DNA of 63,810 nucleotides, counting the filler, from Octopus bimaculoides (lineage: Eukaryota), in the NCBI RefSeq assembly GCF_001194135.2. It is 5 parts of 4 records of this genome, joined end to end, with 100 filler letters (N's around TTAATTAATTAA, not from the genome) between each part and the next. Parts side by side here need not be neighbours in the genome. Positions count along the whole stretch, not along the records: positions 27,910 to 51,170 come from NC_068986.1; 4 more parts are not named here. One strand, given 5' to 3'. Numbering within the stretch: position 1 is the stretch's first letter; every line of letters begins with the position of its first letter. The position numbers and the translations under genes are program-made. This document shows positions 1 to 63,810 of this stretch, piece by piece. Under the pieces are notes generated by a model that saw only the letters and a program-made list of their open reading frames with translations, searched no databases and had not been told where the DNA came from.

Positions 1-94
1 ACATATATACACATAGATATATGTGAATATATGTGCATATACATTTATATATGTGGGCATGTATTTGTGTACATATTTTTTGTGTGTGTATGTT

Positions 95-136
<42 letters not shown>

Positions 137-398
137 CATACACATAGATGTATGTGAATATATATATACACATAGATATATGTGAATATGTGTATATACA
201 TTTATATATGTGAGCATGTATTTGTGTACATATGTTTTTGCATATTTGTATCATGGGGAAATTTGTGAATCTGCATATAAGCATTTAAAAAAAAGCCCTC
301 ATGGTTCCATACGAACATATAAAGGAAAATCTAGAAGTATAGAATAAAGGAATCATGGACTGGGAGAATAAACATGTGCAAGAAAAATGTATGCTTAC

Positions 399-465
399 CC
401 TACACCTTGAATTAGACCTGATACATCTTTGAAAATTGTTGTTGCCACTGAAATAGTTTCGTTTC
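399..465 (-). CDS. Adhesion GPCR (GAIN domain) internal exon D, 67 bp, phase 1-2
   Basis: tttatatttcag | exon | gtaagc. Translates (G)NETISVATTIFKDVSGLIQGV(G), matching the GAIN beta-strand 'V.VV..LYKNL..LL'. The gene continues beyond the left window edge. Confidence 0.8.
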
Positions 466-910
466 CTGAAATATAAAGCAGTCCAGAATATATGTTACAA
501 AATAACATGATACGGAATATCAAAACGACATGCATTATGTATTGGAATATAAAATGTTTTATAAAATGATATGGAATTTATACTGTAATACAAGATATAT
601 TTTGTAATACAAGATGATACGGAATATAATTCTGTTTATAGAATGATGCAGAATATATTCAAGAATATAAAATGATACGGAATATATTCTGAAATACAAA
701 TTTCAACGGAATATAAAAATATACGGAATATATTCTGAAATACAAATTTCAACGGAATATAAAAATATACGGAATATATTCTGTTCTATATAATGTTAAA
801 GAATATATTGTGGAATATAAAACCATATGAAATATATTCTGAAATATAAAAGCTTACAGACTTTGTTCTGGAATATAAAATGATGCGGAGTAATATTCTG
901 GAATACAAAT
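460..910. repeat. AT-rich degenerate minisatellite
   Basis: ~24-25-bp unit (aatataaaatgatacggaatatattctg), including an exact 46-bp tandem duplication at 675-720 and 721-766. Confidence 0.75.
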
Positions 911-924
911 AAAAAGCAAAAAGA

Positions 925-1315
925 GACTGTGCTGGTTTGGTCATGTCATGCGGATGGATAAAAAAAGTGTCGATTTTTCAAAGTGGATGGAATACGTGGA
1001 AGAGGGAAAACCAGGAAGACATAGGACGAAGTACTGAAGGATGACTTCAGGATGCTAAACCTTTTAAACGTTAAGAGGAATGGCCTGCAAGGGTCCTGTG
1101 CCGGTGCCATGTAAAAAAGCATTCGTGCCGGCGTCACGTAAAAGTGCTTGTGCCGATGCCATGTTAAAAGCACTTAGCACACATTGTAAAGTGGTTGGCG
1201 TTAGGAAGGGCATTAAAGCGCAGAAACTAAACCAAATCAGACAGGAATATGGTCAAGCCACCCAACCCATGCCAGTACGAGAAAAACGATGTTAAAGTAT
1301 GATGACGATGATGAC

Positions 1316-1375
<60 letters not shown>
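925..1375 (+). mobile_element. RTE-type LINE/SINE 3' end
   Basis: WFGHVMRM...GIRGRGKPRKT*DEVLKDD, then three ~26-bp tandem units (tgtgccggtgccatgtaaaa), ggcgttaggaagggcat...acccatgccag and a (GAT)n tail. Confidence 0.75.
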
Positions 1376-2938
1376 AGATTAAGAACACCTTCTGAAGAAT
1401 AAGAGACCATATGCAGATTTCTTAATAGTTAACAGAAGTTGTTATCGACAATGTAAACAGTTCCTTGATTCTTTTTAGAAGAACAACTTCGTTGTTGCAG
1501 CGAATACGCGTTTATCAAGAGTATTACAAACAAAAAGGAAACGAAGTTTTATCATCCTAGAGATGTAAGCAACAAAACCCGTGCCAGTTTATCCGTTACT
1601 TGATCCTTGCTGTGATGGACAGCCAGCTGCCCATGGGGGCTTTTTGAATGGCACATTTGTCGAAAAATTACCTCGAATTTATTTAGTAGTGCGGCCTGCT
1701 TCTCAAAAAAAAAAAAAAAAAAAAAACTAATATCCATGCCTGATCTAATTTGAGTCAACAAAGACAACTCTATATGATAGCTTGATCTACTAAAACTAAC
1801 AGCCAAAAACTCCTTCCAATCAGACTCTACCGACTTAAGCCACAACCTACCAGACGAAAACATTGAATAGTATTGTTCTTTATGCATTATGTTTGGAAGA
1901 GAAAAGAATAGATTGGACATAGCTGGAAAGTTTTTGATGATAGTATTGCAAGACACAACAGGGGATGGGGTTATACGCAGTTATTCAATATGCTAGACAT
2001 AGTGACTAAATTTCCCTCAAAGCAAATTGTACTGTCTGAAAAAAGCGATTACTTTGGCTAATGCAATTGTAGATATGATACGTTTGTAAAACATGATGCG
2101 ATCATGATCGTAATGTCTTTGGTTATATCTACTTCACCAGGAGTGATCTGGGGTTAAACAACATGAACAACACTACATGGACAAACGGAGGGCTGTAGCT
2201 GTTCGATTCGCTTGAAATAACAGCAAATCTCCATCGTGCTTGTGTGGTAAGAAACTTGCTTCCCAACCACATCATTCAATTCAATCCCACTGCGTGGCAC
2301 CTTGGGTAAGCATCTCCTACTATAGCCTTGGGCCGACTAAAGCCTTGCGAGTGGATTTGGTAAACGAAAAGTGAAAGAATAAGTACCAGGCTTAAAAAAG
2401 AAAATATAATGTACTCGGATCGATTCATTCGACTAAACATTCTTCAAGGCGGTGCTCCAGCATGACCACTTGCAAGAAATAGCAGTCCGAGTCTCCCCTA
2501 AATGAAATACTAACCCTAATAAAATGAGGGGCACAATGGTTTCTTTAATGGGAGAAGTCGATACACTATGATTTAAAAAAATGTGATTGTCACGGCTGAA
2601 ACGCCTTGGGTCATAGACCTGCGCTGGATTAAAAAAATAAAAAAACAAAGGGGAGCGTTTTACATACTATATGCAAATAGAGTAGGGGATCACAAACATA
2701 ACAGAATGAAGTAAAAATAATTCCGATAAAATGTTAATTCATGCCATTAGAAAATAAAATTTCCGTGTAAAAGTGTTTGTATCGTAAAATTAACAAAAGG
2801 GGACATGACTCTCGATAAACATTTCACTGCTTTCAGGAAAATATTCACAATGCAAGTTGGAAACGGTATCGACATTCTGTTGTCTCAACAGCTGAAACCG
2901 TCTCCTAGAAATCAAATAAATTAACAAGTTGTACTTAC

Positions 2939-3079
2939 CTTTAAATACTTCTTTTAATGATTCACTGGGAATAGTGACAGTTGTAAGACTATTCTGTATC
3001 CACTCTGGAGTAGTGGCTTTGACCTGAGACGTTGGTAATTTTAGAGTTTCATTAACTGAAGCCTTTTTGATTTCCACAA
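2939..3079 (-). CDS. Adhesion GPCR (GAIN domain) internal exon C, 141 bp, phase 1-1
   Basis: atatttcag | exon | gtaagt. Translates (L)VEIKKASVNETLKLPTSQVKATTPEWIQNSLTTVTIPSESLKEVFK(G), resembling BAI ASIQKLP...INFPM...DWARNSEDRVVIPKSIF. It is the real part of track ORF 2790..3131. Confidence 0.85.
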
Positions 3080-3099
3080 CTGAAATATATATATTTATA

Positions 3100-3183
3100 C
3101 AGTATATATCTTTATATTTACAGAAAAACAAAAGACGAAGACAGGTGTATGAACAAGCAGGTGTATTAGTTTGACACTCGGGA
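3100..3183 (-). mobile_element. 3' fragment of the repeat family at 13690-13790
   Basis: Reverse complement cccgagtgtcaaactaatacacctgcttgttcatacacctgtcttcgtcttttg matches 13705-13770. Confidence 0.6.
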
Positions 3184-3224
3184 TGCAGAAGCTACGTTAG
3201 GCAGTTCCTTCCATTACGGAAGGT

Positions 3225-3430
3225 TGGGGTTCAGCAGTCTGTTGCTTACAAGAAAGTAGGTTATCCGTGATCTCATCATCCTCTCAAATGATATGAGAGG
3301 TGAGCGACATCGGCTCGTAGTTCACTGCAAGGGAATTGTTTCCCTTTCTGAAAACTGGGACAACAGACTGGGACAGAAAGTTTTCAGGAATATAACTAGC
3401 ATCCAATGAGTTCCTCCACAGATTGGCAAG
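3225..3430 (-). mobile_element. CR1/L2-type reverse transcriptase fragment
   Basis: VVPVFRKGNNSLAVNYEPMSLTS..FERMMRSRITYFLVSNRLLNP (the PIFKKG...NYRPISLTS motif), with a frameshift. Confidence 0.65.
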
Positions 3431-3479
3431 GGGAGATGCAAGTTGGTGTCGACACACCTTCAGGACACAAGCAGGGGAC

Positions 3480-3935
3480 CTATCAGGAGGAGGAGGAGGA
3501 GGAAGAAGAGGAAGAGGAGGAAGAAGAGGAAGAGGGGAAGAAGAATACTGCGGGAGTGCTATGATAGTAGTAGGATGTTAAATGGTCAAATGCTCTGAAA
3601 GTGACTTGTTGTGGACGGTAGTAGTGATTGAATTCTTGAGACATCTCTTTTGAATGTATTGTTTATATTTGCGCAAGTATTATTCTAAACAGCAATAATA
3701 GTAAAGTAAGGAAGGAGGTGGCGGAGAGGAAGAAGACGAAGTTGAAGAAGGAGAAAGAGAAGAGAGAATAATAAGGGAATGCGGGTGGTACGATAGTAGT
3801 AGGATGTTAAATGGGTCAAGTGACCTAAAAGTGACTCGTTGTGGATTATAACAGTGATTGGAACTGTTTTAAATGAATTCTTGGGTATCTCTTGAATGTA
3901 TCATTTTTGATATTTGCGTGTGTGTTATTCTATTG
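3480..3935. repeat. Diverged tandem duplication (~230-bp unit with a purine-rich leader)
   Basis: gcggg...gatagtagtaggatgttaaatgg...gtgact.gttgtgga...gatatttgcg..ttattcta at 3550-3686 and 3781-3931. Confidence 0.7.
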
Positions 3936-4277
3936 TCTGTAGTTTCCGTCCTCTTCCGACTTTTAGTTCATGTAATTGAAAAACCCCCACATTATTTACG
4001 GGATGATCCAATATATTAAACGCTTTATAAGTCAATACTGTATTCTACTGTGTTAGGAGTACCATTAAATCACTTAAGGTTATCTCTTCGATCGCATTGT
4101 TGTTTACATAATGCATATTCGGATACGCAACCTCGTAAATCTGTATGTATGTATATATAGTTAACTTTGCACGAACTATCTTAATACTGATATATTTAGA
4201 AATAATGGTTAGTTTAATTTATAAAAGAGAAAGGAAGAATCCATCAAACAAATAATTTAAAAACTTCATCAACTTAC

Positions 4278-4380
4278 GTAAATTCTCCTTTTGAATGACA
4301 AGTGTCTTGTTTGTTTTCTCAGCAGTGACGGTAGCAAATTTTTCAATGTTCTTTATCATATTTTGCGGTGTTTTGTCGAC
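4278..4380 (-). CDS. Adhesion GPCR (GAIN domain) internal exon B, 103 bp, phase 0-1
   Basis: cag | exon | gtaagt. Translates VDKTPQNMIKNIEKFATVTAEKTNKTLVIQKENL(L). Phases match both neighbouring exons. Resembles the GAIN 'LL..LE.FA...A......I.TENI.LEV' segment. Confidence 0.85.
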
Positions 4381-5769
4381 CTGCTGGGAATCCTATTGTC
4401 GTATTCAAGAGAGAACTTTCATTCGCATTACGCTTATGTGAAAAATACACTGTTTAGTTTGAGAAAGTAATAACATTTATATATTACAATATAATGGAAT
4501 ATGTGAAGGTGTGTGGCCTAGTTTTTATGGTCATGCACTCACGATAGCAAGATCATGGTTTCGATTCCCTGTGCCTAGTGTTCTTGAGCAAAACACTTCA
4601 TTTCACATTGCTCCAGGCCGCTTAGATGTAAATGAATAACACTGCAACGGGTTGGTATCTCGTTTAGGGGGTATCTCATAATTTTGGTCAGTTATCGGCC
4701 TTCCCACCTAACCAGCATCTTGGCATCATTTGAAATCTATAACGTGGAAGCACACTGTGACCAGTGAACGTAGAACATCATCCGCTAGCCTGCTTGATAC
4801 AGTGACAATGTAAAATTATATTATACTGACATATAAGGCGGTGAACTTGTAAACCTGTTAGCAAGGCTGGTCAAATGCTTAGCGGTATTTCGTGTCTTTA
4901 CGTTTGAGTTCAAATTCTGCCGGGGTCGGCTTTGTCCTTCATCATTTCGGGTCGATAAAATAAGTACCTATCGAGCACAGGGGTCGATATAATCGACTTA
5001 CCCCTACCTCAAGATTGCTGGCCATGTGTCCAAATTTGAAACCGATATTTTACACCATACAAATGATGAAGAGTAACGCTCCAATATTCCACAGATTGTA
5101 CGTTCTTATCTCTTGCTGTTGCCTACTTTTGTCAATCTGATGACAATCTGGTCTCTCAATTTGCAAGTAATAACTCTCAATTTTTCTTGAAACCACACCT
5201 TCCTGCTATCTTAAGACAAAAAATGAAATAAAAGAAGATACAGAAAATGACATTGTGGACTATGTAATTCTAGTTATATAAAAAGACAAGATAGTCACTG
5301 CTACAAAAAGTTGATCACAAACCTGCTTGATCAATGACTGACATGGAACCAAAATAACAATAACTACAACAGGTAATTATCTCTCGCCTTTCAGGACACT
5401 AACAAATAACACAAACTGCATCTAAAAGAAGGGGAAGTCCAACTTAAAATAATTTTTTTCTTGATTGAAGATATATTTCATTTGACCTATACTTTTAATA
5501 TTCTTACGAAAGGCAATATTACTCCGACTATCAAATTCTTTCATCTAAAAATAGATACTTAGTGCTGGATCAAAATGGAAGCTAATTTCACTTTTTTTTT
5601 TTTTTCACGAGGAGGCTATTTCTGTTGACCGATACTATTCCTATATCATGTGTTGTTAATATTTGCGGAAGATGGAAGTTCATAAAAACCAGAAAAATGC
5701 TTTTCAGTCTTCAAATTTGGAACCATATCACTAAAAAAGAAATTGGTGTTAAAAACCACTAATACTTAC

Positions 5770-5841
5770 CTCTTTGTCTATGGAATCCCAGACATCTTTG
5801 TTGTTTAAGTTAAGGAGGTTACTGCCAATTTCAAAGAAGTT
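5770..5841 (-). CDS. Adhesion GPCR (GAIN domain) internal exon A, 72 bp, phase 0-0
   Basis: Minus strand: acceptor tattctcttctttatag | exon | donor gtaagt. Translates NFFEIGSNLLNLNNKDVWDSIDKE, resembling the BAI/ADGRB GAIN helix [23 protein letters not shown]. Confidence 0.85.
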
Positions 5842-6259
5842 CTATAAAGAAGAGAATACATTTTATATTTATAGGTAGTTGAGGTTTAAATATCTCCAAG
5901 CTGAAAGGGTTATAACAAATGGCTACATGATTATGAGAAGTGCTTCGCAGCTACATTGTTTCAGAGTGAATCACACTGAAGGGTACAAATTCAAATATCT
6001 TATACCAAAGTAGAGTGGGTGAAATGTAATAGGTGAAAAATATGTTTAAATCTGTTGGAGGAACATTTCTTGGATTTAGATGGCAGACTAAATCCTTCAC
6101 TCAGCTTCACAGAGTTGATAGCTTGCAAGACTTATTTGTTTATGCCCCGAATCAGAAAACAAAGAATGTTGTTTATCCAGAAGCTCTTATGTAATTTCCT
6201 TCAACATATGTGATAGAATTTATCTCCTTTCATAAAAGTGGTAAATTTTGTATTTTCGT

Positions 6260-6502
6260 TTATTATTATTATTATTATTATTATTATTGTTCAGTAGTTT
6301 TATTTTTATAACGTGCTTTCACCTCACTACCGAGCGCAGCTCTGTGCGCCTTGGGTATGTGCTGTGGTTTGCTGTGGTGCTCTTATGTTTACTGTATTGA
6401 AAGTGTTTTGTGTAGAATGTGTGCAGTACCCAGTAGTGCAATTTTCTGTATGTTATATATATTTGTAAGTCCTGGTGTTTTTGTTATGTATTTGTCTGAA
6501 TA
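6260..6502 (-). mobile_element. 3' end of a second R4/Dong-type family
   Basis: IQKIALLGTAHILHKTLSIQ* plus 3' UTR and (AAT)n tail; same family as 61179-61390. Confidence 0.8.
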
Positions 6503-6662
6503 NNNNNNNNNNNNNNNNNNNNNNNNNNNNNNNNNNNNNNNNNNNNNNNNNNNNNNNNNNNNNNNNNNNNNNNNNNNNNNNNNNNNNNNNNNNNNNNNNN
6601 NNNNNNNNNNNNNNNNNNNNNNNNNNNNNNNNNNNNNNNNNNNNNNNNNNNNNNNNNNNNNN

Positions 6663-6715
<53 letters not shown>

Positions 6716-8290
6716 TCATGTTTGACTTTTGCTTTGCATTTGTACAAGTTGGCTCCAAGTCTCACCCAGAGACCTCAAGAGACAACAAGTTAGAAGTTCA
6801 TGTTGGTGTTATGCCTAGGGTGCCATATATTTGGTCTTGTACGTAGTGTTGTTCTAGAGAATGTTTAAGAAACCATAAGAAAATTATGTGTTTGTTTTAA
6901 AATTTGGGATTACATAGACAGTATTTTACGTAGGATATGGGTAGTTCTCATCAACACTATCTTTTGAATTTCTGCCATTTTGGGGTTTCCTGGTATCTGA
7001 GCTATGTAGAAATCAGCCCCTTTTGCTATCAATCCGAGGGCACCTATGACAACAGGTATTGTTTTAGTCTTCAGGTTCCACATTTTGCTAATTTCTATTT
7101 CAAGATCTTTATACTTGCTCAGTTTTTGATAGGTCTTGACAGATACATTTATATCGATTGGGACAATCATATCAATGAGGAGGCATGATTTTTGTCTGAA
7201 GTCTTTCAATATGATGTCTGGTATATTTGCATCTATCTTTCTGTCAGTTTGATCGATGATGTTCCAGAGGAGTGAGATGTGATCATTTTCAAGCACTGGG
7301 GTTGGTTTGTGTTCCTACCAGTTTTTATCATGGGGCAAGTCCAGATTTTTGCAAATTACCTAGTGAATATATTGTGCAGCTCTATCATGCCTGTTGAGAT
7401 ACTCTGTAGGCACAAGAAAACTGCATATGGTGACAAAATGATCAATGGTCTCATTTTGTTGTTGACATACACGACATATTGGGGAGCTGCCGTTCTTTAA
7501 TATGTTGGCCTGGTAGTTCCTTGTAGGTAGGCATTGATCTTGGGCTGCTGTGATAAACTTTTCTGTTTCTGATTTTAAGCCAGAAGCCATTAGCCATTGA
7601 TGGGTAAGGGCTTTGTCAACGTCGGCATTATTCGCTCTCTTTGGGTATTTGCCATTGAGAGGTTTTTCTTGCCATTTATCAGTCAGAATATCTAAGGCAA
7701 CAGCTTTAGCACGAGTTTTCATGCGCTTAGCTTTTTCTGCACTTGTTTCTAGTACGTCTAATTCTAGAATTTGTTGTATTCGGAATTCACTTAGATATTC
7801 CTTTCCCTGTTTTGTTACTGAGTATGATGCTTTCTTGTTTTCATGTTTTGAGAAAATTTTAACATCCAGTCCTCAGAGTTTTCAGGTAGGTGTCTATGCG
7901 AATTGTGGCAATCTTTATTGTTAATGCCAGTTGTAAAATTCCACGGCCTCCCCCTTTTCTTGGCAGATAAAGTCGTTCTGTATCTGTCTTAGGGTGGTGC
8001 ATTATATGCATTGTCAACAGTTTTCGCATTTTTCTGTCAAGATTACATATTTCAGTAATTGACCAGTTAATGATATTGAAACTGTAAGTCACGACTTGTA
8101 TGGCTAAAGTATTGATTGCTTCGATCCTGTTTCTTGCATTCAGCTCTGTCTTCAGTATTGCTCTCACCCTGTGATAACATTCTCTTCTGATCCTTTCCCT
8201 CATCACTACGTGTTTGATTCTGTTCCTTTCAATTACCCCTAGGTATTTGTAGCTCTCCGCTGAAGGTATTAACTTTAGATGTTAAAATAT
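6663..8290 (-). mobile_element. R4/Dong-type non-LTR retrotransposon with restriction-like endonuclease, 5'-truncated and frameshifted
   Basis: YKYLG, AINTLAIQVVTYSF, RLYLPRKGGGRG, CRVCQQQNETIDHFVTIC..RHD (CCHC), PDIILKD..CLLIDMIVP..KLSKYKDL..PVVIGALG; 3' UTR and (TAA)n tail. Confidence 0.9.
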
Positions 8291-9019
8291 TTAATTATTA
8301 TCCACTGATAAGTTCCAAATGACTTAATATAATAATATGTATTACTTTTGTTGAAATACATGTTCTTCAATTGTATACCTGAAATATGGTCTTTTGCGAC
8401 AGAAACAGCTGTCTGGTTAAATTAAATAAACAATTCATATTACCACCAAAACCTGTTCCATTTATTTGATGACATTTATTGGACACCGTCTAATAAATTG
8501 ATTCTTCCAATGATTTTTATTTATATATATTCATACAGAAATGAAAGGAATCCCTTAAAGTATGATAAAAAAAAAAACTTTGGAAACCTAGGGAATAATG
8601 TCCTAAACGGAAGAAGTATGTTCATCCGGAAAAATATAATATAATATAATATAATATAATATAATATAATATAATATAATATAATATAATATAATATAAT
8701 ATCATATGTGTATATATATATATATATATATANNNNNNNNNNNNNNNNNNNNNNNNNNNNNNNNNNNNNNNNNNNNTTAATTAATTAANNNNNNNNNNNN
8801 NNNNNNNNNNNNNNNNNNNNNNNNNNNNNNNNTATATATCACCTTGATCACCTTGGCCGACCAGTCCGTCGGGCGTCCATTTGACACCGCTGGTCACAGC
8901 ACGCGTGCTGCTTTAGCCATAAGATGACGCCATCCCACTGGGTGGGCGGGAAGGCCACAGAAACAGGAAGAAAGAGCGAAAGACAGTTGTGGTCAAAGTA
9001 TACTGCAAGTCTAATTAAT

Positions 9020-10530
9020 TCCAAAGACATAAACGAAAAACTCTTGATATAAAAATTAGATTCTTCGTCAGGAATTACATATTGGTATGAATAATTATGA
9101 CCAACAAAAATATACAAAGATCTGTCGTGGCCCAGACGGGAACGAACAGATAATAATAGAATGAAAGATAAAACACTCCAGCGTTTTATTAACATTAAGA
9201 AATTAAAGATTAATAACTACAAACCGATATATTATCCACTAAAAAGTACTAAATGTCCTAATTCAAAGTTAATAATATGGTAATATCAAACGAAAATAAA
9301 AATAAAAAGAAATTCTTTTGCTTACAAAATAGCCATCTACAAGTAAAACAGTGGAACGGAGAAAGAGAAAGAGAAAGAATGCTTGTGTCTGTGATTATTT
9401 TTGTACCTCATTATTTAAATAGCAATTAGCCACCAATTATAAACAGCACAGGGTCAGCTAATAAATAAATATATAGAAATATCAAAACGGATGTAAGATA
9501 ATAAATGAATGATATGAAAAACTTCACCGTCTCACAATCACAGATGAACCAAAATTAAAGTACACACAATATCTTAAAAATTAAATTAAAATTTTTTTAA
9601 ATTTTTAAATCTAAAAAATTTTTTAATTTAAAAAAAATATGAGAGAGGAACCAACATGAGTAGTAAATACAAAGGGTTAAACCGAAATTATTAATCTCTC
9701 AAAAACCACAAAATCAAAATAAAACCAGATAGAATAAAACACCTATAATAGACATCCTTATTTAAAAATTTTAAACGCACATTTATTCTTATGAACACAG
9801 TAAAAACCCCTTTCAGATTTAGAGTTTAGCAGCCTTCTTCTAGAAAATAGTATCAAAAATAATTCCTCAGAACAACGAGAGCAGAACCTATTGCCAATCC
9901 TATAAACCGGGGTCGTCCTTAAAATGCTCCATTTTTTTATTATCTTTATGATTCCAGATGAAATTACTAAGACTAGTAGAAGCCCTATTTTTGTTCCTAA
10001 AGTAATGGTAATGATTCAAAACCCTTTTCTTAATATAGTTAGCAGAAGAACCAATATAAAAGTAATCATTACTTTCAGAAATAACCTTAGCTTGATAGAC
10101 GACTTCCCTACGCTTACAAAAATTACCAAATAAAAAATGTGCAACAACATATCCGCCGATATGAACGACGAAAGGAAAGCAAAAGGGCTCGGGGACAGTT
10201 TCTGAAGGACACTTTCGGGATTACTAAGAAGCTGTTGATGAATCTGTTCAAAAGGTCGGAATCTCTGGGATCCCTGGATGTGTTGAACACTGTTTTTAAT
10301 TTCTTAATCTTTTTAATTAGATAACCCTATTATTTTCCTAGTTAATTTTTGTTTCATTAACTCTATCTGTTTTTACTAGATATTTACATATTGTGAATTG
10401 TAATGCTAATAAAGCCCTGGAGTGGTTTATATATAAATATATAAATATATATATATATATATTTCTGGTTTTGAATTGTCTGGCGTTCTAGTTATCTTTC
10501 ATTCTATTATTATTATTTGTTCGTTCCCGA
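9020..10530 (-). mobile_element. Second Penelope-like (Nematis-type) remnant
   Basis: Minus strand 10130-9758: FCKRREVVYQAKVISESNDYFYIGSSANYIKKRVLNHYHYFRNKNRASTSLSNFIWNHKDNKK / WSILRTTPVYRIGNRFCSRCSEELFLIL...LLNSKSE...CVHKNK (one frameshift). Pieces at 10395-10530 are inverted copies of 9135-9215. Confidence 0.8.
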
Positions 10531-11398
10531 GGGCGGTGAGCTGTCGGAATCGTAAGCATATTGTTTTTGCAAATACTGAATATATATTTTTCATGTATAT
10601 TCTTTACTAGGACTGAAGCGGCGGACTTAGATCTTTGACATCCCTTTGAAGGAATTCAGTCCTCACCTCCTTTATATATATATATATANNNNNNNNNNNN
10701 NNNNNNNNNNNNNNNNNNNNNNNNNNNNNNNNNNNNNNNNNNNNNNNNNNNNNNNNNNNNNNNNNNNNNNNNNNNNNNNNNNNNNNNNNNNNNNNNNNNN
10801 NNNNNNNNNNNNNNNNNNNNNNNNNNNNNNNNNNNNNNNNNNNNNNNNNNNNNNNNNNNNNNNNNNNNNNNNNNNNNNNNNNNNNNNNNNNNNNNNNNNN
10901 NNNNNNNNNNNNNNNNNNNNNNNNNNNNNNNNNNNNNNNNNNNNNNNNNNNNNNNNNNNNNNNNNNNNNNNNNNNNNNNNNNNNNNNNNNNNNNNNNNNN
11001 NNNNNNNNNNNNNNNNNNNNNNNNNNNNNNNNNNNNNNNNNNNNNNNNNNNNNNNNNNNNNNNNNNNNNNNNNNNNNNNNNNNNNNNNNNNNNNNNNNNN
11101 NNNNNNNNNNNNNNNNNNNNNNNNNNNNNNNNNNNNNNNNNNNNNNNNNNNNNNNNNNNNNNNNNNNNNNNNNNNNNNNNNNNNNNNNNNNNNNNNNNNN
11201 NNNNNNNNNNNNNNNNNNNNNNNNATATATATATATATATATATATACATATACATACACATATATATACATACATATATATAAACACACACATACATGT
11301 CCATATATACACGCGTGTAAAAGTGAGTGCGTCTAAGTCTTTTCGTATGTGTGTGTGTGTGTGTGTGGTGTTCTTATGTACATTATGGAATGCAATAC

Positions 11399-13406
11399 TC
11401 AGGAGCTTAGAGAAGTTGTATTGGATCGACAGAAACAGAATTTTCTTGCGCTTGAAACACACCGGGCTTGATCGCCATACTTATTTGTTCGACTGATGTC
11501 CCCTAAAAGACTGAAATGTTTTGTTTTGCTATCATACCTCACTGTTCCTTCAAAACGACCCCCACCTGGATTAGTCTGTATCGTCAGTTGGTAATCTTTG
11601 ATAATAGTATTCACTTTATTGCCGTACACAACATGGTGGTTGATCACAGAGTTCTTATTCCTAACGTATCTCAATAAGTTATTTTTGGCTGTCATGGTGA
11701 CAGCGTCTTTGATGCTGACCAATTCTAGTTGATCACATAAGTTACGTAGCTGCGATGTTTTCTTATTTATACATTTGACTAAAAACTGCGCTCCTTTGGT
11801 GACGATACTGTCATTAACTTTTACAGGTTTGGATTCATGGCATGTACACCAATGTGATAAAATTGTCGCCTCCTCACATGTACGACTCAGTGGCACTTTT
11901 CGAAACAAACTAATTCGTTTCCTTTGCGTCGACTCAATTTCTTCATTGTGGTCTCTTTTCATTGCTTTCTCCATATCCAGTATGTCTACCAGAGTTTCGT
12001 AAATATCGAACGGTGTTGTTAAGCGATGCGAGTTCAATTTAAGATTATTCCACATGTGTGGAAAACTCTGTTTGAACCAAGGAGGGGGAATAAGGAACAT
12101 AAATGGAAGTCTTTCTTCCAATTTACCGAGATATGTTGATCTGTACGAACCAAACCTAATGCCATGATCGGAAAAAAATATCACAAAAGTGTTGTTTATG
12201 AGCTGATGCTTGAAAAGTCTGTGGAAAAACCTTTGGTATTCTAGATCGCTATAACCTGCATTGTTCATATTATTGTGAGTGAGGGAGGTTATAAATGATA
12301 AACTAAAATGTGGTGTGTCGTTATAGGTTCTAACAAAATCATAAGTATATTGTAGCACCATGTCTGTTATACTACGATCTCGAACGCATCTCCGCCGCTT
12401 CGACCAGACTGAATTATCCCTTTCGAATGCTAAAGTAATTGGTCGAAGATAATGATCCGTGGGTTGTACCTTAAATCCAAATTTGACGCAATTAAATGTA
12501 GCTAAAATAGGTCCATCTTCCGCAAACATTGTCCTGTAACCATTTCTATGGTATCTTTTCCACAAGAAATCATATTTATCAAAAGGGAGTTTTCTTAAAG
12601 ATTCGCTCCATGGTAAATCTTCAAGATATTTTCCGGTCAGCAATGGTACCAAATTCACCAACGTATTATCACCAACCTTATTATACCCGTTCATTTCAAT
12701 GGCGTCCTTCTGCAACAGATACTGTCGTGTTTCCGGTAGCTGTCTCATGAAATTCAACCGTGATACAGAATCAATACCAAGTAACATGACGTCCATATGA
12801 AATTTCGTCCTTGCTGAATACAGGTTGTTTTTTAATAATTTAAACACAGAATTACTGTTTGTATGGTTCATTTCTGATGTTATTTTCTTCTGAATAAAAG
12901 CATGGTAATTGGTAAAAATTACTCTGTTACGGTTATTGTAACACTTCACTTTGATGTAATCGTGAGGTATTAAGATGTCCGTTTTAAATTCTAAAAACTT
13001 CTTTTTATAAATGATATGTTTGTCGTCAATATTGCTTCGTACAATAGGCAAAACGTGACATATTTTAAATGTGTTGTTATACCATCTTTTGATAACACTG
13101 TGGTTAACACGTAAAACATTTCCGTCTTGAAACGCAAGAGATTTACTTGGACAAGCTTCCCATTTGCTTATGTGGAAAAAGGATTTCAGTGAAGATTCAA
13201 ACGGATCCATATTGGGTATCCGACAAAAATTCGAATCAACAAGAAATGCCGAATGTTTCGATTCGTAGTCACCAGACAAGTCTTTTATGTCTATTTCGAA
13301 CAAGTTAAACTTCATTGTAAACATTAATACAAATACGGCAAACAATATCAGGTAGGTAAACGACCGCTTCGATACGCATTGAATTTTGGTTTCCTCATTT
13401 TGATAT
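11399..13406 (-). CDS. DUF229 family protein (alkaline phosphatase/sulfatase-like fold), single large coding exon, probable type II membrane protein
   Basis: Uninterrupted ORF of more than 648 aa with DUF229 motifs LLGIDSVSRLNF, GYNKVGDNTLVNL, GYRTMFAED, PTDHYLRP, FFSDHGIRFG, EERLP, RLTTPFDIYETL and RTCEEATILSHWCTC. The frame stays open upstream to a 3' splice site (ttgcttcgttttcag| at 13407) and adds ...SKRSFTYLILFAVFVLMF (basic stretch plus TM segment). Stop TGA at 11401-11399. Confidence 0.92.
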
Positions 13407-13489
13407 CTGAAAACGAAGCAACAGATGTTATTACAATCATAAACGATTAAAATGGATGAGAAATAAAATAAACAAGGTCGAAAGCATAA

Positions 13490-13572
13490 ACTACAGCAAT
13501 AAACCTAAGGAATAACAATAACTTTCACACATACAAAACATACAAAATACACACATACAAAACCACCACACA

Positions 13573-13604
<32 letters not shown>

Positions 13605-13795
13605 TTTTTCTCTCTCCGTTTTTTCGTTCCCTCTCCAATTTTTTCCTCTCATCCTTTTCTGTCCAAGAGTGTAGGCTCGAAACGTCAACACTTTTCCATT
13701 CTTCCCGAGCGTCAAACTAATGCACTTGCTCGTTGTTCCCTCTCCTGTCTTCATTTTTCGCTTTCTATAAAATTGTACAATATATATATATATAT
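13490..13795 (+). mobile_element. Penelope-type terminal repeat fragment with a hammerhead-like relic
   Basis: tccaagagtgtaggctcGAAAcgtc at 13662-13686, followed by cccgagcgtcaaactaatgcacttg...(TA)n. The same family occurs reversed at about 3100-3183. Confidence 0.5.
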
Positions 13796-13996
13796 NNNNN
13801 NNNNNNNNNNNNNNNNNNNNNNNNNNNNNNNNNNNNNNNNNNNNNNNNNNNNNNNNNNNNNNNNNNNNNNNNNNNNNNNNNNNNNNNNNNNNNNNNNNNN
13901 NNNNNNNNNNNNNNNNNNNNNNNNNNNNNNNNNNNNNNNNNNNNNNNNNNNNNNNNNNNNNNNNNNNNNNNNNNNNNNNNNNNNNNNNNNNNNNNN

Positions 13997-14041
<45 letters not shown>

Positions 14042-14043
<2 letters not shown>

Positions 14044-14717
14044 TATATTTGCCACCTAAATGTGGCGGACCCATAGGGGACCATGCTACTGTTGATTAAA
14101 GCCCAGGAAGACATCTCCTCCAGCTGTCTAACGACACACTATCTGTGTCCAATTAGTATTTGCGAAGTGAAATCGTTGTTCCCATCTTTAGCCTTACGTG
14201 ATACACACAGACCCGGGTTTCTGGATAGTAACCCGTCATCAGCGTGTCACAATCACCAGCTAACGATGAGAACTCATTCCAAACGTAAAATACTATATGA
14301 TTTTTTCAGTGACAAACTGTCGCTGATCTCGAAACAAAGAGAAACAAGCAATAATAAATCTCTGAGCGAGACGTAAACAGTAGCAGCACAGTTTGTCACT
14401 AGAAAAAGCATATAGTATTTTGAGTTTGGTATGACTTCTCATTGCTAGATGGTGATTGTTACACGTTGATGACGGGTTACTACTCAGAAACCCGGGTCTG
14501 TGTGTATCACGTAAGACTAGAGATGGGAACAATGATCTCCCCTCGCAAATACTAATCGGACACAGACAGTGTGTCGTTAGCCAGCTGGAGGAGATGTCTT
14601 CCTGGGGCTATAAACAACAGTAACATCGTCCCCTATGGTTCCGCCACATTTAGGTTGCAAATATACTTCACGATTCCGTGCTGCTACTATTTACGCCTCG
14701 CTCAGATTTACTATTGC
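14042..14717. mobile_element. TIR element (14348-14717) plus an adjacent inverted partial copy (14042-14322)
   Basis: ~41-bp TIRs GCAATAATAAATCTCTGAGCGAGACGTAAACAGTAGCAGCAC and GTGCTGCTACTATTTACGCCTCGCTCAGATTTACTATTGC. 14042-14322 is the reverse complement of about 14389-14667. Confidence 0.75.
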
Positions 14718-15391
14718 TACATATATGAATGTGTGTATGTGTGTGTGCGTATGTGTGTGCATATATATNNNNNNNNNNNNNNNNNNNNNNNNNNNNNNNN
14801 NNNNNNNNNNNNNNNNNNNNNNNNNNNNNNNNNNNNNNNNNNNNNNNNNNNNNNNNNNNNNNNNNNNNNNNNNNNNNNNNNNNNNNNNNNNNNNNNNNNN
14901 NNNNNNNNNNNNNNNNNNNNNNNNNNNNNNNNNNNNNNNNNNNNNNNNNNNNNNNNNNNNNNNNNNNNNNNNNNNNNNNNNNNNNNNNNNNNNNNNNNNN
15001 NNNNNNNNNNNNNNNNNNNNNNNNNNNNNNNNNNNNNNNNNNNNNNNNNNNNNNNNNNNNNNNNNNNNNNNNNNNNNNNNNNNNNNNNNNNNNNNNNNNN
15101 NNNNNNNNNNNNNNNNNNNNNNNNNNNNNNNNNNNNNNNNNNNNNNNNNNNNNNNNNNNNNNNNNNNNNNNNNNNNNNNNNNNNNNNNNNNNNNNNNNNN
15201 NNNNNNNNNNNNNNNNNNNNNNNNNNNNNNNNNNNNNNNNNNNNNNNNNNNNNNNNNNNNNNNNNNNNNNNNNNNNNNNNNNNNNNNNNNNNNNNNNNNN
15301 NNNNNNNNNNNNNNNNNNNNNNNNNNNNNNNNNNNNNNNNNNNNNNNNNNNNNNNNNNNNNNNNNNNNNNNNNNNNNNNNNNNNNNNNNNC

Positions 15392-15582
15392 TTATTTCAC
15401 ACACTCACCGGTAAAGTTTCCATTCATTTATTTATTTTTCCTAAAATTTTCGTTGCGTCTTGCAACCTTTGCAATAGTTGAGAGTCAGCAACTATTGAAA
15501 AGCTTGCAAGACGCAACGAAAATTTTAGGAAAAATAAATAAGTAAATGAGTAGAAGCTTCACCGGTGAGTGTGTGAAATAAT
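15392..15582. repeat. Long near-perfect palindrome (foldback/MITE-like)
   Basis: Arms of ~90 bp (15392-15480 and 15489-15582) around the 8-nt loop AGAGTCAG; the left end runs into a gap. Confidence 0.8.
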
Positions 15583-16086
15583 AAGGCACTAAAAGCGAAT
15601 GACTCTCCCCAGACGCAACAAAATATGCTTCAACACACGAACTCGCATAAAGAATCCTGCAAACCAAAGCCAAAAACGAAATATATATCTGTTATTGTTT
15701 ACTTTCTTTCAGTCATTGCACTACGGCTATGGAGAGACACCGCTTTGAAAGGTTTAGCCTTGCAAATCGACTCCTGTACTTATTTTTGTTTTATTTCGTA
15801 CTTATTCTATCGATTGCTTTTGCTAACCGCCTTATGACGCGGACGTAAACAAACCATTACTAGTTGTCGAGCAGTGGCGCGAACAAACACAGACACATAC
15901 ACACACAGGAACGTGGTATTTCATTATGTAGCTATAATATACTATAGAATATTAAATGTTTTTTTATAAATCAACACCACGTTCTACTGTGTTAGCAGTG
16001 CTTTTTGCATCATTTTGTAAAGGTTATTTCAACAGATATTCTACAGAGTGACACTGGTGACCTGGAGTCGGCTCTGATATATATAC

Positions 16087-16186
<100 letters not shown>

Positions 16187-16369
16187 TCTTTACTTACTTG
16201 TTTCAGTCTTTTGACTGCGGCCATGCTGAAGCACCGCCTTTAGTCGAGCAAATCGACCCCAGGACTTATTCTTTGTAAGTCTAGTACTTATTCTATCGGT
16301 TTCTTATTCTACTTATTCTAACCGTGCGACTTTGTTCGACTATTTCGTTCTATGTTTTACAGGCCGTCC

Positions 16370-16605
16370 TGATATGATTTCAATCGATTCATATAGCCAA
16401 CAACGAGCTTTTGTTTCGCTTTTTTGTAGCAGTTAAATAGATCGGTATTCAGTTTATAGCTCCAAGAGAAATGAGTTTTGTAATTAAGGTTTTTTTTCCC
16501 ATAACTACAGCTAGAAAGAATCTGTTTAATTATTGAGCTGTTGTTTTCGTTCTGTTTCTCGGTTGTTGCTGTTTGTAGTAACCTTCTACAAGCTACATTC
16601 AAGTT
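16370..16605 (-). mobile_element. Possible N-terminal fragment of an R4-type non-LTR ORF
   Basis: WSYKLNTDLFNCYKKAKQKLVVGYMNRLKSYQD resembles the W..E.N..L..CY......GY..R...W motif of these ORFs; short match only. Confidence 0.4.
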
Positions 16606-18187
16606 TCAGCTGAAAATCACTACGATCGTGAATAAAAGGCTCCCTCCGTTAATTCATGAAGATTAACCAGTTATTTAACCAGATGTATGTATGTGTGTGT
16701 ATGTATGTATATATGCATAGACTCACACACATCTCTCTCTATATGTGTGTGTTTGTGTGTGTATAGTGAAACTGTACAACTCTCTCGGTAAAAAGTGGTA
16801 GTAGCCGCCATTATAAAAAGACCAAAAGCCGGTCGACAAGAATAAGGTCAGAAGGTCCAGAGTACGTGTAGGCTGTGCTGATGGACGTGTCTATGCTGAT
16901 ACAGTAATTATACTGCGATACTGAGTGGACGTTATAACAACCTGTTGAGGATAATAACACTGTACGACTGGGTGTTACTGTACGAGTGGGTGCCACACAG
17001 AAATATTCTATATATAAACATGAAAGGCATAAGGACATAAGGATGCAGGAAATGTGTCAAGGCTGACAGGAAGCGGTGCAGCTTCCTAGGGCTAAATAGC
17101 AGTAGTATGATTCCCTTATTGGGACTGTCACGTTAAGTTGACAGCATACAACTACTTTATCGTATCACTACTGCTTAAGTCTCTCTGAGAGATTTAGAAA
17201 TGTATCATTTCTAATTGTATATATACAATTTTTGGGCTAATTTTGCAAGAAAATCGGCATTATTTCTATTTGCTGCCGATAAAAAACTGCGCTTGCGCGG
17301 TGGATTTTAAAAATTATAACATGCAAGCACGAGACATGTTCTGTATTGCCTCGTACTTATAATATGTAGGTGCCTTGTGTCAAAAAATATCATTCATAGA
17401 AAGACGTTCTCTCGACATGATTCACACGCGCCTGACTCGGGCTCAGAAGTTACTGCCCGAGTCGTTACCTATTATCGTAAAAATTAAAAGTAATTCAAAT
17501 TCAATGATTTCTTGAAACAATAAATTTCTATAGAGATTATGATTTAAATTCCAATCTATGAAAAGTTTCCGTTCTACGATAGTCTTCAGGTAAGGAAAAA
17601 TTATCCAGCAACTCGGGCTACTACGAACGAGCCTGATGGGTATAAAAAAAACTAATTGGCATCTCTTGACAAGAGCACAGTCGACGGTCAGATCGCTGAT
17701 GTTTTTTGTGCATTCGCTATTGATTCTGTGCGTTTGTGCGTAAAGATCAGTTGTATTTTGCAGAGATGCTTTATTTTTACCCTCAACTTAGNNNNNNNNN
17801 NNNNNNNNNNNNNNNNNNNNNNNNNNNNNNNNNNNNNNNNNNNNNNNNNNNNNNNNNNNNNNNNNNNNNNNNNNNNNNNNNNNNNNNNNNNNNNNNNNNN
17901 NNNNNNNNNNNNNNNNNNNNNNNNNNNNNNNNNNNNNNNNNNNNNNNNNNNNNNNNNNNNNNNNNNNNNNNNNNNNNNNNNNNNNNNNNNNNNNNNNNNN
18001 NNNNNNNNNNNNNNNNNNNNNNNNNNNNNNNNNNNNNNNNNNNNNNNNNNNNNNNNNNNNNNNNNNNNNNNNNNNNNNNNNNNNNNNNNNNNNNNNNNNN
18101 NNNNNNNNNNNTGTGTGTGTGTGTGTGTGTGTGTGTGTATGCACACATACATACATACATATGTATATATATATATGTATGTATGTA

Positions 18188-18916
18188 TTAAGGGAAATCA
18201 ACCCCGAAATACTAAACCAGACTTAAAAATACTCCCATACATCTCCACACATAACCCTAGAAGCAACGAAGCCTTTAACGTTATCATCCAAAATCTACCC
18301 ATCCTCACAAAAGATAAAACAATGAACAAAATTTTAGGCTCACACAAAATTATCAAAAGTAAAATGCAACCTAAATCACTGAAAAAGATATTAACCAGCG
18401 CAAGACTGTATCCATTAACAACAGAACGAAAAGTGAAAAAATGTGGTCGACCTAACTGTGGTACTTGCGCCCACCTTTTGGAGGGTTCAGAGTTCCACTT
18501 TAAACAAGGTGAAATATTTAAGATTAAATCAAATTTCACCTGTGCTTCGGAAAATCTAATCTATACCATTACATGCTTAGGGTGTGGTAATAATTATATT
18601 GGCCAAACAGGAATATCACTCCGTAGAAGAACAACTCTCCACAAAGAACAAATCCACCACCCACAATATAGACAAATACAGGTCAGTGGACACATAGAAA
18701 GGTGTGCGAGGAATCTTAATCCTAATTTCCTAATTTTTGCCTTCTATCAATGTTCACAGAACACCTTAATACAACAAAGAATGAATAAAGAGGCAACTTT
18801 CATCAATAAATATCTTCCACAACTAAATATGAACACATAACATAATATAGAACACTACTAAACACCCATTTAATACCACTAACTCCCATACATCCCATAC
18901 ACCATTCACATTACAG
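18188..18916 (+). mobile_element. Penelope-like element 3' part (Neptune-type GIY-YIG endonuclease)
   Basis: Stop-free frame of ~216 aa to 18840: LPYISTHNP..., KCGRPNCGTCAHL (Zn-finger-like), FTCASENLIYTITCLGCGNNYIGQTGISLRRRTTLH, EATFINKYLPQLN. Confidence 0.88.
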
Positions 18917-19106
18917 NNNNNNNNNNNNNNNNNNNNNNNNNNNNNNNNNNNNNNNNNNNNNNNNNNNNNNNNNNNNNNNNNNNNNNNNNNNNNNNNNNNN
19001 NNNNNNNNNNNNNNNNATATATATATATATATACACACACACATACATATATGCCCACACACGCACACATACGTATGCGTGTATATATGTGTGGGTGTGG
19101 GCGCGC

Positions 19107-19150
<44 letters not shown>

Positions 19151-20542
19151 ACGCGTTCCTATAGAATAGAGTCGTCAATTATTTAGGGCGAATAAAATTA
19201 ACCCGATGCAGAATTTCTTCTAAAGACTGTTTTAAGCCCGTTAAAACTTAAGATTCTCCCAAAAAATTCCCTGTTCACTTTCTGTAATTTTTGAGGTTTG
19301 ATTTTCGTTAGAGAAATTTTTTTTCAAATACCTGTTTTAAATATGTGAGGTCAGGATTTTTCAAAAGTGTACCTAACTTTTTAAAATGTAAATCCGAAAA
19401 GAAATATTTTCAATATTTTCGAATAATGTCAAAACAGGAAAATTATGGAAAGGGAAGAAAAGAAGACGAAAAAACTCACTCATAACTCCTACCCACTTTA
19501 TTATTTATTTAAACAATAATTCTCAATTATATATAACATAAAGTAGAGGAAAAAAACTAAATTAGAAAATTGGACGAAACGGAGAACATAATTGAATAAA
19601 TTACAAAACAATAAACACACAAAAAAAAAAGAAAATTTTGGGGCGCTGAGAAACCTCTCTAATGACTACTGAGGCACACCAGCTCGTTTGCAGCGTTGCC
19701 GCGGCTGAGGGTGGGGCTGATGCACGGGTGCAACAAAACACCCTCATAAGCTTCACTAGTTTACCTCTGCTATGCGAGCTGCCAGTGAAGACAAGAATCT
19801 CGCAGTCAGTGATCCGATCGTATAAACCACTTCGAATATTATTTTAGCAAGTGTAAAGTAATTTCTTTTGTGTCGTAAACCATTTACCACTCCTGTAGTG
19901 CCCCGCTTCCTCCCCTTGACGCCCCAAGCACGTGCTTATTTTGTTTAACGATTCATCCGACACTGGTTGCACACCGTGCACCTGCGCATGCGATGTCGAT
20001 TTGATAGAAGGATTGAGGTAATGTAGAGCGCCACCATTTGGTCACAATGAACAAACGATCTGTGCAGGCTGTTCAGCATGAAGTGGCTGAACCCTCATCT
20101 GTCGCAATCACACACACACACACACACACAGGCTGACTGACTGGCTGGCTGGGCTGATGCGGTGTATTCTCCTACCGCAAACAGATATAGGTTCCGTAAC
20201 TTTTTGCTGAATAACGCTGCTGAAATGGGGTACGTCTAATACAGCAATGCGCCTTTTATGCCATCAAGTATCTTTTGCCTTCTATTTGTTTCAGTAATTA
20301 AACTGCAGCCATGATGGAGCACCGCCTTCACGAGTTTTAGTTGAACTAATCAACCCCCCCAGTACTTATTTTCGTTTGAAGCCTGATACTTATTCTATTG
20401 TCTCTTTTGCCGAACCACTAAGTTACAGGAACGTAAACACACCAACACTGGTCGTCACGCAGTGGTGGGGGACAAACACAATCACAAAGAAATGCGTGCG
20501 CGCGCACACGAGCGCACACACACACACACACACATATATATA

Positions 20543-20750
20543 CTTTATTTAAAAGCAGCAGAAATATAACAAAAAAAACCGTTACTCTGAGTTTCACGTT
20601 CCCGTTCATCGATGAACGGGAACGTGAAACTCAGAGTAACAGTGTTTTGTTATATTTCTGCTGCTTTTAAATAAAGCATATTACTCTACCTCTGGTATTT
20701 GAGTACTCTTTTTTCCACCTTGTTGCACATTGCATGTGCTTACTCCGGTA
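20543..20750. mobile_element. Penelope-type terminal repeat forming a 67-bp-arm palindrome centred in a hammerhead core
   Basis: Arms 20543-20610 and 20611-20676 with no spacer. The right arm reads GATGA-ACG-GGAA-CGT-GAAA-CTC-A-GAG-TA-ACAGT. A partial copy of the same repeat lies at 44530-44594. Confidence 0.7.
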
Positions 20751-21955
20751 TATATATATATATATATGACAGTCTTCTTTCAGTTTCCGTCTACTACATC
20801 CACTCACAGGGCTTTCCGTCTACCAAATAATCCATTTGCCCAAGGTTTCACGTAGCGGGCTTGAACCTGGAACCATGTGGTTGGGAAGCAAACTTCTTAC
20901 GATACAGCCACGCCTGCGCCTAGGCTGATGATAAGTTCGAAATAAATCGCAAAAAGAATAAGAAATAAATAATTCACTTGTACATACGTAAAATACAACT
21001 GTTTAAAATAATAAATATATGGAACTGCAAAGGATTAATTGTTGGTTCATTCATGTTTTAGAACGCAGTTTCTTACTTCACTCTTTCTACCAAATTTCCA
21101 TGACCAACCCAACAAAACCGTTTTATTTGTCTGGTGGAAGGAATAATGTCGATGGACTTTGCATATCCTGCGAGATTGTTGAAGCTGATGCTCCATTTAA
21201 AGTGTTGCAGGGCAGTGCCTGCAAGAAAAACGTGAGCAAGGAGAATATTCCTTTTCTATTCTAGGCACAAGGCCCGAAATTTTGAGGGTGAGGTCCAGTC
21301 GATTAGATCAACCACAGTACGCAACTGGTACTTAATTTATCGACCCCGAAAGGATGAAAGGCACAGACTGATGAAATTCCGCTACGCATTTCACCCGGCG
21401 TGCTAACGTTTCTTATTTCTTTATTGCCCACAAGGGGCTAAACATAGAGGGGACAAACAAGGACAGACAAAGGGATTAAGTCGATTACATCGACCCATTG
21501 CGTAACTGGTACTTAATTTATCGACCTCGAAAGAATAAAAGGCAAAGTCGACTCAGGCGGAATTTGAACTCAGAACGTAAAGACAAACGAAATACCCGCT
21601 AAGTATTTCGCTCGGCGTGCTAACGTTTCTGCCATCTCACCAACCTAGCTGGGAGAATATTCCAGATGAATAATGAGAAACATTGGGGAAAATGGCAGGT
21701 GAGATGAAAAGTGGTGGGTGGACGCAATAAGGATGCTGAGAAGTGGAGAGACGCGTGGGTTGGGACGCTTGAGTCATGGAGATTCGAGGTAGACTAGCTA
21801 CGAGGAGTAGAAGCCATTATACAGGTCGCGTTAAAAAAAAAAAACCTCTTATGTTTTATAAGGCCATTGATATGCACTTGTAAAGCTAGGGAAGAAATAA
21901 TGCTGTTATCATGTAGCTAATGTTTCACCGTATTTTAAATTATAATTATAATTAT

Positions 21956-22327
21956 TGCTTACCAACCACATGGTTCCGGGTTCAGTCCCACTGCGTGGCA
22001 CCTTGGGCAAATGTCTTCTACTATAGCCTCGGGCCGACCAAAGCCTTGTGAGTGGATTTGGTAGACGGGAACTGAAAGAAGCCCGTCGTATATATCTATA
22101 TATATATATGTGTGTATGTGTTTGTGTGTCTGTGTTTGTCCCCCCAACATCGCCTGACAACCGATGCTGGTGTGTTTATGTCCCCGTAACTTAGCGGTTC
22201 GGCAAAAGAGAACCGATACAATAAGTACTAGGCTTCCAAAGAATAAGTCCTGGGGTCGATTTGCTCGACTAAAGGCGGTGCTCCAGCATGGCCGCAGTTA
22301 AATGACTGAAATAAGTAAAAGAGTAAG
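21956..22327 (+). mobile_element. SINE family A copy
   Basis: Highly similar to 48420-48900. Other partial copies: 2225-2476(+), 15700-15905(-), 16190-16310(-), 20283-20540(-), 20768-20918(-), 22945-23098(+), 41585-41715(+), 62991-63075(+). Confidence 0.85.
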
Positions 22328-23354
22328 GCACATAATGTACTTTACTGTTGAGAAGTTTATCAAGAAGCTGCAAATGTGTACGTCGTAAGTACGTCGGGCA
22401 AAATGCTTAGCGGTATTTCGTCCGCCCTTATGTTCTGCCTTTCAGCCTTTTGCTGTCGATAAAATAAGGACCAAATCGGCACTGGGGTCGATATAATCGA
22501 CTTATTCCTTTCCCTGTAATTACTGGCCATGAGGCAAAATTTGAAACAATTATAAATGGTCACACACACGCACGCACGCATGCCATCACGCGATCAGGAA
22601 CTCTTACAATTTTTGCCAGGTAAGCATATCGAGAACCCTCTCGACAACCAGTGCATTCTTTCTGCAACGGGTTTTCTTCAAAGTGACACTCACTATTGAC
22701 TGTATATAAAATCTTTCTCAGCCATTTTTTTTTTTTTGTTTGTTGTCCGTTTACCTTATGTAAACTATTCTCTGTCAGTCTGTTCTTAATAAATCGGTTT
22801 CATAACTTGTTGAATATGAGTGGGTGTTAACTTTAAAAAAAATGTTACAAAGATATATAAAAAAAACTTGACACGGATCAGATATAATATGAATCAGCAC
22901 AATCGATTAAACGGTGGTTTGTTGAGTTTGCAAGTCATAGGAGTGACAGTGTGTTTAAGAAACTCGCTTTGTAACCACCTGATTTCGGGTTCAGTCCCGC
23001 TCTGGAGCACCTTGACCAAGTGTCTTCTATAACCCCGGGCCGACCAATGCTTTGTGAGTAAATTTGGTATACGGAAACTGTGTAGAAGCCTGTCGTGTAC
23101 ATGCATTATTTCTTTACTACCCACAAGGGGCTACACAGAGAGGGGACAAACAAGGACAGACAAACGGATTAAATCGATTATATCGACCCCAGTGTGTAAC
23201 TAGTACTTATTTAATCGACTCCGAAAGGATGAAAGGCAAAATCAACCTCGGCAGAATTTGAACTCAGAATGTAGCGGCAGACGAAATACTGCTAAGCATT
23301 TCGCCGGGCATGCTAACGTTTCTGCCAGCTCGCCGCCTTTCCTCGCCTGTCGTG

Positions 23355-23393
<39 letters not shown>

Positions 23394-24145
23394 NNNNNNN
23401 NNNNNNNNNNNNNNNNNNNNNNNNNNNNNNNNNNNNNNNNNNNNNNNNNNNNNNNNNNNNNNNNNNNNNNNNNNNNNNNNNNNNNNNNNNNNNNNNNNNN
23501 NNNNNNNNNNNNNNNNNNNNNNNNNNNNNNNNNNNNNNNNNNNNNNNNNNNNNNNNNNNNNNNNNNNNNNNNNNNNNNNNNNNNNNNNNNNNNNNNNNNN
23601 NNNNNNNNNNNNNNNNNNNNNNNNNNNNNNNNNNNNNNNNNNNNNNNNNNNNNNNNNNNNNNNNNNNNNNNNNNNNNNNNNNNNNNNNNNNNNNNNNNNN
23701 NNNNNNNNNNNNNNNNNNNNNNNNNNNNNNNNNNNNNNNNNNNNNNNNNNNNNNNNNNNNNNNNNNNNNNNNNNNNNNNNNNNNNNNNNNNNNNNNNNNN
23801 NNNNNNNNNNNNNNNNNNNNNNNNNNNNNNNNNNNNNNNNNNNNNNNNNNNNNNNNNNNNNNNNNNNNNNNNNNNNNNNNNNNNNNNNNNNNNNNNNNNN
23901 NNNNNNNNNNNNNNNNNNNNNNNNNNNNNNNNNNNNNNNNNNNNNNNNNNNAAATTATTGTTTTACTTTACTCATCACACTGAAATACAGAGTGCGTGTG
24001 AGTGCACGCGCGGTGTGTTTATGAGTGTGCTTGTGAGAGAAACAGACAGACAGACACACAGACAGAGACAGAAAGATATATAGACAGATAGATAAGTAGA
24101 GAAATACATTGAGACTGAAACAGATAGACAGATATAGATAGATTT

Positions 24146-24365
24146 AAGGCGGCGAGCTAGCAGAAACGTTAGCGCGCCGGGCGAAACGCTTAGCGGTATA
24201 TCATCTGCCGTTACGTTCTGAGTTCAAATTGCGCCGAGGTCGACTTTGCCTTTCATCCTTTCGGGGTCGATAAATTAAGTACCAGTTACGCACTGGGTTC
24301 GATGTAATCGACTTAATCCCTTTGTCTGTCCTTGTTTGTCCCCTTGAGGGCAATAAACAAATAAG
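24146..24365 (+). mobile_element. SINE family B copy
   Basis: Full unit. Other copies: 4835-5045(+), 21255-21640(-), 22385-22550(+), 23108-23337(-), 24865-25015(-), 43930-44100(-), 61395-61542(-). Confidence 0.85.
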
Positions 24366-25414
24366 ATAGATAGATAGATAGATAGATAGAAAGAGAGACA
24401 CACAAACATACAGAGACAGGTAGATAGATAGATAGATAGAGAGAGAGGGAGGGAGGGAGAACTAAGACAAACGTCAGGTGAAAAGTAAATGCGAATGCAA
24501 CGAATAGTGGGAAAATTAGCTGCTATTTATAGCGGGTCCTTCAGGAAAACCGTTGCACATTATGCAAATAGCTTCTCAAATCAACAGATATGATCTTACT
24601 CCTTATAAAACACAATAAATATCAAATCAGACTTAAAACAGAAGGAAAACAGGTGTTAGTGTTTGCGTCTGAGTTATGGAACCAGTAGGTGGAGAAGAAA
24701 GAACGAATTAAAAGAAAATGTCTTCGTTGAAAGAAATTGTGACCTTGTCCTACGAAATTGCTTTAAAGTTAAGCATAAACAAAATGGTAACCATCTCTTA
24801 TGGAGAAGTAATCGTTGGGCCTTGTCTCTGAATATTTGCAAGATGTTTTGGTGATAAAAATTATTAATTTCAAATTTTGGCACAAGGCCAGCAATTTGTG
24901 GGAGGGGATAAGACGATTACATCTACCCCAGTACTCGACTTGTACTCGTTCTATCGACCTCAAGAGGATGAAAGGTAAAGCTGACCTCGGCGGAATTTGA
25001 ACTCAGAACGTTAACGGACGAAGTGTCACTAAGCAGAGAAATGGTCTCTCACCTTCTACTACCTTTCCCTATTTAAAGCGTTTATGTTGTGTTCCATAAA
25101 ACGTACCGACCTTGAGTTGTAATGTCGAAACACATACATTGTTTCCATACAGTAATTTCAATGCCTTCTACCTATGTTGTGCTCAATAATTATGAACTAC
25201 TCTCATAATATTATCTAGCATGTTATATTACAGAAGATTTCTAACAATTATATTTGTTGTTCCATTAAATCAATTAATGTATACAAATGTAAATATAAAC
25301 AACACAACTATAAACAAATATAAACACTAAACATTAATTGTTGGGTAATTCATGTTTTAGAACACAGCCTCTTACCTCTGCCTCTTGCTTCTACCTAATT
25401 ACTATGACTAACCC

Positions 25415-26075
25415 CAAACGCTAATGAATCTAGAACAATCCTCCAAGACCGTATTGTAACTTGCGATGAAAAGTGGTTGGACCAAAATGAAGCACCAAAA
25501 ATCTTCCCTAAACCCAAGCTCTTCAAAAGAAAGGTTATGGTGACTGTTTGGTGGTGTACTGCTGGACTCATCCACTATAGCTTATCAAAACCAGGAAAAA
25601 GCATTACTGCAGAAACAGACTGCCATGAAATTGCCAAAGTGAAAGAAAAACTGCTACTCCTCTGTCCCAGACTGGTCGACAGAAGAGGGCTAATCATTCT
25701 TCACGACAATGCTCAACCAAGCGTTTCACTAATGACGTTCCAGAAATTGAGTGAACTTGGCCACAAAGTTCTTCCCCACCCAGATTATTCCCTAGACTTT
25801 TCTCCTACCGATTACCACTTTTTCAAGCACCTTGATGGTTTCCTGCGAGAGAAGGAGTTCAAAAATAAAACCGATGTTGAAAGTGCGTTCAAAGAGTTCA
25901 TCAGCTCCAGAACTCCAAATTTTTATGATATCGGAATAATCAAGCTTGTAACTCGTTGGCAAAAATGTGTCGATAGTAATGGTGCTTACTTTGATGAATA
26001 AAATTTCCGGATTGTTGAAATATATTGTGATGAATTTCATGTTTCAAAACGTTGCTTACTTTTTACTCAGTCTGA
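25415..26075 (+). mobile_element. Mariner DD34D transposase 3' part (Hsmar1/cecropia-like) with right TIR
   Basis: IVTCDEKW...KVMVTVWW...ILHDNA-x34-SPTDYHFF...RWQKCVDSNGAYFDE*. TIR-like aaaacgttgcttactttttactcagtctga followed by TA at about 26046-26077. Confidence 0.9.
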
Positions 26076-26149
26076 TATATGTGTGCGTGTGTATGTGTGT
26101 GAGTGTGCGTGCGCACACACACACACATGCACACACACACACACGCATA

Positions 26150-26343
26150 CAGTAATCCATTGCCATATCGCGGTTTATCTATCGTGGATTTTTTCTGGCT
26201 AATATATGTAAATTTATATCACGGTCTCCACAGTATATCCGGGTTTCTACGGCCGACAGGTATTTATATATTTTTTTAAAGATTTTAATTATTTCTGTGG
26301 GAGGTTTCGGAATATAACACCCGCGATAGTCGAGGGATTACTG
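26150..26343. mobile_element. Tigger-type MITE
   Basis: TIRs CAGTAATCCattgccaTATCGCGG and CCGCGATAgtcgagGGATTACTG, with TA on the left; 194 bp non-coding. Confidence 0.75.
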
Positions 26344-27489
26344 AATACACACACACTGCTGAATAATAATACGGAAATATATATACTCATGTTTTTATCA
26401 CCTAACTTATATAAATACATTAAGAGAGAGGGAGAGAGTGGAAGAAAGAGGGAGAAAAGACAGAGAGAGAGAGAGACAAAGAAAGAGAGAATAATTAAAA
26501 ATGTAAAGATACCAAAATAGTTGTATGAACATATGTTATATAAGAACTGATTCGTGTTACATGTTGTGTGACGTATGTGAAGACATGTGTGAAAACAAAA
26601 CTGACGCATTGGAATGTAAAATGGTACTCTGGACTCTTGAGTCACTCCTGTAGCTTCCCAGTTAATAAACTAAACACAGCTATGTATGTGTGTATGTGTA
26701 TGGATGATTGTATGTATGTGTGTATGTATCTATAGATGGATGTAAGATGCCTGTATGCATGTATGTAGTATGTGTGTGCGTGTGTGTGTATGTGTGCGTG
26801 TGTGTACGTATGGATGTATGCATAGATGAATGTTTAAATGTATGCATGAGACTGAGAGATGGAGAGAGAGAGAGAGACAGAGAGAGAGAGACAGAGACAG
26901 AGAGGGAGTAACAGAGAGAGAGAGAGACAGAGACGAAGAGACAGAGACAGAGAGAGAGGCTGAGACAGACAGAAAAAGGTGGGAGCGATTATAAAATTGG
27001 GTATATATATATATATATGTATGTCTGTGTGTAGTGTATGTATGTACACACGCACACATACACACACACACACCACTCCTTCACGCTTAAGGATGAGCCG
27101 TTCAAGAGATAATATGATAACTACGTAACATGTGTGGATTCGCATGTGACTATATAGGCCAATGCCGGATTCCTAACTGCATAACTGGAGAAGAAGAACG
27201 CTTGTTGTCTCGCAATAAAAAGAGACGAGCAAGGTGTCGGCCACTCCGTGTTGCTTTCATCATTACTTTTACGATCTATCTTGCCTTGTGCCAAAATTAG
27301 AAAGAAGTATTTTGGCGATCTGTGGTGCGTACTGTCTTCTATCTTGGAGGTTCTCTCTACTTAAGTCTGTTTTGTACATCAGCGGTCAACGACCTTTCTT
27401 GGTCCCACGGACCGAGGGCTAACGAACACAACAAAATACAATAAAGTGCGTAATATGTAATTTAATTATCTCATATATAATACATATTA

Positions 27490-27809
27490 CTTATATTGGC
27501 ACTCCGTCTCTTACGACGTCGAGGGTTCCAGTTGATCCGATCAACGGAACAGCCTGCTCGTGAAATTAACGTGCAAGTGGCTGAGCACTCCACAGACATG
27601 TGTACCCTTAACGTAGTTCTCGGGAGATATTCAGCGTGACACAGTGTGTGACAAGGCTGACCCTTTGAATTACAGGCACAACAGAAACAGGAAGTAAGAG
27701 TGAGAGAAAGTTGTGGTGAAAGAGTACAGCAGGGTTCGCCACCATCCCCTGCCGGAGCCTCGTGGAGCTTTTAGGTGTTTTCGCTCAATAAACACTCACA
27801 ACGCCCAAT
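27490..27809 (-). mobile_element. SINE-like family C (head lost in a gap)
   Basis: Shares acagaaacaggaag.aagag...agttgtggt with 8960-9000; abuts a microsatellite and a gap; non-coding. Confidence 0.6.
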
Positions 27810-28289
27810 NNNNNNNNNNNNNNNNNNNNNNNNNNNNNNNNNNNNNNNNNNNNTTAATTAATTAANNNNNNNNNNNNNNNNNNNNNNNNNNNNNNNNNNN
27901 NNNNNNNNNATATATATATATATATATATAAGTGAAGGGTATAGCGTAAGATATAACGTTTCTTCCATGGTTGATAATTGCTTCAACAACAATTTGCCTT
28001 GACGACAAGTACATCATATCAAGTCATCCCATCCGGCATTTCTCACATTGTTGCCACGACTTATTCTAATTGTAATACCACGACAAATACCATTACTACA
28101 CGTATCATTAACAACGAAGACACACACCCACGCACACACACACACTCGTTGGTCACTGGATATGTTAGAAATAGGAGTTAAATTACTGTCAATAGAAGAC
28201 ACTTTGAATTAGTCAGTTTAGACCAGTGCACATTACACATAATAGAGGTGGGATGGTCAAGGCTTGGTCGGTTTCCGTTCAGCATAGTT

Positions 28290-30095
28290 GGTGCTTTCGG
28301 CACTTCTACCGCTGCCACCACTACCACCACTATTATTACTACCACCACCACCACACCACCACCACCACTGCCACGAAAGTCAACGCGGCTCCTCAACACC
28401 ACAACCACCAAAGTCATGATCTGTGCACCTATCACAGCACTACCACCACCACAGCCACCGTCACCACCATCACCACTATCTCTACTACTATCATCACTAC
28501 TATTATCACCACCACTACCACCACCACCATCACCACTATGAACACTACCGACTACAGCAACAATTCGCCACTACAACATTAGCCACCACAACACCCTACG
28601 CCGACCGCCACCACGACCCCCATGACCATCACCCACACTTACTAGAAGCACCATCGAGAACATCACGACCTCGACCACGACCACTACCACCACCACCATC
28701 ACCACCATCACCACCACCACCGTCACCACCAAACACCACTAACACCAGTACCATCACTACCACTACCAGTACCAGCATCATTGCTCTGCTNNNNNNNNNN
28801 NNNNNNNNNNNNNNNNNNNNNNNNNNNNNNNNNNNNNNNNNNNNNNNNNNNNNNNNNNNNNNNNNNNNNNNNNNNNNNNNNNNNNNNNNNNNNNNNNNNN
28901 NNNNNNNNNNNNNNNNNNNNNNNNNNNNNNNNNNNNNNNNNNNNNNNNNNNNNNNNNNNNNNNNNNNNNNNNNNNNNNNNNNNNNNNNNNNNNNNNNNNN
29001 NNNNNNNNNNNNNNNNNNNNNNNNNNNNNNNNNNNNNNNNNNNNNNNNNNNNNNNNNNNNNNNNNNNNNNNNNNNNNNNNNNNNNNNNNNNNNNNNNNNN
29101 NNNNNNNNNNNNNNNNNNNNNNNNNNNNNNNNNNNNNNNNNNNNNNNNNNNNNNNNNNNNNNNNNNNNNNNNNNNNNNNNNNNNNNNNNNNNNNNNNNNN
29201 NNNNNNNNNNNNNNNNNNNNNNNNNNNNNNNNNNNNNNNNNNNNNNNNNNNNNNNNNNNNNNNNNNNNNNNNNNNNNNNNNNNNNNNNNNNNNNNNNNNN
29301 NNNNNNNNNNNNNNNNNNNNNNNNNNNNNNNNNNNNNNNNNNNNNNNNNNNNNNNNNNNNNNNNNNNNNNNNNNNNNNNNNNNNNNNNNNNNNNNNNNNN
29401 NNNNNNNNNNNNNNNNNNNNNNNNNNNNNNNNNNNNNNNNNNNNNNNNNNNNNGCTACACTCACACTGCCACACTCACACCGCCACACTTACACCTCCAC
29501 ACTCACGCCACCCACACTCACACCGCCACACTCACACCACCACACTCACACCGCCACACTCACACTGCCACACTCACACCGCCACACTCACACCACCACC
29601 ACACTACCAATAGCTCCGCCGCGAACATAGCCTCAATACCAACCTCATCAGCACGACACTCCGTGGCGCTTTCACCACCGCCACCCTCACTATCACCCCC
29701 TTCTACCATCACCATCATCACTATCACCATTACCGCCATCATTACCACCGCCCTTAACACTCCTTCACCATCACTAGCACCACCGCTTCCATCAACTCTA
29801 CCACCACCTCTACCACCACTACAATCCCCATCATCGTCATTATCATCGTCATTATCATCATCATCACCACCACCATTTTCGTCGTCACTATAACCATTAC
29901 CGCCGCATCACTAACGTACTATCACCATCACCACTACCATAACCTTCACCGTCAGCAGCACTACCACAACCACCACCACAACCATCACCGCTACTACCTC
30001 CAGAAGCACCACAAGCACCACCAGTACCACTACCATCATCATCATCTTCATCATCATCATCATCGTCATCAGTAGCGTCCCCACCGCTAACTAGC
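28290..30095. repeat. (CAC/ACC/CAT)n low-complexity region with a ~14-16-bp minisatellite at 29455-29610
   Basis: Long imperfect trinucleotide tracts and repeated cacactcacaccgc units; internal gap. Confidence 0.85.
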
Positions 30096-31399
30096 ACCAG
30101 CTCTCCATATCTTGTCCTAATAAGGCCATCAACGTAACGGCTGGCACGGTTCGCTGCACAGGCAAATGGTCCGATGTGAATTGTTTAACCAGCTGACCAA
30201 CGCCGCTTATTTAACAACGGTCTTATACTTGCCGCTCTCGTTCTAGCTGATTAGTATCAATATATGACAGTATTAGCGGGCTAAACGGGGGTGCGACAGC
30301 GGCAGCGGCTCGGGCGGTGAAGGATAGAGTTACAGTGGTGGTGGTTGTGGTGGTGGTGGGAGGAGAGTCATCACTTCATAATTTATTCCTGTTATTATTT
30401 GTTGTCGATGTTCGTTTGTTTTCTCTCTTTTTCTCTCCCCCTCTCTTTCTCTCTCTCTCTCTCTCTNNNNNNNNNNNNNNNNNNNNNNNNNNNNNNNNNN
30501 NNNNNNNNNNNNNNNNNNNNNNNNNNNNNNNNNNNNNNNNNNNNNNNNNNNNNNNNNNNNNNNNNNNNNNNNNNNNNNNNNNNNNNNNNNNNNNNNNNNN
30601 NNNNNNNNNNNNNNNNNNNNNNNNNNNNNNNNNNNNNNNNNNNNNNNNNNNNNNNNNNNNNNNNNNNNNNNNNNNNNNNNNNNNNNNNNNNNNNNNNNNN
30701 NNNNNNNNNNNNNNNNNNNNNNNNNNNNNNNNNNNNNNNNNNNNNNNNNNNNNNNNNNNNNNNNNNNNNNNNNNNNNNNNNNNNNNNNNNNNNNNNNNNN
30801 NNNNNNNNNNNNNNNNNNNNNNNNNNNNNNNNNNNNNNNNNNNNNNNNNNNNNNNNNNNNNNNNNNNNNNNNNNNNNNNNNNNNNNNNNNNNNNNNNNNN
30901 NNNNNNNNNNNNNNNNNNNNNNNNNNNNNNNNNNNNNNNNNNNNNNNNNNNNNNNNNNNNNNNNNNNNNNNNNNNNNNNNNNNNNNNNNNNNNNNNNNNN
31001 NNNNNNNNNNNNNNNNNNNNNNNNNNNNNNNNNNNNNNNNNNNNNNNNNNNNNNNNNNNNNNNNNNNNNNNNNNNNNNNNNNNNNNNNNNNNNNNNNNNN
31101 NNNNNNNNNNNNNNNNNNNNNNNNNNNNNNNNNNNNNNNNNNNNNNNNNNNNNNNNNNNNNNNNNNNNNNNNNNNNNNNNNNNNNNNNNNNNNNNNNNNN
31201 NNNNNNNNNNNNNNNNNNNNNNNNNNNNNNNNNNNNNNNNNNNNNNNNNNNNNNNNNNNNNNNNNNNNNNNNNNNNNNNNNNNNNNNNNNNNNNNNNNNN
31301 NNNNNNNNNNNNNNNNNNNNNNNNNNNNNNNNNNNNNNNNNNNNNNNNNNNNNNNNNNNNNNNNNNNNNNNNNNNNNNNNNNNNNNNNNNNNNNNNNNN

Positions 31400-31473
<74 letters not shown>

Positions 31474-31755
31474 ATTTCTATGTATGCAGGCCTTTTTCAA
31501 AGAGGGTGGAGCAGAAGAAAATAGAGGGAGCGAAAACCAACCCACTTTAATGGCCACCGCTGATTACTTCCCCTGCCAACTCCACTACCCGCCATAACGT
31601 TTTAGATCGATGGTTAAAATGGCAACTATTAATTTACGTGTCTCTTCCGGAATAGTTTTGTATCTTCTTTACCGACAACTCATTCACTGCGTCCATTCTC
31701 TCTCTGTCTCTCCCTCTCTCTTTCTCTCTCTCTCTCTCTGTCTCTATCTATCTTC

Positions 31756-31800
<45 letters not shown>

Positions 31801-32887
31801 AATCGGTCTGTCTGCCTGTCTGTCTGTTTCTATCGTTTCTTTATTTTGTGTTATTCTATTCTCACTTTCTCCCTCTTTCTCGTTTGTTTACTCATTCTTC
31901 CCTTCTCTTTTCCTCTTTATATATATGTATATCTATCAATTGTTCTTTCTCTTTCGCGCGTGTGTACACACACACACACTTACACACACATAAAAACGCT
32001 CACTCACTCACTTGTTCTTTTCAACACCGAATTCCTCTCTCCTCAGTGTCTTTCAAACCTTTTTTATTATTTTCCGTTATGGCACACGCCTATATATATA
32101 TATATATATATNNNNNNNNNNNNNNNNNNNNNNNNNNNNNNNNNNNNNNNNNNNNNNNNNNNNNNNNNNNNNNNNNNNNNNNNNNNNNNNNNNNNNNNNN
32201 NNNNNNNNNNNNNNNNNNNNNNNNNNNNNNNNNNNNNNNNNNNNNNNNNNNNNNNNNNNNNNNNNNNNNNNNNNNNNNNNNNNNNNNNNNNNNNNNNNNN
32301 NNNNNNNNNNNNNNNNNNNNNNNNNNNNNNNNNNNNNNNNNNNNNNNNNNNNNNNNNNNNNNNNNNNNNNNNNNNNNNNNNNNNNNNNNNNNNNNNNNNN
32401 NNNNNNNNNNNNNNNNNNNNNNNNNNNNNNNNNNNNNNNNNNNNNNNNNNNNNNNNNNNNNNNNNNNNNNNNNNNNNNNNNNNNNNNNNNNNNNNNNNNN
32501 NNNNNNNNNNNNNNNNNNNNNNNNNNNNNNNNNNNNNNNNNNNNNNNNNNNNNNNNNNNNNNNNNNNNNNNNNNNNNNNNNNNNNNNNNNNNNNNNNNNN
32601 NNNNNNNNNNNNNNNNNNNNNNNNNNNNNNNNNNNNNNNNNNNNNNNNNNNNNTATACACACACATAAATATATTCATACACAAATACACATGCATACAT
32701 ACATACATACATACATACCTGTACACATATATGCATATATATACGGATGTACACTTATGCATACACGCATGCATACATACTACACAAGCACACGCACACG
32801 CACACATAATAGGTGAATGCTAGATATGCTCAGAATAGAAAACACGTGGTAGAGCTCAATATATATATATATATATATACATACACA

Positions 32888-33769
32888 CGAAGTCTGATTA
32901 ATAAGTACCTGGACTGTTGCCACAGTAACGAAGCTACAGCAAGCAGAGTGAAGCCGCTTGACAAAGACTGACCTTGAACTCTGATGTGCATGCGCTGAAA
33001 GCTTTAACGTTCTAGTTTGCTTCCGCTGTCTACAACAGTGCTTGGAAGGAAGGTGCGTGACGTGTGATCGTCGCATTGACCATGACACAGAAAGTTGTCA
33101 TGGAGATATTTGCTCAAAGGCTTATGTACAGTTACAGAAAGTGTATGGAGAGGAGTGTATGAGCCGCACACAAGTGTACGAGTGGCTCAGACGTTTCTAA
33201 GTTGGCTGAAAAAATGTCGACATTGACGAATGTTGTGGGAGGCCCGCAACCAAAAGAATTGAGTAAAACATCGCAGATGTGCTTCCAGCTATGAAGGTAA
33301 ATCGTCGAATCACCATCCGCGAGTTATCAGAGGATGTGCATATTAGTTACGGTTCAGTTCAGTCCATTATCACTGAAGATTTGAGTATGAGACGCATGTC
33401 AGCCAAATTTATGCTAAAACTGCTTTCAGCTGACCAAGAAGACACTCGGATTTCAGTTGCACAATATCTCCTTGATTGTGTCGAGAACGATGAAAACTTT
33501 TTCAAAACTTTGCGTAGGCCTCTGAGCAGGTATCACTAAGCTTTTGGCAAAATTTGATGCAGATTATCTGCTCAACCTTCTCTGTCGTAGTGAATGCGAC
33601 ACGCGTTACTTCCAAGCAATATTGTAAACAGCGGAAGTGAGTTATAACGTTAAAACTTACTGCGCATGCATAGCAGAGTTCAAGGTCAATCTGTACCAAG
33701 CGGCTTTACTCTGCGTACTTTAGCTTTGTTTCTATGACAACAGTCCGGATATTTATTAATCAGACCACG
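32888..33769 (+). mobile_element. Mariner derivative with two inverted 5' ends
   Basis: Decayed N-terminal HTH (QLQKVYGEECMSRTQVYEW...GRP...NRRITIRELSEDVHISYGSVQSIITEDL.MRRMSAKF). 33520-33769 is an inverted, diverged copy of the left end including the first transposase codons (EQIICIKFCQKL). Confidence 0.8.
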
Positions 33770-33782
33770 TATATTGATCAGA

Positions 33783-33883
<101 letters not shown>

Positions 33884-34555
33884 CACACACACACACACGC
33901 ACGCACACACACAATACGGTGGTAATCACATAATTGCTGCTATAGTTATAGTATCAGGCTACAAACCACATGGTAAACAATTATATTTGAAGTGTTATGT
34001 AGAGTCCTCTGCAGTTTAAATCCAGCAAATCTAATCAGTGATTATTTGATAATGAGTATATAGAATATTAAAAAAAACGTCAGGTGGTGTCAAATTAGTA
34101 CATTTATTTCACTAGTTGATATTCATAGGATTACGATCGTTTCGCAGCCAGCATCATGTAAATTATACACTACAATAAATTATTTTACATCTCTGAATTA
34201 GTGAGCATGTTATAAATTGTATAGAACCATTGCACATTTTACAAACGAATGCAGGTAGAGAAGGCTAGCTCATCAGATCATGGTTACATCTATGGTTTCA
34301 ACTCCAGGAAACACAAACAACTGGAATGTCTTCTCCACCTCACACTTCAGTATTTATAATGTGGCAACGGTATCACTCCTCTATACATTTTCTATCTCAT
34401 TTCCCAATTTCACCACAATCCCGCTCTCTCTGTCACCCACTTTTCTGTCTCTCCCTCTTCTCTCTTATAGTTTCCCTCTGTCATGCTATGTCTCTTCCCC
34501 TTTCATTATTTCTCTTCCTCTATCTTTCTGTTTCTAGCTTATGTTTGTCTCACTT

Positions 34556-34587
<32 letters not shown>

Positions 34588-35012
34588 TGCATGCATGCAA
34601 TTATACTTCACTCTGATTCTCCCTTTCTGTGAGTCTATTACCTTTTCTCTTTATATCTGTGTTTTTTCTCAGGCAAACAGACCAATGACTTCATTTGACT
34701 GTCTGTCTGTCTGTCCATTTTGCTTCCCTAAATATCTCTTGTATTTCGTTTATATTCGTCCGTCTCTCTCTATTTCGTTTGCCTACTTCTCCCTATTTCG
34801 GTGACTGTTTTACTGTGAAACCACACACCCCTCTCTCTCTCTTTCTCCCTATCTCTCTCTCCTCTCTCCCTATCTCTCTCTCCTCCCTCCCTCCTTCTGC
34901 CTTTCTCTTTTCTCTTTTTTCAGTTTTTCTCACTCTTTAACAGTATATGAACGCCTGAATATGTACATCTATCTATCTATCTATCTATCTTATCTATCTA
35001 CCTATCTATCTA

Positions 35013-35069
<57 letters not shown>

Positions 35070-35519
35070 TTGTCCATTTATTGGTGTAGCTGTCGGTCTG
35101 TCTGCCTGCCTTTCTGCTTGTCTGCATGATTGTCATTCTGCCTCTCCGTTTACGCAATTTATCCTTGGTTAACAAACAGATGTGGGCAGCCTACGTAGAT
35201 TGACTCAGAATATATGATTGCGATAGANNNNNNNNNNNNNNNNNNNNNNNNNNNNNNNNNNNNNNNNNNNNNNNNNNNNNNNNNNNNNNNNNNNNNNNNN
35301 NNNNNNNNNNNNNNNNNNNNNNNNNNNNNNNNNNNNNNNNNNNNNNNNNNNNNNNNNNNNNNNNNNNNNNNNNNNNNNNNNNNNNNNNNNNNNNNNNNNN
35401 NNNNNNNNNNNNNNNNNNNNNNNNNNNNNNNNNNNNNNNNNNNNNNNNNNNNNNNNNNNNNNNNNNNNNNNNNNNNNNNNNNNNNNNNNNNNNNNNNNNN
35501 NNNNNNNNNNNNNNTGTGA

Positions 35520-35585
<66 letters not shown>

Positions 35586-35844
35586 ACAAGATTGTAGAAG
35601 GCGAGAGAAAATTAGGGACAGATAAATCAAACAGAAACAACTGATAGATTGATAAATAGAGAGAGAGAGATAAAGAGAAAGAAAGTGAGAGAAAAAGAGG
35701 AAGAGAAAGAAAGAGAGGAGAAATTGAAATAGAAAGAAAAAGAGAGTGAACATGAAGGTAAGAGAAAGAGAAGACAGTGAAATCGGAAAGACTGAGAGAG
35801 AATGAAAGAAAGAAAGAAACGCCGGTGCGAACGAGCGTGAAAGC

Positions 35845-35906
<62 letters not shown>

Positions 35907-36179
35907 GAGACAGACAGACAGAGACAGAGACAGAGAGGGGGGAAGTCAGAAGAGACTGCAGGGAAAGAAAGAGTAAGATCGAAGGAAGAAATGAAAAGAA
36001 ACTAAACCGATAGATGGAGCCATGGTCCGCTCAACGGCAATACCAATATGGCAGAATTGCCAAAAGGTCTTTTTAGTGAAGGCAAACTCTAAAACGTTTT
36101 ATGCATGAGGGAAGCACATAACAATGATGAATTGCTCCTAGATTTGAACTTGTCGCATCGCTGCACAGAGTGTTGGCCG

Positions 36180-36260
36180 AAATAAAATGGAAGTCATCTT
36201 GCTATTTGTATCGCCATCTTGGATGCACGTTAATTTATGTCGGTCACGTGACGCGTCCAA
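36180..36260. promoter_or_regulatory. Promoter-like motif cluster (YY1 and CLEAR/E-box)
   Basis: CGCCATCTT at 36212-36220, palindrome GTCACGTGAC at 36243-36252 and AAAATGG near 36184, in a CpG-containing unique island. Confidence 0.3.
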
Positions 36261-36418
36261 CCTACCACAATTTCAAGCAGATCTGTGGTCAGTAATAAGC
36301 TTGAGAATGGTCGGCCTAAATGCGTGTATATGTGCAACGTATGCGTGTACATGTTAATATGTCTTGTGAATATAGTTGACACGTGTGTGTGTGTTGTGTG
36401 TATGTGTGTGCTTATATG

Positions 36419-36479
<61 letters not shown>

Positions 36480-36639
36480 GGCTGGGTATATTTACCAGTA
36501 TGCGTGGTATATGTGGATGTATATACGAATATTAATCGCACACGTGAGTATGTATATGAGTGCACGTGTGTGTGCGAATATAATCGAACAGGTCGCTCTA
36601 AACCTGTGTCTGTGCCAACATGTATGTTTAATATAATCG

Positions 36640-36670
<31 letters not shown>

Positions 36671-36713
36671 ATCCATCTATACACACAAACTCACACACAC
36701 ATGCACACATGTA

Positions 36714-37833
36714 CAATGTGTCAGTTTTTTATGTCATTTGTATGAATTTAAGAAAAGACGCGTATCTCATCAAAGAAAAGCTATATTTGAAAACAAACTG
36801 GTACAAATGATCAAGAGAATACTTTTATCGTCCCTGTTTGATGAACCCATCGTTAGTATTAATGGCCACTTCAACACGGGATCGGAAGCGTTGACAAGTA
36901 CAAATCCGATGATCTTTATCAATTTTGGACACAACGCTGGATATGGCGGATTCGAGAAATTGTATGGTGTAATGGGTGTTGATTCCGTTTTCTCCATACG
37001 TAGCAGGCTATTGAATTGAGGTCTGGTGAGCTAGGAGGCCATATGTCAGAGAAAACATGATCATGGAGATTAGCACGCGTTCAAGCTTGGGTTGTCCTAG
37101 CCTTATGAGACGGCGGAGAGTCTTGTTGGAAGGCGTATGGTCTTCCGTTGCGTAATCTGTCTATCCAGGGCCTCAGACAGAGGCATTGACTCTTGAGGCC
37201 TGTGAAGGGAAGAGGCATGACATCTTCCTCGTTGCTGATGAGTCCTAGAAGCATCACAGTTGCTGGGAACTAAGTATGCATGACCGTCGGAATCTCATTC
37301 AGGTCTCTGTATCATAATCTGTCGTTCCATCAATTTACCTTTTGCATCTGGTCAAAGTTTTTCTTACTGGAGAAAACCAAAACATTCCAGCCTCTTGGTG
37401 ATTTAACTTGTTAAGCAAGCGCTTTGCGCGGATCAAACGATTCTCTCTTGTCAAATCCGGTATAAACTGACCCACCCATCCTGTATCATATGATTTGTAC
37501 AGGATTTTCTCATGCACAGCTCTTTTGATGGTGCATTCTGAAACCGTGAGGTTTTTTGTGCGTTTTGCATTTAGCTGCTGATGTTGGACTTCCGTCAGCA
37601 GCTTCCAACTCCTTTCTAAATTTGACAACAAAGGATCAGGCAACTTTCAGGAAGTGAACTATTTCTGTATCACTATGCTACACTTTTAGAGCAACGATTA
37701 CAGCATGCTTTTTCATTTGCTGGTTCAATCTGATGTCTGACACTATTTATCCGAAGATTAAAGCTAAACAAATTGAGTTAGAAGAAAGTTTTAGCTCTTG
37801 AAATAGTTGTCCGCAACAAACTGACGGCCCCTG
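36714..37833 (-). mobile_element. DD37D (maT-type) transposon remnant
   Basis: RLIRAKRLLNKLNH..WF, FPATVMLLGLISNE, RPYAFQQDSPPSHKA, WPPSSPDLN, QRFRSRVEV. Flanked by TA; terminus CAGGGGCCGTCAG at 37833. Confidence 0.8.
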
Positions 37834-38582
37834 TATACATATATTATATTATATTATATTATATTAAAAATGAACTTCAATCTTGCTTGCTTGCAATGTT
37901 ACACAGCCAAACTAGCGCATAATGAGAAAATACTTTGAATTAAGGTCCTCCTGAAAGGTGGATAGAAACAGAATAAAACAAGTTTCACGTAAATCAGACA
38001 AATAGTTCCTGAAATAGTAGGGATTTTGCGGGGTATAAGTACCCAAAACGGTGCATAATGGGAAAATACACCGAAAATGATTTAACCCTGAAAGAGAAGA
38101 GACTCTAACCTATCGATTCGACACATTATGATGGGTAAAAGTGTTAGTGACGAAAAAATACGAGTCGTTTTTTTATAGTAAATGTTTCTACTTTCGCTTT
38201 TGTTAAGCACAATATTCTAATCATTTAGAAATATTTTTAAGTGAATGTGATTTTGAAAATGTAAGTTGTTTGTACAGTAAGTACTTATATTTTAGCTTTC
38301 TTTAAACAGACAATGATTTAATCTCTTTAAAAATTATTTTCAAGTGAGTACCATTACAAAAATATTTTTGGCATATTTAAAAATATTTTAAAGTGAAAAT
38401 GACTTTAAAAATATGCTAAATATTTCGTAATATCATATAGTACAGTAAATTATTTCAGTCTAGCATAACATTATCGATCTGTCTTTCTCGAATGTTTAAA
38501 TTGCATTTAGATAGATAGGTGTATGTATGTATGAATATATATATATATATATATATATAAATATATATATATGTGGGATGGG

Positions 38583-39058
38583 GAATTAAGGCTACCATTG
38601 GTTTCATGTTGAGACAAGTAGGAAAATATCCTAGTGTCTTAAAATTTTTGGAGCCGATCACATGGAGAAAGGTGTTCGCCTCCTTTCCTGAACGTCAAAT
38701 CTTAACATACATAGCACAGAAGAAATATATCCCAATGACGAACTACCCCAGCACACAAGTATAAGAACAACACAACCAGAACAAAACCAAATAATGTAAA
38801 CAAATTGACCACACAACAACTTACCCAAAAGACATATCCGGGGGAGACAAACACTCAAAAGTTGCTAGCCAAGAGTAACGTACCTTGGATCATTGTATTA
38901 TTCGCGACAATTCACGAGAACCTCCATGAACTAAAGGAGGCTGTGTTTTCCAAAATGGAGGCGAACACCTTTCTCCATATGATCGACTTGAAAAGTTGTT
39001 AAGACACTAGGGTATTTTCTTACTTTTTTTAACATGAAACCAATGGTAGCTTTAATTC
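38583..39058. mobile_element. MITE-like element with ~100-bp inverted arms
   Basis: 38583-38685 is inverted against 38955-39058 (GAATTAAGGCTACCATTGGTTTCATGTT / AACATGAAACCAATGGTAGCTTTAATTC; GGAGAAAGGTGTTCGCCTCC / GGAGGCGAACACCTTTCTCC). Confidence 0.7.
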
Positions 39059-39129
39059 AGAAATAAAGAGATTATATCCACCAATGCGGTGTTGAGCACT
39101 CATTTTCATCGTTCGACATTCACGTGTGC

Positions 39130-39198
<69 letters not shown>

Positions 39199-39199
39199 T

Positions 39200-39482
39200 G
39201 TATGATGGTCTCTCCCGTCGAACAGAACGTGTGAGCGTTCAAATTTTGCTGAACGACCTGCACAAATGATTTGTTTCTAGTGATCAAATGCATATTCCCT
39301 ACATTAGCTCACTCCTGCAATCAAATCGATATTTCCTGAACAGGTGCACGGTGTACACTACGTCACGTCAGGGGGTCGAAGTGCCTTGCTCAAGAACACA
39401 ATGCACCACCCATTCCAAGTACAGAAACCACGATCTCGCGATGGTGACTGCATCACCTTAACTACTCGGCCATGCGTCCTCA
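39200..39482 (-). mobile_element. tRNA-derived SINE family D
   Basis: Minus strand gcatggccgagtagttaagg (A-box) ... gtgttcttgagcaaggcactt core; related degenerate copy at 4503-4700(+). Confidence 0.6.
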
Positions 39483-41036
39483 TTATACAACGAGAAAAAA
39501 ACCGCATTACACGGAAAAGTCCGTACCGGTTAGAACTCACAACCTGTTAATTACTTCACCAATGCCGTATACACTCCATTATTTTCCTTGAACATCGCTC
39601 ACCAGCTGTGTGTGGGCGTGCATATGTGTGTGTGTGTTTGTATATCAATATCTGTGACTCTTTAAGTCTGTATGAATGGATTGGGCATCACAATGTATTT
39701 GAGCATCTAGCTACACACGTGTGCGCTTGCTTATTACTGCGAGTACAGCCAAACCGCTTGTGTGAATTTGCATGTGTGTGGTCGCAGTTATGGGGCCCCC
39801 ACCATCCACCTCCTCTCACTCTCTCTTTCGTATTATTATTGTCGCCATACATCGTAATATATATATATGCTTGTGTGTGTGTATGCGTATATGTGTGTTT
39901 GTGTATGTGCATGTGGGTGTGTGAGATCTGTTTATGTATTCATGTGTTCTGGGTTTTATCACACGTGTTTGTGAATGGTTGCGCAAGTATTTCTCTGTGC
40001 ACCCCGTATATATATATATATATATATATANNNNNNNNNNNNNNNNNNNNNNNNNNNNNNNNNNNNNNNNNNNNNNNNNNNNNNNNNNNNNNNNNNNNNN
40101 NNNNNNNNNNNNNNNNNNNNNNNNNNNNNNNNNNNNNNNNNNNNNNNNNNNNNNNNNNNNNNNNNNNNNNNNNNNNNNNNNNNNNNNNNNNNNNNNNNNN
40201 NNNNNNNNNNNNNNNNNNNNNNNNNNNNNNNNNNNNNNNNNNNNNNNNNNNNNNNNNNNNNNNNNNNNNNNNNNNNNNNNNNNNNNNNNNNNNNNNNNNN
40301 NNNNNNNNNNNNNNNNNNNNNNNNNNNNNNNNNNNNNNNNNNNNNNNNNNNNNNNNNNNNNNNNNNNNNNNNNNNNNNNNNNNNNNNNNNNNNNNNNNNN
40401 NNNNNNNNNNNNNNNNNNNNNNNNNNNNNNNNNNNNNNNNNNNNNNNNNNNNNNNATATATGCACATATATGTATGTATATATATATATATATATGTGTA
40501 TATATATGTGTATATATATATATATATACACATATATATATATGTGTGTGTGTGTGTGTATATATGTACTTACGTATTGGTGTTTGAATGCGTATATTAT
40601 GTATATACTTACATGTAGGTGTGTATATGTAACAGCAGGTAAGCGTGGGTGGGGATTGTAAAGAGTAATTGTGCGTGGGTGTGTTTTTCTTACCCGCCTG
40701 CGTTTGTTTACTAACAATCATTACATCTCCAGGCGTGTCAACAGGAAGCCAGAACACAGATACGCAGAGGCACGCCAGAGAGACTCACGGTTACATCTTG
40801 TAACGCACGAAATATATAGACACACATGCGCGCGCGCGAGCCTGCATGTGTATAGAAATAATCAACTAAGCTCTCACCGAAATCTGTCTTCGTCTCTCTC
40901 TTTGTCGCCCTCGCTCTCTCCTCTGTCTGTCTGTCTTCTCTCTGCCCTATCTGTCTGGGTATATGCGTGTCTGTTTATGTTTGTCTCTGTGTATATGTGC
41001 AATAAGAAGATCGCGTTATATTTACAAGTGTGTATG

Positions 41037-41088
<52 letters not shown>

Positions 41089-42330
41089 CGTGTATGTGTT
41101 TGTGTGTGTGATGAGAGTTACTTTAATCAAATTATTAAGAAGATTATTCACAGCAGAAAGGATTCCAAAACACAATTGCACGAGTATAATTATCCTTATA
41201 CGTGTTTCAATTCATACATACATACAAACATGCATATATATATACACACACACATTCTTATGTATGCATATATCTAGATATGCATACATACATACATACA
41301 TAATACTTACATATATCTACATATGGATTCTAGCATACATACATACATACATACATACATACATAAATATATTTATATATGCATACATACATACATACAT
41401 ATATCTACATATGGATTCTAGCGTACATACATACATACATATATTTATATATGCATACATACGTACAGACATGCAACAAGTTTAGAAAAAAGCATTTGAT
41501 TTGTTTAACTTGTGCAAGAAAGTATTCCAATGATGAACTGGTATGGTCCAGAATAATTATACCATACGTTACACACACACACACATAAATATATATGTGT
41601 GTGTAACTTAGCAGTTCGGCCTAAGACTGCGATAGAATAAGTATCAGTCTTTAAAAATAAACACTTAAGTCGATTCATTCGACTAAAATTCCTCAAGCGG
41701 AGTTCCAGCATGGCCATCAATAATACACTAAACTATATGGGAATAGAAGAAAGGTGTTTCTTCCATGACGCAACTCGCTCATCTCCGCATACACATGAAC
41801 AAAACATACATATATATATGGGGGATGTAACTGCACGTCTCAGATTGTGTGGGTGATCTGTGAGAAATGTAAGAAATGTATAATACACAATAAGCTGAAT
41901 ACCATTATTTATATTCTTTGACTTTCCCCGCTGTAGACTTACCAACCCACGCATTTGCTCAACAATATCGTACCTCTGTAACTCATGTACAGGAGTTCAC
42001 CCCCCAGTGTGTACACACATGTAATGTAGATGTGCACCAAACAACGCACATGCACAAATACATACACATAGGCGCATCTATACATACGCATGCATTCAAA
42101 TGTTCGTGTTTGTCAAAGGGAGAAGTACTCAATACTTTTTGTATAGTACGTTATTTATTTAAACTAGATTCTGTGTAGAGGTTCTGTTGATCTAAAACTT
42201 GAGTTGCAAGAAATAGAATTCGGTTTAAGGAAATGTGTGTCTTCTCTCTGCCCTATCTGTCTGGGTATATGCGTGTCTGTTTATGTTTGTCTCTGTGTAT
42301 ATGTGCAATAAGAAGATCGCGTTATATTTA

Positions 42331-42400
<70 letters not shown>

Positions 42401-42499
42401 TGTGTGTGTGCACGCGTGCGCGCATGTGCGTATACAGGTGCAAACTGTTTTTGCGGGCACATTTGGTGATTCAATGAAGCAATTTTGATAAGAAATTGT

Positions 42500-44372
42500 G
42501 CCCATGATCTTGATAAGTTTTACATAAGATTATTCTATGTATATACTTTTAGCTTTAATGACTGCTTCAATGTAGAACCAAAACGTTGGTATATCTGCAT
42601 TAATTGATTCTTAATGATTTCGAACATTATCTGTATAATAGCGGTCTTCATTGAAATATGGTATTATGACGTAATCGATTAGGTCTCTATTTCAACAATG
42701 CTCTAACCGTAGTAGTCCACTGGATTTCAAGGTGGTGAGTATGGATGCCACAAGTTTGGTGTTACACGATCATAAATATTACCTGACATGCATTCTTGGA
42801 TTACATGAGCTTTGTGAGAAGGCGCTGAGTCTTGTTGAAACGCGTGTGCTTTTCACTGCGTACATCATCCATTCAGAACTTAACAATTGTCTCCAGCATC
42901 CCAGCGTATCCAGTAACATTGGTTCTATGACCCTATAGAAAGTTGTGAGGTGTGATGATTTGACCTTCGTTATTAAAACCTCCACACACTATCATATTCG
43001 ATGGAAATTTAGTGTGCACCACTCTGGGGACTTCAGAAGGGAATGCACATAACAATTTATCTCATTCCCTGTTAGACGTTTGGTCTTGGTTTAAGTTTTT
43101 CTTATTAGAGAAGAACCAAAGCATGCTATATGTTCATGAGAGATTTTCATTTTATTAAGCTTTGTATCCTTCCATACGTTGGATATACAAATTTCACGAA
43201 GCGGTGATAGACACAACTGTCTTCACACGACATACTTCAAATTACTCCAATAAATACAAGCTCTCAACGATTTTCTACGACTTCCACGAACTATCAACGA
43301 CTCCTACGACTCCTCTCTCGTCTCAACCAGTACGCTACTTTTTATAAGAGTTCGGCTAGTCAATCCATCCAATCCCACAGGCATGTCAATGACTTTCGCC
43401 ACATCTCTTTTTGAGATCGACTTCCGTTGGAAGTTAATATTATTGATTTTTTTTCTTCCACCACATACTGTCTAATATATCTTCCATATACAGTTGAAAA
43501 TCCTTTCTCTGAAATTCCATAATGGGAAACCTTCAAATTCCAAAAGTCATTTTATAATGCTGCCATAAAACACTGAACCTAATTGAAATATTTGGGACTT
43601 TCATAAGTGGATATCCTCGTCGCCACTTTTGTATCCTTCTATATGTTGGATTATACAGATTTCCCGAAGCGGGGATAGACACAACTGCCTTTACACGATG
43701 CACTTCTAAATTACTCCACTAAACACGATACTCCAATAAATACAAATTCTCAATGATCTCAATGACTTCCTACGACTTCCACGAACTTTCAACAACTCCT
43801 GCGACTTCTCTCTCTTCTCAGCCAATACGCTATTTTTATAAGAGTTCAGCTGGTCCATTCTTTCAATCTCACAGGGGTGAGAATGACTCTCGCCACAACA
43901 TTAAGTAACCACTTGACACCGGTTGAATCATTTCTTATTTTTTATTGCCCACAAGGGGCTACACACAGAGGGGACAAACAAGGACAGACAAAGAGATTAA
44001 GTCGATTACATCGACCCCAGTGCGTAACTGGTAGTTAATTTATCGACCCCGAAAGGATGAAAGGCAAAGTCGACCTCGGTGGAATTTGAACCCAGAACGT
44101 AGCGGCACAGTTCTGATTGTCTACTTCGGTACCTGAAGTTCTTTCGGATTACCCTCATTGATTTTGCGGGATCATTATCGATAATGTTTTGAATCTGTCG
44201 GTATCCCAATGTTTAGACTGTTTCCTTCTCATTGATATGGCTGAAACATTCTTGCTAAAGGCTTCCAGTCGCATCCGAACTTTATGTACAAAAGCTAATG
44301 CAGCATTTAAAAAGTTGGCAATTTCTAAATCCCTGCGTTGCGCACATAAAGCAGCAATGATTGTGCGCATGC
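42500..44372 (-). mobile_element. DD37D (maT-type) Tc1/mariner transposon remnant, interrupted by the TRIM-like element and a SINE
   Basis: N-terminus MRTIIAALCAQRRDLEIANFLN...IDNDPAKSMR (44370-44110). C-terminus VVHTKFPSNMIV...FQQDSAPSHKA...LWHPYSPP*NPVDYY with 37 residues between the 2nd and 3rd Asp. Many stops. Confidence 0.8.
43160..43900 (-). mobile_element. Miniature LTR retroelement (TRIM-like or internally deleted Gypsy)
   Basis: Two diverged direct repeats of ~245-270 bp (43630-43900 and 43163-43403), both TGT...ACA on the minus strand. PBS TGGCGACGAGGAT at 43625-43613; purine tract AAAAAGAGA abutting the 3' LTR; ~225-bp non-coding interior; TTAAG direct repeat at 43155-59 and 43901-05. 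Confidence 0.8.
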
Positions 44373-44509
44373 CCCCCCCCCTCCACACACACACATGTAT
44401 ATGTGTGGGTATATATTTATGCAATTATACATATTGCATGTTTATATAGGTGCGTCTAACCATCTATTTTTCATTCTTTCCTCTACCTACCTTTCCCTGT
44501 CTCTCTTCC

Positions 44510-44545
<36 letters not shown>

Positions 44546-44784
44546 TATATACTTTATTTAAAAGCAGCAGAAATATAACAAAAGACTGTTACTCGAATGC
44601 AATCAAAAGTATATATGTATATATATGTGTGTGTGTGTGTGTGTATCTACATATGTATGTATATATACACATACACATATATAGTTATATATGCATATGT
44701 ATATATACATACATATATATATTACATAGATAGATACACAAATAAATAAATAGAGTTAAACGCAGGTGTTATTCAAATTCTTTT

Positions 44785-44872
44785 ACTTCCGACACATGTT
44801 TCGAAGACAACATTGGTATTATTCCAAAGGAAGAAAATGGTGTAAAACAATGTAATCTTCTCTTCGGGGAAA
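44785..44872 (-). ncRNA. Degenerate copy of the same hammerhead in the inverted pseudo-LTR
   Basis: Minus strand reads atttcCCGAAGAgaaga...tcttcGAAACatgtGTCggaagt. The core is CCGAAGA (U4C), stem I is one nt shorter and the stem III loop is no longer palindromic. Confidence 0.55.
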
Positions 44873-46030
44873 TAAAGAAATAAAACAGACTCGTCAATAA
44901 GACGTTTTAGCAGAATATGATGGATATGTATAATGATGAACGGAACGCTATTAAGTTTCTTTAAAAAACGTTAGAGGATATAACGTCGAAGGTAGTCTAT
45001 AGAAAGATGAGGGGTACAGGAAAGAAAAAAAGCAGAAATCAAATAAATGAGAAATATAGAACGGTATGTGAATTAAATAAAAGCCTAAAGTCTTGGAAAA
45101 AGATATATCTAGTAGAAGTGAAATGTAATTTTCCAAACAATTCTAGGTATTACTCTATTATCAACTCGCTCACTCTTAGGATTGGTTTTTTCAACACAAA
45201 ATATCTCTTACAAATTATCTCCTCTCATAATATTAGTCTGTTAAATAAGAATCCATTTACTAATACTAACATTAATTTAGCTAATACCAACTATCCCCCT
45301 AGAAATATTAATAACAAGGTTAACAAGTCAATTCCAACAGAATTAAGTTTATGTCTAGTAAATCTAAGATTAGAAACTCTATATACCAGTGTAAAATTAC
45401 TTCAGGCACCGATGTCTTTTTTATATAGGTAGTACTTCTCAGTAATCTAAAAGAATTTCTAATCATTACTCTACATTTAGGGATAGGAATAAACGTAACA
45501 GTACAGGGCTCAGTAGATTAATTTGGTATCTAAAAGACAATAATAAACAATTTCATTTAGATTGGTTGATTTTCTCCATTTCATTCCGATATGATAAAGG
45601 CAAAGAATTTTGTCAACTCTGTAATTGTGAGCTATTTTTATTCTTTTACAAAAAATCCCCTTGTAAACACGGTTATAGAGCGTGCTTAACGATGCAAACA
45701 TTGGCAGAAATATACCTTTAGTTCATATAAGTGATATCTATCATTATATATAATTTGAACATTGATTTTCTTCTTACATTTCACTTCCACTAGATATATC
45801 TTTTTCCAAAACTTTAGGCTTTTATTTAATTAACATATCGTTCTACATTTCTCATTTATTTGATTTCTGCTTTTTTTCTTTCCTTTACCCCTCCTCTTTC
45901 TATAGGCTACCTTTGACGTTATATCCTCTAACTTAAAAAAAAAAACAACTTAATAGCGTTCCGTTCATCATTATACATATCCATCATATTCTGTTAAAAT
46001 GTCTTATCGACAAGTTTGTTTTATTTCTTT

Positions 46031-46119
46031 ATTTCTCTGAAGAGAAGATTACATTGTTTTACACCATTTTATTCTATTGAAATAATACCAATGTTGTCTT
46101 CGAAACATATGTCGGAAGT
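46031..46119 (+). ncRNA. Minimal type I hammerhead ribozyme with an extended stem II
   Basis: Stem I 5' strand ATTTCT (46031-36); core CTGAAGA (46037-43); stem II GAAGA/TCTTC plus ACATTG/CAATGT; GAAA (46102-05); stem III C-ATAT-G with GTC cleavage triplet (46111-13); stem I 3' strand GGAAGT (46114-19). Confidence 0.75.
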
Positions 46120-46356
46120 AAAAGAATTTGAATAACACCTGCTTTTAACTCCATTTATTTATTTATATATATATTATACAACATATTTCACACAAACCCG
46201 GAGTTTCTACCTTTAAAAACAAAGTGTTACATCCTTATTACTTGTGTAATTTTTTTGCTGCCCTGGTAACTGTTTATCTATTTTTCCGTGTTAATTGTAA
46301 ACAAGGAAAATACACACATCTATTTATATATAGATGTATATGTATATATGTATGTA

Positions 46357-46392
<36 letters not shown>

Positions 46393-46817
46393 NNNNNNNN
46401 NNNNNNNNNNNNNNNNNNNNNNNNNNNNNNNNNNNNNNNNNNNNNNNNNNNNNNNNNNNNNNNNNNNNNNNNNNNNNNNNNNNNNNNNNNNNNNNNNNNN
46501 NNNNNNNNNNNNNNNNNNNNNNNNNNNNNNNNNNNNNNNNNNNNNNNNNNNNNNNNNNNNNNNNNNNNNNNNNNNNNNNNNNNNNNNNNNNNNNNNNNNN
46601 NNNNNNNNNNNNNNNNNNNNNNNNNNNNNNNNNNNNNNNNNNNNNNNNNNNNNNNNNNNNNNNNNNNNNNNNNNNNNNNNNNNNNNNNNNNNNNNNNNNN
46701 NNNNNNNNNNNNNNNNNNNNNNNNNNNNNNNNNNNNNNNNNNNNNNNNNNNNNNNNNNNNNNNNNNNNNNNNNNNNNNNNNNNNNNNNNNNNNNNNNNNN
46801 NNNNNNNNNNNNNNNNT

Positions 46818-46931
46818 TTCTTCTTCTTCTTCTTAATTCCCTTCTTCTTCTTCTTCTTCTTCTTCTTCTTCTTCTTCTTCTTCTTCTTCTTCTTCTTCTT
46901 CTTCTTCTTCTTCTTCTTCTTCTTCTTCTTC
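46818..46931. repeat. (TTC)n microsatellite, representative of dozens of (AT)n, (GT)n, (GA)n, (GATA)n, (TACA)n, (AAT)n and (GAT)n tracts
   Basis: Direct reading; nearly every N-gap is flanked by such a tract. Confidence 0.95.
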
Positions 46932-47836
46932 AACGCGGTGGCATCGTTGCTGGTAATGCACTTTAAAACAAGCTGCACTATCAGCGCCGATGTGCAGCCG
47001 TACTAGCACCGGCATCAGCTGCAGAAAATTGAGGAAGGAACAAGACAATACATTCCAGCAATAGCCAGCAGCCTCGCTCTCGCTATCGCTGTGAAGGAAA
47101 CATCTTCACATCTTGACCAAAGGGCTGTTTTTCCACTGGAGCAACCCCGCTTTGACACCTAACCCTCTTTTACCTCGGCCACTCAGCAATTACAATTCAC
47201 CACAGGGTCTAAGCAACAACAACAACAACAACACTACTATCAACATTACAAGAATCTCCATGATTCCATCATCTGTATGAACCCCGCTATCATCATTATC
47301 AGCATGTCGACCGGATGACCAGCACCGTTGCTGCCATTACAATCTACATTGAGGTCGACTCTGTGCAGTATATGAAAATCTGCTGGTAATAAAAGGTTTT
47401 ATCTGTTGTAGAACAAATATGCCTGAACAGAAACTGCGGTACAAATGAGTCAGTACAAATATTGCAAGGCAGTTTGTTCGACACACTAACTAGTCTGACA
47501 ATGCGACGTCTTAGACTCGCTGTTCTTGATGTTCTGCCGGATGAAAGGAGGGTGGAACGTAATAATGCCTATGTCTCCTTGCGACTACATAAACACCTAA
47601 AACAACTAGCGAGACTGTAGTACAAGCTATCATATCATAATCGCGTGCGAGTGACAGGCAAGCAATCTCTTCAAGATGATCTATCATCAGATACATCCTA
47701 GACACGATCATACCGTCTTCTTAAGGTTATGTAAAGGCTACAATGTGTAATGTATCCTTTCATTACGTAAAACGATAAGGTTTAATTTCAGCGGAGTCTG
47801 GAAGTTATTTTAAACAATTTGATCGTCCATCTTGAG

Positions 47837-48111
47837 CAGTGGTTCCCAATCGAGTTCCATAGACCTTTTTGGGGCCATATAACTCCTGAGGGTTTGTATA
47901 AGATTTTGCTGTTAAAATTAATGTACAATCAATTGATCGATCATACGATCCATAAGTTATTTTAACAATTTTTAAAATGTAATTCCTAATATTTTTAATC
48001 ATAAAAGTATAAAAGGGTTATTTTTTAAAACAACGAATGGCTATGAGAGTCCAGTAGAATAAAATAGGAATCAAAGGGGTCAATGGACAAAAAAATGCTT
48101 GAGAACCATTG
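47837..48111. mobile_element. hAT (Charlie-like) MITE
   Basis: TIRs CAGTGGTTCCCAA and TTGAGAACCATTG; degenerate 8-bp TSD ATCTTGAG / ATCTGGAA. Confidence 0.75.
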
Positions 48112-48397
48112 ATCTGGAAGCTAAAAGATGTAGTAGATTTCATAGATGTTCGAGATGTCTGTCATTTCGGGGCCAGCTTTTAGAATAGCAGTAGCTATGA
48201 AGGTCTTACTGAAAAAAACATGAGTGTAAGTAGGGATTAATATCATCTACATATGAAGCCGCATTCATGCTTTGTGATTAGCGAAAGAATCGAGTGCATA
48301 AAAGTCGTGCAGTTGTAGTTTAAAAAAGGGTTGTTGAAAGGATGAATTTTTGTGGTACGCCATTTAGAAAATTTCAGATTATATAATTCATATAAAC

Positions 48398-48653
48398 GTA
48401 GGAGTGGCTGTGTGGTAAGTAGCTTGCTTACCAACCACATGGTTCCGGGTTCAGTCTCACTGCGTGGCACCTTGGGCAAGTGTCTTCTACTATAGCCTCG
48501 GGCCAACCAAAGCCTTGTGAGTGGATTTGGTAGACGGAAACTGAAAGAAGCCCGTCGTATATATATANNNNNNNNNNNNNNNNNNNNNNNNNNNNNNNNN
48601 NNNNNNNNNNNNNNNNNNNNNNNNNNNNNNNNNNNNNNNNNNNNNNNNNNNNN

Positions 48654-48684
<31 letters not shown>

Positions 48685-48907
48685 TTGTGTGTCTGTGTTT
48701 GTCCCCCCAACATCGCTTGACAACCGATGCTGATGTGTTTACGTCCCCGTAACTTAGCGGTTCGGCAAAAAGAGACCGATAGAATAAGTACTAGGCTTAC
48801 AAAGAATAAGTCCTGGCGTCGATTAGCTCGACTAAAAGGCGGTGCTCCAGCATGGCCACAGTCAAATGACTGAAACAAGTAAAAGAGTAAAAGAGTAAAA
48901 GAGTAAA
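48398..48907 (+). mobile_element. tRNA-derived SINE family A (near full length; gap in the internal microsatellite)
   Basis: A-box tggctgtgtggt, B-box ggttcagtc, caccttgggcaagtgtctt core, internal (TA)(GT)n, 3' ctccagcatggcc, (AAAAGAGT)n tail. Confidence 0.85.
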
Positions 48908-49684
48908 TGTTGCAACTCGACAGATGGTTTACAAGAGTTTTTGTTGTTAAGGTTTTGGTACTAATATTGTTGGTTAGTGATGATATATTTTCTGTTTGGT
49001 AGCGCTACTGGTGATCGTGGATTTCATCCTGTTGTTGATAGTAAAGTTAGTGAGTGTTGGCTGTATTAGTGGTTGTAGTAGTAAGTGTGGATGATTATGT
49101 TAATGGTGTGTAGGTGTTGTTGTTTCAATGATGCTGGTTGGTAGTGGCTAGCTTGTTGTTTAGCTCTAGCGTACCTATAATCAAAGACACTCCAACTGTA
49201 ACCATCTCATCTTTTATTTAGGCCAAATATATTTATTCCAAATATATTTATTCCGGGCATCAAATTCCGGTCAGAGTACCGAATAGACTACCGCGAGATA
49301 TATTTTGTCTCTGTGTTCAAATAACACCTTGGTCAGCTTTGCTTTCATTCTCTCGAGGACGATAAAGTGCTTTCAGTCTCTCATTCTCTCGAGGACGATA
49401 AACAAGGTACTTGTTTCGACTCTCTACGTTCTGAGTTCAAATCCCACCTCTTCTCATCGGACGGGTCAAAACCACGGATTTTCTGAGAACCAGCCGAACA
49501 TGGTGTTAGGCTTGTGAAATCCATAAGTGGGAACCTAGGTATTTCAGCTGATCACTCACAATGCCAGCATGGAAAGCTGGCATTGACAGCATGACAGAAA
49601 GCAAGGAGACTGCGCACTCTCTTTTACTCTTTCTTAATATCTCGAAATATTTTATGTATTGATCTTCAATATACAAAATATTTT

Positions 49685-50462
49685 AGTTCAAATTCCGCCC
49701 AGGCCGACTTTGCATTTCATCCTCTCGGGATTGATAAATTAAGTACCAGTTGCGTACTGGGGTAGATGTTTCGGGCGTTGAGCTTAGAATAGAAAAGATT
49801 ATTATAAGGCGGCGAGTTGGCAGAATCGTTAGCACGCTGGGCGAAATGCTTAGCGGTATTTCGTCTGTCTTTACGTTCTGAGTTCAAATTCCGCCGAGGT
49901 CGACTTTGCCTTTTATCCTTTCGGGGTCGATAAATTAAGTACCAGTTGCACACTGAAGTCGATGTAATCGACTTAATCCCTTTGTCTGTCCTTGTTTGTC
50001 CCCTCTATGTTTAGCCCCTTGTAGGCAATAAAGAAATAAGAAACGTTAGCACGCTGGGCAAAATGCTTAGCGGTATTTCGTCTGTCTTTACGTTCTGAGT
50101 TCAAATTCCACCGAGGTCGACTTTGCCTTTCATTCTCTCGGGGTTGATAAACTAAGTACCAATTGCGTATTGGAGTAGATGTAATCGACTGGTCCCCACC
50201 CCCAAAATTTCGGACCTTGTGCCTAGAGTAGAAAAGATTATTATAAGGCGGTGGGCTGGGGGAAACGTTAGCACGCCGGGCGAAATGCTTAGCGGTATCT
50301 CATCTGTTTTTTACGTTCTGAGTTCAAATTCTGTAGAGGTCGACTTTACTTTTCATCCTCTCGGTGTCGATAAATTAAGTACCAGTTGCGTATTGGTGCC
50401 GAACTAATCGGCTGGCCCCTCCCCCAAAATTTCGGGCCTTGTGCCTAGAATAGAAAAGAATA
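49685..50462 (+). mobile_element. Head-to-tail cluster of four SINE family B copies
   Basis: Repeated aaggcggcgag.tggcagaa.cgttagcacg...gagttcaaattccgccgaggtcgactttgcc...ggggtcgataaattaagtaccagt units of about 200-240 bp. Confidence 0.85.
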
Positions 50463-51033
50463 TACAAAATATTTTAACAAATCTATCGCACTTCTTCGGT
50501 GGAGTGCTGTAAAGTTCCTGGCGTTGGATCAGTTAAGAACTCGCTGGGAAGCATCTGACGGAGCATATCAAATGTTCAGTAGGTAGTCGACACCCGTAGC
50601 TAACAGTTGCATACTGTACTTCTCTTTCCGATTCTGAAAGCTTACCGTAACGTTTAATCTAGATGTAGTGAAATTTTAAGACTTCATTTCTTATGGGCAT
50701 ATATGGGTTAAGGAAGATATATTTGTTATTTCTAGCGGTTGGAACAACCAGAGAGAGACTCTCTCCCAATCCCATTGTTGTTATTATTATTATTATTATT
50801 ATTATTAGTAGTAGTAGTAGTAGTAGTAGTGGTGAGTGTATGGCTGTGTGGTTATTGTTCCTGCTTATGATAGTGATGTTGAGGATGATGGTCCGATAGC
50901 TTCCTTCCATAGTTTGCTTTCTTCACCCCTCAACAATTTCTCTTTCACTCTTTCACTCTTTATCTTTCTATCTTACTCTCTCTGTGTTTCTCTCTCTCTC
51001 TTCTCCTCTTCGTTTTCTTCTCTACTTTCACTT

Positions 51034-51077
<44 letters not shown>

Positions 51078-51130
51078 CACTTTATATCTCTCTCTCTCTT
51101 TTCTCTCTCTCTTCCTCTCTCTCTCTCTCT

Positions 51131-51170
<40 letters not shown>

Positions 51171-51299
51171 NNNNNNNNNNNNNNNNNNNNNNNNNNNNNN
51201 NNNNNNNNNNNNNNTTAATTAATTAANNNNNNNNNNNNNNNNNNNNNNNNNNNNNNNNNNNNNNNNNNNNTATATATATATATCTGTAAATAATATGTG

Positions 51300-52450
51300 A
51301 CAGTTATTCGGTAGCCATGATAAAACTCAGAGTTTCGGATGCCGGGGCGGAAACCCACGCCGCTATCTCTTCAGTTATCTGGCCATCGAAGAATGCTATG
51401 AAAATGACCGTTGTTTCAAGCCTATGCTCTCCAACAGACGATTTATTTATAAATGCGGTTTGCAATAAGACATGGTCAAAATAAAAGCCTTTTTTAAGCT
51501 TTAGAAACAAATTCAGTAATCATTATCATTTTGCAATAGTAAAAAAAAAACTAAAATTATTTAAAATTTACTAATACGTACATACAATTTGTTGGTTTAT
51601 ATCGCGGATGTAGATGGCCATGGATCATCAACATCAACCGCTGACTCTGGCTGTTCTTGTTCGATGGGCTTAAAAAACCGACTGAGAGTTCCTTGAACTG
51701 CCTTCTTCTTTTCCTCAAGGATTACATTATAAGGAGCAAAAGCTTTGTGACAAACCCCCATAATCTTGGAAAAGCGTTGAGCATTTGGAGCCATATCCTC
51801 GAATATAGAAAGACCTTTTTCGATATATGTAAATGCTTGCTGAATTTTATTAATGATAAAGTGTCCGACTTTCTCTTCTCAGGTTCGACTTTCTCTTCGT
51901 CTACGCTAAAAATCTTTTCGGGAAGAAACCTTTTTATTTCGATGATTTTCTTTAATGCATTAGGAAATTCCGCTGCTGCTTGTTCGTCAGCAGATGCACT
52001 TTCGCCTTGCTTCTTAATGGAGTGATAACTTCGCTCCTTAAATCTCATGAACCATTCTTGAACTCTACATCTTTCTCATCTGGATATTTTTGCTTCAGGT
52101 TCTCAAACAAAAACAGTGATTTCTCTTGACTAAGAGTAGAACGCTGACGAATCAACCTAACAATCCAAAGAGAAAGAAGACTTAGCATTTCTTCAAAGAT
52201 TTTGTCTCTTTTCTTATTGATGACAATGTTCTTCATCCCTGGGGCTTCAGATTTGATATGTGCTAAAGTCTTGTCCTTGTTATGCACAATCGTCGGTACA
52301 GTTGTCCGACTCATCCCAAATAATCGTGCAATTGCTACCGCTTTTTCACCTTTTACATGGTGTTTTCTCATAGCCAGTTTATCTTTCAGCGTTATAGCAT
52401 GACACTTAGCACTTTCACAATGAATTTTCTGAGAAGCTATGGGGCAAAAA
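51300..52450 (-). mobile_element. Tigger/pogo transposon remnant, internally deleted
   Basis: GEKAVAIARLFGMSRTTVPTIVHNKD, EEMLSLLSLWI, LFENLKQK, HSIKKQGESASADEQAAAEFP..LKKII..FLPEKIFSVDE, and the C-terminal KKKAVQGTLSRFFK. Confidence 0.85.
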
Positions 52451-52607
52451 ATAAAGACACAAATGAATGTGAAAGTAGTCCATAAACAGACGTAAACAAA
52501 TCTGAATTTAAAACAGTCACTGGAATCACGATATTAGAACTATAGTGCAATATGAGCTCCGAAAGATCGATAAATAAGACAACACAGCTGATTTCATATA
52601 TATATAG

Positions 52608-52992
52608 GCGCTGGCGTGGGTGTGTGATAAGAAGCTTGCTTCCCAACCACATGATTCTAGGTTCAGTCCCACTGCGTGGCATCTTGGGCAAGATTTTTTT
52701 TACTATAAGCCTCGGGCTGACCAAAGTCTTGTGGGTGGATTCGGTAGGTGGAAACTGAAAGAAGTCCGTCGTATATATATTATATACGTGTGTGTGTGTA
52801 TCTGTGTTTGTCCCCCTCCCATCGCTTGACATCCGATGCTGACGAGCTGACGTACCCGTAACTTAACGGTTCGGCCAAAGAGACCGATAGAATAAGTACT
52901 AGGTTTACAAAGAATAAGTCCTGGGATCGATTTGTTTGATGAAAGGCGGTGCTCCAGCATGGCCGCAGTCAAATGACTGCAACAAATAAAAG
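52608..52992 (+). mobile_element. SINE family A copy
   Basis: Full head-to-tail match to 48398-48900; inserted next to the Tigger remnant. Confidence 0.85.
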
Positions 52993-53002
52993 AATATATA
53001 TA

Positions 53003-53049
<47 letters not shown>

Positions 53050-53816
53050 NNNNNNNNNNNNNNNNNNNNNNNNNNNNNNNNNNNNNNNNNNNNNNNNNNN
53101 NNNNNNNNNNNNNNNNNNNNNNNNNNNNNNNNNNNNNNNNNNNNNNNNNNNNNNNNNNNNNNNNNNNNNNNNNNNNNNNNNNNNNNNNNNNNNNNNNNNN
53201 NNNNNNNNNNNNNNNNNNNNNNNNNNNNNNNNNNNNNNNNNNNNNNNNNNNNNNNNNNNNNNNNNNNNNNNNNNNNNNNNNNNNNNNNNNNNNNNNNNNN
53301 NNNNNNNNNNNNNNNNNNNNNNNNNNNNNNNNNNNNNNNNNNNNNNNNNNNNNNNNNNNNNNNNNNNNNNNNNNNNNNNNNNNNNNNNNNNNNNNNNNNN
53401 NNNNNNNNNNNNNNNNNNNNNNNNNNNNNNNNNNNNNNNNNNNNNNNNNNNNNNNNNNNNNNNNNNNNNNNNNNNNNNNNNNNNNNNNNNNNNNNNNNNN
53501 NNNNNNNNNNNNNNNNNNNNNNNNNNNNNNNNNNNNNNNNNNNNNNNNNNNNNNNNNNNNNNNNNNNNNNNNNNNNNNNNNNNNNNNNNNNNNNNNNNNN
53601 NNNNNNNNNNNNNNNNNNNNNNNNNNNNNNCTGGGAACGAATTAAAGTTGTTTGATCCTGTGTCAGTTCTGATAAAAAAAATCTCATGATTAGTGGTGTT
53701 CCAGCCGTGAACTACCTCGTCGTTTTGTTAATATACGACGTTACAAATTTCGTCGGGATTGACTTTGCTTTTCATCTCTTTCGGGGGGGGGGGTCAATAA
53801 AATTAGTACCAGTTGA

Positions 53817-54460
53817 AGGAGGCGCAGGCATGGCTGTATGGCTGTGTGGTAAGTAGCTTGCTTACCAGCCACATAGTTCTGGGTTCAGTCCCACCGCGTG
53901 GCACCTTGGGCAAGTTCAAATTCCGCCGAGGTCGACGTCTCCTTTCGTCCTTTCAGGGTCGATAAGTTAAGTGCCAATGGAGTACTGGAATCGATGTAAT
54001 TGATTTAACCCCTCCCCTAAAAATATTGGCCTGTACCAATAGTGTGAGAAATGAAGGAATGAGCTGGCAGAATCGTTAAGATGTCGGACAAAATGCTTTG
54101 GAGTATTTCGTCCGTCTTTACGTTTTGAGATCAAATTCTGCCAAAGTCGTCTTTGCCTTTCATCCTTTCAGGGTCGATAAATTAAGTGTCAGTTGACCGA
54201 TAAAATGCCACATTTCTCACAATATCAATTAATGTCATATTATTAAGGCGGCGAGATGGCAGAATCGTTAGCACGCCGGGCGAAATGTTTAGCGGTATTT
54301 CGCCTGTCGCTACGTTCTGAGTTCAAATTCTACCGAGGTCGACTTTGCCTTTCATCTTTTCGGGGTCGATAAATTAAGAACCAGTGAAACATTGGGGTCG
54401 ATGTAATCGACTATTCTCATCTCCCACCCAAATCAGGCCTTGTGCCTATAGTAGAAAGGA
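53817..54460 (+). mobile_element. SINE A head fused to SINE B, followed by two more SINE B copies
   Basis: Family A head 53817-53912 joins gttcaaattccgccgagg of family B; further B copies at about 54055-54195 and 54245-54460. Confidence 0.8.
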
Positions 54461-55299
54461 TTAATTATATCATAATAATTAATGTTAGATGTCTTGCAAA
54501 CAACTCGCACATGCAAGTGCTACCAGTCGAGAACTCCGCATACCGAAAGCCAGCAAGTGTATGGTGTCATCAAGAGAGAATGCGCGCCGTTTCGGGGCCT
54601 ACCTCTCGACAGCATCAATGCGCATGCCCCCCCCCCCACTGATATGAGGCCCCACTTGCTAGATCAACTGGTTATTAAAAACAAAGCTCAATATTTCTCT
54701 AGCCATCGCTCATCATCTCTTTTTAACCAAATTCAGTGGATAGCCTTCTCCATTTTTCCAACTTTTTCTTACCTTCATAACTTTATACGCAGTTGATAAA
54801 TATGCAAGATTCAGCTGTCAAAATTCTTACTCAAGTCACTCCCCACTACTTTAGAAATAGGAAACATTAGATAATGTGGTTCTTAATACAGTATTACTAA
54901 AAGATATATGCATAAAGAAACATGATGGTTACGGACGGAATATCTTTTGCCATAAATCTACTCAGTGAGGGTTCATTTGTTGTTAAATAACAAAACCAAC
55001 GACAACAATCTTTTAACAGGTAAACTAATTGAATTGACAAATTAAATATGCGTAAGGTGGGATACAAACTCACAATTCGTGTAAATAAATTATGACACAT
55101 TGCACACTCGGCCTGTTTTTCTTTGTTTTCTTTAAATAAACTAGAGATTTAAAAATGTCCAGAACTGATATAAAAAGCCCAATGCGGTAATTACGACCAG
55201 AACTAATTGAAATTCTCATTGCAGTGGTAATGACCTGACACGACCCGTAGAATTCTATTGCTGTGACAATACTTTGCAGGTTGCTTTGTGCTTTTTAAT

Positions 55300-55570
55300 A
55301 CGATTTTGTAACAAACAAGACTTGGGGCTACTGTAGCGCAAGGGACTACAATGAAGAAAAAGAAGGGGCCTACGAATTTGAAAGGTGGTGATTGATAGGA
55401 AACTTAAAGGGCTGAATATGAGAGACTGGAGGAAAGCAAAATGATGCTAATGAGTTCCTCAGAGTAACAGTTCGAGGAAAGAAGCTATTAGAATAAAAGA
55501 ACTGCTGGGTAACAGGAAGCGAAACGATGCACCTAGGAAGAGAAGCAGGTGACACGTTTAAAGGTCTTAG
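55300..55570 (-). mobile_element. L2-clade LINE 3' end
   Basis: YSNSFFPRTVTLRNSLASFCFPPVSHIQPFKFPINHHL matches the SFFPRT..LWNSLP..FP..Y.L..FK..IN terminal motif. Confidence 0.7.
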
Positions 55571-56080
55571 CTGAGGGTATTAAACCAGAAAGTTCATCAG
55601 AGCAATGATCATGAAAATACTTAGAGAAAGGACACACTGAAGAATCATTTCGTTGATGAGCCAAAGACTCCTAACTTAGCAAAAAGAAGAGGGCCACCAT
55701 GTTAACAAGTAGATTCTGAATTCGATCAAGCATGTTAAGACACTCAGAGGAGTCTAAAGATAACAACAATACTGAGCCTTGTTGAGCTTTGATTTGATTT
55801 TGTAATCAGAAATAAACATCAACAGACAGAACGACATTCAAATCTTTCTCAAGAATATAAAAGAAGCGAAGTAAATAGATTGAAACCAAGTCTTGGGTTT
55901 AGGAATACGTTGAAATATGTTCTACTTTATGCTACTCTATTTCGTTAGCCAAAAATATTAAGAATCTGTGCAAAAAAATTTGATAAAATATTCTCCTTCA
56001 TGAAACACGTTCATTTCTCACAAACTTTGTTAATTGAAGGAAAATCAGTTTACTTTGAAAGATATTCGACTATGTTGTTT

Positions 56081-56090
56081 ATGACGTCAT
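56081..56090. promoter_or_regulatory. CRE-like palindrome upstream of the FAF1-like ATG
   Basis: Perfect ATGACGTCAT 84 bp before the ATG; an ATTGG (reverse CCAAT) lies about 15 bp upstream of the ATG. Motif match only. Confidence 0.35.
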
Positions 56091-56173
56091 GAAATTCACA
56101 AGGAACTTTAAGGCTCTGAGATGCCTTACGACACGCTTTGAATCTACAAGTGTCATTGGTTAGATCTTTGTAA

Positions 56174-57232
56174 ATGGCAGCTGGAAAACGTACCCAAAAG
56201 CGGCAGACAGCGTCGAAGAGGCCAGCTGAATCAACACCATGTTCTTCATCAGTTTCGTGTTTGGAGGAGGATTCATCAGCTCATGGGCATCCGAAACGTT
56301 TCAAAAGCACATCCTCTAACCAGGCATCCGATATCTATTCAAGAACACTGGAATCCGCAATTAAAGATTCGTTAAAGCTGAGTGCAAGCTGTAGAAAGCC
56401 TTTGGTTCTGTATTTATACGGCTGTGATGATGATAGACTGTTGAAGTCGAAAACAGTCTCAGAATATCTTTGCAATAGATTCGCAGTTTGGGCACGGAAA
56501 CTTGATACAGACGAAAATAAGAAACAAACATTTTCATTGTTAAAAAAGGAGTTTGGGAGCGATATTACAAAGAAGGTGAAACAATACGAACAAAACCGTC
56601 TACCTATAGTACTAGTCTTGGGAAAAGTGCAGTGCAGTTTGGTTATTCTTGGTGAGTTGGACAAGGTTCAAGATCCAGTGAAATTCCAAGCATTCTTGGA
56701 ATCAGTTTTAGAGGTATTTCCTGATATGATCAGACCAGAAATATTATCTGAAAGTTTGAGAGAAGAGAGAGCTTCTTTGATACGAGAGCAGGATCAAGAG
56801 TATGAGGAGTCACTAAAAAAGGATAGAGAAAAAGAACAGAAAAAACGACTTCTAGAAGAAAATAAGCGACTGGAAGAAGAAAAACGAAAACAACAGGAAA
56901 TTCGATACCAGAAAGAAGAAGAGAAAAGAAAACAAGTATTGCAGTCTTTAAATCAACAATTATCTGAAGAACCAAATGTCAATTTAAACAAACCGATCAC
57001 AATATTGCGCTTTCGAACACCAGCTGGAGATGTATTGACACGCCGATTTTTCGTTGAAAATACATTGAGGACGGTCCTTAATTTCGTGGAAGCGAATGGT
57101 TTCAGTATTGATTGTTTTAAGATCCTTGCGTTTCATCCTAAACAAGATATAACTCAATTAGACAGAGAAAAATCGATTGAAAATCTTCAGTTATACCCAC
57201 GCCTAACTCTTTACATTCACCGTAGACATTAA
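56174..57232 (+). CDS. FAF1-like: FAF1-like UBX-domain protein (UAS + coiled coil + UBX), intronless, lacking the FAF1 N-terminal UBA/UBL region
   Basis: ATG at 56174, TAA at 57230-57232, 352 aa with no frameshift. Colinear with the FAF1 C-terminal half: TLESAIKDSL..RKPLVLYLY, VSEYLCNRFAVWARKL, EFGSDI, LPIVLVLGK, REQDQEYEESLKKDREK, LRFRTPAGDVLTRRF, GFSIDCFKIL..PKQDITQLDREKS...LYPRLTLYI. Confidence 0.9.
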   Translation: MAAGKRTQKRQTASKRPAESTPCSSSVSCLEEDSSAHGHPKRFKSTSSNQASDIYSRTLESAIKDSLKLSASCRKPLVLYLYGCDDDRLLKSKTVSEYLCNRFAVWARKLDTDENKKQTFSLLKKEFGSDITKKVKQYEQNRLPIVLVLGKVQCSLVILGELDKVQDPVKFQAFLESVLEVFPDMIRPEILSESLREERASLIREQDQEYEESLKKDREKEQKKRLLEENKRLEEEKRKQQEIRYQKEEEKRKQVLQSLNQQLSEEPNVNLNKPITILRFRTPAGDVLTRRFFVENTLRTVLNFVEANGFSIDCFKILAFHPKQDITQLDREKSIENLQLYPRLTLYIHRRH

Positions 57233-58607
57233 AGAACATTTGTCTTCTTTTGATTGTTCATTTACATGACTTGTATAAATCGAAAACAATTTCTTGCACA
57301 CTTCTGTGTATATATATATATATATATATATNNNNNNNNNNNNNNNNNNNNNNNNNNNNNNNNNNNNNNNNNNNNNNNNNNNNNNNNNNNNNNNNNNNNN
57401 NNNNNNNNNNNNNNNNNNNNNNNNNNNNNNNNNNNNNNNNNNNNNNNNNNNNNNNNNNNNNNNNNNNNNNNNNNNNNNNNNNNNNNNNNNNNNNNNNNNN
57501 NNNNNNNNNNNNNNNNNNNNNNNNNNNNNNNNNNNNNNNNNNNNNNNNNNNNNNNNNNNNNNNNNNNNNNNNNNNNNNNNNNNNNNNNNNNNNNNNNNNN
57601 NNNNNNNNNNNNNNNNNNNNNNNNNNNNNNNNNNNNNNNNNNNNNNNNNNNNNNNNNNNNNNNNNNNNNNNNNNNNNNNNNNNNNNNNNNNNNNNNNNNN
57701 NNNNNNNNNNNNNNNNNNNNNNNNNNNNNNNNNNNNNNNNNNNNNNNNNNNNNNNNNNNNNNNNNNNNNNNNNNNNNNNNNNNNNNNNNNNNNNNNNNNN
57801 NNNNNNNNNNNNNNNNNNNNNNNNNNNNNNNNNNNNNNNNNNNNNNNNNNNNNNNNNNNNNNNNNNNNNNNNNNNNNNNNNNNNNNNNNNNNNNNNNNNN
57901 NNNNNNNNNNNNNNNNNNNNNNNNNNNNNNNNNNNNNNNNNNNNNNNNNNNNNNNNNNNNNNNNNNNNNNNNNNNNNNNNNNNNNNNNNNNNNNNNNNNN
58001 NNNNNNNNNNNNNNNNNNNNNNNNNNNNNNNNNNNNNNNNNNNNNNNNNNNNNNNNNNNNNNNNNNNNNNNNNNNNNNNNNNNNNNNNNNNNNNNAATGC
58101 GACCCTGAAGAGATGGAGTATCCGGCAATTTATAATTTATAATTTATAATGTGTTATAATATGTTATAATATTTTATGAGACATTTTATGATGTGGTTTA
58201 TTTATCCTGGATACTCTATTGAAATGTGCATAGGTTTGGCTTATTGTTGTTGTTTCTTCAATGCATCGATTTTGAGCTCTATTTTTTTAATATATATATA
58301 TATATATATATGCGCGCACACACAAGGACAGACGTATATTTACAAGTAACGCATGCAAGACATATAGTCATACACACGCACATACCACAGGCATACATCT
58401 ACATAATCCATCCCCACATACATACATACATACATACATACATACATACATACATACATGCATACATACATTTTTACTGACGCATTTTTACGCCATCTAA
58501 TTTTCTTGTTCAGAAGAAACAGTCACATATCCAGAAATATATATTAATATACCTTTATCTGATTACCTGTGTCTTTCTTGCAGTGTTTTTAACAAAACCT
58601 CTGGAAG

Positions 58608-58639
<32 letters not shown>

Positions 58640-58677
58640 ACTGTCTTTGTTTATTAAGTACTCTATGTCACACCCAA

Positions 58678-59185
58678 TCTAGGGAGAGCAATCCACTGGG
58701 AGCTATGTAGAAAGCTAGGATTTGAACATACTGATAAACGGTATGAACATAAACCTAGTAAAGTACTAGAAAGTAAGAAATATAAGATGTTGTGGGACTT
58801 TCACATTCAGACTGACAGAGTAATAGAAGCTAGAAGGCCTGATTTGGTAGTAGTAGATAAAGAGAATAGAAAGTGCTAGATAATTGACTTTACAGTCCCA
58901 AATGATGAAAAAATTAATATGAGAGGTACAGAAAAAATAGCAAAGTACCAGGACCTAGCTATTGAATAACAGAAACTATGGGAAATGCGGGTAAAATGTA
59001 TCCCAGTAGCTATAGGTGCACTGGGAACTATCCCCAAAGATCCTAACAGATGGATAGAGGAAATAGGCATAAAACCCAGCTTAGTATAGCTACGGAAAAC
59101 AGTGTTTTTAGAGACAGCTAGGATACTTAGGAGGGTTCTTGGCATCTAAGGTTACTTGTTATAGTCCGATGTTAGGATGAGGAGT
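58678..59185 (+). mobile_element. R4/Dong-type 3' fragment 1 of the stack
   Basis: AIHWELC..LGFE..YEHKP..VLE..MLWDFHIQTDRVIEARRPDLVV...IIDFTVP...KYQDL...IPVAIGALG...ETARILRRVLGI* (stop 59149). Confidence 0.88.
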
Positions 59186-60578
59186 CGAGGAAAGCTTGTC
59201 AGGACAGAAGATATATGGTTGCCAAGTGGTGAAATGATGAAGGCAATTCAACCTTAAACTAGTTATAAATACTTGGGAATACTTGAGGCAGACGGAATCA
59301 AACACAACGACATGAAGGAAAAAACAAAAAGAGAGTACCTGCGGCGACTGAGGAAAATATTGGCTTCAAAGCTGAATGCCAGGAACATAATTACGGCAAT
59401 AAACTCGCGTGCAGTCGCAGTAGTTCGGTATGGTGCAGAAACCCGAAATGGAGAGAGGAGGAGCTAAAGGAGATGGACAGGAAGTCAAGAAAGCTCCTAA
59501 CGATTCACGGAACCCATCATCCACGTGCAGACACTGATCGCCTATAGATGAAGAGAGCAAATGGAGAAAGGGGAATGATAAGTGCGGAAGACTGCGTAGA
59601 TATTGAACTCGAAAGCTTAATGAGATACCTAGCTCAAAGTAAGGAAACCTTGATAGTGTCAGTTAGGAACGAGAGAATATTGAAAGCAGAGAAAAAAAGG
59701 AAAAACAAAGGAAGAAGTACAAAAAAGACGTGAAGAAGAATTACGCAAGAAGGGACTACACAATTCCATGTAGCCACACCAGAAGTTGCTGGAAAAAAGG
59801 TGGGATTGACTGATGAAAGGAACGTTAAAACAAAGAGACCGAGAGCACTATACGGGCAGCGTAAGACCAAATTTTAGCCACGAACTGGAAGGTCAACCTT
59901 AGAAATGAGAAAGTGTCTCCGCTGTGCCGCATCTGCAACAGAGTGGATGAAAGTATTACCCATATCACGAACGAATGCCCTAAACTTACTCCAAACCACT
60001 ACAAGTTGTGGCGACACGATCAGGTAGCGAAAGTGTTACATTGGAAACTGTGCGTAAAATGGGGGCTAGAGAGAGGCAAGACGTGGAATGAGCACAAACC
60101 ACAGAGAGTGGCGGAATCGGAGACTAGCAAAATCCGCAGGAATATCCCAATCCAAACAGATCATGTGCTAGAGAATAGCAAACCGGACTTAGCTGCTATA
60201 TAGTTGATGTTGCATGACCCTTTGACCTACGAATAGTCAAGAAAGAAAGCGAAAAGGTAAATAAATACAACCCTCTTAAGTACGAAATAGCACGGCTACG
60301 AAAAGTGAAGAAGGTGAAGATAGTGCCAATTATTGTTGGCTCCTTGGTAACAGTATCAGAAGGCATCGAGGAGAATATAAAGGAAATTGGAATAGAGTAC
60401 CCAGTAGAACTGTTACAAAAGGTTACCCTCCTTGACACGGCCAGAATAATCAGGAAAGTATTAGACAGCTGAAAAGAACGGGTAGCATGGTACCGTAGGC
60501 TGCAGGTAGTAAGCCCGCTACACAGGCAAGACTCCAGGAGTTCCAACAAAACTTGTGATAAAGAGAAATAATAATAAA
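59186..60578 (+). mobile_element. R4/Dong-type fragment 2 of the stack
   Basis: SYKYLGILEADGI...AINSRAVAVVRYGA...CRICNRVDESITHITNEC..RHDQVAKVLHW...PDL...KYNPLKYEI...VPIIVGSL...TARIIRKVLDS* (stop 60472), short AAT tail; internal deletions. Confidence 0.88.
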
Positions 60579-60589
60579 ACCGGATAAGG

Positions 60590-61101
60590 TAATGGACGAA
60601 AAGAAAAAGGTAAAAAATTCTCTGGGACTTTGGCTTCCAGGCAGACAAGGTATTAGAACACTAGAGGCCGGATATAGTAACCTTTAGGAGGGACAGACAA
60701 GAGCGCCTAATAATTGACGTGGCAGTACCAGGAGATTAATATATCATCATGAAAGAAAGAGAAAAGGTTGATGAATATGGAGACCTGAGAATTGAGATCA
60801 CTAAGATGTGGCAGCTCCGAGAGTCAAACATAAAGTTTGTCCCTATTGTCATCGGAGCATTGGGTTCGATACCACCCGATCTGAAAAAAAACCAAAAAAA
60901 CAGCTGAAAACTTTAGAAATTCTCTACAGTCTAGGTGTATTGCAAAAGTCGGCATTACTTGGAACTGCACTCATATTGCGTAAAGTCTTGTCTGTCTGAG
61001 GTCCTTGTTGTGACTTGACAGACGGTACAAACCCACGGTAGACACAATATCTTCAATCAACAACCTAACGATATTGTATACTGTGCGATGATGATGATGA
61101 A

Positions 61102-61178
<77 letters not shown>
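60590..61178 (+). mobile_element. R4/Dong-type 3' fragment 3 of the stack
   Basis: KILWDFGFQADKVLEH*RPDIV..IIDVAVPGD..EYGDLRIEITKMW..VPIVIGALG...QKSALLGTALILRKVLSV* (60999), then a (GAT)n(AAT)n tail at 61087-61178. Confidence 0.88.
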
Positions 61179-61181
<3 letters not shown>

Positions 61182-61342
61182 CACATCCTACGCAAAACAC
61201 TTTCAATACAGTAACCNNNNNNNNNNNNNNNNNNNNNNNNNNNNNNNNNNNNNNNNNNNNNNNNNNNNNNNNNNNNNNNNNNNNNNNGCACACAGAGCTG
61301 CGCTCGGTAGTGAAGTGAAAGCACGTTATAAAAATAAAACTA

Positions 61343-61390
<48 letters not shown>
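61179..61390 (+). mobile_element. R4/Dong-type 3' fragment 4 of the stack
   Basis: HILRKTLSIQ* plus a 3' UTR nearly identical to 6290-6400 (reversed) and an (AAT)n tail; starts exactly at the end of the previous tail. Confidence 0.8.
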
Positions 61391-61392
<2 letters not shown>

Positions 61393-61841
61393 TGATCTTT
61401 TCTACTCTAGGCAGAAGGCCCTAAATTTTTGGGGAGTGGGCCAGTAGATTAAGTCGACTGCAGTACGCAACGGGTATTTAATTTATCGCTCCGGAAAGAT
61501 GAAAGGCAAAGTCGACCTCGGCGGAATTTGAACTCAGAACATCGATAATAACAATGACTGAAATATTTTCTGAGAAACATTGCAAGAGATCTGTGTCAAG
61601 AGATCTGAGATAAAAAAATTTATTTGTTCTCGTCGTGTTGTTGTTGTTGTTGTAATCTATAATAGCACTAACGGTTAGACACTTTATCAATATATGACAT
61701 AGGTAGATAAAGACTAGGAAATCNNNNNNNNNNNNNNNNNNNNNNNNNNNNNNNNNNNNNNNNNNNNTTAATTAATTAANNNNNNNNNNNNNNNNNNNNN
61801 NNNNNNNNNNNNNNNNNNNNNNNTGTATATAAAACATTCCC

Positions 61842-61881
<40 letters not shown>

Positions 61882-63104
61882 ATTTATACACACACACACA
61901 CTGATACAATGACACATGCACACACACGTACGCACATGCGCTCGCACCCGCACACACACACACACAAGCATATACACATCTGTATATTTTCTGCTTATTT
62001 TGTAGTTTCGCTTGATTTATGGTAGAAAGTAATTCCGTGCACGAGTGTGTATGTACATGTGTAAGCATGTGTGTAAATTAATATGTGTATTAACACATGT
62101 ATGTAGCATGTACGTGTTTATATAAATATGTGTGCGTGTGTGTAGGTGTGCGTGCGAGTGTGTGTGTGTGTGTGATTATGTACGTATCGGTATGTGTGTA
62201 TGTATGTATGTATGATTAACCCCCACTCCCCAAATTGAGTTCTTTATACCAATATTAAATCAACTTAATCGCTGCTATTTTCTATTTTTGACTATACCGA
62301 TATATACCAATATATGCATACATATATACGTGTGTGTGTGTGTATGTTTGTGTGTGTGTGTGTGTGTGTATGTGTGTGTGTGTGTCTCTGTGTGTGCGTG
62401 CGTGTGTGTGTGTTTGGATGGACGAATATGTATGTAAGGAACCATAAACGACGTAGGTATGTGTGAGTATATAAAAATATTTGTAAATTTACCCGTATAC
62501 ACATACACATTCATGTACACACACACACACACACACACATATATATGTATGTATGTATATACATTTATATATGTATATATAAGCATATTTATGCATGAAG
62601 CAAAATTTTTTCTGCATGTATCTTTGCCTGTCGTACCCTACCTACTCTTACTTCAATTCCCCCGATTTCTATTTGATTATATATATATATATATNNNNNN
62701 NNNNNNNNNNNNNNNNNNNNNNNNNNNNNNNNNNNNNNNNNNNNNNNNNNNNNNNNNNNNNNNNNNNNNNNNNNNNNNNNNNNNNNNNNNNNNNNNNNNN
62801 NNNNNNNNNNNNNNNNNNNNNNNNNNNNNNNNNNNNNNNNNNNNNNNNNNNNNNNNNNNNNNNNNNNNNNNNNNNNNNNNNNNNNNNNNNNNNNNNNNNN
62901 NNNNNNNNNNNNNNNNNNNNNNNNNNNNNNNNNNNNNNNNNNNNNNNNNNNNNNNNNNNNNNNNNNNNNNNNNNNNNNNNNNNNNNNNNNGTGTCTTCTC
63001 TTATATCCTCGGACCGACCAAAGCCTTGCTAGTGGATTTGGTAGACAGAGATTGAAAGAAGCCTGTCGTATATGTGTGTGTGTGTGTGTGTGCATGTGTG
63101 TGAG

Positions 63105-63148
<44 letters not shown>

Positions 63149-63374
63149 TTCTTTGGCTTTGCACCTGAGCCCCTTTCCTCTAACCAACCGTCGTTTCCGT
63201 GCCGCACCCTTCTCAGGCTCTCACTTCCCTCTCCCCACCCCTTTCTCTATGTAGGACACCCTTCATTGCACTCATTGCTCATCGTTGCTCTACGATGTTG
63301 GAATCGTTGCAAGGAAGGAATCTTTGTAGAATAATCATTTAACTGAGACACATACTCTCACACATACACATACT

Positions 63375-63413
<39 letters not shown>

Positions 63414-63414
63414 T

Positions 63415-63460
<46 letters not shown>

Positions 63461-63810
63461 CAGATAGAAAGAGAGAGAGAGAGAAAGAGACAGAGAGAGA
63501 GATGGAGAGAGATGAGAATTGATAGATGCATTGATTGATGCAGAAAGTGGTGGGCGTAGGTTTGAAAAACTCTTTCCCAGCAAAATGCAAGAAGTCATAA
63601 GAAAATCTTATAAATGGGCCATAAAGAAAAAAGATTCAACTATTCTCTCGCCATATTGTTAATGTAACACACACACGCACACATACGTATGTATATGTGT
63701 GTGTGTGTGTGTTTGCGTAAGCATAGATTTATCGGAATATGTGTATGCATATATCTATGAATAAATATATTAGTAGGTATTTAGACACATTTCTCTCTCA
63801 TTCTCTCTCT

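What the first reader, a model, noticed from the sequence alone, without database searches (positions are those of the whole stretch)
43160..43900. TRIM-like miniature LTR retroelement nested in a DD37D transposase
Seen: two TGT...ACA direct repeats, a 13-nt PBS (TGGCGACGAGGAT) after the 5' LTR, a purine tract before the 3' LTR, only ~225 bp of non-coding interior, and a TTAAG duplication. Removing the element restores ...WLLNKMK..., matching the RLLNKL motif of the sister DD37D copy at about 37400. Established: the PBS is complementary to the 3' end of metazoan tRNA-Ser(GCT) as I recall it, and TRIMs are reported from plants, ants, cestodes and bivalves. Inference: this may be a cephalopod TRIM family; I know of no description of one.
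Basis: partly seen in the sequence, partly recalled or inferred. Interest (0 to 1): 0.75.

Follow-up and report, generated by a model that had tools for sequence, protein, structure and literature searches.

The report
Old miniature LTR retroelement in octopus transposon
This is a real but old and dead 740-bp non-coding LTR retroelement (TRIM-like) that landed inside a decayed DD37D transposase gene in an octopus-type genome; it is an ordinary kind of mobile DNA, and I could not test whether it belongs to a multi-copy family.

Summary
Window 43160-43899 (740 bp, functional strand minus) has these parts:
- two direct repeats of 244 and about 272 bp, 86% identical in aligned columns (blastn E 1e-57);
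- a 13-nt primer-binding site that abuts the 5' repeat;
- a 9-nt purine tract that abuts the 3' repeat;
- a non-coding interior of about 220 bp;

The PBS is 13/13 complementary to the tRNA-Ser(GCT) 3' end as printed in the literature. Removing the insert gives a sequence colinear with the sister transposon copy and reads ...GVKWLLNKMK.... The host is a DD37D Tc1/mariner pseudogene.

No ribozyme, tRNA-like or 5S-like sequence lies in the repeats, so the element is neither a retrozyme nor a Cassandra/Helenus/Ajax type.

The repeats have diverged (K2P 0.16), so the insertion is old and inactive.

No cephalopod genome is searchable with these tools. I found no second copy in the 23-kb piece or in one 22-kb Octopus sinensis locus.

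Verdict: a structurally complete TRIM-type element and a new member of a known kind. Family status is open. Interest is low to moderate.

The parts
43154..43159 (.). Left copy of the target-site duplication, ATTAAG (CTTAAT on the element strand). The true duplication is 5 or 6 bp.
   Evidence: It is identical to 43900-43905. The sister transposon copy has one CTTAAC at this site.
43160..43403 (-). 3' LTR (terminal direct repeat), 244 bp. On the minus strand it reads (GA)TGTGGCG...GGATACAAAG.
   Evidence: E 1e-57 against the other repeat, 86% identity in aligned columns.
43339..43347 (-). TATA-like motif TTATAAAAA (minus strand) in the 3' LTR. It lies inside a 15-nt block that is identical in both LTRs.
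   Evidence: Its role as a promoter is inferred, not shown.
43404..43412 (-). Polypurine tract AAAAAGAGA (minus strand), directly 5' of the 3' LTR.
   Evidence: A 9-purine run occurs at 0.007 per position in the piece.
43404..43625 (-). Non-coding interior of about 222 bp, including the PPT and PBS.
   Evidence: The longest stop-free stretch is about 63 codons. The six-frame translation found nothing among 5.8 billion proteins at E<=0.01. It has no similarity elsewhere in the piece.
43613..43625 (-). Primer-binding site TGGCGACGAGGAT (minus strand), complementary to the 3' end of tRNA-Ser(GCT) including CCA.
   Evidence: One search gives the sequence. The 11-mer is unique in the piece.
43626..43899 (-). 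5' LTR, about 272-274 bp. On the minus strand it reads (GT)TGTGGCG...GGATACAAAAG. It carries two short tandem duplications (9 and 18 bp) relative to the 3' LTR. Its TATA-like motif is at 43833-43841.
43900..43905 (.). Right copy of the target-site duplication, ATTAAG.
42580..44361 (-). Host: a decayed DD37D Tc1/mariner (DDE_3) transposase pseudogene. The element interrupts it at the codons for LLNK(M/L)K, about 15-20 codons before the first catalytic D.
   Evidence: Local tblastn with homologue P0003. Homologues carry PF13358. The 37-residue spacing is shown.
43931..44101 (.). A separate SINE-like repeat inserted in the same transposase pseudogene, 31 bp from the element. It is not part of the element.
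   Evidence: a 92% identical copy at 49872-50043, partial copies at 49686-50413, and a 76% match in Octopus sinensis locus L001.

Best explanation
This is a dead, ancient copy of a non-autonomous miniature LTR retrotransposon with TRIM architecture, lying on the minus strand.

Proposed life cycle:
1. An RNA was transcribed from the 5' LTR. A conserved TATA-like motif lies about 60 nt into the LTR.
2. Host tRNA-Ser(GCT) annealed to the 13-nt PBS next to the 5' LTR and primed minus-strand DNA synthesis.
3. The purine tract next to the 3' LTR primed the plus strand.
4. Reverse transcriptase and integrase came in trans from an autonomous LTR retrotransposon. In cephalopods that is most likely Gypsy or Copia.
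5. Integrase made a 5-6-bp staggered cut at CTTAAT inside a DD37D transposon copy, which produced the duplication.

Afterwards the two LTRs drifted apart (K2P 0.16), so the copy has been immobile for a long time.

Shown here: the anatomy, the PBS-tRNA complementarity, the duplication, the paralogous empty site and the absence of recognisable coding sequence.

Inferred: trans-mobilisation as the short form, the identity of the partner and promoter use.
For: - Direct repeats with E 1e-57.
- The PBS is 13/13 to tRNA-Ser(GCT) 3' ends printed in PMC8632637 and PMC4592253, and 11/11 to human Ser-GCT-1-1 in PMC10359600. It lies exactly at the LTR edge.
- A 9-nt purine tract lies at the other inner edge.
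- A perfect 6-nt flanking duplication, against a chance match of 0.001 per site pair.
- The empty site is colinear with the sister copy and the reading frame is restored.
- No recognisable coding relic.
- No Rfam family at E<=1 in 42500-44600 and no tRNA-like gene, which argues against the Pol III and ribozyme variants.
- At 740 bp with 244/272-bp repeats, the size matches published TRIM definitions (PMC6934838; PMC10886601).
- Gypsy and Copia are ubiquitous in cephalopods, while BEL, DIRS and Ngaro are almost absent (PMC10294476).
Against: - Only one copy is known. None was found in the rest of the 23-kb piece or in a 22-kb Octopus sinensis locus. Those two stretches are far too little sequence to judge copy number.
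- The canonical TG...CA ends are not flush with the duplication. They leave 2-3 nt (GT at the 5' end, AAG at the 3' end), so the exact termini and the duplication length (5 or 6 bp) stay ambiguous.
- No canonical AATAAA lies on the element strand.
- The PBS was matched to human and tick tRNA ends, not to the octopus tRNA.
- The right repeat (about 272 bp) slightly exceeds the classical 100-250-bp range.
Confidence: 0.6

Rival explanations
1. This is a one-off derivative. An autonomous LTR retrotransposon (Gypsy or Copia) inserted here at full length, and a later internal deletion removed gag-pol. Only the leader with the PBS and the 3' end with the PPT remained. On this reading the short form never transposed and there is no TRIM family.
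For: The same LTR, PBS, PPT and duplication evidence fits equally well. Only a single copy is seen. The old age (K2P 0.16) leaves plenty of time for deletions. The LTRs themselves carry indels.
Against: No coding remnant at all is left in the interior. A deletion would have had to keep both priming sites and remove everything else, leaving a size typical of TRIM interiors. LTR-LTR recombination, the common decay route, yields solo LTRs and not this structure. Neither point is decisive.
Confidence: 0.3
2. This is not a retroelement. It is a local A-B-A segmental or tandem duplication (1.5 units of a roughly 480-495-bp repeat) whose PBS-like, PPT-like and duplication-like features are coincidental.
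For: The copy spacing of 467-495 bp is formally a 1.5-unit tandem. TRIMs and satellites can interconvert in bivalves (PMC6934838).
Against: The joint chance is tiny. It would require all of the following together:
- a 13-nt exact complement to a tRNA 3' end placed exactly at one inner repeat edge;
- a 9-purine run placed exactly at the other inner edge;
- a perfect 6-nt duplication around the whole unit;
- a clean paralogous empty site.
Confidence: 0.03
3. This is a specialised TRIM variant. Either it is a retrozyme (hammerhead ribozymes in the repeats, circular RNA intermediate) or it is a Pol III-driven TRIM of the Cassandra, Helenus or Ajax type.
For: The size and architecture resemble those groups (PMC10886601; PMC7761336 is listed).
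Against: The Rfam scan of 42500-44600 on both strands found no hammerhead, tRNA, 5S or any other family at E<=1. ARAGORN found nothing.
Confidence: 0.02

Closest known systems
Plant TRIMs (terminal-repeat retrotransposons in miniature, first described in potato and Arabidopsis)
   Same: Under 1 kb in total. Terminal direct repeats of a few hundred bp. A PBS complementary to a tRNA 3' end right after the 5' repeat. A PPT before the 3' repeat. No coding capacity. A 5-bp-class target-site duplication.
   Different: A different kingdom with no sequence relation. Here the primer is tRNA-Ser(GCT). From my own knowledge, plant TRIMs usually use tRNA-Met. One repeat (about 272 bp) is slightly longer than the classical 100-250 bp. 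Only one copy is known here.
biv-TRIM of bivalve molluscs (PMC6934838)
   Same: The same phylum, the same miniature LTR-interior-LTR layout and a PPT.
   Different: biv-TRIM has no identifiable canonical PBS and often forms tandem arrays. This element has a textbook PBS and stands alone.
[quoted passage not shown]
   Same: Non-autonomous LTR elements under about 1 kb with PBS and PPT. Helenus also occurs in a mollusc (Helenus-2C_CGi).
   Different: Their repeats contain a tRNA-like or 5S-derived sequence. None is detectable here. Animal Helenus makes 4-bp duplications, whereas this one makes 5-6 bp.
Internally deleted autonomous LTR retrotransposons and LARD-type derivatives
   Same: LTRs, PBS and PPT are retained, coding sequence is lost, and mobility depends on a partner.
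   Different: LARDs are several kb long. A one-off deletion would be unique in the genome. The two cannot be told apart here.

Membership tests
TRIM (non-autonomous miniature LTR retrotransposon) | Two terminal direct repeats of roughly 100-250 bp | tested here: met
   244 bp and about 272 bp, E 1e-57, 86% identity in aligned columns. The right repeat is slightly over 250 bp because of two small tandem duplications.
TRIM (non-autonomous miniature LTR retrotransposon) | Total length under 1000 bp | tested here: met
   740-741 bp between the duplicated target sites.
TRIM (non-autonomous miniature LTR retrotransposon) | PBS complementary to a tRNA 3' end immediately after the 5' repeat | tested here: met
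   TGGCGACGAGGAT is 13/13 to the tRNA-Ser-GCT 3' ends printed in PMC8632637 and PMC4592253, and 11/11 to human Ser-GCT-1-1. The octopus tRNA itself was not available.
TRIM (non-autonomous miniature LTR retrotransposon) | Polypurine tract immediately before the 3' repeat | tested here: met
   AAAAAGAGA at 43404-43412 on the minus strand. Background is 0.007 per position.
TRIM (non-autonomous miniature LTR retrotransposon) | No coding capacity for gag or pol | tested here: met
   Stop-free stretches are at most about 64 codons. The six-frame query found no protein at E<=0.01.
TRIM (non-autonomous miniature LTR retrotransposon) | Target-site duplication and an empty site | tested here: met
   A perfect ATTAAG on both sides. 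The joined flanks are colinear with the sister transposon copy and the frame is restored.
TRIM (non-autonomous miniature LTR retrotransposon) | TG...CA termini flush with the duplication | tested here: inconclusive
   TGT...ACA is present but lies 2-3 nt inside the duplication. With a 5-bp TTAAG duplication the element starts TG but ends ...CAAAG.
TRIM (non-autonomous miniature LTR retrotransposon) | Multiple dispersed copies with the same short interior and different duplications (mobilised as the short form) | not testable with these tools
   No cephalopod genome is searchable. There were 0 further copies in the 23-kb piece and in one 22-kb O. sinensis locus. Exact-pattern scans of the metagenome, prokaryote-genome and viral collections gave 0 matches.
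TRIMp3 (Cassandra, Helenus, Ajax) | tRNA-like or 5S rRNA-derived sequence inside the LTRs | tested here: not met
   No Rfam match at E<=1. ARAGORN found nothing.
Retrozymes | Hammerhead ribozyme in each repeat | tested here: not met
   No hammerhead family matched at E<=1 in 42500-44600.
DD37D Tc1/mariner transposon (the host of the insertion) | DDE_3 transposase with 37 residues between the second and third catalytic Asp | tested here: met
   Homologues carry PF13358. P0003 has D250 and D288. The host copy reads FQQD, then 37 positions, then D in NPVD with one in-frame stop. The transposase is a pseudogene with many stops and frameshifts.

The most novel reading that the evidence does not exclude
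This copy is one member of a dispersed, so far undescribed TRIM family in octopods. It would be the first cephalopod TRIM. Unlike the bivalve TRIM, it has a canonical PBS, primed by tRNA-Ser(GCT). That PBS would point directly to its autonomous Gypsy or Copia partner.
Probability: 0.45. Interest if true: 0.35.

Novelty: new member of a known kind. Interest (0 to 1): 0.25.

Why it matters
If a family exists, it extends TRIMs to cephalopods and gives a mollusc TRIM with a clear tRNA primer. The published bivalve TRIM lacks one. A clear primer makes the search for the autonomous partner straightforward. It also provides a small marker for dating insertions among octopus species.

It does not change how LTR retroelements are understood. 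For annotation, it explains a 740-bp interruption of a DD37D transposase pseudogene. It also shows nested layering of repeats in this region: transposon first, then the TRIM and a SINE.

Tried and rejected
1. I concatenated the six-frame translation of the whole element and searched 5.8 billion proteins, hoping to catch spurious ORF calls on other copies. There were no hits. The database evidently lacks octopus non-genic DNA. Even the DD37D family, with two copies in this piece, has no hit above 55% identity. The null result therefore says nothing about copy number.

2. Exact-protein look-ups of two window ORFs were not on record.

3. I ran exact-pattern scans with an LTR 21-mer, an LTR 23-mer and the LTR-end plus PBS. 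They covered the metagenome, prokaryote-genome and viral collections. All returned 0 matches, as expected for collections without cephalopod DNA.

4. A mariner HTH fragment at about 33000-33540 gave one Octopus sinensis protein and hence one 22-kb O. sinensis locus. That locus shares several repeats with the piece at 72-91% identity, which supports an octopod origin. It has no match to the element.

5. A search for the neighbouring SINE sequence in papers found nothing.

6. Plus-strand orientation was rejected. There is no TGG-initiated tRNA complement after the left repeat and no purine tract before the right repeat.

7. Retrozyme and Pol III-TRIM readings were rejected.

8. I did not read function into the conserved blocks of the LTRs. 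Runs of 14-18 identical bases are unremarkable at 14% divergence.

Full report
**Observation.** The sequence at 43160-43899 contains two direct repeats, 43160-43403 (244 bp) and about 43626/28-43899 (272-274 bp). They align with 86% identity in aligned columns. Counting two indels, identity is 77% and blastn E is 1e-57. The two indels (9 and 18 bp) are short tandem duplications inside the right repeat.

**Orientation.** The functional orientation is the minus strand.
- Directly after the right repeat, whose inner edge is C43626, comes TGGCGACGAGGAT. This is the reverse complement of 43613-43625.
- Directly before the left repeat comes the purine run AAAAAGAGA. This is the reverse complement of 43404-43412.
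- The opposite orientation offers neither a TGG-initiated tRNA complement nor a purine tract.

**Interior.** The interior is about 222 bp. It has no stop-free stretch longer than about 63 codons.

**Flanks.** The unit is flanked by a perfect ATTAAG at 43154-43159 and 43900-43905.

**Is it more than chance?** Within this piece:
- two random sites share a 6-mer with probability 0.001;
- a 9-purine run occurs at 0.007 per position;
- the 11-nt core of the PBS occurs only once.

I checked it against sequences printed in papers.
- Human tRNA-Ser-GCT-1-1 ends ...CCCACCCTCGTCGCCA (PMC10359600). That matches 11/11, and 12/13 over the full PBS.
- The 3' fragment of tRNA-Ser-GCT-3 is AUCCCAUCCUCGUCGCCA (PMC8632637). 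That matches 13/13.
- A tick small RNA reads CGAATCCCATCCTCGTCGCCA (PMC4592253). That also matches 13/13.
- The other serine isoacceptors printed end differently.

The priming site is therefore specifically a tRNA-Ser(GCT) site. The octopus tRNA itself was not available. ARAGORN found no tRNA genes in the piece or in the one octopus locus fetched.

**Insertion site.** The host is a Tc1/mariner-superfamily transposase pseudogene on the minus strand.
- A local tblastn with the intact homologue P0003 maps residues 15-70 to 44361-44194. It maps residues 152-233 to 43124-42879 and residues 243-333 to 42852-42580.
- Homologues carry Pfam PF13358, DDE_3.
- P0003 has 37 residues between the D of FQQD (250) and the D of NPLD (288).
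- The host copy shows the same 37 positions, FQQD...NPVD, with an in-frame stop.
- Joining the flanks with one ATTAAG retained gives ...NDSTGVKWLLNKMKISHEH... on the minus strand.
- The joined DNA aligns without a gap at the junction to the sister copy near 37350: AAGTGGTTACTTAATAAAATG against AAGCGCTTGCTTAACAAGTTA. The sister has a single CTTAAC there. This is a paralogous empty site.
- The insertion lies in the codons matching RLLNKLK (P0003 residues 139-145), shortly before the first catalytic D (residue 158).

**What it is.** The anatomy is that of an LTR retroelement without any coding capacity.
- A concatenated six-frame translation of the whole element found no protein at E<=0.01 among 5.8 billion sequences.
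- Rfam found no family at E<=1 in 42500-44600 on either strand.
- The element is therefore not a retrozyme, which would need hammerheads. It is also not a Cassandra, Helenus or Ajax type, which carry tRNA-like or 5S-derived sequence in the repeats (PMC10886601).
- Size and layout fit the published TRIM definition. That definition is under 1 kb, repeats of 100-250 bp, PBS after the 5' repeat and PPT before the 3' repeat (PMC6934838). The right repeat slightly exceeds 250 bp.

**How it most likely worked.**
1. Transcription started in the 5' LTR. A TATA-like TTATAAAAA sits about 60 nt into each LTR, within a 15-nt block identical in both. Its use as a promoter is inferred.
2. tRNA-Ser(GCT) primed minus-strand synthesis at the PBS.
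3. The PPT primed the plus strand.
4. Reverse transcriptase and integrase were supplied in trans.
5. Integration produced a 5-6-bp staggered cut at CTTAAT.

A survey of mollusc transposons reports Gypsy and Copia as ubiquitous in cephalopods, with BEL/Pao, DIRS and Ngaro almost absent (PMC10294476). The partner is therefore most likely a Gypsy or Copia element. This too is inference.

**Age.** The LTRs differ at 35 of 242 aligned sites (24 transitions, 11 transversions; K2P 0.164). At assumed neutral rates of 1-5e-9 per site per year, this corresponds to roughly 16-80 million years. The rates are assumptions, not measurements for octopus. The copy is long dead.

**An unresolved detail.**
- If the repeats are read with the usual TGT...ACA ends, 2 nt (GT) and 3 nt (AAG) remain between them and the duplication.
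- Both LTR copies share the trailing ...ACAAA(A)G, and the PBS follows it with no spacer. The LTR therefore probably extends to the duplication.
- With a 5-bp TTAAG duplication the element (43160-43900) begins TG but ends ...CAAAG.
- With a 6-bp duplication it begins GT.
- One copy cannot settle this.

**Organism.**
- A mariner HTH fragment at about 33000-33540 has its most identical hit (69%) in 'protein GVQW3 [Octopus sinensis]'.
- The 22-kb O. sinensis locus around that gene is L001, from CM016879.1. It shares several repeats with the piece at 72-91% identity, including the SINE that sits 31 bp from the element.
- An octopod origin is thus supported. The species is not determined.

**Family status, the deciding question.** This could not be answered.
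- No second copy of the LTR or the interior exists in the 23-kb piece or in L001.
- Exact-pattern scans of the metagenome, prokaryote-genome and viral collections returned nothing.
- These collections do not hold cephalopod genomes, so the nulls are uninformative.
- On priors I put about 0.55-0.6 on a mobilised short family. I put about 0.3 on a one-off internal deletion of an autonomous element.

**Novelty.**
- TRIMs are documented in plants, hymenopterans, taeniid cestodes, bivalves and others.
- In the open-access library, no paper describes one in a cephalopod.
- The only paper that contains both 'retrotransposons in miniature' and 'cephalopod' merely cites the bivalve work.
- Repbase and Dfam could not be consulted.
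- At best this is a new member of a known kind, with a canonical PBS that the bivalve TRIM lacks.
- My interest score is 0.25.

Noticed in passing
window 36837-37743 (minus): A second, nearly full-length DD37D transposase pseudogene. It aligns to P0003 residues 1-349 with stops and frameshifts, and the third catalytic D is replaced (SPDLNSIA). It served as the paralogous empty site.
   Followed up: partly
window 32892-33771: A mariner-type HTH (PF17906-like) N-terminal fragment at about 32985-33540 on the plus strand. An inverted partial copy lies at about 33506-33771. Both arms match the same O. sinensis stretch (L001 9694-10237), which is annotated there as 'protein GVQW3'. This looks like a head-to-head or palindromic remnant of a transposon 5' end.
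   Followed up: partly
window 43931-44101; 49686-50413: A SINE-like repeat of about 170 bp. One copy lies in the same transposase pseudogene, 31 bp from the element. A cluster of four or five full or partial copies lies at 49686-50413, 82-92% identical. A 76% match exists in O. sinensis L001. Rfam and ARAGORN do not call a tRNA-like part.
   Followed up: partly
window 48390-48887: A repeat split by an assembly gap (N run 48568-48653). It matches at least three separate places in the 22-kb O. sinensis locus at 82-91% identity, so it is a high-copy octopod repeat family of unknown type.
   Followed up: no
window 27910-51170: The piece is a gap-rich draft. It has seven N runs of 86-933 bp, nearly all bordered by microsatellites such as (CA)n and (TA)n. 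No convincing host gene was seen among the stop-free stretches of the six-frame translation.
   Followed up: no
window 43748-43808 and 43708-43743: The 27 extra bases of the right LTR are two local tandem duplications: TCTCAATGA x2, and an approximately 18-bp ACTCCA(A/C)TAAA(T/C)AC unit. The LTR also has a loose 10-bp periodic GACTTCCTAC-like motif.
   Followed up: partly

What the first reader, a model, noticed from the sequence alone, without database searches (positions are those of the whole stretch)
56174..57232. Intact intronless FAF1-derived gene with a new N-terminus and an altered p97-binding loop
Seen: a 352-aa frame with no disablement, comprising UAS, coiled coil and UBX, preceded by ~55 unrelated Ser/basic residues (KRTQKR, SKRP, PKRFK; NLS-like). 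An in-frame TAA sits directly before the ATG. The UBX FPR loop reads HPK, and about 10 residues are missing from the UAS domain. Established: FAF1 is multi-exon over this region in vertebrates, and uses UBA/UBL domains for substrate binding and the UBX FPR loop to bind p97/VCP. Inference: a divergent retrogene under selection, possibly a nuclear or substrate-free p97 modulator specific to this lineage.
Basis: partly seen in the sequence, partly recalled or inferred. Interest (0 to 1): 0.72.

Follow-up and report, generated by a model that had tools for sequence, protein, structure and literature searches.

The report
Truncated FAF1 retrogene in octopuses
Octopuses carry, besides the normal multi-exon FAF1 gene, an old intronless copy of its back half that has been kept intact by selection and still holds the parts that, in human FAF1, are enough to switch on the p97 protein-unfolding machine; it is a tidy but not extraordinary case of a retrogene.

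Summary
Window 56174-57232 (+), from Octopus bimaculoides, is an intact 352-aa single-exon ORF. It has a disordered basic/Ser-rich N-terminus, a FAF1-type UAS domain, a roughly 95-residue helix and a UBX domain.

The retrogene reading is supported:
- The canonical 619-aa FAF1 lies on another chromosome as a 46-kb gene. There, the homologous region is split over 8-9 exons.
- Intact single-exon orthologues exist in O. sinensis, a third Octopus and Argonauta hians. dN/dS is 0.13-0.19.
- Between Octopus and Argonauta only the CDS and a 15-nt CRE-containing promoter element are conserved.
- A 338-aa relative from an unidentified organism groups with the short copies. Their clade sits beside all cephalopod FAF1 with 67-78% bootstrap, which suggests an origin before octopod diversification.

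- The UAS gap is 7 residues, not 10.
- Octopus FAF1 itself reads FPP, not FPR. K at the third loop position is common. H is rare but recurs elsewhere.
- RefSeq's name, "FAF2-A-like", is misleading.

Likely function: a UBA-less accessory activator of p97-UFD1-NPL4. Eight of nine residues of the FAF1/FAF2 activation motif are kept, and the human FAF1 helix+UBX fragment suffices in vitro. Expression, p97 binding and nuclear localisation were not tested.

The parts
56174..57232 (+). Complete single-exon CDS (352 codons plus TAA) of the short FAF1-derived gene
   Evidence: ORF list. Pfam FAF1 UAS plus UBX. Exact protein found in O. bimaculoides assembly GCA_001194135.2, CM046612.1. Orthologues 97%, 91% and 65-72% identical. 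dN/dS 0.13-0.19.
56171..56173 (+). In-frame TAA directly upstream of the start codon
   Evidence: All five orthologues have an in-frame stop 0-10 codons upstream and no upstream in-frame ATG.
56078..56092 (+). Conserved promoter-proximal element TTTATGACGTCATGA holding a full palindromic CRE (TGACGTCA, 56082-56089), 85 nt before the ATG
   Evidence: The 15-mer is exact in three Octopus genomes and in Argonauta, although the rest of the upstream DNA does not align. TGACGTCA occurs once in the window, against 0.08 expected. Function as a promoter element is inferred.
56174..56326 (+). Residues 1-51: new, disordered, basic/Ser-rich N-terminal tail (KRTQKR, SKRP, PKRFK)
   Evidence: pLDDT below 50 for residues 1-51. 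No similarity to FAF1 cDNA or genes in any frame. Highly conserved in Argonauta, and SKRxAEST is also present in P0124. K41-R42-F43-K44 fits K-[KR]-x-[KR].
56327..56668 (+). Residues 52-165: UAS (thioredoxin-like) domain, strongly diverged
   Evidence: Pfam PF21021. Foldseek match to the human FAF1 UAS, 2ec4. Only 13 of 34 positions conserved in canonical FAF1 are kept; there is a 7-aa deletion and both conserved Cys are lost.
56675..56959 (+). Residues 168-262: long helix, the 'coiled coil' or UBH of FAF1/FAF2
   Evidence: The AF2 model gives a single helix, H168-262, with pLDDT of about 82-98 over these residues. 16 of 23 conserved FAF1 positions are kept.
56768..56848 (+). Residues 199-225: equivalent of the FAF2 activation motif (286-312), the ubiquitin-binding helix core
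   Evidence: L202, D207, Y210, S213, L214, D217, K220 and E221 match FAF2 L289, D294, Y297, S300, L301, D304, K307 and E308 (FAF1 V507, D512, Y515, S518, L519, D522, K525). Only the R290/K508 equivalent is changed, to I203. Residue roles are from PMC13578712 and PMC12630741.
56993..57223 (+). Residues 274-350: UBX domain
   Evidence: Pfam PF00789. The model superposes on FAF1 UBX bound to p97-N (3qq8_B), rmsd 0.6 A over 79 residues, TM 0.97. 15 of 18 conserved positions are kept, including the two Arg of LRFRTP.
57134..57142 (+). H321-P322-K323: the UBX S3/S4 loop at the place of FPR
   Evidence: Census of 378 family members: FPR 194, WPR 81, YPR 26, [FYW]PK 36, HPK 6, HPR 2, HPV 1; octopus FAF1 has FPP.

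Best explanation
This is a functional, ancient, 5'-truncated retrocopy of the cephalopod FAF1 gene.

Origin. An mRNA of the multi-exon FAF1 gene was reverse-transcribed from its 3' end and inserted on another chromosome. This captured only the back half of the protein: UAS, long helix and UBX. At the new site the copy gained its own start codon. It also gained about 40-50 new codons that encode a disordered basic/Ser-rich tail, and a small promoter with a CRE. Selection has kept it since before Octopus and Argonauta separated, and probably since before the octopod-decapod split.

Mechanism (inferred, not shown). The protein most likely works as an accessory cofactor of the p97/VCP-UFD1-NPL4 unfoldase. 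The UBX domain docks on the p97 N-domain. The helix next to it carries the conserved activation / ubiquitin-binding motif, which contacts UFD1 and K48-linked ubiquitin and speeds substrate unfolding. It lacks the UBA and UBL domains of full FAF1. It would therefore be a minimal activator whose targeting comes from the new N-terminal tail, possibly nuclear import, rather than from ubiquitin binding by a UBA.
For: Shown here:
- Intact 352-aa ORF with FAF1 UAS and UBX domains.
- FAF1 relatives score E 1e-40 to 1e-37, while FAF2 scores only 1e-13.
- Canonical FAF1 (619 aa) is present in O. vulgaris and O. sinensis as a 46-kb gene on CM016862, whereas the short gene is on CM016870. The same holds in Argonauta, where FAF1 is a 24-kb gene on another contig.
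- The homologous region of the parent is split into 8-9 exons in both genera, and the copy has no intron.
- dN/dS is 0.13-0.19 with dS up to 1.0, and every region is below 0.3. Fisher's test of non-synonymous against synonymous changes gives p = 4.6e-26.
- Between Argonauta and Octopus, DNA conservation covers the CDS only (from 5 nt before the ATG to the stop codon), plus a 15-nt CRE element.
- Stop codons lie just upstream of the ATG in all orthologues.
- The short clade is monophyletic (99-100% bootstrap). Without distant outgroups it joins cephalopod FAF1 in 67-78% of replicates.
- The fold is kept.
- UBX keeps 15 of 18 conserved positions, the helix 16 of 23 and the UAS 13 of 34.
- The activation motif keeps 8 of 9 key residues in all short copies.

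From the literature:
- A human FAF1 fragment with only the coiled coil and UBX is as active as full-length FAF1 in stimulating p97-UFD1-NPL4, and the UBA is dispensable (PMC9377798).
- The UBH-UBX module of FAF1/FAF2 roughly doubles the working ATPase and unfolding activities (PMC12630741).
- The FAF2 activation motif 286-312 and the UBX domain are the critical parts (PMC13578712).
Against: - No poly(A) remnant or target-site duplication is visible; only a (TA)n microsatellite lies about 95 nt after the stop.
- With FAF2 outgroups the tree position collapses through long-branch attraction (short clade plus cephalopod FAF1 in only 37% of replicates).
- Only 5 signature columns are shared exclusively with cephalopod FAF1.
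- No expression evidence could be obtained. The Logan contigs that carry orthologues end in repeats and may be genomic.
- The first loop residue is His rather than an aromatic F/W/Y, which might weaken insertion into the p97 pocket.
- The equivalent of FAF2 R290, whose mutation abolishes activity in FAF2, is Ile203 here.
- The UAS domain has lost most conserved positions.
- p97, UFD1 and ubiquitin binding and nuclear import are all untested.
Confidence: 0.72

Rival explanations
1. It is a competitive or dominant-negative p97 regulator. It occupies p97 N-domains through its UBX domain, or pairs with full FAF1 through the helix or UAS, without delivering substrates. It would thereby damp FAF1- or UBX-dependent pathways.
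For: It lacks the UBA and both UBL domains. The UAS has diverged (13 of 34 positions). The R290/K508-equivalent residue is Ile203, and R290E abolishes FAF2 stimulation (PMC13578712). Small N-domain binders such as SVIP act as competitors (PMC5389986).
Against: The other 8 key residues of the activation motif are invariant under strong selection. A pure competitor would not need them. UBA and UBL are dispensable for activation in human FAF1/FAF2.
Confidence: 0.15
2. It is an old DNA-level paralogue of FAF1, or the octopus FAF2 orthologue as the RefSeq name implies, that lost its introns secondarily. On this reading it is not a retrocopy.
For: No poly(A) tail or target-site duplications. The tree placement is only moderately supported. 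RefSeq calls it 'FAS-associated factor 2-A-like'.
Against: All 7-8 introns of the homologous region are absent at once. The copy starts inside the parent's coding region, as 5'-truncated retrocopies do. FAF2 is a much weaker match (1e-13 against 1e-40), and there is no UBA or hydrophobic hairpin. In 1.84 billion representative proteins, the only short-clade members found were octopods and P0124.
Confidence: 0.08
3. It is a processed pseudogene or a mis-annotated ORF with no protein function.
For: No direct expression evidence was obtained here. The surrounding DNA is repeat-rich, with transposon fragments.
Against: The ORFs are intact in 4-5 species at dS up to 1.0. dN/dS is 0.13-0.19 with p = 4.6e-26. 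Conservation is confined to the CDS. A promoter element is conserved.
Confidence: 0.02

Closest known systems
FAF1 (FAS-associated factor 1; UBXN3A), including the octopus's own FAF1 (P0276, 619 aa)
   Same: It has a UAS domain, a long helix with the activation / ubiquitin-binding motif and a C-terminal UBX domain, in the same order. It is 30-36% identical over about 300 residues. The predicted UBX is virtually superposable on human FAF1 UBX.
   Different: It has no UBA, UBL1 or UBL2 and carries a new 40-50-residue disordered N-terminus. The gene is intronless and has its own CRE promoter element. It evolves about four times faster than FAF1 (70% against 93% identity between Octopus and Argonauta). 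The UAS is degenerate, and the loop reads HPK (octopus FAF1 FPP, human FPR).
Engineered human FAF1-delta480 / FAF1 UBH-UBX fragments (PMC9377798; PMC12630741)
   Same: The octopus protein retains the helix+UBX part that is sufficient in vitro to stimulate p97-UFD1-NPL4. Its key residues are L202, D207, Y210, S213, L214, D217, K220 and E221.
   Different: The octopus protein is a natural gene and also keeps a diverged UAS domain. It has an extra N-terminal tail. Its activity is untested.
FAF2 / UBXD8 (the name RefSeq gives it: 'FAS-associated factor 2-A-like')
   Same: It is of similar length and has the same UAS-helix-UBX order. It has the same activation-motif spacing, D-x2-Y-x2-S-L-x2-D-x2-K-E.
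   Different: It has no UBA and no membrane hairpin. Sequence similarity to FAF2 is far lower than to FAF1 (E 1e-13 against 1e-40).
Functional 5'-truncated retrogenes that gained new N-termini and promoters (general class)
   Same: It is intronless, sits on a different chromosome from a multi-exon parent, covers only the 3' part of the parent and is under purifying selection.
   Different: Poly(A) and target-site duplications are no longer detectable. The expression pattern is unknown.

Membership tests
FAF1/FAF2 (UAS-UBX) family of p97 cofactors | FAF1-type UAS domain (Pfam PF21021) | tested here: met
   PF21021 E 8.9e-16, 58.4 bits against a cut-off of 27. Foldseek match to 2ec4. However, only 13 of 34 conserved positions are kept.
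FAF1/FAF2 (UAS-UBX) family of p97 cofactors | C-terminal UBX domain (Pfam PF00789) | tested here: met
   PF00789 E 4.3e-13, 49.7 bits against a cut-off of 21. rmsd 0.6 A to 3qq8_B.
Canonical FAF1 architecture | N-terminal UBA and two UBL domains | tested here: not met
   No Pfam UBA or UBL hit. The alignment shows that the protein starts just before the UAS.
FAF2 / UBXD8 | UBA plus hydrophobic membrane hairpin, and closest sequence relatives are FAF2 | tested here: not met
   No UBA was found and the N-terminus is polar and disordered. FAF2-like proteins score E of about 1e-13, against 1e-40 for FAF1.
UBX domains that bind the p97 N-domain | R...FPR signature: conserved Arg in strand 1 and an aromatic-cisPro-Arg loop (PMC5389986) | tested here: inconclusive
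   The Arg residues (R279, R281) and Pro322 are kept and K323 is a common substitute. H321 replaces F/W/Y, which happens in 9 of 378 family members. Binding was not measured.
UBH-UBX / activation-motif activators of p97-UFD1-NPL4 | Helix adjacent to UBX with the residues equivalent to FAF2 L289, R290, D294, Y297, S300, L301, D304, K307 and E308 | tested here: met
   8 of 9 are kept in all short copies. The R290 equivalent is I203, or M203 in Argonauta.
UBH-UBX / activation-motif activators of p97-UFD1-NPL4 | Stimulates unfolding and ATPase of p97-UFD1-NPL4 | not testable with these tools
   Needs biochemistry.
Processed retrogene | No introns where the parental gene has them, with the parent present elsewhere in the genome | tested here: met
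   The parent is a 46-kb gene whose homologous region lies in 8-9 exons, on another chromosome. The same holds in Argonauta.
Processed retrogene | Poly(A) tract and target-site duplications at the insertion | tested here: not met
   None is visible in O. sinensis or Argonauta. This is expected to have eroded at this age (dS of about 1).
Processed retrogene | Purifying selection (functional, not a pseudogene) | tested here: met
   dN/dS 0.13-0.19, Fisher p = 4.6e-26.
Processed retrogene | Transcribed | not testable with these tools
   No RNA-seq access. The Logan contigs are of uncertain origin, DNA or RNA.

The most novel reading that the evidence does not exclude
Coleoid cephalopods may have evolved, by retroposition, a dedicated minimal activator of the p97-UFD1-NPL4 unfoldase. 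It would consist of helix plus UBX only, steered by a new NLS-like, probably phospho-regulated tail and a CRE-driven promoter. It would act in the nucleus, for example in chromatin extraction or replisome disassembly, or in a restricted tissue such as germline or nervous system. That would make it a natural counterpart of the engineered FAF1/FAF2 fragments and designed p97 activators described in 2022-2026.
Probability: 0.25. Interest if true: 0.55.

Novelty: new variant of a known kind. Interest (0 to 1): 0.38.

Why it matters
The gene is a natural experiment on what part of FAF1 is enough. A lineage has kept only the UAS-helix-UBX half under strong selection for a very long time. The activation motif is untouched, while the UAS drifted and the UBA and UBL domains are gone. 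That independently supports the recent biochemical conclusion that the helix+UBX module is the functional core of FAF1/FAF2. It also offers a compact, evolution-tested p97 activator to study. In addition, the work corrects a misleading database name (FAF2-A-like) and adds a well-documented old retrogene to cephalopod genome biology. It does not open a new kind of system.

Tried and rejected
- Only-FAF1-locus hypothesis: rejected, because canonical FAF1 was found in Octopus and Argonauta.
- FAF2 identity: rejected.
- Terminal exon of a larger gene: rejected. There are in-frame stops just upstream in all species, conservation starts at the ATG, and gene models are single-exon in two annotated genomes.
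- Origin of the new N-terminus from another frame or part of FAF1: tblastn of the N-termini against FAF1 cDNAs and genes gave nothing, even at E = 10.
- Synteny between Argonauta and Octopus within +/-10 kb: only shared repeats, so uninformative.
- Poly(A) and target-site duplications: none found.
- Identifying the organism of P0124 (runs ERR12921336-41, ERR14857108, SRR9969974): the accession search in papers found nothing. Sample overlap with Sepia-type FAF1 contigs was absent.
- Using the Logan contigs as expression evidence: rejected for the Octopus contigs, which end in tandem repeats and are colinear with the genome. Undecided for the P0124 contigs.
- NJ tree rooted with FAF2: dominated by long-branch attraction.
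- Rfam scan of the piece: nothing found.
- Literature search for this gene, or for FAF1 retrogenes: nothing relevant.

Full report
**Source and observation.**
The piece comes from Octopus bimaculoides. The exact protein is found once, in assembly GCA_001194135.2 on chromosome CM046612.1 at 17.63 Mb. The ORF at 56174-57232 (+) is 352 codons long, starts at ATG and follows directly on an in-frame TAA.

- Pfam finds a FAF1-type UAS domain (PF21021, residues 42-158, E 8.9e-16) and a UBX domain (PF00789, residues 274-347, E 4.3e-13).
- The best solved relative is human FAF1 (E 5.1e-39, aligned over residues 55-350).
- An AlphaFold2 model (mean pLDDT 81) shows residues 1-51 disordered, a UAS fold at 52-165, one helix at 168-262 and a UBX beta-grasp at 275-350.
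- Foldseek matches the UBX to human FAF1 UBX bound to the p97 N-domain (3qq8_B, rmsd 0.6 A over 79 residues) and the UAS to 2ec4.
- The loop that reads FPR in human FAF1 reads H321-P322-K323.

The UAS gap is 7 residues rather than 10. Homology to FAF1 may begin at about residue 42.

**Orthologues and selection.**
The word-indexed protein search found three close relatives:

| Source | Identity | Length |
|---|---|---|
| O. sinensis (RefSeq 'FAS-associated factor 2-A-like') | 97% | 352 aa |
| Unnamed Octopus, Logan runs SRR11869391 and SRR11869384 | 91% | 352 aa |
| Argonauta hians | 65-72% | 339 aa |

In both annotated genomes the CDS is a single exon.

Nei-Gojobori estimates give dN/dS of 0.13 (O. 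bimaculoides against O. sinensis), 0.17 (against the third Octopus) and 0.16-0.19 (Octopus against Argonauta, dS 0.84-1.0). Every region, including the new N-terminus, is below 0.3. Fisher's test of non-synonymous against synonymous changes gives p = 4.6e-26.

Between Argonauta and O. sinensis, blastn aligns only positions 9996-11021 against 9996-11060, that is, from 5 nt before the ATG to the stop codon. All other matches are dispersed repeats. All orthologues have an in-frame stop 0-10 codons upstream and no upstream in-frame ATG. This is a protein-coding gene under purifying selection. It is not a pseudogene and not the last exon of something larger.

**Parent gene.**
A search with Sepia FAF1 returned 'FAS-associated factor 1' of Octopus vulgaris/sinensis (P0276, 619 aa) and of Argonauta hians (P0275, 625 aa), both with UBA, UAS and UBX domains.

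- In O. sinensis the gene spans 46 kb on CM016862, while the short gene is on CM016870. In Argonauta it spans 24 kb on a different contig.
- tblastn resolves at least 15 coding exons. The part homologous to the short gene (from about residue 300 to the end) lies in 8-9 exons in both genera.
- The short gene has none of these introns and starts inside the parent's coding region. That is the pattern of a 5'-truncated retrocopy.
- No poly(A) remnant or target-site duplication remains; only a (TA)n tract lies about 95 nt after the stop. At dS of about 1 this is not surprising.

**Which parent, and how old.**
An exhaustive HMMER scan of 1.84 billion representatives gave, after the octopod cluster, one 338-aa protein (P0124, 40% identity, E 9e-56). 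This was followed by full-length FAF1 proteins of many phyla (E 1e-40 to 1e-37, including Sepia FAF1). FAF2-like proteins appear only at about 1e-13. The RefSeq name is therefore misleading.

P0124 comes from Logan contigs of at least seven runs whose organism I could not identify. It shares derived characters with the octopod genes:

- His in the UBX loop.
- Ile at the K508-equivalent position.
- SKRxAEST in the N-terminal tail.
- CRE-like sites upstream.

In neighbour-joining trees the short clade including P0124 has 99-100% support. With distant FAF2 outgroups it is pulled to the longest branch. Without them it joins cephalopod FAF1, as sister to octopod plus decapod FAF1, in 67-78% of replicates. 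Five signature columns are shared only with cephalopod FAF1, against two and one for other groups.

The short gene evolves about four times faster than FAF1 (70% against 93% identity between Octopus and Argonauta). At that rate, 40% identity to P0124 is about what an octopod-decapod distance (FAF1 73%) would give. My reading is that retroposition took place in a cephalopod ancestor before the octopod-decapod split. This step is inferred and only moderately supported.

**Promoter.**
Upstream DNA is not alignable between Octopus and Argonauta. The exception is an exact 15-mer, TTTATGACGTCATGA, lying 60-95 nt before the ATG in all four octopod genomes. Its core, TGACGTCA, is a full CRE. It occurs once in the whole window, against 0.08 expected. 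The P0124 contig has two similar sites. I infer a small CREB/ATF-type promoter acquired at the insertion site.

**The UBX loop.**
Among 378 FAF1-family UBX domains gathered here, the loop reads as follows:

| Loop | Count |
|---|---|
| FPR | 194 |
| WPR | 81 |
| YPR | 26 |
| [FYW]PK | 36 |
| HPK | 6 |
| HPR | 2 |
| HPV | 1 |

The three non-octopod HPK cases include a nematode (Diploscapter) and a slime mould (Heterostelium). The octopus's own FAF1 reads FPP and Sepia's reads YPQ. The yeast OTU1 UBX-like domain uses YPP in the same pocket (PMC5389986).

The change that is special to the short clade is therefore F/Y to H. The Pro and a basic third residue are in place, and so are the strand-1 arginines. 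Whether His weakens p97 binding cannot be decided from sequence.

**Mechanism.**
At positions conserved in at least 85% of canonical FAF1 proteins, the short protein keeps 15 of 18 in UBX, 16 of 23 in the helix and only 13 of 34 in the UAS. The UAS losses include both conserved cysteines and part of the WAWD motif. Selection has thus centred on helix plus UBX.

Recent work shows that this is the active core:

[quoted passage not shown] The UBA is dispensable and UBX alone is inactive (PMC9377798).
- The helix is a ubiquitin-binding helix whose FAF1 residues V507, Y515 and L519 matter. The UBH-UBX module roughly doubles the working ATPase activity (PMC12630741).
- In FAF2 the activation motif 286-312 contacts the UFD1 UT3 domain and ubiquitin through R290, D294, Y297, S300, D304, K307 and E308 (PMC13578712).

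The short protein has L202, D207, Y210, S213, L214, D217, K220 and E221 at the matching positions in every species. Only the R290/K508 equivalent differs (I203).

I therefore propose that it is a UBA-less accessory activator of p97-UFD1-NPL4. The disordered tail (KRTQKR, SKRP, PKRFK, Ser-rich and acidic stretches) is conserved from residue 1 in Argonauta. It may supply nuclear import or regulation, but only K41-R42-F43-K44 fits a classical NLS pattern and nothing was tested.

The main rival is a competitive inhibitor of p97 N-domain cofactors. The I203 change and the missing UBA favour it. The invariance of the rest of the activation motif disfavours it.

**Novelty and verdict.**
No paper on this gene, or on FAF1 retrogenes, was found. 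The gene model exists in RefSeq under a misleading name. It is a new architectural variant within a well-known family, made by a well-known process.

Confidence by claim:
- The gene is real and under selection: high.
- It is a FAF1 retrocopy: good.
- It originated in stem coleoids: moderate.
- The proposed biochemical role: plausible but untested.

Interest is moderate to low (0.38).

Noticed in passing
window 56174-56338 (codons 1-55): Synonymous divergence between Octopus and Argonauta is lower in the new N-terminal region (dS 0.38, 11.5 changes in 39 sites) than in the rest of the gene (0.8-1.3). This hints at an extra constraint on the DNA or mRNA near the start, such as translation initiation or promoter-proximal elements. 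Alternatively it may be sampling noise.
   Followed up: no
window 52045-52371 (-): A 108-aa ORF has a weak match to the CENP-B N-terminal / HTH DNA-binding domain (E 0.0019, below Pfam's cut-off). It is probably a fragment of a Tigger/pogo-type transposase.
   Followed up: partly
window about 52600-53000, 53840-54460 and 61390-61540 (piece coordinates 1346-1726, 2570-3190, 10126-10270): Short dispersed repeats of about 100-400 bp occur in several copies around the gene in O. bimaculoides and O. sinensis. One family of about 100 bp is also present in several copies in the Argonauta locus, so it is an old SINE-like family shared by octopods.
   Followed up: no
window 59913-60203 (+): A 96-aa ORF (MSPLCRICNRVDESITHITNEC...) resembles, from memory, the Cys/His-rich C-terminal tail of non-LTR retrotransposon ORF2 proteins. 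Pfam gave no hit, so this is unverified.
   Followed up: partly
window 57322-58100 and about 53010-53640: Assembly gaps (runs of N) open inside (TA)n microsatellites on both sides of the gene. In O. sinensis the same place, about 95 nt after the stop codon, holds about 300 bp of (TA)n. The 3' UTR and poly(A) site of the gene therefore cannot be read in this assembly.
   Followed up: partly
L006-L012 (contigs carrying P0124): Seven independent Logan contigs start within 2 nt of each other, and four end at the same base 22 nt after an AATAAA. This could mean they are transcripts rather than genomic DNA. The two CRE-like sites would then lie inside the 5' UTR. The organism is unknown.
   Followed up: partly
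P0055 (Mya arenaria, 345 aa) and other short FAF1-like entries: Several other animals have database entries of 300-400 aa with only UAS plus UBX. Most look like canonical FAF1 in sequence (FPR loop, no 7-aa gap) and are probably partial models. Whether any is an independent truncated copy was not examined.
   Followed up: no
L015 about 35982-36089 and L013 about 17343-18220 (parental FAF1): Homology between the short gene and its parent begins close to a parental exon boundary (about residue 307 of P0276). The copy could therefore derive from a transcript that started at an internal exon rather than from random 5' truncation. The alignment is too diverged to decide.
   Followed up: no
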